DNA from: Camelus dromedarius | Lineage: Eukaryota | Length of the DNA: 64,000 nt | Direction: 5' to 3' | Assembly (NCBI RefSeq): GCF_036321535.1 | Contig: NC_087464.1 | Location: 17,112,001 to 17,176,000, forward strand | Shown here: positions 1-64,000 of the stretch, piece by piece | Numbering within the stretch: position 1 is the stretch's first letter | Layout: each line of letters begins with the position of its first letter | Position numbers and translations under genes: made by a program | Notes under the pieces: model-generated | What the model saw: only the letters and a program-made list of their open reading frames with translations | What the model was told of the DNA's origin: nothing | Database searches by the model: none

Positions 1-504
1 TCTAGGCTCTGAATTGATAGAAGAAATTATAAAGAGAAAGATTAACACTTAACTGCATAAAATTTAAAACTTCTGTATAGTGAAAGAACAAATAAAATGG
101 AAAATCAGGAGAAAATGTTTGTAGCAATATGACAGGTTGACACCCATATTATAAGAGAGCTGGAAAAAATCAACATCATGACCCTAGAAGACCAACAAAC
201 ATCATTGACAATTTGCATAATAAAATTAAAATGGTAAACAAAAAAATGGGAAAATGTTTACTCTTTCCAGCAATGAAAGCAATGTAACTTTTGGAATAAG
301 CCTAAATAAATTATGGACATTATGTACCCATTGAAAATAGTAGTTAAGATGACAACACAGTAATCAAACAAATCTAAATTTGTGATTACAACTATCTAAA
401 AATTACATACTTGGATAGTTTTTCCTTTTTCTTAATCCATTCCTTTTTTTATTATAAATTCATGATTATTGTAAAAAGTATTTTATTTTATTTATTTTGT
501 AAAG

Positions 505-631
505 TTTTTTTTTTTCAGGGGGGGGAGGTAATTAGGTTTATTTATTTATTTTTAGAGGAGGTACTGGGGATTAAACCCAGGACCTCTTGCATGCTAAGCA
601 CGCACTCTAACACTTGAGCTATACCCTCTCC
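505..631 (-). mobile_element. Camelid tRNA-Ala-derived SINE (Vic-1 type)
   Basis: Reverse complement reads GGAGAGGGTATAGCTCAAGTGTTAGAGTGCGTGCTTAGCATGCAAGAGGTCCTGGGTTTAATCCCCAGTACCTCC, then an AT-rich tail, AAACCTAATTACCTCCCCCC and poly-A. Contains Pol III A/B-box-like motifs. Confidence 0.9.
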
Positions 632-1482
632 ATAAAAATCACTTTAAATATACAGAAAATATTAAGTAAAAAGGAAGAGTCTTCCCTCGACCCTCTAGAG
701 GTATCCTCTGTTTCTGGTGTTTCCTTTCAGACAACAGCTTAAGTCTGAAATGAAAAAAAACTAGAACTACCAATCTTCAGCACCTTGAAAGTGTCCAGAA
801 ACTTCCCCAGAAAAGTTTATGAACGTCTCATCATCTTCATATTAAACCTGCTTTTGCCGCAAGGACCAGGATAAAGAATACATTTATTGAGTGCCTACTG
901 TATTTCAGACAATGTAAGGCACTTAACCCTCACATCAACTCCCTAAAATGCACAGTATCGCCAATCTGCAAAGTACAAATTTAGTCTCACTCCCTAAAGT
1001 TAAACAACTTGCAAAACAAGAATCAGAACTCACACCTGCCAAAACTGAAAGTCCTCTCATTCTTTTCGCTTCACGTATCTCAACAGTCAAGATTTTCAGA
1101 AACCTTTTATTCAGATTTTTAAAAATTTATCTTACTTAATTACAAGTATTATGAGATTATAGTTGTACGACTTTTCTTAATAATCCTGATAGCTACTAAC
1201 TAGTTGACTGCCTAATATATACCAGATTACTCTCCACGTTTCCCAAATGTAAACTTTGCTAAGTGTTTCAGCTACACTGTAGGGTAGCTTTTCCTGGCCT
1301 CTGCTAGGAACTACTCCTCCCCTTTGTAACATTATTACAATGTGATAAGCTCTCTTAGTTTGAATCACTTTTCAGACGCAACCCACTTCTTACCATGGAG
1401 TCTGTCCAAGGCAGTTGAACTAACGTAAATTTCAGAAAAAAAAGAGATTTTCATCTGTCACCATTTTAAGACTTAAGAACAG

Positions 1483-1559
1483 CATGACTGGGACATTGTG
1501 CTGTACACCAGAAATTGACACATTGTAACTGACTGTACTTATATTAAAAAAAAAAAAAA
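1483..1559 (+). mobile_element. L1 3' tail fragment (artiodactyl/camelid type)
   Basis: TGTGCTGTACACCAGAAATTGACACATTGTAACTGACTGTAC followed by poly-A; same tail motif as at 12520-12545 and 59990-60058. Confidence 0.7.
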
Positions 1560-3619
1560 GAATAAATACCACCCCGTGCTTCTTGATAATCATAAATACA
1601 TGAATGCATGCAGCTTGCAGTCCCAAAGTACCATTAAGTAGCTACATATACTGTGGCCCCTTAATCACACTGGGTCTCGTGAAACGATTAAATTAGTTTT
1701 TTCATCTGTAAAAGGAGAGTTTGGGTCAAACTGAAAGAATCCTCCTCAGTCTTTAGGTGATATTCTTCCATCTGAGAATTCTAGAAGCTGGTGCGCAAGC
1801 TGTTCTTCCTACTCACCTCACCTATCCATTCTTATTTGGTAGCCTCTTAAATGTCTTTAACTACTCTTTTCATGATCACTGTGTGCCAACCTGGATATAT
1901 GCAGATGTTACTGGAATTCTGATCCCACTTAGAGGAGAGATCTCAAGAGCCTATCCTGAAAAATGTTCAGTGCTAAAAACAAGGACACAGGCACAAAAGA
2001 GAATTTGTTCTCAAGAACTGATTTCTTTCCAAGATATTTTTTCAATTCCCCTAAATTACAGAAGGTAAAGTGCCTCTGTTTAGTGCTAAGCGCTTGTTAA
2101 CATCACGTGGTTCCTGTCTCCAACCAGCCACAGCCCTCACTTTCCCTTCTACAAGGGGGAGGGTGTCCTGCCCCTGGAGCTGGGGTAGGGACACTAAGCA
2201 GGAGGAAGGTGGCCCTTGACAGGCTTCAAAGGGCATACCAGCAAGCATCTGAAAGAAGGAATCCTAAATTGTCAAACTCGAGGAGTGCTGGAATTAACTA
2301 ACCCTCCTCTGTGACCTCTAACCGAACTGAATTTTCTCCCATTTTCAGTTCTACTCATACATGCTCCTCTTCTGCTGACTGCCCTGTTCTGCTCTGCCTG
2401 ATATGTTCTCTTCTTGGGTCTTTTCACCTGAACCTTTTGATTTTCCTATTACTTCCTCCTGTACAAGACCTGAGCACCTACCACACCTCACATATTTAAA
2501 CCTCATCTCCTTCAGTGGAGTGAAAATGCTGCTCATCTCTACGAACAACTGCTCCTTAGGCAAAACAAATGTAAAGCCCAATCAGAACAGGCAAAAGGAT
2601 AAAAAAAATTAACCACATTTAAGCATAAATCTGTAATTTAAGATGTCTTTTATAAAGTCCTTGGTCTGCTCTGCAGCCCACAGCATAAAACCCTGAATCC
2701 TTAGATACTTCATTAGAACAATAACAATTTCCATATTGACGATACTCTCCAAACAACAGAGAAAAGCAAAATCTCTATACTTTTTATTTCCCAACCACTC
2801 CCAGTGCATACTTTTATGGAATCACTCCTAAATTTTCCCACTTAACCTTTTGGGGAAACACAAACTTACACCCACAACACACTGATTTCTCTACACATAC
2901 TCTTACTCCATGTCTGTGCACATTTATATGCTCTGTCTCTACACACTCTCCTCTCTTCCCACGAAAGAGCTGTTACAGGTACAGGAGAAAATAAGAGTAT
3001 CCTGGGATACACAATGGGGCCACTGTGCTATAAGGTGGAGCTTTTAGTGGGAGGAGTAGCAGCATTATAAATAGAACTGAAGAGGGAAACCTTTTCTCCC
3101 TTGGATCTCTCTGATCTTTCTCCCTGGCCTTGAAGCGGGTATAAATTCCAGACCTTGGGACTCCTCCAACTTGGAAGGGGTGGAGGTATGAGGGAAACAG
3201 GATGGGGTCAGTCCAAAAAGGCAAAATGGACTTGTGCTAGAGGGGAAAGTGGGACCTCAGGAGCACACAAGGTACAACCCAGCTCATGAGGGTAGGAGAC
3301 ACAACTGGGAGCTGAAGCCCCAGCTTATTAGGAAGAGCATGTGGTTTGTCTGTGGCGCACCTCAAACAATTTTTAGTGGAGGGAGCAGCCACGTTAGGTG
3401 GCCAGGAGGGATCCCAATCTTCTTTTCTCAGCATGACAATCCTGGGCTTTTTTTCATAATCCTCTCTAGTTGTAAAATCTAAATAGGTGCTTCCAAAGTT
3501 GATCTTCTAATCAAAAAAAATCTAAAAAACTTAAAAAAAATTTTTGCAACTGCCTCTTCTTCACTGAAATGATAGATATATAAAACTACAGTATCTATTA
3601 CCTAATCAAAGCTTTAAGC

Positions 3620-3665
3620 AAAAAAAACAAAAACAAAAACAAAACAAACAACAACAACAAAAAAA
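3620..3665. repeat. A-rich (AAAAC/AAC)n simple repeat
   Basis: Direct reading of the sequence. Confidence 0.9.
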
Positions 3666-4085
3666 CATTGCATCCAGATTGTATATGATTGCCTCCATAA
3701 AATAAACCAAGCACATTTCCTCGATGCCAGGTCAAAGCATAGAGTGTACCCGGACAATATGCCACTGTTATGCTCTCCCTTATAACCCAAAGCATAAAAA
3801 ATAAAGACTATCACAAATGTCTCAGTGCCTTAGTCACTTCCTAAGTATGCAAAAGCACCCAACTAAAAAACATCCCAGGGGATCATGGCCCACTGGATGG
3901 ATTTTAAAGGAAATGGGCTCCTTTCCTACTATGGGGGAAAAAACACCTGACAGAGTGCTCTACAGTAGATGGAAGTGAAGCGCCTTGCTAGTGCAGCACT
4001 TGAAGAAGGAAACGTGATGAAGTGCATCATCTTATCCAGGCTATCATAACCCAGCAGAAGATAGAGTTCTAGAAATGTTTAAAAT

Positions 4086-4267
4086 ATTGTTTCTCTACTG
4101 GGGGAGGGAGGACCATCAGAACCACTAAAAGCATTTAAAATATATAGCTATCTGGACCTTCCAGCCCAGATCTACTGAACCAGAATCTGTGTCATAAGAC
4201 CTAGATATGTATTTTTTAAAAAGTTCCCCAGGTGACTCTAATATACACACCTGGTTAAGAACCACTG
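4086..4267. mobile_element. MER5-family hAT-Charlie MITE
   Basis: CAGATCTACTGAACCAGAATCTG...AAAGTTCCCCAGGTGACTCTAAT...GGTTAAGAACCACTG terminus. Confidence 0.7.
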
Positions 4268-5820
4268 TATAAAATGATGAAAACTATTCTTCAGTTAAGA
4301 AAATGACAAGTAGACCATGAAAGCTCAGGCCTCAGTCTCCTCACTGAAATGAGGTGGCTGCACCAGGTTAGTAGTACAACTAGAATAGTGGTAGCAAGGG
4401 AGTGTTAGCCAAGATACCCTCTGTAAAAAAAAAAAGGGAATTTTACCATGGAAACCCAATAAAAGAAGAAACGCAATAGCCAGGGGAAGAAAGGCAAGGT
4501 GGGGCCCTTCTCTCTCATCCCCAGGTCACCTTAACAAAGACACCAAGACTTCACAGAGCACAAGATGGTCTCTCATACCAGCTGCAGCTTTCAAATTCTA
4601 TACCTTCCAAAACTAGATTTGGTCTACAATTTAAGTAGCAAAGGATTTAATTTTTTTTTTCATGGGGCCCTTACAAACTTTGTATGAGAAACGTCTTCTA
4701 GTAACATATTCACCTCCTGTGGTCTAATCTTCCATTTAGAAAAACAAGTGTTATTATCATCCTCTCCACCTAAATCATCACTAATCTCCCCACAATTCTC
4801 CCCCAGTCTAATGAAAGGGCTTAAAGCTCAGAAAAGAAGCCCAGATTCAAGAAGATGCACCAAACACATGTTAGTGGTGGCCCCAGGAATGGAAAGAAGG
4901 AGAATGGGACCAGGGAGGGACACAAAGGGGACTCCAACTGTGCCTTTTGAGAGAAAAGGGAAAAATCTGAAGAGCTAACATTTGCTAGTTCTGAAATACG
5001 TAGATGTTTGTTGTATCGTTCTCTGGACTTTTCTGTAGCATTTTAAAATTTTCAGAATTAAAAAGACAAAACAAGACAAAAACACTCTTGTTTATTAGCA
5101 CCATTTGAAACACCCTCGATTTTCATTAGACTTTAACCACAAAACCCTTTTTTTATCCCTTTTTATTACCCACCAATGCTCACTTATAGGATACATGATC
5201 TGTAATTACATCTGTCTACCCTGGGACCTTGCAAAGGAACACAGGCACCAGAACAAAAGAAAGGAACCACTGATAGCAAATCGACACTCTAAGAATAAGA
5301 CCACAAGGTCTTGGAATATCTGAAAAAGGAAAACAGCAGTTGTACATTCACTTCACAAAGAATGCAGAGGACGCTGGCTTTAGTAAACAGTCTTTGCACA
5401 TTGCCAAATGGATGGACCTACACCCAGAGCACTTCCAAGTGGAGAATGGACCCAATTTGTATAGAAATCAAAACTAATGAAGAACCAGTGAAATATTAAG
5501 GTCAAGAACTTCAAACCTTAAAAATGGTATTTCTCCCCCACAGCTGGGTGGTAGTGCCCCAAACATGCACCATAAGCATAAAACTGAACGACACAAATCT
5601 GGAAGTTTCTCAGTATACATATTTTGCCCACTGAAGTGTTTCATGATAAACTGCCATCAAGGCTACTTGCTCCCATGAAAAACACCCTATGTGGACTTAC
5701 TCCTTTAAACTACCAGCCTCCCACAGTCATACCTACAACATACTCAAAGAGATCTTTATCTCTGTCCACATCAGATCAGCTCCCTTCTCCCAATCTTCTC
5801 TCCAGTCAGCCCTTCTTTAC

Positions 5821-5920
5821 CTCTTTGCTTCTTCCAAATGACACAGGTACTCATAAGCCACATTCTGACGTCGCCTTTCATCCATCTCCTCCGCAGTAAG
5901 TCTCTCATTATCCAGGACAG
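5821..5920 (-). CDS. IQGAP1: IQGAP1 coding exon 2 (100 nt)
   Basis: Acceptor TTTTAG at 5921-5926 and donor GTAA at 5820-5817. Translates (S)VLDNERLTAEEMDERRRQNVAYEYLCHLEEAKR, matching the IQGAP1 N-terminus just before the CH domain. Phase is compatible with the 55-nt exon 1. Confidence 0.97.
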
Positions 5921-6083
5921 CTAAAACATGAAAGAAAGAATGTAAGTACAAGGATCTGTAACCTTCCTGAGTGATAAAATTCCTGCTAATCTCCTAGAGA
6001 ATCAGGGTAATGTGTGGCAGCCAGGTATACCACAATAACTTTCCTAAAACAGGAACCATGGGGCTTCAACTATATTCATCCTA

Positions 6084-6168
6084 GGGGGTGGTCAGAGGCA
6101 GAGTGTGTGCTTGGAATGTATGAGGTCCTGGGTTCAATCCCCAGTGCCTCCGTTAAGAGAAAAAAATA
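6084..6168 (+). mobile_element. Camelid tRNA-derived SINE with 16-bp TSD
   Basis: GAGGTCCTGGGTTCAATCCCCAGTGCCTCC core; TSD AACTAT(A/G)TTCATCCTA at 6068-6083 and 6169-6184. Confidence 0.88.
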
Positions 6169-6344
6169 AACTATGTTCATCCTACCCTTTGTTAAAAATA
6201 CAATTATATGAACATGTACTAAATTTCAGTGTGACTTGAAAACTACTGACGAGATTTTGGTCTAAATTTGTGCTAGTCTATCTGCCAGACTCTGTACATT
6301 CCGGAGTAATGTTTTTCCCTCTTTTATTACTAACTAAAGCCAGC

Positions 6345-6550
6345 AGTCATTGAGAACTAAGTGGCAGTAATCGTGCTATGCATTTTACATGCATTCGCTC
6401 TTTGAAGCCCCACAACAATCCTGTGATTATCACTCTCATTTCACAAATGAGGAAATTAAGGCTGATGATCTTAGTCTCACAGCCAATAAATGATGGGGCC
6501 TGGATTCAAACCCAGGCAGTACATCTCAAAAGCCTATGAGCTTAACTTCA
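6345..6550 (-). mobile_element. MIR
   Basis: CACAACAATCCTGTG...CATTTCACAAATGAGGAAATTAAGGCT...GGATTCAAACCCAGG core. Confidence 0.75.
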
Positions 6551-6639
6551 AAGTAATCCATTTCCTTTATGGGCACCCAGGATGTGGAATAAATTCCTAA
6601 CTCCTGGGGATGGCATTCAATGCCTTTCCCAATTTAGCC

Positions 6640-7050
6640 CCAACTACTTGTGGAAACTCTTCTCCCTCTCCCTAGCCTCCCTCCCAGCACTGGGCACTCT
6701 GCACCACTCAGTTTCCAACACACATAGTGCTCTCCTATTCTTCAATTCCTTAATCCAAGCTCTTACTATTCATGTCAAGTCCCTTACCCCTGTCAAACTA
6801 CACAGCATCCTGCAAGGCTCTCTGTTCAAATGCCCTACCTGTGTTCTTACTGCCTTCCCCAAGCCTCTCCTCCTCGCCCACATTACTGTTTATGCCTAGT
6901 TAGTTCATGGGCACCTTTATCTTTATTATCACTAGATTGTACACCTGCCTCTCTGATTAAACGTTCTTTGAAGGCAGGGCCTGGTCTTATCCATCTTTAA
7001 TGTCACAAATGTGACACAACACCTGACGTATAACTGTTGAGTGAAATTAA
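6640..7050 (+). mobile_element. L2 3' fragment
   Basis: Pyrimidine-rich L2 body ending CTTTGAAGGCAGGGCCTGGTCTT...TGTTGAGTGAA. Confidence 0.6.
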
Positions 7051-7760
7051 CTTAAAAACAGAACATTATTCGCAGAATATAAAATAAAATCTAAAACCTC
7101 AAGATCCCAAAAAACTTTTTTGGCCAGGGGTAACGATCTCGCCTGCAGTTCAGTAATGTCCCAGGGATAGTTACAAAATAAAAGATTCGGGAAAATGAGG
7201 AAGTCAAAGGTTTGGGTTTGGTTTTGCTTCTTTTTTTTCTCACTTTTGAAATCCTGACGAGGGAACTAAGCTCAGAAAGCTGAAGTGACCTGCCCAGGGC
7301 CGCACCTCTCAGCTAGCCTGGGGCCCGGGCAAATCTGGACCCTGGGTACACCTCGCAGGCGGCTCTAGGGCAGCACCTTCCCATGAAGCCGGAGCAGAGC
7401 CCGCGTCTCCGGTCTCCGGTCCCCGGGACACGCCCTGCACCGTCCTCCTGCCACCTCACCCTAGGCCACCTCCCCAATTTCGGTCAAGCCTCCCGGAGAC
7501 GGGAGGCGCTGGGTGGGGCCCTCCGACTGCAGCGCCCGGCATTAGGCGGAGAGGCCGCCTGGGTCCTCCCGGCTGCCTCAGGGACCGAAGGGGCGCGGGC
7601 CGGGGGCCTCGTCGCCCGCCACCTCGCCGGACCGGCTCTTCCGGGTCCTCGCGGCCCACAGCCGCCCTGCCCCACCCGCCCCGCGAGCCCCCGGGAAAAC
7701 GGCGCCTCGGAAGCAGCGAGCCTGGCCCCGAGACCCCCGCGCCGCGGAGCCCACACTCAC

Positions 7761-7815
7761 AGCCATAGTGTGGCCGAGCCACGCCCAGTCCGTCAACCTC
7801 GTCCGTGGCGGACAT
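7761..7815 (-). CDS. IQGAP1: IQGAP1 coding exon 1 (55 nt coding)
   Basis: GCCGCCATG Kozak context, MSATDEVDGLGVARPHYG, then donor T|GTGAGT at 7760. Confidence 0.97.
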
Positions 7816-7919
7816 GGCGGCCGAGCCCGGGTCTCTGCTCAGGAAGCGGCGAGACCTTGGAGGCGCGGGCGGTGGCGGCTGCAACTCCTGCAGAGTGCGC
7901 GGGCTGCCTTGGTCCCTGG

Positions 7920-7995
7920 GGCCCCGCCCCACGCCGCCGGCCCCACCCGCAGGCCCCGCCCCACGCCGCCGGCCCCACCCGCAGGCCCCGCCCCA
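7920..7995. repeat. Perfect 32-bp tandem repeat (2.4 copies) in the IQGAP1 promoter
   Basis: GGCCCCGCCCCACGCCGCCGGCCCCACCCGCA at 7920-7951 and 7952-7983, plus GGCCCCGCCCCA at 7984-7995. Confidence 0.95.
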
Positions 7996-8679
7996 GCGGC
8001 CCCGCCCTGCCGCGCCGACAGGAGCTGGCGAAAGGAGGCGGGGCCTGAGCCTCCCGACCACGCCCTGGCCCCGCCCTGTGCCCGCAACGCCCTCTGGAGG
8101 CGGAAGGAAGAAGGCGGAGCCTGCCCGCCAGCTTTACTCGCTGTCACCGCGGCTCGACGGAAAAGGCCCTCCCCTGCTCTGGAGCCTCGCCCTTCCCGGC
8201 CGCCGCCCCATCTACATCTCGGACAAAAAGGCCGACAGTGTCGATAGCTTAAAATAAAAAACGTGGGCACCTTTCCTTCCCCTGGCTGCCTAGCTAAACT
8301 CTTCTGCACCAAAGGACTCGAGAAAGGCCTCCTTTGAAGTGACCCAGTTGATCTTGTGGACACAAGCGGGACCCAAATTGCCGAAAGGGACCAAACAGTC
8401 TGGCAGTCTGGCATTCTGGCCTCAGTCCTCTCCCAGACTCGCCAGAAGTCGCCAGATTTGAACTGCTTAACCGCACCCCACCCTCTAGTATTTGAGAAGT
8501 GGATGCTAAAGCAGGAGAATTGTGTTTGTCCAAAATTCCTTCCCTTAGACTCCCTGCCAGTACTCTTTGCAAGTTCTTCTTTAGGGGACTCTACCCCTTT
8601 TAGGGATGCCTCTTCCCCCTGCAGCCTGTAGCCTACCCTTAAAACATTGGTATTCAACGAAATTCTGTTCCCAGTCCTC

Positions 8680-9250
8680 TTTCATTTTTTCTTTGCTCAC
8701 TCTTTCTGAATAACTTTCTCAACGTTCACCTTAAACTACTGAACAGCCCTAAATGTATATCCCAGAACAGACTTTCTAGAAGCCCCAACTCATTATTTTC
8801 AGCTATGTAATGGACAGTTTAACCTATGAATTCCACAGATACTTTAAACTTAATGTGTCCAACAATGACCCTGATCCTATTATATTTTCTATTAATGGAA
8901 GTGCTCAGTTCGCAGGTGGGACACACCACATTCCTTGCCTCATGCCCTACATGCAATCGGTATCATTTATGGTTTCTTGCTTTAGTCCCTGTCTTCACTG
9001 TGATTACACTGTTTGGATTGCCATCATCTCTATTCTCCCTTCTGTTAACTAACTACCTACAGTCACCTGCATATTTTTTCTAAAATGCAAGTGCGGTTGT
9101 GTTTCTCCCTTTTATAATTTTTTCCTAATACTCCCTTCAGGATGTGGCCCAATTTCCTTAGCATGCCCCTTCACAACCTGAGTCTAGGCTTTTTGCTCTA
9201 GCAATTTTCAGCTTATCCACTCCAACTTCAAAATATTAAAGTGAGATATT
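8680..9250 (+). mobile_element. L2 fragment
   Basis: CTAAATGTATATCCCAG...CTTAATGTGTCCAACAATGACC...CCTGCATATTTTTTCTAAAATGCAAGTGCGGTTGTGTTTCTCCC motifs. Confidence 0.6.
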
Positions 9251-9929
9251 TGAAAATCTATTTAAAAAAAACCACTCCCATTTAAAAATTCTCTTAAACA
9301 TTGCAAGTGTATAAAATGTAAAATATGCACATATTTCTTCTAAACCTCAACATATTAATCCCATAGTTTTTACCCTGTTAAGCCTTTCTGTGCTTAATTC
9401 TGAAGCTTCTCTGAGTTGAAAGACACAGAGCTGCTAAGAAAGACAGTTTCCAACCTAGTTAATTAAGATTACTTTTGATCAGAGGTTTCTACCAAACATA
9501 AGTCCTGGAGCTGCAGACTTTCAGAGCCATTCTCCTCACTGTGCCAACTGTCATTAGGGGTTCCTTTTTAAATTATGTCATATATTAATTACCTCATTAC
9601 CTCATCCCCTGACTACTCTTAGAAATCTGCAGTGTATCTTTTGGTTTTATTTTATATTTCTTGGCTTTTAAGATATGTATATATGTTTTTATTTTAATTC
9701 TAAAATAAATTGTACTGGATGAAGTTCGCATATATAAATGTATTTTCTCTCTAATCATAAAGGTTATGAACCTAATGGGCTCTTGCATTCTATCTTATTC
9801 CTAGGACCATACAATTCTAAAAAGTATTTAAGTTAATATCCCATTGAGTTTCAGATATCTCACATAGCTTTATCTGGTGGTCACAAATTAAGTTATTCTT
9901 CATAACTATAATAACTGAAATGTACTGAG

Positions 9930-10110
9930 GCTTTACTGGACTCAATATTTTGTATTTATTTTCTCATCTGAGCCTTATGATAATCCTACAAAGAACTATT
10001 ATTATCTCCAATTTACAGATGAAAGAATGGAGAACTAAGTAATTCACCTGAAGCCACAGAGCAAGAGGCAGAGCTGCAACTCAAACCTAGGTCCATCTAA
10101 TGACATAACC
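9930..10110 (-). mobile_element. MIR
   Basis: ATTATCTCCAATTTACAGATGAAAGAATGGAG...AACTCAAACCTAGGTCC. Confidence 0.7.
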
Positions 10111-10183
10111 CACATGCCTGGTCATTCAACACAAGATTTAGAGAAATGCACATTAAGGTCATAACTGGCATCAGAGTAGCAAT

Positions 10184-10213
10184 GTTTTGTTTTGTTTTGT
10201 TTTGTTTTGTTTT
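10184..10213. repeat. (GTTTT)6 microsatellite
   Basis: Direct reading of the sequence. Confidence 0.95.
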
Positions 10214-11864
10214 CTAATTGATACTATTGGCAGAAGGGTGGAAAAGCAACCATTCCCATGACTGGTTGGGTTGTAAATTGATACAATCTTTCTGAAGTCC
10301 AATTTTGCATTATGCAGCTATCCTTCAAGCAAGGAATTTCACTTCTTATAATATATCATAACAAAGTTTTTTTTAATGTGCAGAAATTAGTGATAAAGAT
10401 GCTCATTGGAAATGTCTTAAATGCTTGTCATTTGGTTTTTTTGTTTTGTTTTTTGTTGTTATTGTTGTTGTCGTTATTTTAATAGGTGATGGCACCACCA
10501 CATAATGGAATGCTATACAGCCATAACAGTGATGATTTGTGGTTCTGGTCAGGCTTGACTGGCTACAAGGAATTGAGACCCACTTTTTTTTCCCCCTAGA
10601 GGAAAAAAGACTGGAAGGGAGGCACTTACAATAAAGATATATATGGATTGGAACTGGAGCAAGAAAAAACAGGACTAACAGAAGCTTGAAGGCATGGCTC
10701 TGTCCCTCCAGGCATCTCTGCTCCTCCACAGGTCTGCTATACCCTCCTCTCTTTGACAATCCTCCGTTCCTCCATTCTAATTTTTTCTGCTCCCTCACAA
10801 CTCTGGCTTCTGTTTGATGCAAGGCCATTGCATCTTTACACCATCAGCTCCCTTGAGGATAATATCAGTTGCTCAATCCCATAATCCAGTGGCATCTGAT
10901 TGGCCCAGCTCATGTTTCACCCCATGAGTCAGTCTCTGACTGCCTACAGGTGGGCTGTCCTTGGATCAGATACCAATCTTTTAAATCAGTTAGCTGGGAT
11001 CAGGAGGTCAGCCAATTAAGAACAGAAAACTGTGAGCTGGCATTATTTCCTTCAACAGGAGGCTGGGTAGGCAAATAATGATCAGTATTTTTAATATGAT
11101 AGTTAAATGAAATAACATCATGAATGAATAAATATATTGTGATACTACTTTTGCTTTAAAAGTATAGGTAGATAGATATAGATGTACATATGAATAGAAA
11201 AAAGGCTTGAAGCATGTACATCAATATATTAACAGTGGTTTCTCCAAATGTGGAATTACAGTGGATTTGTGTAGGATTTATTTGCCTCTTCGTTTTTACC
11301 AAGTTTTCTACAATGAGCTACTCAAAATACTATCTTATCAGAACTATAAATATGAATAAAGTTAGTAAATATGAAATAAATAAATAAATAAATAATAAAA
11401 TGGGAAACTAATGAGCTAAAGTGTTATTTTGGAGATAGAATTGGTTCATAACCTCAAGGAATTTACAGACTCATGAGAGTGGAGAAATATTCACAAAATA
11501 GCTTCAGATAAGCACAATAATAGAGGTTTCTCTTGGCCTGGGATAACTTTTCGCCTCTTATCTGCCTGGGAAACTTCTACTTAACTCTCCAGATTCAACT
11601 TAAATGTCACCTCCTCCCTAAGCAAAATTAATTACTTCCTCATTTACTTCCCATAGCACTTATAAACCATATGTCTTCAAAGTAAGTCCCAAGTTTTTTT
11701 TCACATTTCAATACTTCTGAAATCAGGATAGCCTTACAATCAGTATTTAAAGACACTAGCCAGCTACCAGGTAGAGAATTAGATGGGAAAGTAACATAAC
11801 TGTCATTGCTTGCCAATGTGTGAATTTAACTAATTTCTCAGAAAAGGTCAGAAAACTTTCAGAG

Positions 11865-11932
11865 CTAGAATGCTTAGCATGCACGAGGTCCTGGGTTCAA
11901 TCCCCAGTACCTCCAAAAATAATAATAATAAT
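11865..11932 (+). mobile_element. 5'-truncated camelid SINE
   Basis: GCTTAGCATGCACGAGGTCCTGGGTTCAATCCCCAGTACCTCC plus (AAT)n tail. Confidence 0.85.
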
Positions 11933-11954
11933 AAATTCAGAGGGAAAAAAAGTA

Positions 11955-12303
11955 GAGTTTCTTTAGCTGGTAGCAGAAGAAGTCAAAGAGACTCAAAGCA
12001 CAGGAGGGATTCAGTGGGCCAATGTCAGTTTTAAAGATGGAGGGGGCCTCATGGAAAGGACCTAAGAGCAGCCTTGAGGAGCAGAGTGACCCCCAACTAA
12101 CAGCCAGCAAGGAAACAGGGACCTCAGATCTACAGATGTGAGAAAACTTGATTTTATTAACAACCTAAAGAAGCTTGGAAGCAGATTCTTCCCCAGATCC
12201 TCAAGATAAGAGCCTAGCTCAGTGGACATTTTTACTTTGGCCTGGTAAGACCTTAAGCAAAGAATCCAGTCAAGCTTGCTAAGACTTAATAGAAAACTAA
12301 TAC
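11955..12303 (+). mobile_element. MaLR LTR (MLT1D/E-like)
   Basis: ACAGCCAGCAAGGAAACAGGGACCTCAG...GCTTGGAAGCAGATTCTTCCCCAGA...AGAAAACTAATACA end. Confidence 0.75.
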
Positions 12304-12592
12304 ACATTCACAGACATAGAAAACAAACTTATGGTTACCAGGGGGTAAGGAGGGATAAATTGGGAGTTTGGGATTTGTAGATACTAACAACTATGTATAA
12401 ACATAAATGAATAAGGTCCTGCTGTATAGAACAGGGAACTATATTCAATAACTTGTAATGGCCTATAAGGAAAAAGAATATGTATATGTATAAATGAATC
12501 ACTATGCTGTACACCAGAAATTAACACAACATTGTAAATCAACTCTACTTCAATTTTAAATGAATAAATAAATCTGCCTGATTGAAAAAAAA
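12304..12592 (+). mobile_element. L1 3' end with TSD
   Basis: CACAGACATAGAAAACAAACTTATGGTTACCAGGGGG...GCTGTACACCAGAAATTAACACAACATTGTAAATCAAC plus A tail, flanked by AATAGAAAACTAATACA / AATAGAAACCAATACA. Confidence 0.85.
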
Positions 12593-13179
12593 AATAGAAA
12601 CCAATACATATGCCCTAGGACATTTGAGTGTGTGGGGAGGTGCATAAGGAGGTTCACAGGTAATGTCACCAAATGATGATAAGATTTTGCATTAAAAAAC
12701 ACTATGAGCTAGCTGGGGTCCCAGCTCCTTTCTGACAGGACTGTCTTCATATATTCAACGAGTCTTTTGAGCAGATGTAGCCAGTAATGAAGTAAGCACT
12801 CTATTTGATCTATGCAATCTTGGATCTTATTTCTCTGTCTTCCTGCAGACTAAACAAAGTAAACTAAAAGGCTAGATCTAGAACAAAAGAGACAACACAC
12901 AGCAAATTACAGGATACCATGAAGTGAGTCTGTTAAGAGCCAGTTTTCATCTTTAATAAACTTTAAGTGTTTAACTGTTTAACTCTCCTTTACCTCTTCA
13001 TTTGAAGAAAACCTATTTTGTCTTGCACTTCAGGTATTCATATGTTCTGGACCTTGTGTCTGAGCATAGCTCCTGCCAGGTATTCTAAATTTTGATACTT
13101 CTTCAACCTCATGGTTGTTCAGAAAGAAGACAAATTTTTAAACTATCTGTTCATAATTGCAGCCATTTACCAATTGTTT

Positions 13180-13370
13180 ACCATGTTCCAGAACATGCTA
13201 GGTGCTTTATACTTATTGTCTCATTTAATCTTCATAATAAACCTGTGAGGAAAATACTATTATTCTCATTTTATAAATGAGGAAACAGGCACAAAAAGGT
13301 CAGGTATTTTGCTCAAGGTCATAAGATTCAGAATTAAGAATCAAGCCTAGGTCCTTCAGATTCTAAAATT
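13180..13370 (-). mobile_element. MIR
   Basis: CATTTTATAAATGAGGAAACAGGCACAAAAAGGTCAGGTATTTTGCTCAAGGTCA core. Confidence 0.75.
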
Positions 13371-13947
13371 TCTGGTATATCACCATTCAACACCAGCTCA
13401 CAGTTTATAGACAGCTTATCAGTGAAAAGATGTTCATTCACTTCTTGAACATGTCTAATTGCCTCTGGGAACTCTTCAACAAACATTTCTCAACACTCAT
13501 GTCCTGATCTAGGGACAGCTGACAACAGAGACTCAGAAGTTGCAGGAGGAAGCCAGAAAGTCAGCCCAGAATAGAGTGGGGCATTGGTTTCCAAGGGCTG
13601 GGGTTAGAATAAACCACAAGGCATTAGCAGTCTGAAGGCTACAGGCAAAGGACAATATAAGGGCCCATTAGGTGACACACATGAGCTCAGGAGGTAGCCA
13701 GATCAAAGTATGAAGAAAAGCGAAGTAAATGGCAATGAACGCCAGACTGCTTCCCGGGCCTGGATCCTGAGACAAGCCTGCACAGGCAGGTTTCCCTCGC
13801 GGCATGCCTCTTACATATCTACAAGGATGACAGTGGGTTACTAGCAGCGATGGCTAACTTGTAATGAGTGTCCTCCAGATCCAGTTTTAAATGTTTGATA
13901 TGTATTACCTTTTTGATCTTCCCAACAGGTTGTTAAGGCAGGATGTA

Positions 13948-14139
13948 CAGCTGACCCTTGAACAATATGGGTTTGAACTGCATGGGTCCACTTATATGTG
14001 GATATTTTTCAATAGCAAATACCACAGATCTACATGGTCGGTGGTTGGTTGAATCCACAGATGCCGAGAAACCACGGATCCTGAGGGCCAACTATAAATC
14101 ACATGAAGATTAACCTGAGAATTTTTCAAGGGTCAATTG
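13948..14139 (+). mobile_element. MER8-like TcMar-Tigger MITE
   Basis: TIRs CAGCTGACCCTTGAA ... TTCAAGGGTCAATTG; left flank TA; internal GGGTCCACTTATATGTGGAT. Confidence 0.85.
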
Positions 14140-15949
14140 CACTAGAACTCTTCAATTTAAGGATGAGGAAACTGAGACTCCAAAAGATTAACTTTTCCAA
14201 AGATTACATACCTAATGAGTGACATAGCTAGGATTCAAATTGCATTGGACCCAAAGCCCATGTATGTGAACACTACTGTATGCTGACGTGCCAATCCTTG
14301 TCCATGGTAGTGAGCTGAGTTGAAAGATTTATGAGGCCTCATCTGCCAAAGAACATGATGCACAGTCATAACGAAGCACCCCCACGGAGCTTTCAGACAT
14401 CAAGACAGAGATCAGGGAGCACAGAATAGAGAACAGTTGATTTTTACTGGAAGATATAAGATTTCCTAGAAAAGGTGTTATTTAAGCAAGGCTTCTAGGG
14501 AAGACCAGTGGAAAGGGTGAGAAAGAGCACAAGTTGGGGAAACTGTAAACGAAGTCAGGAAATTGTGAAAATGTATGGTGTGTGGTCTTGTGCATGTGTG
14601 TATTTGCCCTTCTTACTTCCTAGCTCACTTCACTCCAGCCTTCTCAGACAGCAAAAGCCACACAAACTTCAGAAAGTCCAAGTAGAACCTCTTTGGAAAG
14701 ACGCCCCATTCTTGCAGAGGATGTGCCCTTCTCTTTCCTCTGGTACCTGGGTTGCTGGTTGGGGAATGGGCAGACACTTTTGCTGTGAGGGATTTTTAAA
14801 TGCCCTCTTCCTTTGTCATCCCTCATTCTCTGTAAGATTGGTATTCAGATGGCAGAATGCTCACATCATTTGTGCAATGCCACTTTCCTATGGGCTCCTC
14901 CAGAAGTAGAGTGTGGAAATCTTCCAGGGCCTCTCGGGAGATCACAGGCAAACTGGGGAATTTCTAGTACCATCTGTTTGCCAGAACAGGATTATGTAGA
15001 TTACTGTGAGATTTCAAAGCTATGTAAACTATCACAGAAAAAAAAAATGGGACAGACACACACGTATGTAGCCCTGTTCCTCCCTAAGACACCAGTCAGT
15101 TAGCTAACTCATGTCCAGTCTGGTAGGAAAATGGCCAAATTCTAACCACCTCCTCACAATACAGAGATGGGTTGTCTAAACTGTAAGTAAGTACCAATCA
15201 TGTTGTTCAGTTCAGTGGAATCACTGGCAGCACCCCATGTATCAGAGTGTCTTATGTGGCAGAATTCACATGTGAAGCTTAAAGAAAGCTTAATTTCAAG
15301 CTCATGCCCTGTATTCATCTACTCATTCATACACCAACTCCCCTGAGTGACATCTCCTCCAGGAAGTCTTCCTTGATTCTCAAGATAGCCCTTCTGTGGC
15401 TCCCATATTCTTCTTTGTATTGAAACTATGTATGTCTCCCTCAACTACTCTATGTGCTCATTGAGAAAATTGTGTTTATACCTGTATCCCTGGCACCTTG
15501 GAATGGGCCTAGATGTAATAGGTATATAATAAGTGTTTACTGAATTAAATTGAATCATTTGGGGAGATACAACGTGGGGTTGGGCATGTATTTACAGACT
15601 GTGATATGCCTCTGACTCTGAAGAGGTAGGACAGGCTGTGTCCAGGTCTAGACTCCATGCTAAGGTGTTGAAATTAAATGCTTTGGGATTCCTTCAGCTG
15701 AATCCAAGTCACCTGGGTTAAGAAATGTATGTACTCTAAGTACATAAATGACAGATTCATGGCAAATTCCCTGCTCAGTAGTAAAAACAAGCTTATCACT
15801 TCAGGATCCCAAGATTTTCTCTTAAATAATCTGATGGGTGGCTAAAACAGGTGGGATCAACCTGCCATCCTGACTGCAAGGAAAGAAGCCAAACATCTGA
15901 GTACTGGGACCTCACTGAGAACAAAGAATCTAGTATCTGGGGCAGAAGG

Positions 15950-16340
15950 CAGGGTCAGACCAGGAGAAGGAAAATTGATGCCAGAGACCATGTAAGGGTC
16001 TTAAATTCTACACTACGGAGATTCAACTCTCTCCTGTAGACAATAGGAAACTACTTCAGATTATATAAGCAGGGAAGGAGTGTGATTTGACTCAATAAAG
16101 ATTTATGAAATATTTACTTTGTACTAGGTACTACTAACAAGGTCATAAAGTTGAGTTAAACATAGTTCCTGCCCTTTAGACAAGTACACAAACGACAGTA
16201 TAAGATGAAATAAAAAATGAATGAAACCCAGGATACAGAAAGGATTATAGAGACCCAAAGGAGATCCCACCTGCCTGATGGAGGAGGCCTGGAAATATTT
16301 CCTGGAGAAGGAGTGTTTTAAAGGGGTTTTAAAGGATAGG
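15950..16340 (-). mobile_element. L2 fragment
   Basis: AAGCAGGGAAGGAGTGTGATTTGAC...CATAGTTCCTGCCCTT...GGGGTTTTAAAGGATAGGTA motifs. Confidence 0.55.
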
Positions 16341-16359
16341 TACTTTATGAACATAGAAT

Positions 16360-17230
16360 TCACTAAAGAGGCAACACAACCAACAAACTTGTGAAAGTTG
16401 TTCAGCCTCCCTACTAATCAGGGAAATGCAGATTAAAGCCACAACAAGATGTTATTTCACACCCAACAGATAGGAATTTTTTTTTAATCTGAGAAAACTA
16501 AAGGTTGATGGGAAAGAATAGTAAAGGGAATATTTATACACTTCTGATGAGAATGGGAATTAGTACAACCACTCTGGAGAATAATTTGGCAATATCTAGC
16601 TAACGATTCACTCTGTGACTTGAGAATTCCACTTCTAGTTTCGTATGCCCGGAGAAACTCCTACACGTGTACACAAGGAGACGTACCAAAATGTTCATCA
16701 CAGAAATACCTGTGACAGCAAACCCAGAAATGATCTAAATGGCTATCATCAGGAAAACAGATGCATTGTGGTATAATTATATACTGAATATTAAAGCAAG
16801 GAAATTAATTAAGTACAGGTACCAACATGGATGAATCTCACAAACATAATATTGGAAGGAGGGGAGTACAGAATACTTACATTGATATCCATTCATTTGC
16901 AATTTAAACAAGTTTATACAAACCAATACTATACATTGCTTAGGGATGTATATCAATATTGCCATATAAATATATATAAAGAAAGAAAGAGCATACATAA
17001 ATAAATACAAAGGCATAGGAGTGAGAAATGCCAAATTCAGGAGAGTGGAATATGGGTTGGAGAGGGGCTATAACTGGGGAGGGGTTCACAGGAAACTTTA
17101 AGTGTATTGGTAAAATCTTTTTTTTTTTTTTTGAGAATTTTATTTCTTAAGCTGTGTAGATATGTGGTTGTTCTTTGCATTACTCTACACATTTTGTATA
17201 TCTTACATATTGAATATTTTAAAACTATAG
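16360..17230 (+). mobile_element. Old L1 (L1M) ORF2-end/3' UTR fragment
   Basis: TAATCAGGGAAATGCAGATTAAAGCCACAA...TACAACCACTCTGGAGAATAATTTGGCAATATCTAG...ATGGATGAATCTCACAAACATAAT. Confidence 0.75.
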
Positions 17231-20219
17231 TGGATATTGATTTAGTTGGAAGAATTGAGGCAGAAAGTCATTCTAGAAAGAAGAATGTACTGGAGAGGGC
17301 AGGCTACATTCAGGGAACAAAGTGTCATCATTCTGTTTGGCAGAGTAAAGGGTATTTTATGTCATAAAAACCAACTTGCATTTATATAACATCCTGTACT
17401 TTATAAATCACTTTCACATACACCAGCTCATTTAATTAACTTGAGAGACATGTATTCCCATTTTATAGATGATGAAACAGGCTCAGAAAGGTTAGATGAT
17501 ATGTTTGTAAATATTTTTGTTGGAGAAAAAAAGCTTAAAAGGATATACAATGAACAGTAGTGGTTATCTCTGGAAGGTAGGTTAATAGGTGATTTTGCTT
17601 TTCTTGTTTGCTTAATTATATTTTCTGATGTTTCTAAAATGAACATGTATAACTCATGAAGTAAAAAAGTAATATTGCAAGGAGGGGAAGGGAAGGGAGC
17701 AGGAAAAAACTGACTTCCTCTAAGTCAAATAGTCAAGTTCTTTGATTGTGATCTTATCCCTTATGTACAAAAATGACAAACAACAGAAGAAATAAAGAAG
17801 CTAACATATGAAGAAGTGTTCAACTTCACTGATAATCAAAGAAATGCAAATTAAAACAATATGTAGGAATCATGTTTATTAAATTAGCAAAACAGTTTTT
17901 CAAGGATGAGGGTGTGGTGAAACTGGTAGTCATTTATTGCTGGTAGCATTGTAAATTGATACAGTTCTCTTGGAAAATGATTTGGCAGCAAGCAACAAGA
18001 GCTGTAAAACTGTTCACACCCTGTGGAAATATTTTCCCTGAGACAAAAAAAAAAAAAGGATGTTCTCAAAAGCATTATTAATGTGGCAGGGCATCCTCCC
18101 TTCAGACAGGGGTCCTGGTTTGGCTGTTTTAGGAGGGTGGGCCTGTAATCTTCCAGACATCTATCTGCACTAACTGATAAAGGGAGGGTTTATTTTTTAA
18201 TGGAAGGAAAAATGAGAAAGTGTGAGCTTGTGATTAAGAAAGAATAGAGGGGATTGGCCTGGTGTCTGTTCAGACCCAGGCATTTGGATTGGTTTTTTGT
18301 TGTTGTTGTTGTTTGTTTTTTCCTTTCTTTTTTTCTTAGTATAACTCAATTCTATGAGATTTAAGTGGAAAAGGGCAGTCTCTGGAAGAGTATTCTGTTT
18401 TCCTATTTGCTTTTTTTTCCCTTGTGAAGTATCTTGTAAGTAAAAAGTATCTAAATAATGCATATTAATTTAAAGAATTGTAATAAAAAGAAAACCTGTG
18501 GGCTCAGCACCCAGCTTAAGAAATAGAAACTCAGCATCCTCTTCCCCATTCCAGTTAACCTCTACCCTGAATTATATGCTGATAAATCCTGTGCTTTTCA
18601 TTGCCGTTTTGTGTGTATCCTTACTGCTTAAGCAATACAGTATTTGGCTTTGCATGTTTTAATCTTTACTGTATTTTGGCCCTAGCTATAAGTATTTTCT
18701 GTGTCTTATTTTTTGTGCTCAGTATTGAGTTTGTGAGGCTTATCTGTGTTAATGCACATAACTGTAGTTTGTTCATTTTTCCTGATGTGTTCAATGGTTC
18801 CACTGTGTGAATTTATCAGTTTGGCCTGGGGTGGGCACCAAGTCTGCGTTTTAAACAAGCACCCCAGATAGAACTAATGCAGGTGGTCCCTGGCTCACAC
18901 TTTGAGAAATATTCTTAGAGGATGAGAACCAGCTCTTCTCTTTCAGTCTCCCAAATCTCTACCTCTAACTTTTAATTTCAATTAAACTGCTCGTCTCCTC
19001 TTTTCCAAAAAATATTTTCCCATTTTTTTCTTCACCTAGATAATTCCTATTCTTTCAAGTCTCTCCATTAAATTATAAACTCCTCCAACGCAAGCTTATC
19101 ATCATTATCATTGTTGTCATTGACATTTATAGAGCAGATACAATGTACCAGTTACTATGCAGTTTTCTATGTGTCATCTCATTAATCCTCACCCAACCTC
19201 ATGAAGAAGGTACTGAGCTTAACCTCATTTTACAGATAAGGAAATAAGGGTCAGAGAGAGTAAGTAACTTGCCCAAAGTTCAACAGCTCTTAAATGGGGA
19301 CCTCTTTCACTGTTTTGTCTTTATACCTCCATGGTCTAATGTAGGACTCCATGTATATATAGGAAGCACTCAGTAAATGTCTGTTGAGCTGAACTAAAGG
19401 AAAAAGTCAAAGAGAACAGATGGAAAACCATCCCTTTCGTTCAGATGATGGCAGTGGGGATGGAAAAGAGGAGCTAGAAATGAGATTTGGCACACTGGGC
19501 TATTACAGAGCTGGTATCTGGGAAGTGAGGTTGGGGGAGGCAGTGAGGAAGAGACAAGGTATTTCCATTTTTTCACTTTGGGCACTTCTGTATTTTCTGG
19601 AGAATTTTACAGAAAGCATGTGGTGCTTTTACAATTAAAAAGAGAGATAGTGTGGAGGCAGAAGCTATGTGACTTGGCACCAACAAAATACAGGAAACAA
19701 GGGGCAGAGAGGAACCTAGGCTAGAGGCAGACTGGTGGTGGGAAGCCCGATTAAAAGGGCCTAGACGTGATAGCTCTGAGAATAACTACATATTAATGGA
19801 AGTGTGACAAAAGGGGTAGGGGAAGGAATGTGACAATAGGATCTAGGAAGAATTATTGTGAAGTAGACAGAAAGTTTAATGATATTGCCTTTTTGTTCTG
19901 TATCCCCCAGTGCCTGCCATGGTACTTGGTGATGACAATCACGTATTGGAGGCTTACTATGGGCCAGACACTGTTACATCAATGCCTTCGGTTTTTTTCT
20001 CTGGAATATGACTTAACACAGCTGCCAAATCAAACTTCCTCAAATGCTGATCATGCCTCTCCTCTACTGGAAAACCAGCAGTGACACTCTATTCCCCAGA
20101 GAATAACATTCAAACTCCTCAGTTTGGCAACTAACCTTCTTGGTGTGACTCTCACTCACCTGTCCAGCTTTGTCTCACACTGCTGCTTTTCCAGCATGAG
20201 TTCCTTGCCTGTGAGTATG

Positions 20220-21010
20220 CATTCATTAATTCATCCAATGAGCATTTACTGAGCACCTACTACATGCCAGGCACTGTTTTAGGTACCAGGAAATGAATGG
20301 GAAATAGGAGAAATGGCTCCCTCCTATCATGGAGTTGACCAAAATAAATAAGTAAACAAGAAAATATCAGACAGGTGTAAGGACTTCGATGAAAATAAAA
20401 GAGGATAATGTGATAGAGAGTGACTGTTGGGGAGGAGGATTAATTTGGATGGGATAGGCAGGGAAGGTCTCTGTTAGGAGGTGAGAGTTAGGCTGAAACC
20501 TGGTTGACAAATCGGAGTCTAAGCAAAGATCTGGATGAGGAACATTCTGGGCAGAGGGCACAGTTAGTACCAAGGCTCTGAGGTGTGCATGACCTTGGTG
20601 TGATCAAGGAACAGAGAAAGCAAGTGGGCTGAAGCACAGTGAGTGAGGGGCAAGGTGATACCAGAAGAGACTGGAGGATGGGTCAAACCAAGGCAGGCCT
20701 TATAGGTCTCGTTAAAGATTTCAGTCTTTATCCTAAAGCAATGGGAAGCTACTGGTTTTAAGTATGTAAGTAGATTCAGGATTTTAGAAGATCACTTTTG
20801 CTTCAGTGAGAAGAAATTAGAGTAAAAATAAAATCTAGATCAGTTAGGAGTCCACTGCAGAAATCCAGACAAGAGATGGTGGTCATCTGGGATGAGAGAG
20901 CGGCGGTGGAGATGGAGAGGTTGACAGATGGGGTTGAGAGGAATCTGAGAGGCAAAGGTGATAGGGCTTGGTGATGATGTGGATTTTGAAGTGAGAGAGA
21001 GAAGCAGTAT
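20220..21010 (-). mobile_element. L2 long fragment
   Basis: ATTCATTAATTCATCCAATGAGCATTTACTGAGCACCTACTACATGCCAGGCACTG (L2 3' end on the minus strand) followed by L2 body. Confidence 0.8.
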
Positions 21011-22619
21011 AGAGCATGTGAAAGAAGCTAATGGCCCAGTCACAGGGTAGAAACAAGGGAACATGGAAAGTCAGTTACCTTGACTCTCACCAATACCATT
21101 TAAGTGCTCCCTGCTCATGGCTGCAGAGCTTGGTGGGGAGCAGGTGGCAGAGCCACAAAGCAAGTCACACATCGTCCCTTAAGAGTTCACAGCTTATAAG
21201 ATAGGCACACCGGTACAACATGAGAAACAAGGTGATAGAAAAAGACTCAGTTTATGTTATAAGCCAGCAACCCGTGTCTGTTAAATGCTGTTGGGAAGTC
21301 GGGAGAGGAGGGGCCGGAGCCTGGGGAGGTCTTTAGTTTGGAGACACCATGCTAACTCCGCAGGCAGCTGTGAGGTTTCCCCTCTCCTACAAGAAGCTGG
21401 AGAGGGCTGCAGAGTGGGAGGGAGAGGGAGCCAGGCTGTGGGCCACCTGCTTCATCCTCGCAGAGCAGGAAGGTGCACATGTGGAACAGCCTGCTCACGA
21501 CATGGACAGTACTGGGGTCCGTGAGAGCCCCAAATTCATAAAGCGTTAGAGACAAAGATTTTGTTTCTGACTTCACAGATAGACTGAAGCCTAGAGTGAT
21601 CAACTGACCTGTCCAAAGACAGTCGGCTGGTAAATAACCACACCAAAACTAGAGGCTGGCTCTTCTGATTCCTGATTCTGTGATGCTTCCACACCCTGCC
21701 TCCAAGATCTAGGGTCGCTCACAAACAAGGAGCCCACGTCGCATTCCTAGTCCAGTTTAGGGTTATGCCTGCTTGTGCTAATAATGCAACTTTTGTGTCC
21801 CTCCATGTCCTCTAACTGGCTCCTTCTTGTGGAACACTCTTCTAAGACATTTCACATTAATCCAGTATGAAATTCTCAGAGTGTCACTTCTGAGGAAGAT
21901 CATACTCAACGCTGAACTTTCTCATTCCACATCGTTGCCCCTGGCCATCCAAAACACTTCCACCCCTGGGAGATGGTACCCCTGGATCGCACATGAATTA
22001 CCTCTTACCTCTGCCTGCCAGGCTTTTTCCTTACCGTCTCATCTGATTTTTATAAATTATTGCTGTCATTTAACATACTGATCATATTTGATTTAGAACA
22101 ATCCTTGGGTAGATAAGATAAAGGAAGGTATACTCTCATATGACCATAAAAGTGATGTAAAACCATTCCTAGCTAATAGGAATGTAGTTTCCTCTCCTGT
22201 TTTCAGGCCTGGATCATATCAGGAAATATTAACTGACAACTGAGCAAGTTCACTCCTGATGAAGGACTCACTCAAGTACTTACTGAGCTCTTTAGCACAC
22301 TGCTTTCTGGGGAACCCAGACAAACTGGAGGGGAGTAGGCAGGAGAAGAATGATAGGGGATATTAATAAAGTTAACCTGAGATTCATGCATTTATACACG
22401 TCCTGTCAGAGCAGAGTACCTCATTGGAAGAGGGTTAGAAATCTAAGGCATGGAGGCCAAAATTTATATAGTGATATTAAAAAAATCAAAAGAGTTCTAA
22501 TCAAGTAGCTACTGTGCTATTATGCAGATCTGTACTATACAAATTGTGCCTCAGGGAAACCAAATTGTTGATTAGGGGAGTTCTCTTTATAGAAGCTTTC
22601 CAGCTAATAAAAGAAGAAA

Positions 22620-23260
22620 TGACAGCTGTATCACCACCTGTCACACCCAAGTGAAGTAAGGGCCTATGAAAGGCTGCTAACATCATAAGTAAAGAGACAA
22701 AACAACAACAAAACCACCAGGTACCTCTTGATACAAGTACATAAGAACACTATGGAGTATTCATGCTCCCCCTCAATCTGAATCTGATCTTATTTACAGA
22801 TCCAACTACCAATATTAGGACATTAGAGGATAGAGGAGTATGTTAAAGGACCCTATAGGGTACAGACCTGTGGGAGACACTTAAAGAGTAAGGTTTTTTT
22901 TCCCAACAAATGAGGTAAGAAAAGGAGAGAGAAGAGGGAGGACTTTAGATCAAGACTTGCAAGGAACATATCAACCAATCAAATGTAAAGACCTTATTTG
23001 GATTTTGGCTCAAACAAACTGAAAAACAAAAGGAGGGGGGAAAGGCGGGGGAGAGTAGAGTGCATGCTTAGTATGTACAAGGCCCTGGATTCAATTCCCA
23101 GTAACTCCTCTAGAAATAAATAAATAAACCTAAATCCACCCCCCCCAAAAGTATAACTAGGGAAACGTGAATGTTAACTGGAGTATTTGATATTTTTTAT
23201 CAAATACCTTTTAGGAGTAATAATCATATCATGGCCACGTTAGTAGAAGAGATACCTTTG
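22620..23260 (+). mobile_element. L1ME-type 3' UTR fragment interrupted by a SINE
   Basis: CTGAATCTGATC...AGAGGAGTATGTTAA...GACCTTATTTGGATTTTGG...TAATCATATCATGG motifs. Confidence 0.55.
23030..23150 (+). mobile_element. Camelid SINE (degenerate 5' end)
   Basis: GTAGAGTGCATGCTTAGTATGTACAAGGCCCTGGATTCAATTCCCAGTAACTCC...AAATAAACCTAAATCCACCCCCCCC. Confidence 0.85.
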
Positions 23261-23264
23261 AAAG

Positions 23265-23443
23265 CAGTGATTCTCAGACTTGAGCATGCATTAGAACCAC
23301 CTGGAGGGCTTATTAAACTACATGTTGCTAAGCCCCACCTCTAGAGTTTCCAGTTCAGTAACTCTGGGGTGGGGACTCTTTCTAACAGGTTCCCAGGTGA
23401 TGAAAATGCTACTGGTCAGGGCTCCCATTTTAAGAATTTACTG
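23265..23443 (-). mobile_element. MER5A
   Basis: CAGTGATTCTCAGACTTGAGCATGCATTAGAACCACCTGGAGGGCTT...CAGGTTCCCAGGTGATG. Confidence 0.85.
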
Positions 23444-25258
23444 TGCTGCTGTAACCAGATTTTTTTTTTCTGATCAATTATCTAAAGAAAGGGTTTAGTT
23501 ATCAGCTGAGTTCTATTCCCCATGAGCTACAGTAGTCAGCATTCTACGTAATGGAAGAGAACTCGTGTTCCAAGGCTGATGTATTAATTTAGTCTGTATT
23601 GACATAGGAAGGCTGAAATAAAAAACCCTCAGTTTACCACTTTTCTCTGTAGAGTGTTAAATGCCCAGCTCCCTCCTCAACCACTTACATCTGCTGTTAG
23701 TACCCCACCTTACTCCATGAGGATCAAGGACCCCAGCACAGGATCCTGTAAAGCTGCTGGGAACTTTGGGTACATCCCTCCATCATTTCCAAATTCAGAG
23801 TGGTCTAGTGGATGTAATATGGGCCCTCCAGTCCTGCGGTGTCTCAGACACTCTAACATATCCTAGAGCTGGTCTGTTCTATGCTGCTGAAGAAGAGACC
23901 AGCAGACAAATTCTGGCTCTTCTATTAACTGTGTGACTCATAATGAGTCAATTAGCATTTTAAGGCCCTAGGTTTTCAATAGGTAAAAAAATAAGTCCCT
24001 CAATATGAGAGAAAACGGGACACCTGGAGAAATACTAGCCAGAGTTCCTCAGAAAAAAGACATTAGCAACAAAACTGTAACATTAAACTTTAGAGATGTT
24101 ATACTTTATAATTTAACAACAAAGTGCTTGAGTGTGTGCATGCATGTGTGCGTGTGCAGGTGTGTATTAGATCCTCACAACAACCTTGTGAGGTAGGTAA
24201 GGTAGGGCCTGAGAGAAGGTGAAAGTCAGGCCAATTAAGTGTCAGAGCCAGGACTCAAACACCTCTTCTCATGAAGTCAGTGTCCCTTCCAACACACTGC
24301 CTTCCCTCAATTTTTTCAATTAAATATAGGACTATATTTCAATTAAATATAGTGCATAAAATGAGTGACCCTAAAAGGATCAGAGTTGCACTAACTTAAA
24401 ACTTAAGGGCCAATGACCCAGCTAATTAGAAATCAAGAGTTATTTCCTTCAGCTAAAGGCCAGAAAGAATCCCTGCAGTACCGTTTAACGTTCTCAGCAA
24501 TTTTGCTTCCACAATTTTACTGTCCTCTTCTGGGGCCCTGAGGCTTGTCCATCACAGGATACTTTCTATGCCTCAGATGGCAGCAAACTTTCAGTGACAG
24601 TACCTCATAGACTGCTGTACAAGGAGCTTCGGAAATTCTTTCAGCCTCTGAGTCACAAGACCGCAGACATCCTCTACGGTAATTCTGCCTTGTCATGGCA
24701 ATGAGACATCTGGTGACTACTGCCTGCATAGCACTGGAATAAGAGAGTATTTTCTGTTTCATTACATTTATGTGTTCACACCCCAAATCTTCTACTTCCA
24801 ATCTTATTTCTTGCAAGTTCTGGGCTTGTGAGGTTGCACTAATAAATTTCTTGGTAATAAAACTGATAAAAGCAACCAACCTTGGACTGAGTGTCTTTTA
24901 AGGGCCCAGTATTACATTAAGGGCTCTGTATTAAGATCTCAAATGTTAACCATTAATAATGATCATGTGACTACATTTATCTCATTTCAATTTTAGTAAC
25001 CAGGCTTCAATCATTAAACACATTTTTCTGTCTCAGAGTCAGTCAAAACTACTAAAAAAGGAATACCCTTTGTATTCAGAACATTATTTGGACCCTATAG
25101 GCTTATCCTCGCCAGTAAAAGCATGGAAAAAGAGGGAACAGATCGGGGCCCAACATGAGCCGCTGATGCCCAGGTTCGGGTTTTCTCTATTTGGAGAACC
25201 TAAAAGTAATAGCTGTAGAAATTTAGAAGGGAGCAGCAGACCCACTAAAGATCACTTC

Positions 25259-26499
25259 TTAGATCAAATGGGTGTTTTGATGGCATAAAAGATGTGCTTT
25301 CTGACGGAAGCTCTTGTCACATTTACTACAGTGAAAAGGTTTTTCTCCTGTATGTGTTCTCTGGTGTGTGAGAAAGTGGGAACGCTGATTGAAGGTTCTG
25401 CCACACTCAGGGCAGCAATAGGGTCTGTCTCCTAGGTGGATTCGTTGGTGGGTGATGAAGTGGGAGCTCTGATTGAAGCTCTTCCCACACTCGCCACATT
25501 TATATGGCCTTTCTCCTGTGTGGATCCGCTGGTGCTTAACGAGGGCCGAGCTGTCGGCAAATCCTTTCCCACAGCTGTCGCACTTAAAAGGCCTCTCGCC
25601 TGTGTGTGTCCTCTGGTGCGTGACCAGATGTGAGCTCTGACTGAAGCTTTTGTGGCAGTAAGGACAAGTGAACGGCCTTTCTCCTGAGTGAGTGCCCATG
25701 TGAGCTACAAAGTGAGAACTATCTCTAAAGCCCTTCCCGCACTCCGGGCATTTAAAGGGCCGTTCTCCTGTGTGGGTTCGCTGGTGCTTAATCAAATCCG
25801 AGCTCTGGCTGAAACTCTCCCCACAGTCTTGACACCTGTAAGGCTTCACTCCTGTGTGGGTCCTCTGGTGGGTGATGAAATTGGAGCTACGACTAAAGCT
25901 TTTATGACATTCGAGGCAAGTGTAGGGCTTCTCTCCTGTGTGGGTTCTTTGGTGCATTATGAGGTGTGGCTTCCGTCCAAAAGTCTTCCCGCACTCCGGG
26001 CACTCGTAGGGTCTCTCACCCGTGTGGGTTCTCTGATGTTTGATGAGTGTTGAGCTGTCGCTGAATTTTTTCTCACACCCATTACATTGGTAGGGTTTCT
26101 CTCCTGTGTGCGTTCTTCGGTGGGTGACAAGGTCTGAACTCTGCTTGAAGCCTTTCCCACACTCGATGCATTTGTAAGGCCTCTCACCAGTATGAGTTCT
26201 TAGGTGTCTTATGAGATAGGAACTCTGGTTAAAGCTTTTTCCACATTCTGTACACACAGGCTTCTTTCCTATATATCCTTCCAGGAGCTTGTTTAATTCC
26301 TTCTCCTGTGAAAAGGGCTCCTGCCGGCCCTCTCCTGGGAGGGTTCCATGCTCCCCTTCTAATTCAAGACCCCCCTCCCAGTTGTCTCCCCAACTAGGAG
26401 TATGAGAAATATCTTTATTGGCCCTTTCTGAGGATGTTCCACATGGTTCTGTTGTTTCAGGAATGTCCTGATCAAGTTTTACCACCTGATTCTTAAAGT
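25259..26499 (-). CDS. ZNF774: ZNF774 final coding exon: spacer plus 12 C2H2 zinc fingers
   Basis: Acceptor TTTTTCAG at 26500. Reads (D)[11 protein letters not shown]..., 12 fingers with TGEKP-type linkers, ends ...[11 protein letters not shown], matching recalled human ZNF774. CDS total 104+107+1241=1452 nt (483 aa). Confidence 0.96.
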
Positions 26500-26959
26500 C
26501 TGAAAAATAAACAGAAGTCACAGAGAATAAAGTTATCAGTTATCAGGAAAGATCATCAGAAAGCAGCAAGAAAGATTAAATTTAGTGTTTTTGCAACAGA
26601 CCACATTTAATTTGATTTTGTGAAAAGTTTACTGAAGATCATTGAGGTAACAGAAAACATGAATTCCAAACCCTTTTTATTTTTAGACGCTCAGATGAAT
26701 CTTGAGGTGACCTCGATGTCCTTCAAGAGTGTACTACATAGTGTCAAAATTAGGCAACACCTCTCAAAGATGTCAGAGTTTAGACAAAAGTGGAATGTTT
26801 ACTTAAAATGAGGACTTTCTTTGGTCAACTACTGAGTGCCCAAGAAGTCAAATTTAAACTTCTAATAGTAATAACGAAAGTCTAGGGCAGGATTCCAAAT
26901 TCCTCATCTAAACAAGGGCTGAAATACTGGATTTCTGCCCACTGGGTAACACATCTCAC

Positions 26960-27066
26960 CTGTGTGACTTTCCCTTAGGATCTTCCTCGCTTCAAAATTT
27001 TGGAGTGGCAGGACCCATGGCTCTTCTTTCTGCTCCAGCTGGGAGATTACACTTGGTCTAGAAATC
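26960..27066 (-). CDS. ZNF774: ZNF774 coding exon (107 nt), KRAB-B-like
   Basis: Acceptor CCTTATAG and donor G|GTGAG. Reads (G)[35 protein letters not shown], resembling the KRAB-B motif SKPDVISQLEQGEEPW. Confidence 0.95.
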
Positions 27067-27659
27067 CTATAAGGAAAGTGAACACAGTATGTTAATTTGA
27101 GCCAACCACACAAGCCCAGAGCAAAATGCAAGCCCTCCTCTTTCCCTAGACAGAGGAGAACACCCAGGGAAAATCTAATGTGTGTTTGGTCTCATTAAAT
27201 GGGCAGCCATGATGAAGTGATTAAAACAGGGTGATATCCCCACAAGGCTGAGAAAAATCCCTTTCCCTCCCATTGAAAAAAAAAATCAGACGGGTGATTG
27301 AAACTCTAGAATAAGCACAATAACTCATCTCTGAAGGCACAAGGCTAAACCCATGTGGAGAGATAATTTTATCAGAAAGCAAGCTACCATGACCTCACCC
27401 TTAGAAAGAATCAAGGAAGTTAACTATAACTGTAATATTTGGCTTTTAAATTTTCCCAGAAGGGCAGCAGTCAATACAGCCATGGGAAAAAGACAAACAC
27501 TTATAAGAAAAAAAAATTTTTTAAAAGGACATGAATAGGCAACTCACAAAAGAAAAATACACAAGCAGTGTATAAATATATGAAAAACTTTTAACCTCAC
27601 CATTAAGAAAAGAAATTCAAATTAAAACAATGATACACTTAGGCGATCAAGGCAATTTA

Positions 27660-27870
27660 GTGGAGAGGTAGAGTGCAAACTCAAGAGTCATATTGCCTGG
27701 GTTTGAATCCCAACCCTGCCTTACTAGCCATGTGACCTCAGAAAAGTTACTTAAACCATGTCTCAGTGTATTCATCTATAAAATAGGGACAATGATAGGA
27801 CCTACCTTACAAAGTTGTCATGAGGAGGAAGAGATAAGTCCTCAATAAATGTTAGCCATCGCTATTACTT
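27660..27870 (+). mobile_element. MIR
   Basis: CCTGGGTTTGAATCCCAACCCTGCCTTACTAGCCATGTGACCTCAGAAAAGTTACTTAAAC...CATCTATAAAATAGGG. Confidence 0.8.
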
Positions 27871-28173
27871 TACCTGGACTCTTACATTATAATACCTGCT
27901 GTGATAGAATATGAAGAAATGGACACTTTCATATAATGCTCACAGGAATAAATACATTGATTCAATCTTTTCAGAAGGCATTTGGCAAAAATACCAAATA
28001 CCTTAGCAATGTAACTATTGTCTGTATTGTCTGGCCCAGCAATTCTAATTCTGGGAATTCTAAGGAAATGAAAAAAAGTAAAAAAAAAAAAAAAAAAAAA
28101 AGTTATGCAGAAGATATACTAATTATTAACTAATTACTCTTCAATAAATAAGACTTTTAAAAAGGCAGTTAGC

Positions 28174-28293
28174 GGGGAAAGGGTATAGCTCAGTGGTAGA
28201 GTGTGTGCCTAGCATGCACAAAGTCCTGGGTTCAATTCCCTGTACCTCCACTAAAGATAAAATAAATAAAAACCTAATTCCCTCCCTCCTCCT
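28174..28293 (+). mobile_element. Camelid SINE with 15-bp TSD
   Basis: Full-length body; TSD AAAAAGGCA(G/A)TTAGC at 28159-28173 and 28294-28308. Confidence 0.92.
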
Positions 28294-29142
28294 AAAAAGG
28301 CAATTAGCTAAGAGATATTCATCACAATACTGATGAAAATTTGAAATGACCTAAAAATCCCTCAACAAGGAAATAATTACATTTAATTGAGCCATATGAA
28401 ATTGCCACTTTATAGGTAAAAAGTGGTCAAAATATGGTCACATAAGTGGTTTAATGTAAATGACTGTATTTCATACAACAAAATACAAAGTGGTTATTTT
28501 AAGTAATGTACAGAAAGATACTTATTGTCGTCAAAATATTCACAATACAACATATAAGAAAGTAAGACATACAACTGAATATGAAGTGTGATCCCAATTT
28601 TTTTCTTTTTTTAATTGTATATATACTTAAGAAAATGGCTGGAAAGATCATAACTTCAGTAGTGGGATAGATGACTTTTATTTTCATTTTGCTTATCTTT
28701 TTCTTCAATGAGTATATATTCGTTGTGTAATGGATATGAAGTTAAAGCAAAGAGAAGGGGTAGCCATTGGATTTTAGAAAGAGCACTGGAGGTTTTTTTT
28801 TTTAAGTGACAGGAAAAAAAAAAAAAAAACTATGGGGAGACCTCTCCCTTTTCCACAAAGACCTGGTTGGACTCTCACCTCTGCCACTTAACTTTGAGTC
28901 TCAGGGTCCTGAGATGGAAAAGAGGGATGAAAAATACATACATCAAAGGGTTACGGTGAGATAGCAAAGAAATCTGCAAACCACAAATTGCCATAAAAAT
29001 GGAAGTCATTCTTTTTCTGCCAGGGAGGCAACTACTCCCACAGACATCTGGAGCTCTAACAGACCACCATCCCTAGAGAGTATTCAGACCTGGGCCTTCT
29101 CAAAATATCTGCCTTAAATCTAAAGGAGAATAGCATCCTTAC

Positions 29143-29246
29143 CCTTTGAGAGCCCACTCTTCTAACCGTGCCGGGTGGTATCCTTGAAGAGGACTCTCAA
29201 AGCAGTGTCCAGGTAACTCACTCTTCCCTGAAGTCCCCAGCCACAT
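29143..29246 (-). CDS. ZNF774: ZNF774 first coding exon (104 nt coding; whole exon 29143-29265)
   Basis: Acceptor GCTTTAG at 29266. ATG ATG at 29249/29246; [35 protein letters not shown]; donor GG|GTAAGG at 29142. Confidence 0.94.
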
Positions 29247-29259
29247 CATTGAGGGTCAT
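29218..29259 (-). other. Overlapping upstream [16 protein letters not shown] (fossil KRAB-A frame)
   Basis: ATG at 29259 is out of frame with the main start; stop TGA at 29220-29218. The peptide resembles the KRAB-A start VTFEDVAVDFTQEE. Confidence 0.75.
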
Positions 29260-30779
29260 CAGTTCCTAAAGCAAGAGATCGCAGTATACATCAGTAGCTC
29301 TCTTGATATTCTCACCATTACCTCAAAACAAAAAGACAGCCACTACGACCACTAGGATACCCAAACAAAACCCACTTGACCTGAAGAGCTCTGAAGTAAA
29401 TGCTGTCAACCACAGAAGGGTTGCTTTTCTTATTCTATTTTTACATAATTTTTCCCTGGGCTAACTTTCTCAACACAAAGCAAGGCCTGGACCTCCCAGA
29501 TACATCTACAGAACCCTCAGTCTTTTGGAGACATTAACTTTTTGAGGAACAAATTGTCTATGATGGACAAGATAAACAGAGCAGAGAGTGTGCAGGTATA
29601 ACTCGATTTTTGGAAAGCTTTGGATTCTCTCCACCTACATCTTTCTTAGCTATAGGAAACTACTTCCTTAGTTATACTCATATTAGTTATGAGAACAGCT
29701 GACTTTTCCTGGCTTGTAGATTTGGTGTCAACCTCAAGGGACATACTATGCAGAAGCCCTAAGGGACCTGCCCCAGTACCATTCTATTTCAAGGTTTAAT
29801 GCAGTCAGAAATGGAACTTAAAAAGAGAAGGTTTTTAGAAAACAACACGGATAAGCTGTAAAATTAAGTGAAATTCAATGCGGATAAGCACAAAAAAATT
29901 TCCTGGGTGTTGAAAACAATCATTAACACATTAATAAAATTGACATCAGTCTCATGAAAAAATTATTTGGGGGGAGAGGGTCAGGTTACTGGATGAATCA
30001 GTAATTTATTCAGCAATCAATATGTTCTAAGGCACTAGGAGTCACAAAGAAATATAAGATAATGTTTGTTTGTTTTCCCACTTTAAGAGTTTCCAATAGA
30101 AACTAACCCAAGTCAGCCAGCTGAACCTGCTACAAAGAATTCTGCATTTCAATGGAGGATGGACCAGATTGTGGTGAGGAAATTTTACTTTCATATCTTT
30201 TGTCTCACCCATCAAAGCACCTGGGTACTACTAGAATACACACACTTTTCATGGAAACATTGATGTATTTACAGACATTGCTATGGGTCACTTATAAAGT
30301 ACTGAGTTTTCAAGAACTTAAAAAGCGTAGGAATACATTTCATCTCTGGCTTAAAATCTTAACGAACAAAGATAATGTTAGGAAGTGAAACCTGTAACGA
30401 GTTTTGAGCATACATTTTATTTCTACATTCATTACAAAACACAAGAGCAGGGCCCACCTTCAGGAGATTGCGGGATGCGGGATGCGGGGCAGGGTAGGGG
30501 TTGAGGGGATAGTTCTTAGCCAGGGTTAGAGAAGCCCGGTTTCCCACCGTCTCTTGTCCCCGTACAGGTGACCTCAAAGGCCCTAGAGAGCTGAGGTGCT
30601 GTGACTAAGTGCCATTGTGGGAAGCACCAGTTTGTTCACTGGGTTTATTAATAGGAACATGACCGCAGAGGTAGGGCCGACAGGCCCTAATCTGGGTGCA
30701 GCGGTCAGAGGGTCGCCGGGGACCACCATCCAAGAGCAAAAAAAAGAAAAAAAAAAAAAAAAAACCCAAAAACCCACAA

Positions 30780-31640
30780 AACATTGATTAAGAGGATGAG
30801 CTATCCCGACGCTGGCAGAGAAAACTGCAGCTACCTCTCCTCACTCGTCAGCAAGACTCGCGGGTTCCGAAAGGCGAGCGCGGGGACCAGGCAGAGACGA
30901 CTTCGGGGCGGCGGGCGAGCCCCATCCATTCCCCTCAGCAGCGACCCGGCTGCAGCCGCAGTCTCCCTCCCCGGATCACTCACCTCCCCGGGCCCAGCCG
31001 GAGATGGAGCACGAAGTGAGTCCTCCACCGCCGGGCCGCACCGGGCCCGCAACGCCTTGGCGGTCCCTCCCAGAACCCGGCCGGGATTCGTGACAGGGCT
31101 GTGGGGACACAGGTGGGACTCTGGGCTCGACAGCCAGCCGCCGGAAAACACCGCCCCCGTCCTCTTTCCATTGGCTTTTCAGTGTCTATGACGAGACATC
31201 TTCCCCGTCCATAGGCTAATAGAGCCTTCAATCACCGCGGAGCCTTTTGGGAAATGTAGTCCTGAGCAAGACCTCAAAGGATTGGGAACCCGCCCACCCC
31301 CCCCACCCCCCCTAGTTCCCAGCGATGACAAGTGCTAAACCCAGTTGCCAAGCTACCTGACCACTGGAACCGCCTCTTCGGAGCTAAGAAGGAGATCCAG
31401 AGACAGTACACCCAGAGAGGGATCTGCAGATGCGAACCTCCGGGCCTCACCTGATTAGCGCGGAGCAGCCTTGTACAAACCACGGCATCTCCCGCGCTTT
31501 GGCACCTAGCGGTTCCAGAGCGCGCAGCATCTCGTCGCGCTGACCCTGCTGTCCAGCCTCCTTCGCCCGGTCCCTGGCCCTACCCCACGGCGGCCAGAGC
31601 CTGAATGGTGTCTGCAGCCGGCCAAGTTCCAGGCCAACTC
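30780..31640 (-). promoter_or_regulatory. ZNF774: ZNF774 CpG island / promoter
   Basis: CpG-rich; GC box at 31151-31159, CCAAT (minus) at 31170-31174, ZNF143/THAP11-type ACTACATTTCCCA (minus) at 31248-31260. Confidence 0.88.
30984..31100 (-). other. ZNF774: ZNF774 non-coding exon 1 (5' boundary approximate)
   Basis: Strong donor GAG|GTGAGT at 30983 inside the CpG island, downstream of the CCAAT and GC boxes. Confidence 0.65.
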
Positions 31641-32899
31641 AGACTGGGCATAACAAACCCCAGTCAGGAGACTTTAGTGGAAAACAGACGTTCTGCTTCC
31701 TTCTTTTAGCAGCACAAAGGCATATCCCCTTTCCAATGATTAACAAATCTGTTAATAATAGCCAGAGGAGGCCTGCAAGGGCATCAAGTACTCTAGGAAA
31801 AGTGGTACTGGAGTCCAAACTGTGGAAACTCCTGGATCTTATGTGAGAGCTAGGGTTCACTTTGGGAGTGAGGGGGTCTGGTTGTGGGGATGCCCTACCT
31901 AAAAAAAATAATAGAAGCCTTTTCTTACAAAGAAAAAAATGCATGTGTACTGTGTTGATTTACTGCAATTTAAAAACAAAAAGGGAAGTACATGTTGTGA
32001 TGGACTGTAAAAACCTCAGAATTACAAGCCAATGAGCTAATGTGGAAGACTCCTTCAACCATTCCTTAAGCAAATATGTATGGTGCATCTTCTAGCAAAT
32101 ATTCACTGGAAATGTTCTGTACCCAAGACTGTTATGGGACTGTGGTTACCCACAGGAATCACACATGATCCTTGTTTTCATGAAACTCACAGCCCAATAG
32201 GGAAGATAAACCATAAAAGACACAAAAATACAAAGTAATGTTTTGTCTTTTCTTCATAGAACCAGGGGCATCTTCATTAGTATTTGCTATGTAATTGTAG
32301 TCATCTGCAAAATAACCACAATAGCAGTTTGGGGAATTCTGTCCACTAAAACAAATGTCTAGTTTTACTTAGCAGGAACAGCAAGGAACAATCTCTAGTT
32401 TTAGGACATTTTCTTAGAGATTTCTGGAACACTTCATGCTACATAGCAACAAGAAAGTCTTGGGCACTCCCTCTGACCCTCCTTCTGCTCAGTTCATCTG
32501 TGGCTGCCCTTGCCACCCTGCTGTGACTCCCTCAAGTTGACATAGGGATGCTCTATGGGTCAGTCTCCTATAACAGTTCAAAAAATAAATAGGCTGCAAT
32601 TTCCTTTATTTCAGCTTTTCTTTCAACCTCTCTGGGGTTTTTACCATGACTCCCCACCTGCCTCCTTGATGATACATTTCCTGGTCTACTTTTAATGGCT
32701 GCCTGGAAGAACATCTATAAGGAACCTCACTTGGCCGTATGTGAGAGGAACCCAACCAACTGTGGTTTAGCCAAATCAGAGGCTATTTTTCTCATGCATC
32801 AAGAGATCAAGAGTGTGCAATATAGGACTCGTACAGGAACTCTGGGATGACCTCAAGGATCCAGGTGTCCTCTGTATGTATGTATGTATGTCTGTATGT

Positions 32900-33445
32900 A
32901 GTGAATATTTGTCATTTGTCTGCCAGCAAATACCCTTCTATGGGAAACAGCAGCTGAGCTGACATTATAAAACAGCACCAGGGGTTCAGATGGGACCTGC
33001 CATCTCATTACATGACCTTCCCTCCATCACAGGGTTCAGATTAGAGGTGGCAATGACCAGCACTGAGGCAGTCACAGAACCAGGCCACCTTGCCCATGAC
33101 GATTTATCAAGGAGCATGCAGGTAACTGAAGCTCCGCCTGTCAGGGACTTTCCCTGGGACTTTTTGAGCTGGAACTAAAGGAAAAAGACCTTTTCCTGTC
33201 TGGAGGTGAACATGGGAAGATGTGAAGCTGCAGGCTTCTGGCAGCCAAGTTTCCCAGCAGCCGAGCTGCAGTCTGAGAGAATGAAGTGCAGGCAGAGACG
33301 GGGGCGGGAGCACAGGCCAGGAGGCAGTCCTGAGAATATTTGAATCTTTGGTCACTAAGGCCAGAAATAACCCTGACTTTTCTTAGGTTTGTTTTATGAG
33401 TCAATAAATATTCTTTTCTTGACTAAGCTAGTTTGAGTGGTAAAG
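32900..33445 (+). mobile_element. MaLR LTR (MLT1K/L-like)
   Basis: GCATGCAGGTAACTGAAGCTCCGCCTGTCAG...TTATGAGTCAATAAATATTC...CTAAGCTAGTTTGAGTGG end. Confidence 0.65.
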
Positions 33446-33520
33446 TTCAGGCACTTGAAATTTTAAAATTTCCCCTAATGCATCATTTCTATTTTTAAAA
33501 AAATATCCAAGAATGTCTAT

Positions 33521-33544
33521 ACACACACACACACATACACACAC
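33521..33544. repeat. (AC)n microsatellite
   Basis: Direct reading of the sequence. Confidence 0.9.
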
Positions 33545-34510
33545 GTATATACACATAAACATAGAAATAGTTTTTGCTCATCTGTATTTTAAATATTCCC
33601 CAATAAACATATTAATTTTTATGCCATATTTTAGAATGACCCATTTAAACTTACTCAGTGAAAAAAGTTCAGATAACTCACATAGAAGGGAATAAAATTA
33701 GAAACAAAATGAGCAACTTTCATCCTAGTTAATAATTTTAAAAATAGCAAAATTATTTTAAGCCCTTTTAAGCCATATCACTACCAGGATAATTAACCAA
33801 TTCAGCTCCTTGGTAGAGTCAAAACAAAGCATCCAATGCCTAGATCTACGTGATAAAAAAGGAGAAGGCAGGGATTATTGCCAATTGGTATAGTAATGAG
33901 GAAGTTTTCTTAAGAAGTCCCTCTTTATAGAAGATTGAGTTTGGCATGTCCTTGTTTGGAGGGAGGCCTGAGATTTCTAGAGGCCCTCACCACCACCTCC
34001 TGCCAAGATCTGGGAACCAACTTCATTTCCTGTCTCTGGTAACTCGACATCCCTAATAAAAGACTTTTCTGTGTACTGTGAACCGTATGAGGAAGGCTTT
34101 GTGACCCTCAGAGGCTAATTTTTGCAAGACAGAAATTCTCTATTTAAAAATGCATGTGGAAATCACATATTCCATCACCATGGGGGAATTTCCTATTTCC
34201 TCTAACAAAACACTCCTTATTTACTTTTATGAGTATACAAGTAATATGCATTCACTCATTTTTGAAAAACTAGAAATGTAGATAAGTAAAAAGAAGAGAG
34301 AAATCCTATCATTCACTAAAAAAACACTGTTAATATTTTACTGCGTGTCTGTGTGTGGATGTGTGCGATAGAAAATTTTGGCAGAAGCTAGAGTTCACAT
34401 TATCTCTGGGGAGGAGGGGAGACTCCTTCCTTTCTTTCCCTACTCCATTTCTTCTCTAGTGTATGGGCACCTGGTATCTTTTCCTTTTTTATTCCAAGGA
34501 GGAGAGAGAT

Positions 34511-34661
34511 TTTGTTTGTTTGTATGTTTGTTTGCTTGTTTGGAGGGGAAGGTAATTAGGTCTACTTATATATTTGTTTAATGGAGGTACTGGGGATTGA
34601 ACCCAGGACCTTGCGCATGCTAAGCACATGATTTACCACTGAGCTATACCCTCTCCTCCCC
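34511..34661 (-). mobile_element. Camelid SINE
   Basis: Full-length body on the minus strand with a (TTTG)n-like tail. Confidence 0.9.
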
Positions 34662-35404
34662 CACAAATTTTTTTTTTTTTTTTTTAAGAGAGAGTAGATT
34701 TTTGATGCAGAGGGGCCTGGGGAGGAGAAGAGAGAAAGACAATTTGGGGAACAGTCTGGCATCTGGCTTATTTCGTCTGCTACCCTACGACAGTAGACTG
34801 AGAAACGGAGAACAGCGGCTGACGGAGACCTTGGTCACTGGCAGTCCTCTTTGGTGGAGCAGCTCTGACTCAGGTCTGCTGCAGATGGGCCAGGGGCGAG
34901 GAGGAGGATGGGGGACATGGGATGAGCAAAACAATGATGCCACGTCTGGGGATTCCAAGAAAAAAAAAAGGAAAGATTTTCCAGATGAGGGTGGGGAGGG
35001 ACACTGAGGGCTTGGAGTCAAGGAGGTGGGATTTAGAGAACGGCTCTCAAACATGAACGTGCATATGAATCACCCGGGGAGTGAGCTTTTTTTTTTTTTT
35101 CTCCAAATTTTCACTTTTAAACACCTTTTATTATTTTGATCACTTTTCCTTCAATGATGTTAACGACAGCGCTCTATTTACAGGGGAGATTTTACTTTAC
35201 ATTCACTTACATGGATGATCCAAAATAAATCCAACAGATTTTTAAACTGTACTACTTGGGGAACAATAAATAACAGATGGCATTTCTTTCCAACATAATG
35301 ATTTAAGCAGTATTTTCTTTTCCTATCCTGTGGGAACAAAAGGAAACAATATATGAACTTTTTAAAGGTTGCAAGCAATGAGCTATATTTGGCTTCATTT
35401 AAAA

Positions 35405-35805
35405 ACCTTTTTGGAGATAAAGTTCATGTAACATAATATTCAAAAAATGTAAATGTACACCTCAGTGGTTTTTAGTATATTCACAATCTTGGGCAACCAT
35501 CTCCACTACCAGATTCCAGAACATTTCTATCACCTCATAAAGAAACCCCTTACTCCCAAGGCCATCCTTCTCCCATTCTCTAAGCAAACACTAATCTGCT
35601 TTCTGTCTTATGGATTTACCTACCATGGACATTTCATATGAATGGAGTTATACAATATGTGGCCTTTTGTGCCTGGCTTCTTTCACCTGACATAATGTTT
35701 TCAAGGCTCGTCCACATCCCAGCATGTATCAGTACTTCATTCCTTTCCATGGCTGCATAATATTCTGTTGTGTGGATATACCATATTTTGTTTATTCACT
35801 CAGCA
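35405..35805 (-). mobile_element. L1MB-type 3' end
   Basis: GTGGTTTTTAGTATATTCACAATCTTGGGCAACCATCTCCACTA...CAGTACTTCATTCCTTTCCATGGCTGCATAATATTC. Confidence 0.85.
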
Positions 35806-36879
35806 GTTGGTGCGGGAGCTTGCATTTTAAATACACATTCTGATTCAGCAGGTCCAGAGTGGGACCTGGGATTCTGCATTTCTAGGAATTTCCCAGGTGT
35901 TGTCTGACACTGCTGGTTCAAGGTTAGCACTTTGAGAAGTGAGGATGTAGACTCTAAAGACTGCACTTTAGAGCATCACAATTTAGGATATTAATATAAA
36001 CACACACCTTGAACATACTGGCTAAACACACTCATACATATATACACTTAAAACAAAAAATGAGAAAAAAGAGTGGAATCATGTTGTTACACTTCTCTTG
36101 TCGAGGCTAATGAGGTATCTATTAATCTTTAGCAAGGAGTTCTGCCTTTGTTAAAGCCTTTAACCATGATCCCATGAAAGAACTTCTGTTTCACAGCCTG
36201 GACTGGACCTCAGCAAACATTTTCAGACACTGATCCCTATAAGTAGCAAATGGTCATGTTAATCATAAGGAATGCTTATTACTGACAATGGAAATATGAG
36301 ATCCCCTGATTTATGAATTTGCTAACTGCTCTTCCTTTCATGGGTCTTTCCCACAGGAGATGGGAGTGCTCTCTTTGTGAGAACATTTCTGGGCTCATGA
36401 TATCAAGGGACATGTCAATACACATCAGCCTAAACAAATTAACATGTTTCATCTAACATGCCACTTAAGTATCAGCAAGAAAGGGAATGAAACTCCCAGT
36501 TAAAGTCTGACATGCTGTCAATTGTAAGGTGCATCCTGATTTCAGTGATGCTAAAAGGTAATAACGTGCATGTCAGGGTCAGTGAAATATGGCAACGTTG
36601 CCATCTGTACCAGACTCCCTTTATGCGCCATTACATTTGCCTTGCTTTCTGGCCAGAATGCTAGCAATGACTCACTCTGTGGTGGCTGCTCCAGGTTCCT
36701 CATGTAACATGAGGACATGAAACAACAGTGCCTGGCCTCATACCAGCATCTGTGCTTCCATCCTCTGCCAGGTGGGTTCCCTATTGCTGCTGATGTGAGA
36801 GACTCAGTGGACCACCTCACAATCCACAGCTGCACGTTGACTCGCCCAGCAGGCCGGCATTTGGCCACAGAGGCTGCCA

Positions 36880-37298
36880 GTGCTGTCTTGGGTTCCAAGC
36901 TTTCTCTGTGGCTGCCAGGTAGGGCTGCTCAACTCATAAGAGAGGAAGAGTTGACACAATGAGGGGCAAACTTTGTCAAGGGGAAGAAGGGCGCCTACAG
37001 ATAAGTGTATCTCTCCTCCTTGCCCCTTCCCCACACCGTGGGCCCCTGCCACAGAGTGCTCAGAGATGCAGAGGCTTTACCTGGCTTCTCAAAGATGTCC
37101 TGTGATTCCCAGGAAGCAATTGTGTTGCAAAAGCATTGGCCAGCACAGTAATGCCTGCTCTTATATTGGCTCCTCCTCTTTCATTTACTCTCCTTTTCCA
37201 CTCACTCCCGCCTCGCTGGGAATATACACTCCCCTGTAAAATGCTGGTGTATAAACTTTGCCTCAGGTCCTGTTTTCTAAGGAACCCAGACTGAAGCG
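36880..37298 (+). mobile_element. ERVL LTR (LTR16-like)
   Basis: 3' end TTTGCCTCAGGTCCTGTTTTCTAAGGAACCCAGACTGAAG is typical of the LTR16 family. Confidence 0.6.
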
Positions 37299-37489
37299 CC
37301 GTCTCAACGTCAGCTGAGGGATGGATTTGGGGAATTTTGTGGGAATAGAGCCATGTACCAATGTGAACAGGGAAAGAAGGAGGGTGTGAAAGAAGAGGAG
37401 AGGTAGCAGAAGCATTCTAGAATTTTCCAAGACATCAGTATCAAGACATAATGATGTTTTACTCACAAAAGATGTTAGGTATAGATGTC

Positions 37490-37744
37490 TTTTTTTTTTT
37501 AATTTTTTGAGGGAGGTAATTAGGTTTATTTGTGCAGTATATTGTGTACGTGTATTTACATGCAATATATTGTATATGTGCAGTCAAATTGTAATGATTC
37601 TACCTAATAAAAATGAAAAATGAAAAAAAAACTGATGTAGGTAATTAAGTTTATTTATTTATTTGATGGAGGTACTGGGGATTGAACCCAGGACCTCGTA
37701 CGTGCTAAGCACACACTCTATCAATTGAGCTATACCCTCTCCCC
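37490..37744 (-). mobile_element. Camelid SINE with a 107-bp insertion in its tail
   Basis: Body at 37640-37744; tail duplicated (AGGTAATTA(G/A)GTTTATTT at 37514-37531 and 37639-37656). Confidence 0.85.
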
Positions 37745-38394
37745 TAGAGATAAATCTCTTTATGCTTAGGTAAACAGCTCCTATCTGCCCTTAGAAGAGA
37801 AGAGTGGGCCCAATATCTGACTTGTTAGAGATTAACAATAGCAATAATAATAATTAATAATAATAATAGTTCCTTTGACCCAGCATTTCCATGTCAGTAG
37901 AAATTTATCCTACAGACACACCTGTGAAAATGCACAAAGTTGTATATACAAGATAATATTATATCATTTGTCATAATGTTTATGTTAACAAAAGACTAGA
38001 AACAACCCCATCAATAGGAGACCAGCTAAATGGATTATAATATCCCCATGTCAGGAAATACTATGCAATCATTAAAAATGAGGCAGATCTAATGTTCTGA
38101 TGTGGAATGCTTTCCAGGATATATTACATGGGGAAAAAAAGCTATGAGCAAACATAATGTGTAGTCTACTAACATTTATATTAAAAATAGGATCCGTATC
38201 CATATTCCTATAATTCACAGACTACCTCTGGAAGGCTACACAAGAAACTGCTAAGAGTGGTTACTTGTGGGAAGGAGAACTGGGGGCCTGTGTCCTGAGG
38301 GATGGAAGTGGGAGTGAGACTTAATTTTCACTGTTCATTTTATTTCTATTTTTTAACCATGTGTATTAGTACCCAATTGCCTAATTTTTTGAGT

Positions 38395-38560
38395 GCTAAG
38401 TGCTTATCTCACTCTATGAAGTGGTAACAATTATTATCCTCATTTTACAAGGAGGAAACTGAGGTGTAAGAGATAAGAGATAAAGTGACTTGCCCAAGGT
38501 CGCACAGCTAAAGCTGCTGAGCCAGGATTCAAAACCAAATCTAACTCCAAAATCTAGGAG
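38395..38560 (-). mobile_element. MIR
   Basis: CCTCATTTTACAAGGAGGAAACTGAGG...TGACTTGCCCAAGGTCGCACAGCTA...GCCAGGATTCAAAACC. Confidence 0.8.
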
Positions 38561-39427
38561 GCACAACTCATCCTGACTTGCCTGGAATTTTCCCAGTTTT
38601 AGCAGAGAATATCCCACATCCTGGAAAACCCTGTAAAACTATCCTGGTTTTAAAACTGAAAGCCCAGATCTTGGAAACTCCCTCAGACCTGGACAAACTG
38701 GGATAGTTTGTCACACACCAAAACCCCAGATCTTGGCTACTTGGCTCTGCTACCTCCCTGATGAACTAACATGTTCCATCAGATCCAGCACTTACAGGGC
38801 CTATAAACTTGTAGTTACACCTGTGGACGCCCTTTAAGGCCACTCCCCCTCAAGGCCACGCCCTCCTTCTCTGAGAAATCCCCTCCCTACTAGACTGGGT
38901 CCCACGAGTCAGTTTTGCACCACACAATCGCCCTTTTCACTTGACAGGTTGTTGAATGGGAGAGGAGATTTGGTCTAGCTCAAAAACTCAGTGGCCACAG
39001 TCGAATTCTCTCTACCAGAAATACAAACCCAGGACTTACAAGACTCCTACCCAAAGGTGCGAGACCTGTGAGAATTTTTAAACTTCTTGGAACTAGTTGC
39101 CATCATTTTAAATTGGGATATTTCATGAATATCTTGAAAACTTAGGAGATAAGGTATCACTGGGCTGACACTGGCCTTGACTAGCACTGAGCAGTGGGCT
39201 GCCCCCCGCAGGTGGGATGAACCCTCCTCTTCTCCAGTCCTCACTCTTCCCAGATGTCTTCCCCTGGCCCCCCTCACCATTTCATGTTACTGCATGGCTC
39301 TTATGAGCATTTGCTTTTTTCACCTTTATACATGTTGTTCTGTAACTCTCTTTTTTCACTTAAAAACATAACACAGCATCCTGCTATGCAAATCTGTACT
39401 GATCTACCTTATCCTTCTTCATAGGTA

Positions 39428-40799
39428 CAGTCCACCTTCATTCCATATTTGCAAATTTGCCTACTCTCGAACATTTATTTGTAACCCCCAAATCAATATT
39501 CACGGCACTTTCAGGGTCATTGTGGACAGGGGCAGAGCTGCAAAAAACTTGAGTCACTTGACTAGCATGTTTCCAGCTGAGGTTGAACAAGGCCATGCTC
39601 TGCCTTCCTGCTTCAGCTCTCGTACTGCAAATGAGTGTCCTTTGTTGGGTCAATTTAATGCCACGTTTTTTGTGTTTTTTGTTATTGATTTCACTTTTTA
39701 AATGACCCCCAAGCGTAGTGCTGATGTGCTATCTAATGTTCCTAGGATCCAGAAGACTGTGACATAACTTATGGAGAAAATATGTGTTAGATAAGCTTCC
39801 TTTGGGCACGAGTCATAGTGTCCCTGGCTGTGACTTCTTTGTTAATGAATCAGCAATACCTTATACTTAGCAAGAGGAAATTGGCCAATCTGTACGTAAG
39901 GCTGCTCCAGAAAGTACTAAAGACATTTAAAACTCATGATGAAGCTATAGAGGAGATAGAAAAGTGGATAAATTTGTAGATTCATGAGATGACAGGCAGT
40001 AAAACAGCAGAGCTGACAGCACTGTTGTGAGGCTTGAAAGAAAGAAATTTACAGTCACACTGAGTCAGGAAAATGTTACATACTTTCAGTGAGTTCTAGC
40101 TGGCTCAAACATTTCAAAAGGCAATAAGGGCATGAAAAATGTTAAATTTGCAGGCAAGCCTGATTCCGCAGATCAGGAGGCTATGGAAAAAAATTTTAAA
40201 TACCTGCCAAATGTTATACAGGAAAAAGGTCGTGTGGAAGAGCAGGTTTACATTACTGATGAGACCAACTTGTTTTACAAGGACATTGGCAAGCGAACCC
40301 CATATACTGCAAATAGCCTCCAAAGTCCCACCTTTAAAATCTTTGAAAGACCCCACAATCAATCATTTGTAAGAAATATGTATTAAATAAGGTGTCTTAA
40401 TCCAAAGTAGGTCTTTTTTTTAAAATGGAGGTGCTGGGGATTGAACCCGCGTCTTGTACATGCTAAGCATGCATTCCACCACTGCAAATTGTTAGTGTTA
40501 TCTTTTTAGGGGGGAGAGGCAATTAGATTTATTTGTTTATCTTTATTTTAACGGAGGTACTAGGGATAGAGCCCAGGACCTCATACATGCTAAGTACACA
40601 CTCTACCACTGAGCTATACCCTCCCCCCAAATAAGGATTTTTTAAATAGAAACACACACAAAACAAGGTTATATGTTGATTGGTGACAAAAATGTTGTGA
40701 CTAGAGGCTCCCAGGAATCTAACCCTGTATTTCCTCTCTGAGCAATGGTTCTGTATTTGCTAATTCAGTGCTTGCAGAGACTTTATAGAACATAACGAC
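39428..40799 (+). mobile_element. TcMar-Tigger DNA transposon (MER82-like ends) with decayed transposase
   Basis: Decayed ORF starts MTPKRSADVLSNVP at 39702. The 40132-40386 frame, MKNVKFAGKPDSADQEAMEKNFKYLPNVIQEKGRVEEQVYITDETNLFYK, resembles the pogo/Tigger segment containing the first catalytic Asp (NADETGLF). Confidence 0.85.
40400..40628 (-). mobile_element. Two tandem camelid SINEs inside the Tigger
   Basis: Partial copy at 40415-40486 and full copy at 40502-40628; flanks AAATAAGGTGTCTT / AAATAAGGATTTTT. Confidence 0.88.
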
Positions 40800-41195
40800 T
40801 GTCGTTAAGAAACAAAATTCAACTGAGTAAATGTAAAGTTCAAAGTGGTTTTTTTCAACGATTTATAAATCAAGCAGCATCTTATCTAGCAAGTAGAAAG
40901 GAGTCCCAAAGAGCAGCAGAAAAAGAGGTTTTTGTAGACAAAGGAGGCAGGTACCAGGGACGAAGTAGATGACCTTATCTTTCTTTAGGGGGTGGAAGGG
41001 GTCGATCAGACAGATTACCTCAATACTGTTGACCAGGAAATTTCAGGAATTATTTAAGTTCTTCAGACTGACCACTTAAGATGACATTCCTGCAAGAGAT
41101 TAAAATTGCAATTAGGTTAACTATTAAATTTTGGTTTGATGATGTGGGCATAGCACAAATGACTCCATTTGGGCCCTGTTATCTCTTTTTTAACA
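40800..41195 (-). mobile_element. Probable ERV1-class solo LTR
   Basis: TG...CA bounded ~395-bp block; the minus strand begins TGTTAAAAAAGAGATAACAGGGCCCAAATGGAGTCA, MER4/MER34-group-like. Family not certain. Confidence 0.55.
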
Positions 41196-41749
41196 CTGTA
41201 AACAATGAGAAACTTAGAATTAAACAATATGGCCTTACCATAGGCAACCTAATCACTCCATCATTGAGCAATATTTAGGTTGATTTTATTTTTTAAAATA
41301 TTACATCCAGTGTGTACATGCCTCTATATGCATGGATATTTTTCTAAGATAGATACTCAGAAGTTCAAAGGAGATTCGAAGAGTATGCCTATTTGAAATA
41401 TTAATAGATTCTGCTAAATCATATACCAAAGGCTTCCTCAATTTGCATTCCTACCAACAGTCTGTGAAAGTTGTCATTTTTCTGGATCTTCATCAGACTG
41501 TGTATTACCAGCATTCTAAAAAAATTTTTGCCAATTTGGTTGTCATATAATGATATCTCGTTTTTGTGTGTGTATTTGGATTATTGGTGAGTTTGAAAAT
41601 CCTTTCATATGTTTAGTGAACAATTCATAAGGTTTTAATTGAAAAATATAATAGTTGGATTATCATGTAATGTACTAATGTACAGACTATATAGTCAACC
41701 CACATATTCATTGCACTACACATACCAAGTTACCCAGAGCTGATACAGT

Positions 41750-42070
41750 CTTGTGGCAGCTCCAGGTTCAGCACCATCAGTAGCTTTCTGATGTCATCAA
41801 AGACCTAGGTTCTTTCTCTCTTTCTGCTCTGCCATCTCAAGCTGGCTCCCTATCTTACCACAACATGGCTGCAACAGTTTCAGACATCACATCAGCTATG
41901 GAAAATCCATAGACAGAATGAAACCATCTCTTCAAGTATGGGAACTGTTCCCAGGAGCCCCCATGAAGGTTACCTTTCTCATTTCCTAGGTCAGAATCGT
42001 GTCACTGTTCACCCTTCACACCAGTCACTAGCAAGGAAAATAGGGCCACCATGATTAGCTTAGTGTCTTC
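41750..42070 (-). mobile_element. MaLR LTR (MLT1J-like)
   Basis: GTCATCAAAGACCTAGGTTCTTTC...CTGCTCTGCCATC...CAACATGGCTGCAACAGTTTCAGACATCACATC. Confidence 0.7.
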
Positions 42071-43365
42071 AAATAGGCCGGACAGTCCTACCTCAGGGCC
42101 CTTGCACTTCCTGGAATGCTCTTCCCTCAGACATCAGCAAGGCATGGCCCCTTTTCTTCTTTCAGTCTTTTCCTACTTCTCACCTTATCAGCAAGGCCTT
42201 TCTTGTTCACAATTACACCTCCAGCACTCTCCACTTCTCTTCTCTACTTTAGTTTATTCTAACATACCATGTACTTCACTTATTATTTAAATTTATTGTC
42301 CATCTCTTTCAGCCAGAGTGTAAGCTGGATGAGGGTAGGGATTTTGCTATTTTGCTCACTGCCGAATCATTAGCATGTCTTGGCACATATAAAGAACACT
42401 CAATAAATATTTGTTGAATGAGGGAGTAAACCATCTGACTGAATTCCACCTGAATCCATCTATCAATTAATTATAAACTCAGGTGAGGGAAAGAGAGGAG
42501 GTGTTTACTGACCTCCCCCAAACTCCAGCAATGCTTACACATCAGCAGAGCAGCCTCACGGCCTCTCCACTGTCACCTACCAATCTTTGCTCCCCACACA
42601 GCACTGCCATCCAGACTTGGGGTTGCAGCTGCTCCATGGAAGGTGGCACAACTCAGTGGAAGCACAGTTCCCGATGCTGGTTGTGGTCATTCGTCTCACA
42701 TGACCACACCACCTGATGGAGCCACACGGTAGCTGAGAACCTCTGCTCCAGGACGCTCTGCAGCCTTAGGTGATGGCTTTGGACATGGCTGCCAGGCTCC
42801 TCTCATCCCAATGTCCTGCCCTCACCCTCAGTGACTTCAGGATACATGCTGATTCCACCTTCACCACCTGCGCTCATGGTCCTTTCACCTCCTCTGCTCC
42901 AGTGACTTACACCTCCAGCTGCTCAACCTCCCAAGACCTGGCCACATGGGAGCCTGCTTCCACTTCAAGAGCCAGAGGGGCCTGTCCAGCCAGTACAGCT
43001 CCCACCCCAGTCCCACTGCCATTCTCTCCCCTCCTGTTGTCCTGGGTTCTGCCATCTGACTGGCCTGGGGAGTGGGAAAAAGATGGGGAGACAAAGGAGG
43101 GACATAAACACTGGGCCTCAGTGCCCTGGGCTGCCCAGCTTGGGGAGAGTCTCCTCCCTCCTGTTGCTCTTTGAGGCCTGAGGGATTCCCTTACATACGT
43201 ATAAAAACTTTCACATCACTAGGGAAATTGCTTAATTTCACTAATGTTTTAAGTCAACTGGGAACTCATTACTGGACGTGAATGACAAGAGTGCTTGCCC
43301 TCCAGGAACTCCCCAACAGCTTACTGGTCCTCAAGTTTTAAGACCTTGAGAAGAAACTGAGGTGG

Positions 43366-43405
43366 AAAAACAAAACAGAAACAAACAAACAAACAAACAA
43401 AACAG
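43366..43405. repeat. (AAAC)n microsatellite
   Basis: Direct reading of the sequence. Confidence 0.9.
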
Positions 43406-44974
43406 AAAGACTACAGTGTATGGACTCCACCTTGTTTTATTGGAAATTTGAGAATGTTCATGAATACATTTCTTTCTGTTTTCAGAGCACAAGAAGTATT
43501 TCTAACTTTTCTGGATAATTCATAGTTATGAACTGTTGGGTCTTGTCCTGGACTTTTTAAATAAATTCAGTGTGACCTTGAAAATAAACTGTCTCCAGGC
43601 TATAATCTATTAACCCATGCCTTGAAAATGGGTGATGTTCAAAGATAAATTTTTAAAGAGGACATAATTATGACTCTCTTCAGGTATAAAATGAACATGT
43701 GTCAAAGATTTTATTTAACTCATTAATTAATCAGGGAACCAATAACATGTTACAATAGTTCACAACAAAAGCTCACAAGAGAATTCAAAGAACTACATGT
43801 ACACTTATGTAGGCAGAAAAGGAATGCTAAAATGAATTTATAAATACGTGCAAATGTATCTGCCCACAGATTATACGCAATTATCTGCAATAACCATTGC
43901 CTTTTATCAGACACAACTAATTTGTGATTCTATGGACAAGAATAATAGATCAAAGGCCAGAAAAGACAAAGATGTCACAGAAGGGTACCCTTAGAAAGAA
44001 AGTAATTTGGGGGAGGAGGGGTCCATTTCAGTCTTTCACTTTTTTCTCACAGCGACCACTGGAGATCAAGAAATTGAATAAATTAAAAATTTAAATGTAT
44101 ACATAATGGTGTATATATTTGTTGAAACGCTGATATGTGTACTTAAGATTTATGCATTTCATTGTATAAATTTTACCTCAGTTAAAAAAATTACAAATTG
44201 AGAAAACTTGTGGACATTAAAAATATTATTAATAAAATTAGAAACTAAGCAATACACAGAGACTGGCAGGGCCTGAAAGGGTCGGGCACTAAGAATGAGA
44301 CATTAGAAACTGGCAAAAGACTCTTGGTGCTGAGGGGGTGGAGTCACCTAACAGGCCTATGTCTGAAGGATGCGCGCACAGTGTCACCTTGGTGAAAACG
44401 TGCTGGGGTGACAGAGTGACACCTTGTGGTGGTGCGGAGCAATTGCAGAAACAGCCACTGTCAGAGCTTGAGTGGTTTGGGGTTTTCTCCCACTGGTCTG
44501 AGTGTCCACAGGACTCCTTTGTGGGTTATGTAAACCCCAGGGTCCTGACAAGTACAAGAGAATGGGGAGCTCCAAGAAGGAAGTAATTGGCTAACTCAGC
44601 AGTTAGAGGCTAGAGCTAGTTTTTTGGGGGTTTTTTGGTTGTTTTGTTTTGTTTTTTTAGAGCTAGTTTTTTCATTTACTTCGGAAAAATGTTTAAAGGC
44701 ATCCTGACTGTTGTGGTACAGTTCATATTGGCCACATTCATATGTGTAGAAACAAGAATGAAAGGAAATCCACCACAATGGTAGCAGGTTATATTTGGGT
44801 TAAGATTACACATGATTTTTACTACTGTTTTTTTTTTTAAAGGTTTCTGTATGTTCCAAAACTTCAACAATACACATATATCACTTTGCTTTTATTTTGT
44901 TTTGTTCTGACAGAAATATTAATTTTTCTCATAAAGGGTGTACAATAATATGCTACTGTGGTTCTTAAATTTTT

Positions 44975-45657
44975 TATTATTTTTTGAAGACAATTTTTTG
45001 GAGCAGTTTTAAGTTCACAGCAAAATTAAAGGGAAGGTACAGAGATTTCCTGTGTATCCCCTGCCTCCCCACATGCACAGCCTCCCCCATTATCAACATC
45101 CCCACCAAAGTGGTACATTTTGTACCAAGTGGTACATTGGACCTACACTGACACATTACAATCACCCAAAGTCCATAATTTACTTTACAGTTCACTCATG
45201 GTGTTGTACATCCTATGAGTTTGGACAAATAAATGTTCAATGACGTGTGTCCATCACTATAGTACCATACAGAATATTTTCACAGCCCTAAAAATTTTCT
45301 GGGCTCCATCTATTCATCCCTCCTTGCCCTCCTGACCCAACTCTTGGCAACTACTGATCTTTTTACTGTCTCCATAGTTTTGCCTTTTCCAGCATGTCAT
45401 ACAGCTGGAATAATACAGAATGTGTCCTTTTCAGATTGGCTTCTTTCACTTAGTAATATGCATTTAAGTTTCTATCATGTCTTTTCATAGCTTGATAGCT
45501 CATTTTCAGTGCTAAATAGTACTCCAATGTCTAGAGGTACCACAGTTTATTTATCCATTCATCTTCTGAAGGACATCTTGGTTGCTCCCAAGTTTGAGCA
45601 GTTATGAAGAAAGTTGCTACAAACATCTGTTTGCAGGTTTTTATGTGGCCATAAAGT
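44975..45657 (-). mobile_element. L1MA/MB-type 3' end running into the gap
   Basis: GAGCAGTTTTAAGTTCACAGCAAAATTAAAGGGAAGGTACAGAGATTTCC...GAAGGACATCTTGGTTGCTCCCAAGTTT. Confidence 0.88.
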
Positions 45658-45828
45658 NNNNNNNNNNNNNNNNNNNNNNNNNNNNNNNNNNNNNNNNNNN
45701 NNNNNNNNNNNNNNNNNNNNNNNNNNNNNNNNNNNNNNNNNNNNNNNNNNNNNNNNNNNNNNNNNNNNNNNNNNNNNNNNNNNNNNNNNNNNNNNNNNNN
45801 NNNNNNNNNNNNNNNNNNNNNNNNNNNN
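45658..45828. other. Assembly gap (171 N)
   Basis: Run of N. Confidence 1.
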
Positions 45829-45922
45829 TTTTTTAATACATAAAGTTTTAAGAGGAAAAAACACAAAATTCCTCAACTCCATTATTATTATTAAAGAAGT
45901 AAATAAATGCACACACGGTAAA

Positions 45923-45979
45923 ATTTTTTTACTTTTGATTTTATAGTTTCCTAAAATATAAAATCAAAAGTAAAAAAAT
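45923..45979. repeat. Perfect 23-bp inverted repeat with 11-nt spacer
   Basis: ATTTTTTTACTTTTGATTTTATA-GTTTCCTAAAA-TATAAAATCAAAAGTAAAAAAAT. Confidence 0.95.
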
Positions 45980-48499
45980 CTCCCTTTTGTTTTCTAGTAC
46001 CTCTTGATAAAGTTAATCACCATTCACACTTTCTTGTGTATTCTATGCAGCAAGAAAAATTTATTAGGTAATCTGTCAGCACATGTATTAAATGTTTCTT
46101 TCCTTTACATTTTTTCACAAACTGTGTCATACTATACGCACACCGTTTTGCACCTTGCTTTTTTCGCCCACTAGGAACTCTTTCTCTATTAGCATACAGA
46201 GATCAACCTCATTTTTTAAAAGACAGCTGAATTCTAAGGAAAGAGATTCCAAACATTATCTAGGCCTCTATCCATAAACATTTAAATTATTTCAAATTTT
46301 TGCTATAAATATTGCAGTAATAAACATTACTGTATGTATCTGGACATATTTTTATGATTCTATTTACAGGTCATATTCCTAGCAATAGAATTGCTGGTTC
46401 TCCTTCCAAAATCTCTGCACCAGTTTATACCACCACTAATAGTATGAGAGTGAATTATTTTTTTCTTCACTGTCAACACTCCTGTGTATTATCACACTTA
46501 AAATATTTTGCCAACACCACAGGAGAAAATGGCATCTATATTCGTTTTGATTTGCATTTTAAAAATTATTGGTGGGTTTGAGCTTTCTCTGTCTCTGTCT
46601 CTCTCCCTCCCTCTCTCCCTGTGACCTGCTTATTCTTATCCTTTACTCATTTTCCTATTAAGTTCTTGGTCTTTTTCATGATCACATCTATAAACTCGTA
46701 GTAAATTAGAAATCAACCCTTAGTTTGTCACATGTTACAAATATTTCCCCCACTTTGTCATTTCTTTTTGACTTCATTTATAGTCTATGATGCTTTTTGG
46801 ATGTTTTTAATTTTGTGTGTTCAAATTTATCTTTATTTTTCTTCCTGATTTCTGAGTGCATCAGTTTATAATTCAAAAAAATTCAAGTTGCTCGTGTGTG
46901 CGTGTGTGTAAATTATATCAAACATACAATAGTAAAAGCTCACTAGGGGGAAAGAATATGGCACCAAACCATTCCCTGGGGAGATCTCTACCTCCCAGGC
47001 CATGTGGCTCAGTAAATCTCATAGTCACTGGCTTCATTAATTTTGTAAAGGAGTATATTAGGAGCAGCAAAATGATTTGATGAGCCAGTTAGGGATCTTG
47101 TCTTAAAGCCTCTTTTGCACACCCAAGTGTATTGGAAGCTTTTACTAAAGGTTTCCAAAAATTTGCTTTTCTTTCCAGTGGTCAACTATTCTCATTATAC
47201 TATTCTTCCTATACAGTAAGCAGCCTAAGAATTATGTGTATGTGTGTGTAATGTGTGTGTGCACATGAACATTCCTGTATTTCAATTTTTTTCCCTTTTT
47301 TCTTCCTATTTTTATAATTCGTCTTTACTTGTGATACCTGGGAGATCCTGAAGATTATGGAGCTAGATCTCTTCTAAAATACCCCTCTCGAGCTACCCCA
47401 GGCAGCTCCCGTGCCTCTGTGTCTTGGCAAGCACCACCCCACTTTGGGGCTTCCTCCTGAGTCATTCTGTCCAGCCCAGAGCACCCTTGTGTCTTCCCAG
47501 AAATATCCCTGAATAGAGCAGTTCAGAATAGGGCGTGGGAATGGGCCGGAGGTTGTAAATCCATTTTCCTCCTTGGCACGAAGAGGTCAGAGGAGCCCGG
47601 GCCAGGCAGCTGAGAAAGAGAAGAGCTGGCGTGCCCCGAGGAACAACCTAAGGCCTTTTGGGCCCAAAGGGCCTCCCTCTGCCACACTAAATGCAAACCA
47701 TTCAAAAAACGAAACAAAACAAAAACCAGGAAAAGATACTGGTCTTGTGGAATTAAAAAAAAAAATGCATTCTAAACAAAAAAAAAAATCCTGCTCTAGG
47801 TCTCCTTTTCACATGGCATGTGTTGTGTCATACTTAAGTTCGCAGTTGTTCGGTGACACATCCTTGGACTGAAGCTCATACTTCCGTTTGTAAAATAAAC
47901 GTTTCCCCGATCCTATGCTCTAGTTCCTCTTCCCGTCTGGGCATTCCCGGGACCAGCCCCTCTTTAGTCCTTTCCTTCTCTTTAGGCCAGTTGTACAGCA
48001 TCCTACAACACTGTCCCTTTAAATGACCTCTTCCCAGTCACATTTTGTGGCCCATCGCTGTGGCACAACTAGCAACAATGAGACACACCTTTCGTACAAC
48101 CAGAGGAGTCTCCTTTCATACTCCGGCATCGTCATTGAGGAAGTAGGTGTGATTAAGCAATGATGGGGGTCTTGGTTAGGGGGAGTTACTTCCTGCGTCC
48201 TCAAGGTCCAAAGGCCCCTCCTGCCTCAATGCCTGGGCCTCATCTGCTCAGGTGTCATCAGCCCTGATTGTGACCAGGTGTCATGGAGAGTGCCCATACC
48301 CCTCCTCATCTTTATCATCTCCATCAACTCGAGATGAGCTGGGAGCTCCCAAAAGGCCTTAGACTGAGCATTCCTTGGGTGAGTTTCCTTCTTGCTCAGC
48401 ATCTAAAGACAAGTAGTGACACATGTACTTTCTGCCTGTCCAGTTTTTCCTAACAGGTCTTCACCAAATCAGAAAGCTCACCTTTGTGTGTGGTATTAG

Positions 48500-48840
48500 T
48501 AAGGAAATCTAGGAGCCAGATCCAATCCCCTCTCACCCTGGTGGGTCCAGGGAGTGGGCATGTGATTTAGACTCAATTAGCCACACGCTCGTTCCCTGGT
48601 CTTGGAATCTTGAGAGGAAGGCAGGCAAACAGAGATGGTGTAACATCCCCAGGACTCATGGGGTGGGCAGACTAGACTGTTTCTGCTAATTGATTGTTGC
48701 TGTGGTTCTTAGGACTTGTTCTCAAGCCTGATCCCTCAACTCCCATTTACTCTGTGAGTTCCTTGATATTCTTTCAGTAAGTCCCATTAGAGTTAGCCAG
48801 AGTAGTCCCCTGAAGTTTTTAACCAAGAGCGCTCACTGGT
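48500..48840 (+). mobile_element. MaLR LTR fragment
   Basis: GGGCATGTGATTTAGACTCAATTAGCC...CTGTGAGTTCC...TAGAGTTAGCCAGAGTAG...AACCAAGAG motifs. Confidence 0.55.
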
Positions 48841-49531
48841 AGAACAGAGCTTCTGTCATCCCTGTAGTTTGGTGGATGGAGAAAGGAATTGCTTGGAGGA
48901 GCAACCCTACTCACTGAACTATGCTGTGTTTTTGAATTTGTTTGCTGTCTCAGGGCACTGGCTTGGGTTCCAGGACCACAATGCCAGGAAATGGTCTTAA
49001 ATGTGACTTGCTCTCTATCTAAATGTGGGATGAGTTGACATTGGCCAGGACCAACTTCTCAGAGAATCAGGCACAGGACAGAAATGGTTGGATCCAGGAT
49101 TCTCCTGTGACAAGTTTCTTGTGGTCATGGGTTGTCTTGGGATAGGAGAAGAGGAAAATGAACTCAGGCTGCTGGGAAGTTTCAAATGTATCCCACCCCT
49201 CAATCTCCAAACCCAACCACACAAATAATTTCCCATTTGTGTAAATTTCCATTCCCGGTGAGGATGGAAAAGTGGAGATACAAATTTTTGTTAATACACA
49301 AGATCATCTCACGAATGATCATCCTCAATCATTTTGGAGATCTTGCTCTCTAGGAATGCTGACCACTGGAGAGGTGGTGGCTAGGAATTCTGCATCCAGG
49401 CACTTACTGCACATTTCCCAGGCTAGCCTGGAGGTGGTGCTGTTTGCATGTGGTCACTTGGGCCCAATAATTTAAGATGCTACCGTGCCAGGGATGTAGC
49501 ATTCAATAGCTGAACCTCCTTTGCATCCTTA

Positions 49532-49617
49532 AAAAAAATTTTTTTAATGGAGCATACTGGGGATTGAACCCAGGATCTCATGCACTCTACTACTGAGCTA
49601 TACACCACTCCCCCCCA
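49532..49617 (-). mobile_element. Internally deleted camelid SINE with 13-bp TSD
   Basis: TSD CTTTGCATC(C/T)TTA at 49519-49531 and 49618-49630. Confidence 0.85.
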
Positions 49618-50639
49618 CTTTGCATCTTTATATTTAAAGAGGTTAATTAGTGGGAAATGAATGAAATTCAAATATCTTTGGAGTGGTGCAGAGAACTTTC
49701 TAAGAATGACACAAAACTCAGAAGCTATAAATAGACAAGATCGACAAATTTGACGGCATAAACATGTCAAGTTTCTATATGAAAAAAACAAAAAGCAAAA
49801 AGCAAACTGAGAAGGATAGTAGCGACTTCTGTGACAAAGGAATCATTTTCTTAATATACTAAGAGCTCTTATGAGTAAATCCAATTTAAAAAGTGGGAAG
49901 AAGATACGCACAATCAGTTCATGGAAACGAGATTAAAATCACCAGCAAACACGAAACATTTCTCAAACGCTCATAAAGTGAAAACGAAACTTAAATGAAA
50001 ATTAAAACAAATGTCATTTGATTGTGCGTGCCCCCAATAATTGCTCCGTATAAAAATACAAGAATGTTCCATCACAGATCATTAAGAGTGTCTTTCTCTC
50101 CATTCTATTTCTTCCTGGGGTTTCCAGGCAGTTTCTCACCTGTTGTCATATGGTGATGGGGCAGCCATTTCTTCAAGGGCGCCAACCGTGGGAACACTAC
50201 GATAGAGGCCAATCTCCCACTCTCACCTCCTAGTGCTAAGACTGACAATAAGTAACATTGGGATAAGTACTAAAATGGAGACGTTGAAGAGGTATGCTAG
50301 GCGCGGGAGGTGATGATGGAGCGGGCTCCACACAAGAGGGGATGGACGAAAGCATGGTAATTCTGTGGTAGAAAAGGCAGGACAGGGCTTTCCTCCAGAC
50401 GCAGGAACACCACGTGCGAAAACAAAGGGGTGTCGTAAGACAGGTGTGTGTGGATCTGCAAATTGAGGGAGGGGAGCCGGGCTCGGACCAGAAAGGACTT
50501 CTTCGGTGCAGATTCCTTTCCTGCCCCCGGTGTGCTTTCAGACGTCGAGGGGCCTAATAATATTACTTGCCACATAGTTCACAGCTTCCATCCAGATTTC
50601 CCTTTTTACAGAGGGAAGGACTTATGGAAGACTTAAAGA

Positions 50640-51300
50640 AGTGAAACGATCTGCTCTGGCCCATACTAGGGACTTGACGGCCAGTCGGCGCACTTTCCTA
50701 CCTCTGGCCCTCCGGCACCCCGTAGGTTATCAACCCAAAGCTCCGCTCCCTGGCCCGAGGTCTCGGTCGGCTCGGCGGACTACATCTCCCACAATGCCTT
50801 CGGCCCAGCCTCCCTCCCGCCTCCCGCTGGGTCTGTCCCCGCCAGTAGGAAAGCAAAGTTTCCAGGGGCCGTTCTCGGCAGCCAATGAGCGCGGCGGGGG
50901 GCGGGCCTCTCCCGTCCATTGTTCTCGGTGCCCCTCGGGCTTGAGCCTCCGTGACTCCGGAGGGGCCGGGCCGTGCCTGGGGGCACTTTTGTGCGCGGAG
51001 AGGCCGCCCGAGCGGGATCTGGTTTCTGGAGAGGTGAGCCCGGAGAGACAGAGGTAGAGCCGCGCGGGCCAGGGGAGTAGCTCGAGGCGAGGGGATAACG
51101 GGCCTGGAGCCAGTGCGGGCAGCCCTGCTGGGGGAGGGGCGTCGGGGGCGCTGTCCGCATCCCGCGCTGCGCCGCTGTGCGGGTTTAGGCTCCCGGTCCG
51201 CTCAGCCGCCGGACCCTGACTCTTCTCCCTAGCGGTGAGCACCTTGTACATCCAACCAGAGGCGCACGGTTTGGACTGGAAAGCACATTGGACGACATCC
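50640..51300 (+). promoter_or_regulatory. ZSCAN2: ZSCAN2 CpG island / promoter
   Basis: CpG-rich; ZNF143 SBS ACTACATCTCCCACAATGC at 50779-50797, CCAAT at 50882-50886, GC box at 50897-50905. Confidence 0.9.
50950..51033 (+). other. ZSCAN2: ZSCAN2 non-coding exon 1 (5' boundary approximate)
   Basis: Donor GAG|GTGAGC at 51034; a possible alternative donor CG|GTGAGC at 51235. Confidence 0.6.
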
Positions 51301-52722
51301 CGCTTAGCTCCTCATTTTACAGATGGGGAAACTGAGCTTTAGAGGGGGTGTGTCTTGTCTCAGGTCAGACAACGAATTAGTTGACTAGGAGCAGTTTTCC
51401 TGGGCTTCCAAGTAAGAGCTGTGTTATACCTGTTTCTTCTAGCCATTTGGTAAATACACATTGAGAACTTAAGTGTCCCCACTAGCTTTTCTTTTTCCCT
51501 CTTTTAAAAAAGTTTTTCCTTCCCTATTTTGGAGGGAGGGGTGTTATCTGAGTCTTTATAATGCAGTAATGATATTTTAAAATAACTTTTCATTGCGTTT
51601 TAGTCTTTATTTTAAATAATTTGTAGTATCACTGCTCACAACATTTTGTAAAATTTCCATTCAGGTTTTTTTTTCTTGTGTATGTGTTCATTTTCTTTTT
51701 TTTTTAAAGGTATTGGGGTCATACTGTGTCTATGGTTTTTCTGCCTCGCTTGTTTTGTTTTTATCCATTGATTTTCACATTATCAGCGTTACCTTAAATC
51801 ATTAATAATTAATAATCCTTGTCAGCATAATTTTTTAAATATTTAAAATTCCATACAGCAGAGTGCACGAATCTTAAATTTCATATGCATGCTCTTATGC
51901 AACCATTGTCAAACCAAGATATACAACATTTCCAGCTTCTTTGAGCCCCTTCTCAGTCAGTAACCCCCACCCTCAAAGGTAGCCATTTTACGTCAGAATA
52001 GTTTTTAATATATTTTACTATATTTATATTTAATATGGATGTGCCATAATTAACTATTTTGCTGCTGGATTTTTAATGTGTCAGATTTTTTTTTTTTTTG
52101 CAATTAGAAACAATGCTATGGTTGTGTGTCTTTGCAAATAAATTTCTCATAGCAAAGATGGTTATTTTTATGAAAATTCCTTAGGGGGTAAGCTAGATCT
52201 AAGAGTATGAACATTTTTAAAACTTCATATTTTAAAATATGGTAATAATGCAGTTGAGATATTACCTTCCTTCTAGTGAGGCTCAAAGTGCTTTGACATC
52301 TGATCCTTTGCTAATCTTTAAGTTGTCCCCTTCAGATAAGTAGGATGGGTGTGATTATCTCTACTTACTAGGCGATCAGTGAGGTTAAGTGACTGGGTTG
52401 TATATTAGGTCAAGGTCACTCACTCTGCCGTAAGTCTGAACTGACTCAGGGCAGGATAACTCAGTCCTGGGTTCTTGCGAGGGCTTTGAATTTCTGATAC
52501 TCATACTTTGGTCTCTTGGAAAGAAAAATACTGTATTTTTTATACTTGTGATTCTTCTTTTCTTGCCATAGAGATGTTTTCAAGAATAAGCCATTTTTCC
52601 TTTAAGAAGGGCAGGAAACTTCTGTTGATTTGCGGATGTAAGAATCACTTGGTGGCCTGACCTGGGCTGCTGTGAGTTTTAGGACAGTTTACTTATTGAT
52701 TCTGGTTCTTTCTTGTTCTTAG

Positions 52723-52818
52723 GCAGACTGCTTGTTGAAATTTGAGGAGGGAGCTGCCTTCTCGGAGAGCCTGGCTGGAAAAGACTAAAGTTCAAGGTTA
52801 AAAGCCCCAAGACTGCGG
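52723..52818 (+). other. ZSCAN2: ZSCAN2 exon 2, 5' UTR portion
   Basis: Acceptor TTCTTTCTTGTTCTTAG ending at 52722; no upstream ATG before 52819. Confidence 0.75.
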
Positions 52819-53224
52819 ATGATGGCCTCAGAGGTGCCGAGAGTAACCACTCCTCTGAGCCCCTTAGTCCAGATGCCTCAAGAGGAGGATGAGCAGGAGG
52901 AGGAGGTGGCCACCATGATCCTGGAGGACGACTCCTGGGTGCAGGAAGCTGTGCTGCAGGAGGATGGCCCTGAGGCTGAGCCCTTTCCTGAGAGTGCTGG
53001 CAAGGGCAGCCCCCACGAGGAGGCAGCTGGGGGGCCACAGGGTGCACTTGGCCGCCTTCGAGAGCTCTGTCGGCGCTGGCTGAGGCCAGAGGTGCACACC
53101 AAGGAGCAAATGTTGACAATGCTGCCAAGGGAAATTCAGGCCTGGCTGCAGGAGCATCGGCCTGAAAACAGCGAGGAGGCAGCGGCCCTGGTGGAAGACT
53201 TGACCCAGACCCTTCGGGACAGTG
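52819..53224 (+). CDS. ZSCAN2: ZSCAN2 first coding exon (406 nt): acidic N-terminus plus SCAN domain
   Basis: [50 protein letters not shown]...[56 protein letters not shown]; donor G|GTAAGA at 53225. Matches recalled human ZSCAN2. Confidence 0.96.
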
Positions 53225-53929
53225 GTAAGATGCAGACCCTTATAAGGTGAGGGCGGGAGCACCCCTCTGAGGTGGAGGGGTGTGGGTTTGCAGAGGAGGA
53301 GAAGGTGGTATCCAGGACTGAGTCTGGGTCGGTGTCATCCCTCTACTCTGTCTGCAGGCAGTCAGCCCATTGTCATGCTTTTTAACGCCCTGGTTGTGTA
53401 CAGTGACAGTTCCAGAATTTCAGTGTAAGAGGGGCTTAGAGGACTATTCTTGGGGCTACATTTACAGAGTTAGCACAGTTTTTACTTCTGTGTTTATTCG
53501 GAGTGGTTGGGAAGCTGATGGAGGTTATGGGGGGCAGAGGCTGGGAGACCCTGTAAACCACCCTTTGGCACTTTCACCTGGTTGTACAGTAAACACCCAA
53601 ATATTTAAGTTCCAACAGTCAGAAAAACCAAATCCTATTTTTTAAAAGTGATTATTTTTGTGAAATCAAGGTAAGTGACTAGTAAACCAGCTAATAATTA
53701 GGGACTTATCTGTGGTATAAAGCCATCCTGGGGTCTTAAAAGAGTAATTCCAAACTTGAGCTTTGTGCAACAGTTAGTATATTTGTCTGTTGTGTTATTC
53801 ATACGTTGTGGGATCCAGATGTGCCGTTTAACAACTCTAGCTCCATTCTGGTCTTCAGTTGTAAACTGGACTCCCTTGATTACCAGGTATTTACTCAGAT
53901 CTACCTGCACTGTCAGGACCCGTGGGAAA

Positions 53930-54420
53930 TGATGGCTGGCTGCCTCTGTGCTGATAAGTGTAGAAGTTCAGGAAAAGGAGTGGGGAGAGGAAAGGTCAGA
54001 GAAGGTGTCACAGAGGATGTGAAACTTGAGCAGGAATTGCAGCTGGAGTGGGGTTTGGAAAGGTGTGGGACAGGAGGAAGGCATGGCATCCCAGAGGAGC
54101 TGTGCTCAGTAGAGGCTGGGAGGGTGGACCCGCCTGGGAGAGTTCAGGTGACAATAAGGAAGGCTGGCTGATTGGAGTGAAAAGTGTGTTTTTAAGAAGT
54201 GGTGGGAAGTAGAGTCCAGGGGAAGAGTGGGTGGAGGCTTGGACTGAATGTCTTTGGCCTCAGCAGGTTCTAAACTAGGGCCCGAGGGCCGTGGGAGGAA
54301 GCTGAGTCGAGCAACAGGATGCAGGTTTGATTAGAGCAGGGGGAGGCTGGAGGTAAGAGAGCAGCTAGGAAGCCGCCTAGACACTGGGTGTGCAGGGATA
54401 GGGGTTGGGCTGAGGTGGGG
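53930..54420 (-). mobile_element. L2 fragment
   Basis: Purine-rich GGAAAGGTCAGAGAAGGTGTCACAGAGGATGTGAAACTTGAGCAGGAATTG motif. Confidence 0.55.
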
Positions 54421-54939
54421 ACAGCAGGGGACAAGGAAGAGATTGGACACGTGTGGGAAAGAACTAATAGTAACACTGGCCAGCATTGATCTATCCTTTT
54501 GGGGGCCAGGCAGTATGCCTAGCATCTCATATGCAAAACGCATGTAAACTTCACCACCTTGGTAGAAATGTAGGATTATTATCATCAGAGAAGATAAGTG
54601 ACTCCCTTAAGGTCCTACAGCTAGTACAAGGCTGAATCAGGATTCCAGCTTGTGGGTCTGAGGACATGGCTCATGTTCTTAAGCATTTTGTCACATCTGT
54701 GATGCAGAAATGATAGTTCCCAGTAGGGTGTTGGAAAGAGGGGATGCAAATGAGGACTAAGACAACAGTGACTAAATCAGAGGCATTTCACCTAGAGGAT
54801 TCAGGAGACTGGAAAGGGAAGGTGGTTTGGGGGCAGAGTTGTAACAGTGCCCAGGGCCTTGGGAGATGTGAGCAGAGCTGTCCTTTGGAGAAAAGGGTGG
54901 TCAGGGAGGGCCTGCTGTGAGCCCCGCCCTGCACTGAGC

Positions 54940-55110
54940 ACCATACATGTCTGTGTCCATGTCACTGACAGTCTCGGGAGGTAGGTGGGACTGTCACTTT
55001 ATAGACGAGGGAATGGAAGTTCAGCAAGGTCAAGCTCTTCCTTGAGGTCATACAGCTGGTTAGTAGTGGAGCCAGGATTCAAACTCCAGTCTCTTTGCCT
55101 CCACGTGTGT
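54940..55110 (-). mobile_element. MIR
   Basis: CACTTTATAGACGAGGGAATGGAAGTTCAGCAAGGTCAAG...GGAGCCAGGATTCAAACTCCAGTCT. Confidence 0.75.
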
Positions 55111-56498
55111 TTGGTAGATCCCACGCTGTATTTGAAGCAAAGGCCCTGAAAAAACGCTTTGAATTTTATTCTTCCTACTTAAAAAAATGAAAAACCTCTC
55201 ACTCGCTTTAAAAACTTTACTTGTCTCCTGATAGATGTGGCAAGTTTGTAATGAACCTCAGGATCTTCAGTTAGATGCCATGGAGAGGCCAGAGGGGTGG
55301 AGGGCTGAGGACAGTCCTCTGGGGTTATTGTTCACTTGGGGAAGTCACAAGGCAGGGGGTCAGGTCTTGTCTGGTGTCTCTGAGGCAATGACAGGCTCGC
55401 ACTGTGACAGCCCTGCCCACCTGGCTTACTGGAGGGGCTTTGTGCTTGTCATCTTTCCTGGGACATCCCAGATTGAGTCCCAGATTGAGTGAGTTTGTCA
55501 GTGCTCTGATTTCTGCCTTTGAGACCATCTTTGTTGGATTTTATTTGTTTTATGCATGCTCCCACCTTCCTCCTGATGCTCAGAGGAACCTCTGCAATTA
55601 TCTCCATCTCTTCTCAAACATTTACTCAACATAAGACCACTTGATCTCTAGTCTGTTTGTCCAGCTTGGGACCTTTGGTCACATTTACCTAGCACAGGAC
55701 ATTTCAAGGCCTGGTTAGACAGTGGTTGTTCAATATTTGACTGGCAGTCACCTCGAAGGTGCTCACAGTGAAAGTATCTTGTACTTCTAGTTGAGATTGG
55801 ACCTATATTAATAGTTGAAGTGGTAAAGCTCATCTCTTTCTGAGTGTCTCCCCGGGACATTTTAATCCCCACACGCAGCCCTAATTCAGGTCCTTGGTAT
55901 TTCACCCGAACTCTTGCCTCCAAAGGGAACCTGCCGTCAGCCTCCTTCCCCTACATTGCAGCTGCTCCACTCCCACCCAAGTAATCGGATGCTTTCCTGC
56001 TTCAGAATCTTCTTCAGTTTCCCAGTGTCTCTAAATCAAGCATGACTTCTTTGTTCTGCTTGCAACATGTGGCCTTGAGTGACCTGGCTCAGATGGCTCC
56101 TGGCCGGTCCTCCCCTCATCCCCTTGCCACAGCCCTGGCTCCATTCAGACTAGATCTTGCTGTTTCTTGAACGTAGCCTGTGCTTTCTAGCATTCACCTG
56201 TGCTCCTGAATGTTGACTTGGAATGGTCTTGTCCGTTCCCATGTGATAAAATCCTGGTTGTTCGTTGAGTGCATCGCTTTGGAGACCTGCCCCATAAAGC
56301 TGTCCTTACTTCTGGCCCCTCTTCCCCGTCCCCAGTTCCACCCAGCCGGGAGCCTCTGATCACCTCTGCTAGAAGTCATCTCCCCCAGAACATTTGGATT
56401 CTCCTTCTCTTTCGGCTTTTTATCATATCCCGTTGTGTTTTCTACTTATATAAATACTCATCTTATTTCTTCTAGGAACCTATAAAATTCCAAAAGTC

Positions 56499-56659
56499 GG
56501 GAGGAGGGTATCGCTCAAGTGGTAGAGTGCATGCTTAGCATACACAAGGTCCTGAGTTCAATCCCCAGTACCTCCTCCAAAAATAAATAAATAAGTAAAC
56601 CTAATTACCCCCCCCCCAAAAAAAAGATAAATTAAAAACAAGTTTTGGGGTTTTTTTTT
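56499..56659 (+). mobile_element. Camelid SINE with TSD
   Basis: Full-length; TSD AATTCCAAAAGTC on both sides. Confidence 0.92.
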
Positions 56660-58216
56660 AATTCCAAAAGTCAAGGAACTTGGCCTTTTTTAATTTTTCA
56701 CTCTCACCGCACCACACCAGGCACAATGCCCTACACATAGTGGGAACTTGTTAGGATAGTAAATGAAGCCTTCCTGCCTCCCTGCAGGTGGGAGCGGCTC
56801 ACCTGCTGGGTCCCTGAAGGAGACGGACAGACAGCTACTTCATTCCAGGCTTATCTCCTTTTCCTTGAGAAAGCCAAGCTAAACTTTTGTTTTAAAACAA
56901 AATGGGGTCAAGGCCAAATGTGGCAGAACATAGCCAGGGATACTTCCAAATCTGAAAGGAAGCGTAGATAAGACTGTAGCTTAGACCTGGCGAATACTCA
57001 GGCCAGTAGGCAAGTCAGGCAGCTCAGTCCAGCAAAAGAGCACCTACTCTTAGGTTCTCGTTCTCGGAAGCTCCACATTAATCCTTGGTTTATATTCAGC
57101 AAACTCGGTGAATACTGTCGCATTTATGCTGTTATTCAAGATATTTTTAAATATGGAGAACGTGTTTCTGGGTTCAGAGGTGTGCACTATTCCTCCTCCT
57201 CAAGTTCCAAAGGCTCGAGGATAGAAGCCGGGAGGCGGCCTTTTCCACCTGCTGTTATCCAGCCAGACTGGTAGGGATAGTACATGGAACTGGCAGCATT
57301 TACTTGAATGGACAAGCTTTGGACTGGGAAACCTAAGGTGTGGTGAGTCCATAGCCCAAGAGGGACATTTGCCTGAAGGTGTCTTGCAATGGGGAGCTGG
57401 TCTTGGATGTGGCCACCAGTACACAAATGACAGAGAAAATGAAACTGCGGAGGTCTGGACTTGCTAGCCTCAGTAGGGCAGTACCCTTCCTGTAGCGACC
57501 ATCTGTCCAGAGATGCGGTCTTTCCGTTTAGATGAGATTGGTTCATGCCTGGAGCTGTGTTTTCAGCCTGTGTCTCACAGGCCTGTTGAAAGACTGTTTA
57601 TGAAAAGTACTAATTATCTCTGTTGTTTGTTACAAATTACTGTTGTAAAAACCAGTACACTTCTGGTTTTTTTCCCCTAGTGATTTGGGGAATAACAACC
57701 CAAATTTTCCAAGGCAGTCTTGAATATAAAATCTTTGTACTTGTAAATCATCAAAATGTCACCAATTCCAATATCTGGCAGCCAAACCATACCTCTCAGA
57801 CTGTCTCATTTCCCTCTGTAAGAGGCCTGGGCCCTGGGGCCAGAAGTCATTTCTTAAATTGTGTGGCCCAATTTTTGTCCAGAAAGTATAGTCACTAGAG
57901 CTGAGACAGCTTGTCCCGGACTGTTCTCTAATTGCTCTGCCCACATTCATCTAACTTTCTGTGTGAAGCTAGCAGAAAAATACCTTTAGAGCCCAGAGAC
58001 CAGTGGACTCATGCCACAGCGGCCTCCACCAGATAACCCCAGACCAGTGTGGTTGCAACATCAGGGTGAAAGGGGAAATGCTCCTCTCCTAACAGATTCA
58101 TTTTATCTCATACAAGCACCGTCACTCAAGAAAGAAACTGCTGACATCAGAGGGGAGCAAAGGGGAAATGATAGGGCTCAAAATTGACAAACGCCTGACA
58201 TATAAATCCTCTAAAC

Positions 58217-58743
58217 GTTAGTGCAGTGTGGGGTCCCTGCACCAGCGTCATCAGCTCCACCTGGAAATGTGTTAAAATGTGTTCCTGGGCCCCACTTCAG
58301 ACCTACTGAACCAGAAACCCTGGGGGTGGGGGTCTGGCACTCAGGTTTAACAAGCCCTCCAGGTGATCCTGCTTCAGTCTCCTGTTTGAGAACCACTGCA
58401 CTAGACCTCTGGTTCTCAAACTTGGCATCACATGGGAATCACTGAAGTCCTGGAGCCCACTTCCAGGCATTCTGATTTTCTAATTTAGTTGGCATGGGGT
58501 GTGGCCCAGGCCAGGGAGTTTTGAAAGCCCCCCTGGTGGTTTAAAGATGCAGCAAAATTTAAAAACCACTGCTCCAGAGCCTTGTTACTCAGGGTTTGGT
58601 CCATGCCCCCAGAACATTGGGGTCACCTGGGAGCTTGTTAGAACCGCACACTCTTGGTCTCCGCCCAGCCCCACTGAAGCATAATCTGCATTTAACAAGA
58701 TCTCCAGGTGATTTGTATGCCCTTTGAAGTTTGAGAGGCACTC
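58217..58743. mobile_element. Three abutting MER5-family MITEs (MER5A-, MER5A1-, MER5B-like)
   Basis: Elements at ~58217-58398, 58407-58571 and 58580-58743, separated by 8-bp spacers CACTAGAC and CTCCAGAG. Confidence 0.8.
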
Positions 58744-58994
58744 TAGACTAGAGAGAATGGAGGTTACCAACTTCAAACCTACTCTTATCCAGCAGTTGAG
58801 TGGAAGAGTCACAGCGACCTGTCCAGCTGTCCTCAGCATCTCACCTGGCTTTTGGTGGGCACTGGCAACAGCTCACCTATTTTGAACTTGCTATCCCAGC
58901 AAAATGCTCCCTCAGTGGTAGCAAATGAACAAATACATTCATTTTTCTTAAGAAGAAGGAGAGTGGAGAGTGTTGCAGGGTTGTAAAGGTCTAT

Positions 58995-59162
58995 GTCTTT
59001 TTTTTTTTTTTTTTTTGCTTTTTACTTTTTGCTTTTTTTGTGGGGGGCAGGGAATTCGGTTTATTTATTTACTTACTTTTGGAGGAAGTACTGGGGATTG
59101 AACCCAGGACCTTGTGCATGCTAAGTATGCACCCTAACGTTTGAGCTATACCCACCCCACCC
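58995..59162 (-). mobile_element. Camelid SINE with TSD
   Basis: TSD TGTAAA(G/T)GTCTAT at 58982-58994 and 59163-59175. Confidence 0.9.
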
Positions 59163-59923
59163 TGTAAATGTCTATTTTAAAAATTTTTTTTATTTTTATT
59201 TTTTGTAAATGTCTTTTTAAAGCTATAATTGTTAGGTTCAAAATGAAATTACTTGTAATTCACTTAAATATTTGAAATGTATACCATGTAGAACTCAGAG
59301 AGAGATGTGGCATTGTAACTGTAAAATGTTTGGCAGTCGTTCATTTAAACTGATAACAGCGCCTTGCTGTTTTTATCGGCAGTTGGTCTTCCAAGCAGCG
59401 TTCAGGAGGAACAACGGTCCCAGTCACCCAGGCATGATTAAGGTTCCTGCCAGCCTTGCCAGGGCAGCGCCCTGATGGGGAGAGCCCCACTTGGGCATCA
59501 GCTGTATCAGAATTACAGAATCACTTCTGTATTTTAGACCAATGGCTCTGACCATGGTGTTGAGACACAGCAGTATGTCACAATCAGGTGGGAGGGAACT
59601 TACAGGAATTCTGAGCCTAACACACATTAAAGCACCGAAGTTTGTGACCAGTTATCTCGTTGATATAAATAAATTACAGCAAATTCAGACTTATACCCCT
59701 TCTAGCTTGGGAAAGAAAGATGAGGCCTCTGACCAGGCAGGGGACACGCTTGGGCACTGTGAATTCCATGAGAGTGTACTATGCATGTGAGTCTAGAGCC
59801 ATTGGTTTAGACTGAGGTTCATTTGTTTACTAACCAATAAGGGACCTGTGGCAATTCAGGAACCATTGAGTGGATGGTATTTGGACAGTGGTCTAACCAT
59901 TTTTTAAAAATTAAAATTGGAGG

Positions 59924-60058
59924 CAGGAGCTCACAGCGAAAAAAAAAATGTGACAATGAATATATGTATGTTCATGTATAACTGAAAAATTGTGCTCTAC
60001 ACTGGAATTTGACACAATATTGTAAAATGATTATAAATCAATAAAAAATGTTAAAAAA
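59924..60058 (+). mobile_element. Young L1 3' tail with 11-bp TSD
   Basis: TATGTTCATGTATAACTGAAAAATTGTGCTCTACACTGGAATTTGACAC...AATAAAAAATGTTAAAAA; TSD AAAATTGGAGG. Confidence 0.85.
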
Positions 60059-60063
60059 AAAAT

Positions 60064-60225
60064 TGGAGGTGGGAGGGTATAGCTCAGTGGTAGAGCAGGT
60101 GCTTAGTTTAGCCTACATGAGGTCCTGGGTTCAATTCCCAGTTACCTCCATTTAAAAAAATAATAAATAAATAAACTTAATTATCTCCCCCTCAAATAAA
60201 ATTTAAAAATTTAAAAAATTTAAAA
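60064..60225 (+). mobile_element. Camelid SINE
   Basis: GGAGGTGGGAGGGTATAGCTCAGTGGTAGAGC...GGTCCTGGGTTCAATTCCCAG. Confidence 0.9.
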
Positions 60226-60781
60226 CCCGATCCCTATTTCATAACTTAAAATAGATCTCTGCCTCACGAGTTATACAGAAATGAATTCCAGATGAGTTAT
60301 AGATCTATACTGTAAAAAATTTGGCATCACCTATAGAATATTTTTGTAATCTTACTGTGGGGTAGGACTTCTTAACCTTAAGCAAGACAGAAATCTTCAA
60401 AGCTAGATTGGACTCATGAAAACAGAAAAAAAAGCCTTTATATAAAAAAGGTACTATGAACAAAGTTCAAAGACAGTGCACAGACTAGGAGGAAATATTT
60501 TCCACAAAGTCTGCAGTGTAGCAGATAAGGGTAAAAATCGCAATCTGTAAGAGCATCTAAAATTCATAAGAAAAGTCAACCCAGTGGAATCAAAGGTAAA
60601 AGATATGACCAGACAATTTAGAAATGAAGGAAAACAAATTATAACCATATGAAAAGATGTTCAACCTAACAAATCATCAGGGAAATACCCATTAAAACAA
60701 GATACTATTCTTTTGCCTATTAGACCATCAAAAATAGAATAGTATTTCTAAGAATTCTCTGCCCTTCTGAGCATTTATTTA

Positions 60782-60954
60782 TTTATTTTTATAAAGCTAT
60801 TTCTTTTTTTCTTTTAATTTTGTTCCTTTTTTGGGGGGGTGTAATTAGGTTTATTTATTTATTAATGTTTCTTTTAATGGCGGTACTGGGGATTGAACCC
60901 AGGACCTTGTGCATGCTAAATATGCAGTCTACCACTGAGCTATATCCTCCCCTC
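60782..60954 (-). mobile_element. Camelid SINE with 16-bp TSD
   Basis: TSD TCTGAGCATTTATTTA at ~60766-60781 and 60955-60970. Confidence 0.9.
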
Positions 60955-61039
60955 TCTGAGCATTTATTTAATCCTTTAAAATTAATTTCAAAAATTTTCT
61001 AGTAATGATCAACTATTTTACATATGATAGAGTACATAA

Positions 61040-61700
61040 AATGATTTGTAAGAGCCATAAATTCTTTTTTCTTGTTGTTGTGGTAAAATATATATAACAT
61101 AAAATCGTCATTTNNNNNNNNNNNNNNNNNNNNNNNNNNNNNNNNNNNNNNNNNNNNNNNNNNNNNNNNNNNNNNNNNNNNNNNNNNNNNNNNNNNNNNN
61201 NNNNNNNNNNNNNNNNNNNNNNNNNNNNNNNNNNNNNNNNNNNNNNNNNNNNNNNNNNNNNNTGACCTCTGGCAGCCACCATTCATTTTTCTGTCTTTAT
61301 GAATTTGCTCTGGGTACTGTATGGAAGAGGAATCATACAATATTTGTGCTTTCGTGACTGGCTAATTTCACGTAACATAATGTCCTCCGGGTTCATCCAT
61401 GTTGAAGCATGGGTCAGACTTCCATTCCTTTTTAAGGCTGAATAATATTCATTGTGTGTATAGACCACATTTTGTTTATCCATTTGTCTGTGGGTAGTCA
61501 CTTGGGTTGTTTTCAACTTTTGATTATCATGAGCCATGCATGCACAAGGATATTTGATATCCCTGCTTTCAGTTCTTTTAGATACATACCCAGAAGTGGA
61601 ATTGTTGGGTCATATGGTAATTCTGTGTTTAATTTTTTGAGGAATTGCCAGACCATCTGCCACAGTGGCCGCACTATTTTACATTCCCTCCAGCAGTGCA
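61040..61700 (-). mobile_element. L1MB-type 3' end spanning the gap
   Basis: CCATTCCTTTTTAAGGCTGAATAATATTCATTGTGTGTATAGACCACATTTTG...TTTTTTGAGGAATTGCCAGACC. Confidence 0.85.
61114..61262. other. Assembly gap (149 N)
   Basis: Run of N. Confidence 1.
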
Positions 61701-64000
61701 CGAGGGGAGAACATAACTTCTTTGAAGTCTGTCTCAGGTGCAGGTTTTTGACAACCTGTGTATACTTTCCAAAACCTGTAGTCACAAACAAGTATCACAA
61801 ACAAGCTCCCTCTGTGAGTAAGCGGGTAATTAAGTGTTATATTCAAGAACAGGCTTGTTAGCTGTGGTTACAGTGAAGCAGATGAATAAATAAAATGGAT
61901 CAGTTTTGTATAGATAACTATGAAGATCAGTTAGAACCGCATTCCTAATTTCGCCAGATGTCACCTTCTCAGAGGGGCCCTCCTTGTCTCCGGAATCTGA
62001 AGGTGCCCTCCAGTTATATTTATACTACCTGAAAATAGACCAAGGAATCCAAATAAAGTCTGTATGTTATGTGAGGTCCTTCAACTTTTAAACTACACAG
62101 CACAGTCCAAAACCCTTGTTTTAAAGTCCTTGCATAGGTAAGGGGACTTCTTCCCTACCTCAGTAGTTTGTGGGCAGAACAAAATATTTAGAAAGGGAGA
62201 CCCCTTCTTTCCTTTTTCCTTAGTGCCTGACTCATCTCTGAGTTTTCCCTGCTGGAGAGCTGGCCGTCCAGCTGCTTGCTCACAAGCCTGCTTCCCCAGA
62301 AGCCTGCCTCCCTGCATCAGTCACATCCACAAAATATGCTCATCTTGAAATAGCAAACACTGTTTCTACTAGTGAAGTTCTTTTTAAAGAAAATTCTCTG
62401 CTCTGACCACCTCATCTCATCTCCACTTGTAACATGTTGGTGAAGATACGCCCCTTGCATCTGACCAGACCAGCTTCTGAGTTTTCACTTTAATTGGCCA
62501 CTAACAAGAAAAGGAGGGAACTGCCTGCAGTTTAATGTGCTCTCTCCTCTTGTTTTCACCAGGGCCAGCCTTTCTCGAGGAGGAGCTCGGAGGGAGCAGG
62601 ATCCCTCATCCTTCGCAGCTCAGTGATCTTCCTCCCTCATTTGGAGGCCCTTTTTCAGACAGATCACCTGAAGGGCACTCTTTTCTGTCCTTTAGAATGG
62701 CTTCTGTGCCTCTGTGTTGTCAGAGATCAACCTTAAGAGAACTCTCAACCTCCCTTTGGCCTTCTCTGGAGTATAACAGTTCTTGCATCTTTGCGTAGTA
62801 AAGGATAGGACTGGTCCTTAAGCAGCGGACAGTGAGGGGGTTATTGGGTCTGGGTTCTGCTCAGAAGGGCCTCTGCAGTGAGGTGGTAGAGAAAGATAAT
62901 CACACAAATTAAGTATCACGTTTAAAGGCTCCCAGATTATAAAGGACTTCTCTCATACTTTTGTCTAATAGTTCAGTACTAATTTTTTTTCCTTCAAATC
63001 TTTGATCTCTTTGGGATTTGTCCGAGTATAGGTCCAACTGAAATTTTTCCATTTGCCCTAACTAGTTGTTCCACCATCATTTATTGAATGTGGTGTCTTC
63101 ATAAATTTCGGAGGCTACCTTTATCATGTGTTAAATTCCCATAGTCATAGAGATGATTTTTTCTGTTCCACTGGTCTTTTTTTTTTTCTTCTTCTTTCCT
63201 TTCAGTTTAAAAATTTTTTGTAATTTTTTGTCTTTCTCATTTTTAAAAAAATTCTTATTTGGGTTTTTTTTTTCTCTTTTTTCTTTTTCTTTTTTTTTTT
63301 TTTTCCTATTGGTCTGTCTATTCATGTGCCACCTTGTTAAATTCTGAATTCACATGTCTGTTGAGTCTTTCTGGAGTTTTGGTTTTGTTTCATTAGTCTG
63401 ATTGTCTACTAATGTTTTAATTATTGAGATCTTATAGTATGTCTTAACATCTGACAGAGATAGTTGCTTTCCTCCCCACTCCCTGATTTCAGTCAGTAAT
63501 TGTCTAATAATGTTTATTTTTGTCCTATTAAAGACTCTTCTACTTCAGCTACATGATTTGCCAATTTTAAATGATATCCTTTGAACCCCTAGGTATACAG
63601 ATGAGGCAATCGACAGACATCCTGTATTCCACCGTCTTCCTCGCAACCCCAGTTTTGGTTAGAGTGTCATTTCTACATCACTGAATAATGTTTACATTCT
63701 CTTGTATCACCCCAACCAGCAGAGCCGTTTGTAGATGTTCTGAACTTAAATGTATCAGGTGTTCAGCCCCAACCCTTTTCCTCTGGAATTCCCTTTATCT
63801 TGTTGTGGCTGAAATTCGTCTCCTAACAGTTTCCTTAAGAAGGGCCAGAGGAACAATTTCTGTGAATTTGTGTATATTCGAAGCTTGGCCTATAAACTTT
63901 ATACTTGAAGGACAGTTCTGCTGAACACAAAACCCTGGGCACATGCCTTCTCTTCTTGCATGTCTTGTAGCTACTGCTACACTCTGCGGGGATTGGAGGT

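Follow-up and report, generated by a model that had tools for sequence, protein, structure and literature searches.

ZNF774 as a probable former KRAB zinc-finger gene whose start codon lies within a frameshifted KRAB-A exon

KRAB-A is the TRIM28/KAP1-binding box. In canonical KRAB(AB) genes such as ZNF7 and ZNF10, a KRAB-A exon is followed by a KRAB-B exon and then by a finger exon entered in phase 1, and the zinc-finger gene ZNF774 shares this arrangement. It differs from the canonical genes in the lengths of the first two of these exons, 123 and 107 nt instead of 127 and 114 nt, and in leaving its KRAB-A untranslated, so that the working protein has no Pfam KRAB domain. A second system for comparison is overprinting, the laying of a new frame over an older coding sequence, which is best known from viral genes. 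As in overprinting, homology identifies the older frame in ZNF774, and the same nucleotides are now read in a younger frame that lacks homologues. Unlike the viral cases, the old frame appears to be dead, so that the two are not co-expressed, and the new frame would represent a rescue after frameshifts rather than an added gene.

The closest described cases are other zinc-finger genes with damaged KRAB exons. ZNF252, a poly-zinc-finger gene of the human 8q24.3 cluster, has a KRAB-A that is out of frame and a degenerate KRAB-B (Lorenz et al. 2010, PMC2865497). It thus resembles ZNF774 in having kept the KRAB-ZNF exon layout with KRAB-A out of frame (PMC2865497). However, KRAB-B is interrupted by a stop in ZNF252, and a member of the cluster was reported to be truncated (PMC2865497), whereas the KRAB-B remnant of ZNF774 is in frame and under purifying selection. 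In addition, ZNF774 differs from ZNF252 in that its fingers are strongly conserved (pN/pS 0.07), its start is supplied by the fossil exon and its present state is common across placental superorders. Loss of the effector domain by exon degeneration has also been described more widely among the C2H2-ZNFs, for example in dog LOC488318 (Tadepally et al. 2008, PMC2443715). Genes of this type, like ZNF774, keep a KRAB exon that is recognisable in its nucleotides but no longer encodes KRAB (PMC2443715). Their degeneration is lineage-specific (PMC2443715), while the lesions of ZNF774 appear to be ancient and fixed, and its dead exon is re-used in another frame. The type of event is therefore already known from ZNF252 and the dog gene, and what would be new in ZNF774 is the start codon supplied by the fossil and the ancient, fixed state.

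ZNF774 itself has been associated with tumour suppression and with autism, and one review tabulates it among the C2H2-ZNFs with an empty entry for the effector domain. A literature search on ZNF774, Zfp774, KRAB and overprinting returned nothing that links the gene to a KRAB fossil. The history proposed here would account for the listing of ZNF774 as a plain C2H2 protein without an effector domain despite exons arranged as in a KRAB gene.

In the window, by which is meant the whole 64-kb stretch of DNA analysed, the gene lies on the minus strand; a plus-strand reading at the coordinates of exon 2 yielded nothing. The 3' part of exon 1 (30984..31171, minus strand) is a CpG-island 5' UTR with its donor GT at 30983-30982. 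The placing of this donor at 30984 follows from a spliced cDNA contig, L003, in which exon 2 comes directly after a GC-rich exon 1: 29 nt precede exon 2 in the contig, and the first 22 of them match window positions 31011-30990, close to a ...GGGGAG|gtgagt donor. An ATG at 31171 in exon 1 opens a uORF of 64 codons that ends at a TGA TGA in exon 2. Exon 2 itself (29265..29143, minus strand; 123 nt) contains both the fossil KRAB-A and the working start codon. It is preceded by ...ctcttgctttag and followed by gtaagg, giving regular AG/GT borders (acceptor ...ctttag|, donor |gtaagg), and it is spliced directly to exon 3 in three cDNA contigs from public RNA assemblies (L003, L004 and L005). Exon 3 (27066..26960, minus strand; 107 nt) is the KRAB-B exon, and exon 4 (26499..25259, minus strand) is a single exon that carries a linker, the C2H2 fingers and the stop codon. 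The working reading frame consists of frame 2 of exon 2 continued through exons 3 and 4, and encodes a protein of 483 amino acids in which M1 is the only methionine upstream of the fingers. The finger exon is entered in phase 1, and its 12 C2H2 fingers, at residues 153-481, are all intact, as the initial annotation had stated. Public RNA runs that contain the ZNF774 finger exon exist.

Each of the three frames of exon 2 tells a different part of the story, and here too the initial annotation, which described a KRAB-A fossil that changes frame and a working protein read in a third, was borne out. Frame 1 holds the first part of the fossil KRAB-A (29218..29265, minus strand), consisting of 15 residues, with one codon missing after D-F, followed by a TGA at 29220-29218. 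This TGA is the former W codon. It is one of two stops that break frame 1, both of which are private to the lineage of the window; the other four species compared have TGG (W) and AGA at these positions. Immediately after the W codon lies the broken codon GT- (29216..29217, minus strand), which alignment by MAFFT to turtle and alpaca ZNF7 KRAB-A exons marks as the site of a 1-nt deletion. This deletion would have moved the fossil from frame 1 to frame 3, where its second part (29143..29215, minus strand; 23 residues (G)) runs to the end of the exon with 1 nt over, that is, in phase 1; beyond KD, the fossil is eroded. Frame 2 can be read for 38 residues with 2 nt over at the end. It contains two stops, TGA TGA (29261-29256), just upstream of the working start, which had been placed at an ATG hidden in the GAT GTG (D-V) codons of the fossil. 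That position holds, except that the start is a tandem ATG ATG (29244..29249, minus strand; at 29249 and 29246) built from the fossil codons AAT GAT GTG (N-D-V) rather than a single ATG, so that initiation as MMWLG... is also possible. The columns of the tandem ATG are invariant in five species.

The resemblance of exon 2 to KRAB-A was measured with a profile made from 93 KRAB boxes of proteins from a database search, which was compared with the exon DNA by a dynamic programme (DP) that permits frameshifts, with penalties set in advance. Exon 2 scored 26.6 bits, with the switch from frame 1 to frame 3 falling directly after the EEW position. None of 3000 dinucleotide shuffles reached this score (mean 9.9, sd 1.75, maximum 20.6), and a Gumbel fit of the shuffle scores gives p of about 2.5e-6. 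Among 3168 tiles covering both strands of the 64-kb window, exon 2 ranked first, and the next unrelated tile scored 19.6. When frames 1 and 3 of the window copy were joined with an X and read through, Pfam KRAB (PF01352) was the top matching family, although its 14-15 bits (E 0.016-0.042) lie below the Pfam cut-off of 20.4 bits. The corresponding read-throughs of the orthologues from Tamandua, L003 and L004 exceed that cut-off (26.6, 22.6 and 22.6 bits, respectively) and align to positions 1-37/40 of the 42 in the Pfam model. The frame-3 tail taken without gaps against profile positions 30-42 resembles KRAB weakly (p about 0.07-0.24), with a value of 0.007 in L004 only. A KRAB-A box is absent from the translated protein, since Pfam KRAB emerges only from the X-joined frames 1 and 3.

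A short exon may come to resemble KRAB-A by chance when frames can be chosen freely, and this freedom does inflate scores; the sub-threshold match of the window read-through is what such an explanation would lead one to expect. However, the shuffles and tiles were scored with the same freedom of frame and none of them equalled exon 2, and the orthologue read-throughs lie above the Pfam threshold. Moreover, the DNA of exon 2 aligns end to end with two working KRAB-A exons with gaps of 3 and 1 nt only, and the exon occupies the expected site of KRAB-A, directly 5' of an in-frame KRAB-B exon. A chance resemblance is effectively refuted by these observations and keeps next to no probability. The identification of exon 2 as a frameshifted KRAB-A exon, put forward in the initial annotation, is confirmed at the level of sequence, with a resemblance far above chance. 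It is strengthened by orthologues that match a frameshifted KRAB significantly and by paralogues whose homologous exon encodes an intact KRAB-A.

The two working KRAB genes used for the DNA alignments were a turtle KZFP (L006; KRAB-A 127 nt, KRAB-B 114 nt) and alpaca ZNF7 (L007; KRAB-A 127 nt, KRAB-B 114 nt, or 117 nt via a NAGNAG acceptor). The turtle protein, P0103, was also considered as a candidate orthologue, but the 10-kb flanks of its gene contain no informative neighbours, and it was kept as a canonical comparator only. Aligned by MAFFT to both 127-nt KRAB-A exons, exon 2 shows exactly two gaps, one of 3 nt after the D-F codons and one of 1 nt in the codon after W, which agrees with the earlier proposal that one lost codon and one lost base reduced a canonical 127-nt exon to 123 nt. 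The DNA identity of exon 2 to the turtle and alpaca ZNF7 KRAB-A exons is 57-63%, compared with 65% between the two working exons themselves. Exon 3, aligned to both 114-nt KRAB-B exons, has a single gap of 7 nt within its first 14 nt, and its first bases, GATTTCT, still resemble the GATTCCT of ZNF7. In the working frame, a peptide of 19 residues from exon 3 matches positions 46-72 of the KRAB profile, and its protein identity is about 50% to the KRAB-B of ZNF7 and 57% to that of the turtle KZFP. Exon 3 thus remains a KRAB-B exon in the ancestral frame from about R38-P39.

The 7-nt gap completes the account of the reading frame. The initial annotation explained the working protein by the single lesion in KRAB-A, and while its third frame from the D-V ATG stands, it overlooked the lesion in KRAB-B. 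A loss of 1 nt alone cannot bring frame 2 into phase with the fingers; the 7-nt lesion does so, because the net effect of -1 and -7 is a frame shift of +1, and frame 2 is then in phase with both KRAB-B and the fingers. The DNA alignments and the exon lengths favour a second frameshift at the 5' end of exon 3, whereas the last third of the fossil is too eroded to fix the site on its own.

The same fossil could instead have undergone its second frameshift inside exon 2, near nt 100, in which case the peptide LEEWALKG at the end of frame 2 would correspond to ...LVSLG, the ancestral end of KRAB-A, and the stretch of new sequence would shorten to about 27 residues. In favour of this path, it is the one that the profile DP over exons 2 and 3 chooses for the window, L003 and Tamandua, with a similar result in Molossus, and LEEWALKG is conserved. 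However, this path needs several extra indels (+8, -9 and a shift of the donor) where the DNA alignments need only -3 and -1, and it offers no explanation for the 7 nt missing from exon 3. Pfam also aligns the orthologue frame-3 read-throughs as far as profile positions 37-40, and LEEWALKG, when appended to the composite, failed to lengthen the Pfam KRAB alignment. A shift within exon 2 is accordingly judged improbable, with a second lesion at the start of exon 3 as the preferred alternative.

It is highly probable that ZNF774 is a former KRAB(A+B) zinc-finger gene that suffered two frameshifting lesions and now starts in a third frame, from the ATG in the D-V codons. The ancestor would have been an ordinary KRAB(A+B) zinc-finger gene. 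Its KRAB-A exon would have shrunk from 127 to 123 nt by losing one codon behind D-F and a single nucleotide of the codon that follows the EEW tryptophan, and its KRAB-B exon would have lost 7 nt near its 5' end, passing from 114 to 107 nt. Both frameshifting lesions would have been fixed before the placental radiation. Frame 2, distinct from both fossil frames, would then have been the sole reading of exon 2 in phase with KRAB-B and the fingers, and the conserved GAT GTG of the D-V codons would have created an ATG in this frame, with stops just upstream. Initiation at this ATG would yield about 37 new residues, after which the ancestral frame would be regained at KPxVISxLEQxEEPW of KRAB-B and continue into the 12 intact fingers. 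The new stretch extends from M1 to S37 (MWLGTSG...EEWALKGIS). The initial annotation had recognised it as new sequence of about 35 residues, and only this figure is revised, to about 37, with the ancestral KRAB-B frame resuming from about residue 38. Neither the working N-terminus (29145-29246, minus strand) nor the exon 3 peptide matched any Pfam family, even with the limit relaxed to E<=10.

With KRAB-A left wholly untranslated, the protein presumably cannot recruit TRIM28/KAP1 in the canonical manner. ZNF774 would then be a KRAB-A-less DNA binder that acts through other partners. The literature searched contains no assay or interaction data on ZNF774 and TRIM28. The prediction that ZNF774 acts independently of TRIM28/KAP1 bears on the tumour-suppressor and autism associations of the gene.

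The age of the lesions was assessed from five sequences, namely the window, the genomic loci of Tamandua (L001) and Molossus (L002), and the cDNA contigs L003 and L004. The 123-nt exon 2 is common to the window, L003, L004 and Tamandua, while that of Molossus measures 113 nt after two further deletions (-9 and -1 nt); the 107-nt exon 3 is found in all five. In the frameshift-aware DP, the path from frame 1 to frame 3 recurs in the window, L003, L004 and Tamandua with 23-31 bits. The alignment of Molossus remains in frame 1 (17 residues) because the 9-nt deletion removes the shifted stretch. The Tamandua fossil is the most legible: it reads MTLDDVAGYF-RAEW/GYLDPA*RILFRD, which follows the textbook EEWxxLDPAQRxLYRD with the Q codon now a stop. 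Four of the sequences, those of the window, L003, L004 and Tamandua, have kept both the open frame 2 and its ATG intact. Since the lesions are common to a xenarthran (the anteater Tamandua), a bat (Molossus) and other laurasiatherian-like sequences, they appear to predate the placental radiation, that is, the split of the groups compared. Protein database searches returned only odd isoforms of placental ZNF774, with neither a canonical 483-aa orthologue nor an orthologue from outside the placentals; for this reason, the intact ancestral state is reconstructed from paralogues.

Some of these odd isoforms raise the question of whether half of KRAB-A is still in use, with translation of frame 1 beginning further upstream and alternative splicing or lineage-specific indels linking it to the fingers, so that a partial KRAB-A is kept. 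Frame 1 is indeed open across the whole of exon 2 in L003, L004 and Tamandua, and the predicted isoforms P0134 (Tamandua) and P0132/P0001 (Molossus) carry a 14-residue frame-1 stretch in phase with the fingers. In Molossus, moreover, the extra -9 and -1 nt do put frame 1 in phase. In the window, however, frame 1 is interrupted by its two stops, and a search by translation for the fossil start found no start codon in the KRAB-A frame of exon 1 after the last stop of that exon. If exon 3 is entered at its normal acceptor, frame 1 meets a stop there at the third codon (GAT TTC TAG). Even where it is open, frame 1 supplies only the first 16-17 residues of KRAB-A, and the LDPAQR..LYRDVMLEN part remains out of frame. 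The long isoforms are themselves automatic predictions that draw 120-150 aa from the GC-rich 5' UTR. Continued use of a partial KRAB-A is thus extremely unlikely, and the frame-1 "isoforms" of Tamandua and Molossus, which call for caution in annotation, are probably artefacts or oddities of their lineages.

A different challenge to initiation at the D-V ATG is that the main product may skip exon 2 altogether and run from the exon 1 ATG (31171) to exon 3, leaving exon 2 as a mostly non-coding fossil. Read from its ATG, exon 1 ends in phase 2, as the exon 3 acceptor requires, and a Cervus model (P0127) is built in this way; constraint on exon 2 is also weak and non-periodic. On the other hand, exon 2 is included in three independent cDNA contigs, and the peptide encoded by exon 1 is unconserved between species, with Molossus and the window drifting between frames. 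The ATG and open frame of exon 2 have stayed intact in the four sequences named above, and exon 2 is 87-92% identical between species compared with 70-84% for the flanking intron. Skipping as the main route is consequently very unlikely.

In pairwise Nei-Gojobori sums over four species, a comparison of low power in which the pairs are not independent, pN/pS was 0.07 for the fingers, 0.18-0.26 for exon 3 in the working frame and 0.61 for the linker. For exon 2 under the same limits, frame 2, the working frame, gave 0.58, compared with 0.74 for frame 1 and 0.93 for frame 3, and the variable sites were distributed over the codon positions as 8/7/9, with no periodicity in any frame. The new N-terminus is thus constrained at most weakly. 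In contrast, the KRAB-B remnant and the fingers are clearly maintained by purifying selection. Because exon 3 is selected in the phase of frame 2 and M1 is the sole upstream methionine, translation of frame 2 is implied.

Whether the N-terminus has acquired a role of its own is a more speculative matter. The roughly 37 residues and the KRAB-B remnant might together form a selected new effector module, as opposed to filler that is merely tolerated, and such a module might have taken the place of TRIM28 recruitment some 100 My ago, for instance through docking of another co-repressor, although this is rather doubtful. If it were so, ZNF774 would show, in a vertebrate and with a date, that frameshift overprinting can give rise to the effector domain of a transcription factor. 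Irrespective of such a role, the gene would offer a dated natural experiment, in which the fingers of a KZFP were strongly selected throughout the placental radiation after the loss of KRAB-A. The rescue may also follow a generic route: the near-universal GAT GTG of KRAB-A holds an ATG in the +1 frame, and other KRAB-less ZNFs may share this origin. In the alpaca ZNF7 exon, GGC GAT GTG is also present.

In the camel window, the main start codon of ZNF774 is preceded by two upstream ORFs (31171..30984 and 29265..29218, minus strand). The longer, of 64 codons, starts at the exon 1 ATG at 31171 on the minus strand and is closed by TGA TGA, 9 nt upstream of the main start codon. The shorter, of 13 codons, starts at a frame-1 ATG at 29259 on the minus strand, which is the former V of V-T-F in the fossil KRAB-A; it overlaps the main ATG, and its stop is what used to be the W codon. 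In the other three species with a 123-nt exon 2, represented by the Tamandua genomic locus and the spliced cDNA contigs L003 and L004, this frame-1 ORF runs to about 41 codons and reaches into exon 3. The upstream ORFs may exert translational control on ZNF774.

The upstream exon that is spliced to exon 2 in the L004 cDNA is AT-richer than exon 1 and differs from it, and is 70% identical to part of intron 1 in the window (about 30216..30680, minus strand). This join suggests an alternative first exon in a related species.

Exon 2 of Molossus nigricans (L002:5805-5917) carries additional 9-nt and 1-nt deletions, after which the canonical MWLG... frame meets a stop. The deletions instead bring frame 1, which has an ATG of its own (in ..L-M-T..), into register with exon 3 and the finger array, and the resulting protein, predicted as the long isoforms P0001 and P0132, would regain KRAB-A residues 1-17. 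This state of the exon could be real, or it could reflect an assembly error in a homopolymer (CCC to CC).

The KRAB-B remnant in exon 3 contains the sequence RPSVI (window 27058..27044, minus strand), an instance of the RxSVI motif that has been reported to bind the RING domain of IRF2BP2; in the same study, human ZNF774 was positive by co-IP in one direction (PMC11608337). The motif is found in the window and in Tamandua. Because it is absent from L004 (KPSVT), Molossus (RPRII) and L003 (GTGVI), RxSVI is not a conserved feature of ZNF774.

Canonical-length ZNF774 orthologues, expected to be numerous, were not among the results of the homologous-protein search, which returned odd isoforms only. 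Empty results from that database carry little information on the distribution of ZNF774. One ZNF774-like prediction, P0131 (MetaClust UPI00018AA7E1), has an LPGHCPENP N-terminus, lacks the KRAB-B exon and has many broken fingers; it may represent a lineage with a decaying ZNF774.

An IQGAP-type gene call with CH, RasGAP and IQGAP_helical domains lies about 0.9 kb downstream of ZNF774 in Tamandua (L001:24171-26284) and is a handy synteny anchor in the search for outgroup orthologues. Intron 2 of the window holds a tRNA-derived SINE-like element (ggaattgaacccagg...ctaccactgagctataccc; 28180..28260, minus strand), bordered by poly-T/poly-A runs, which is ordinary intron content.
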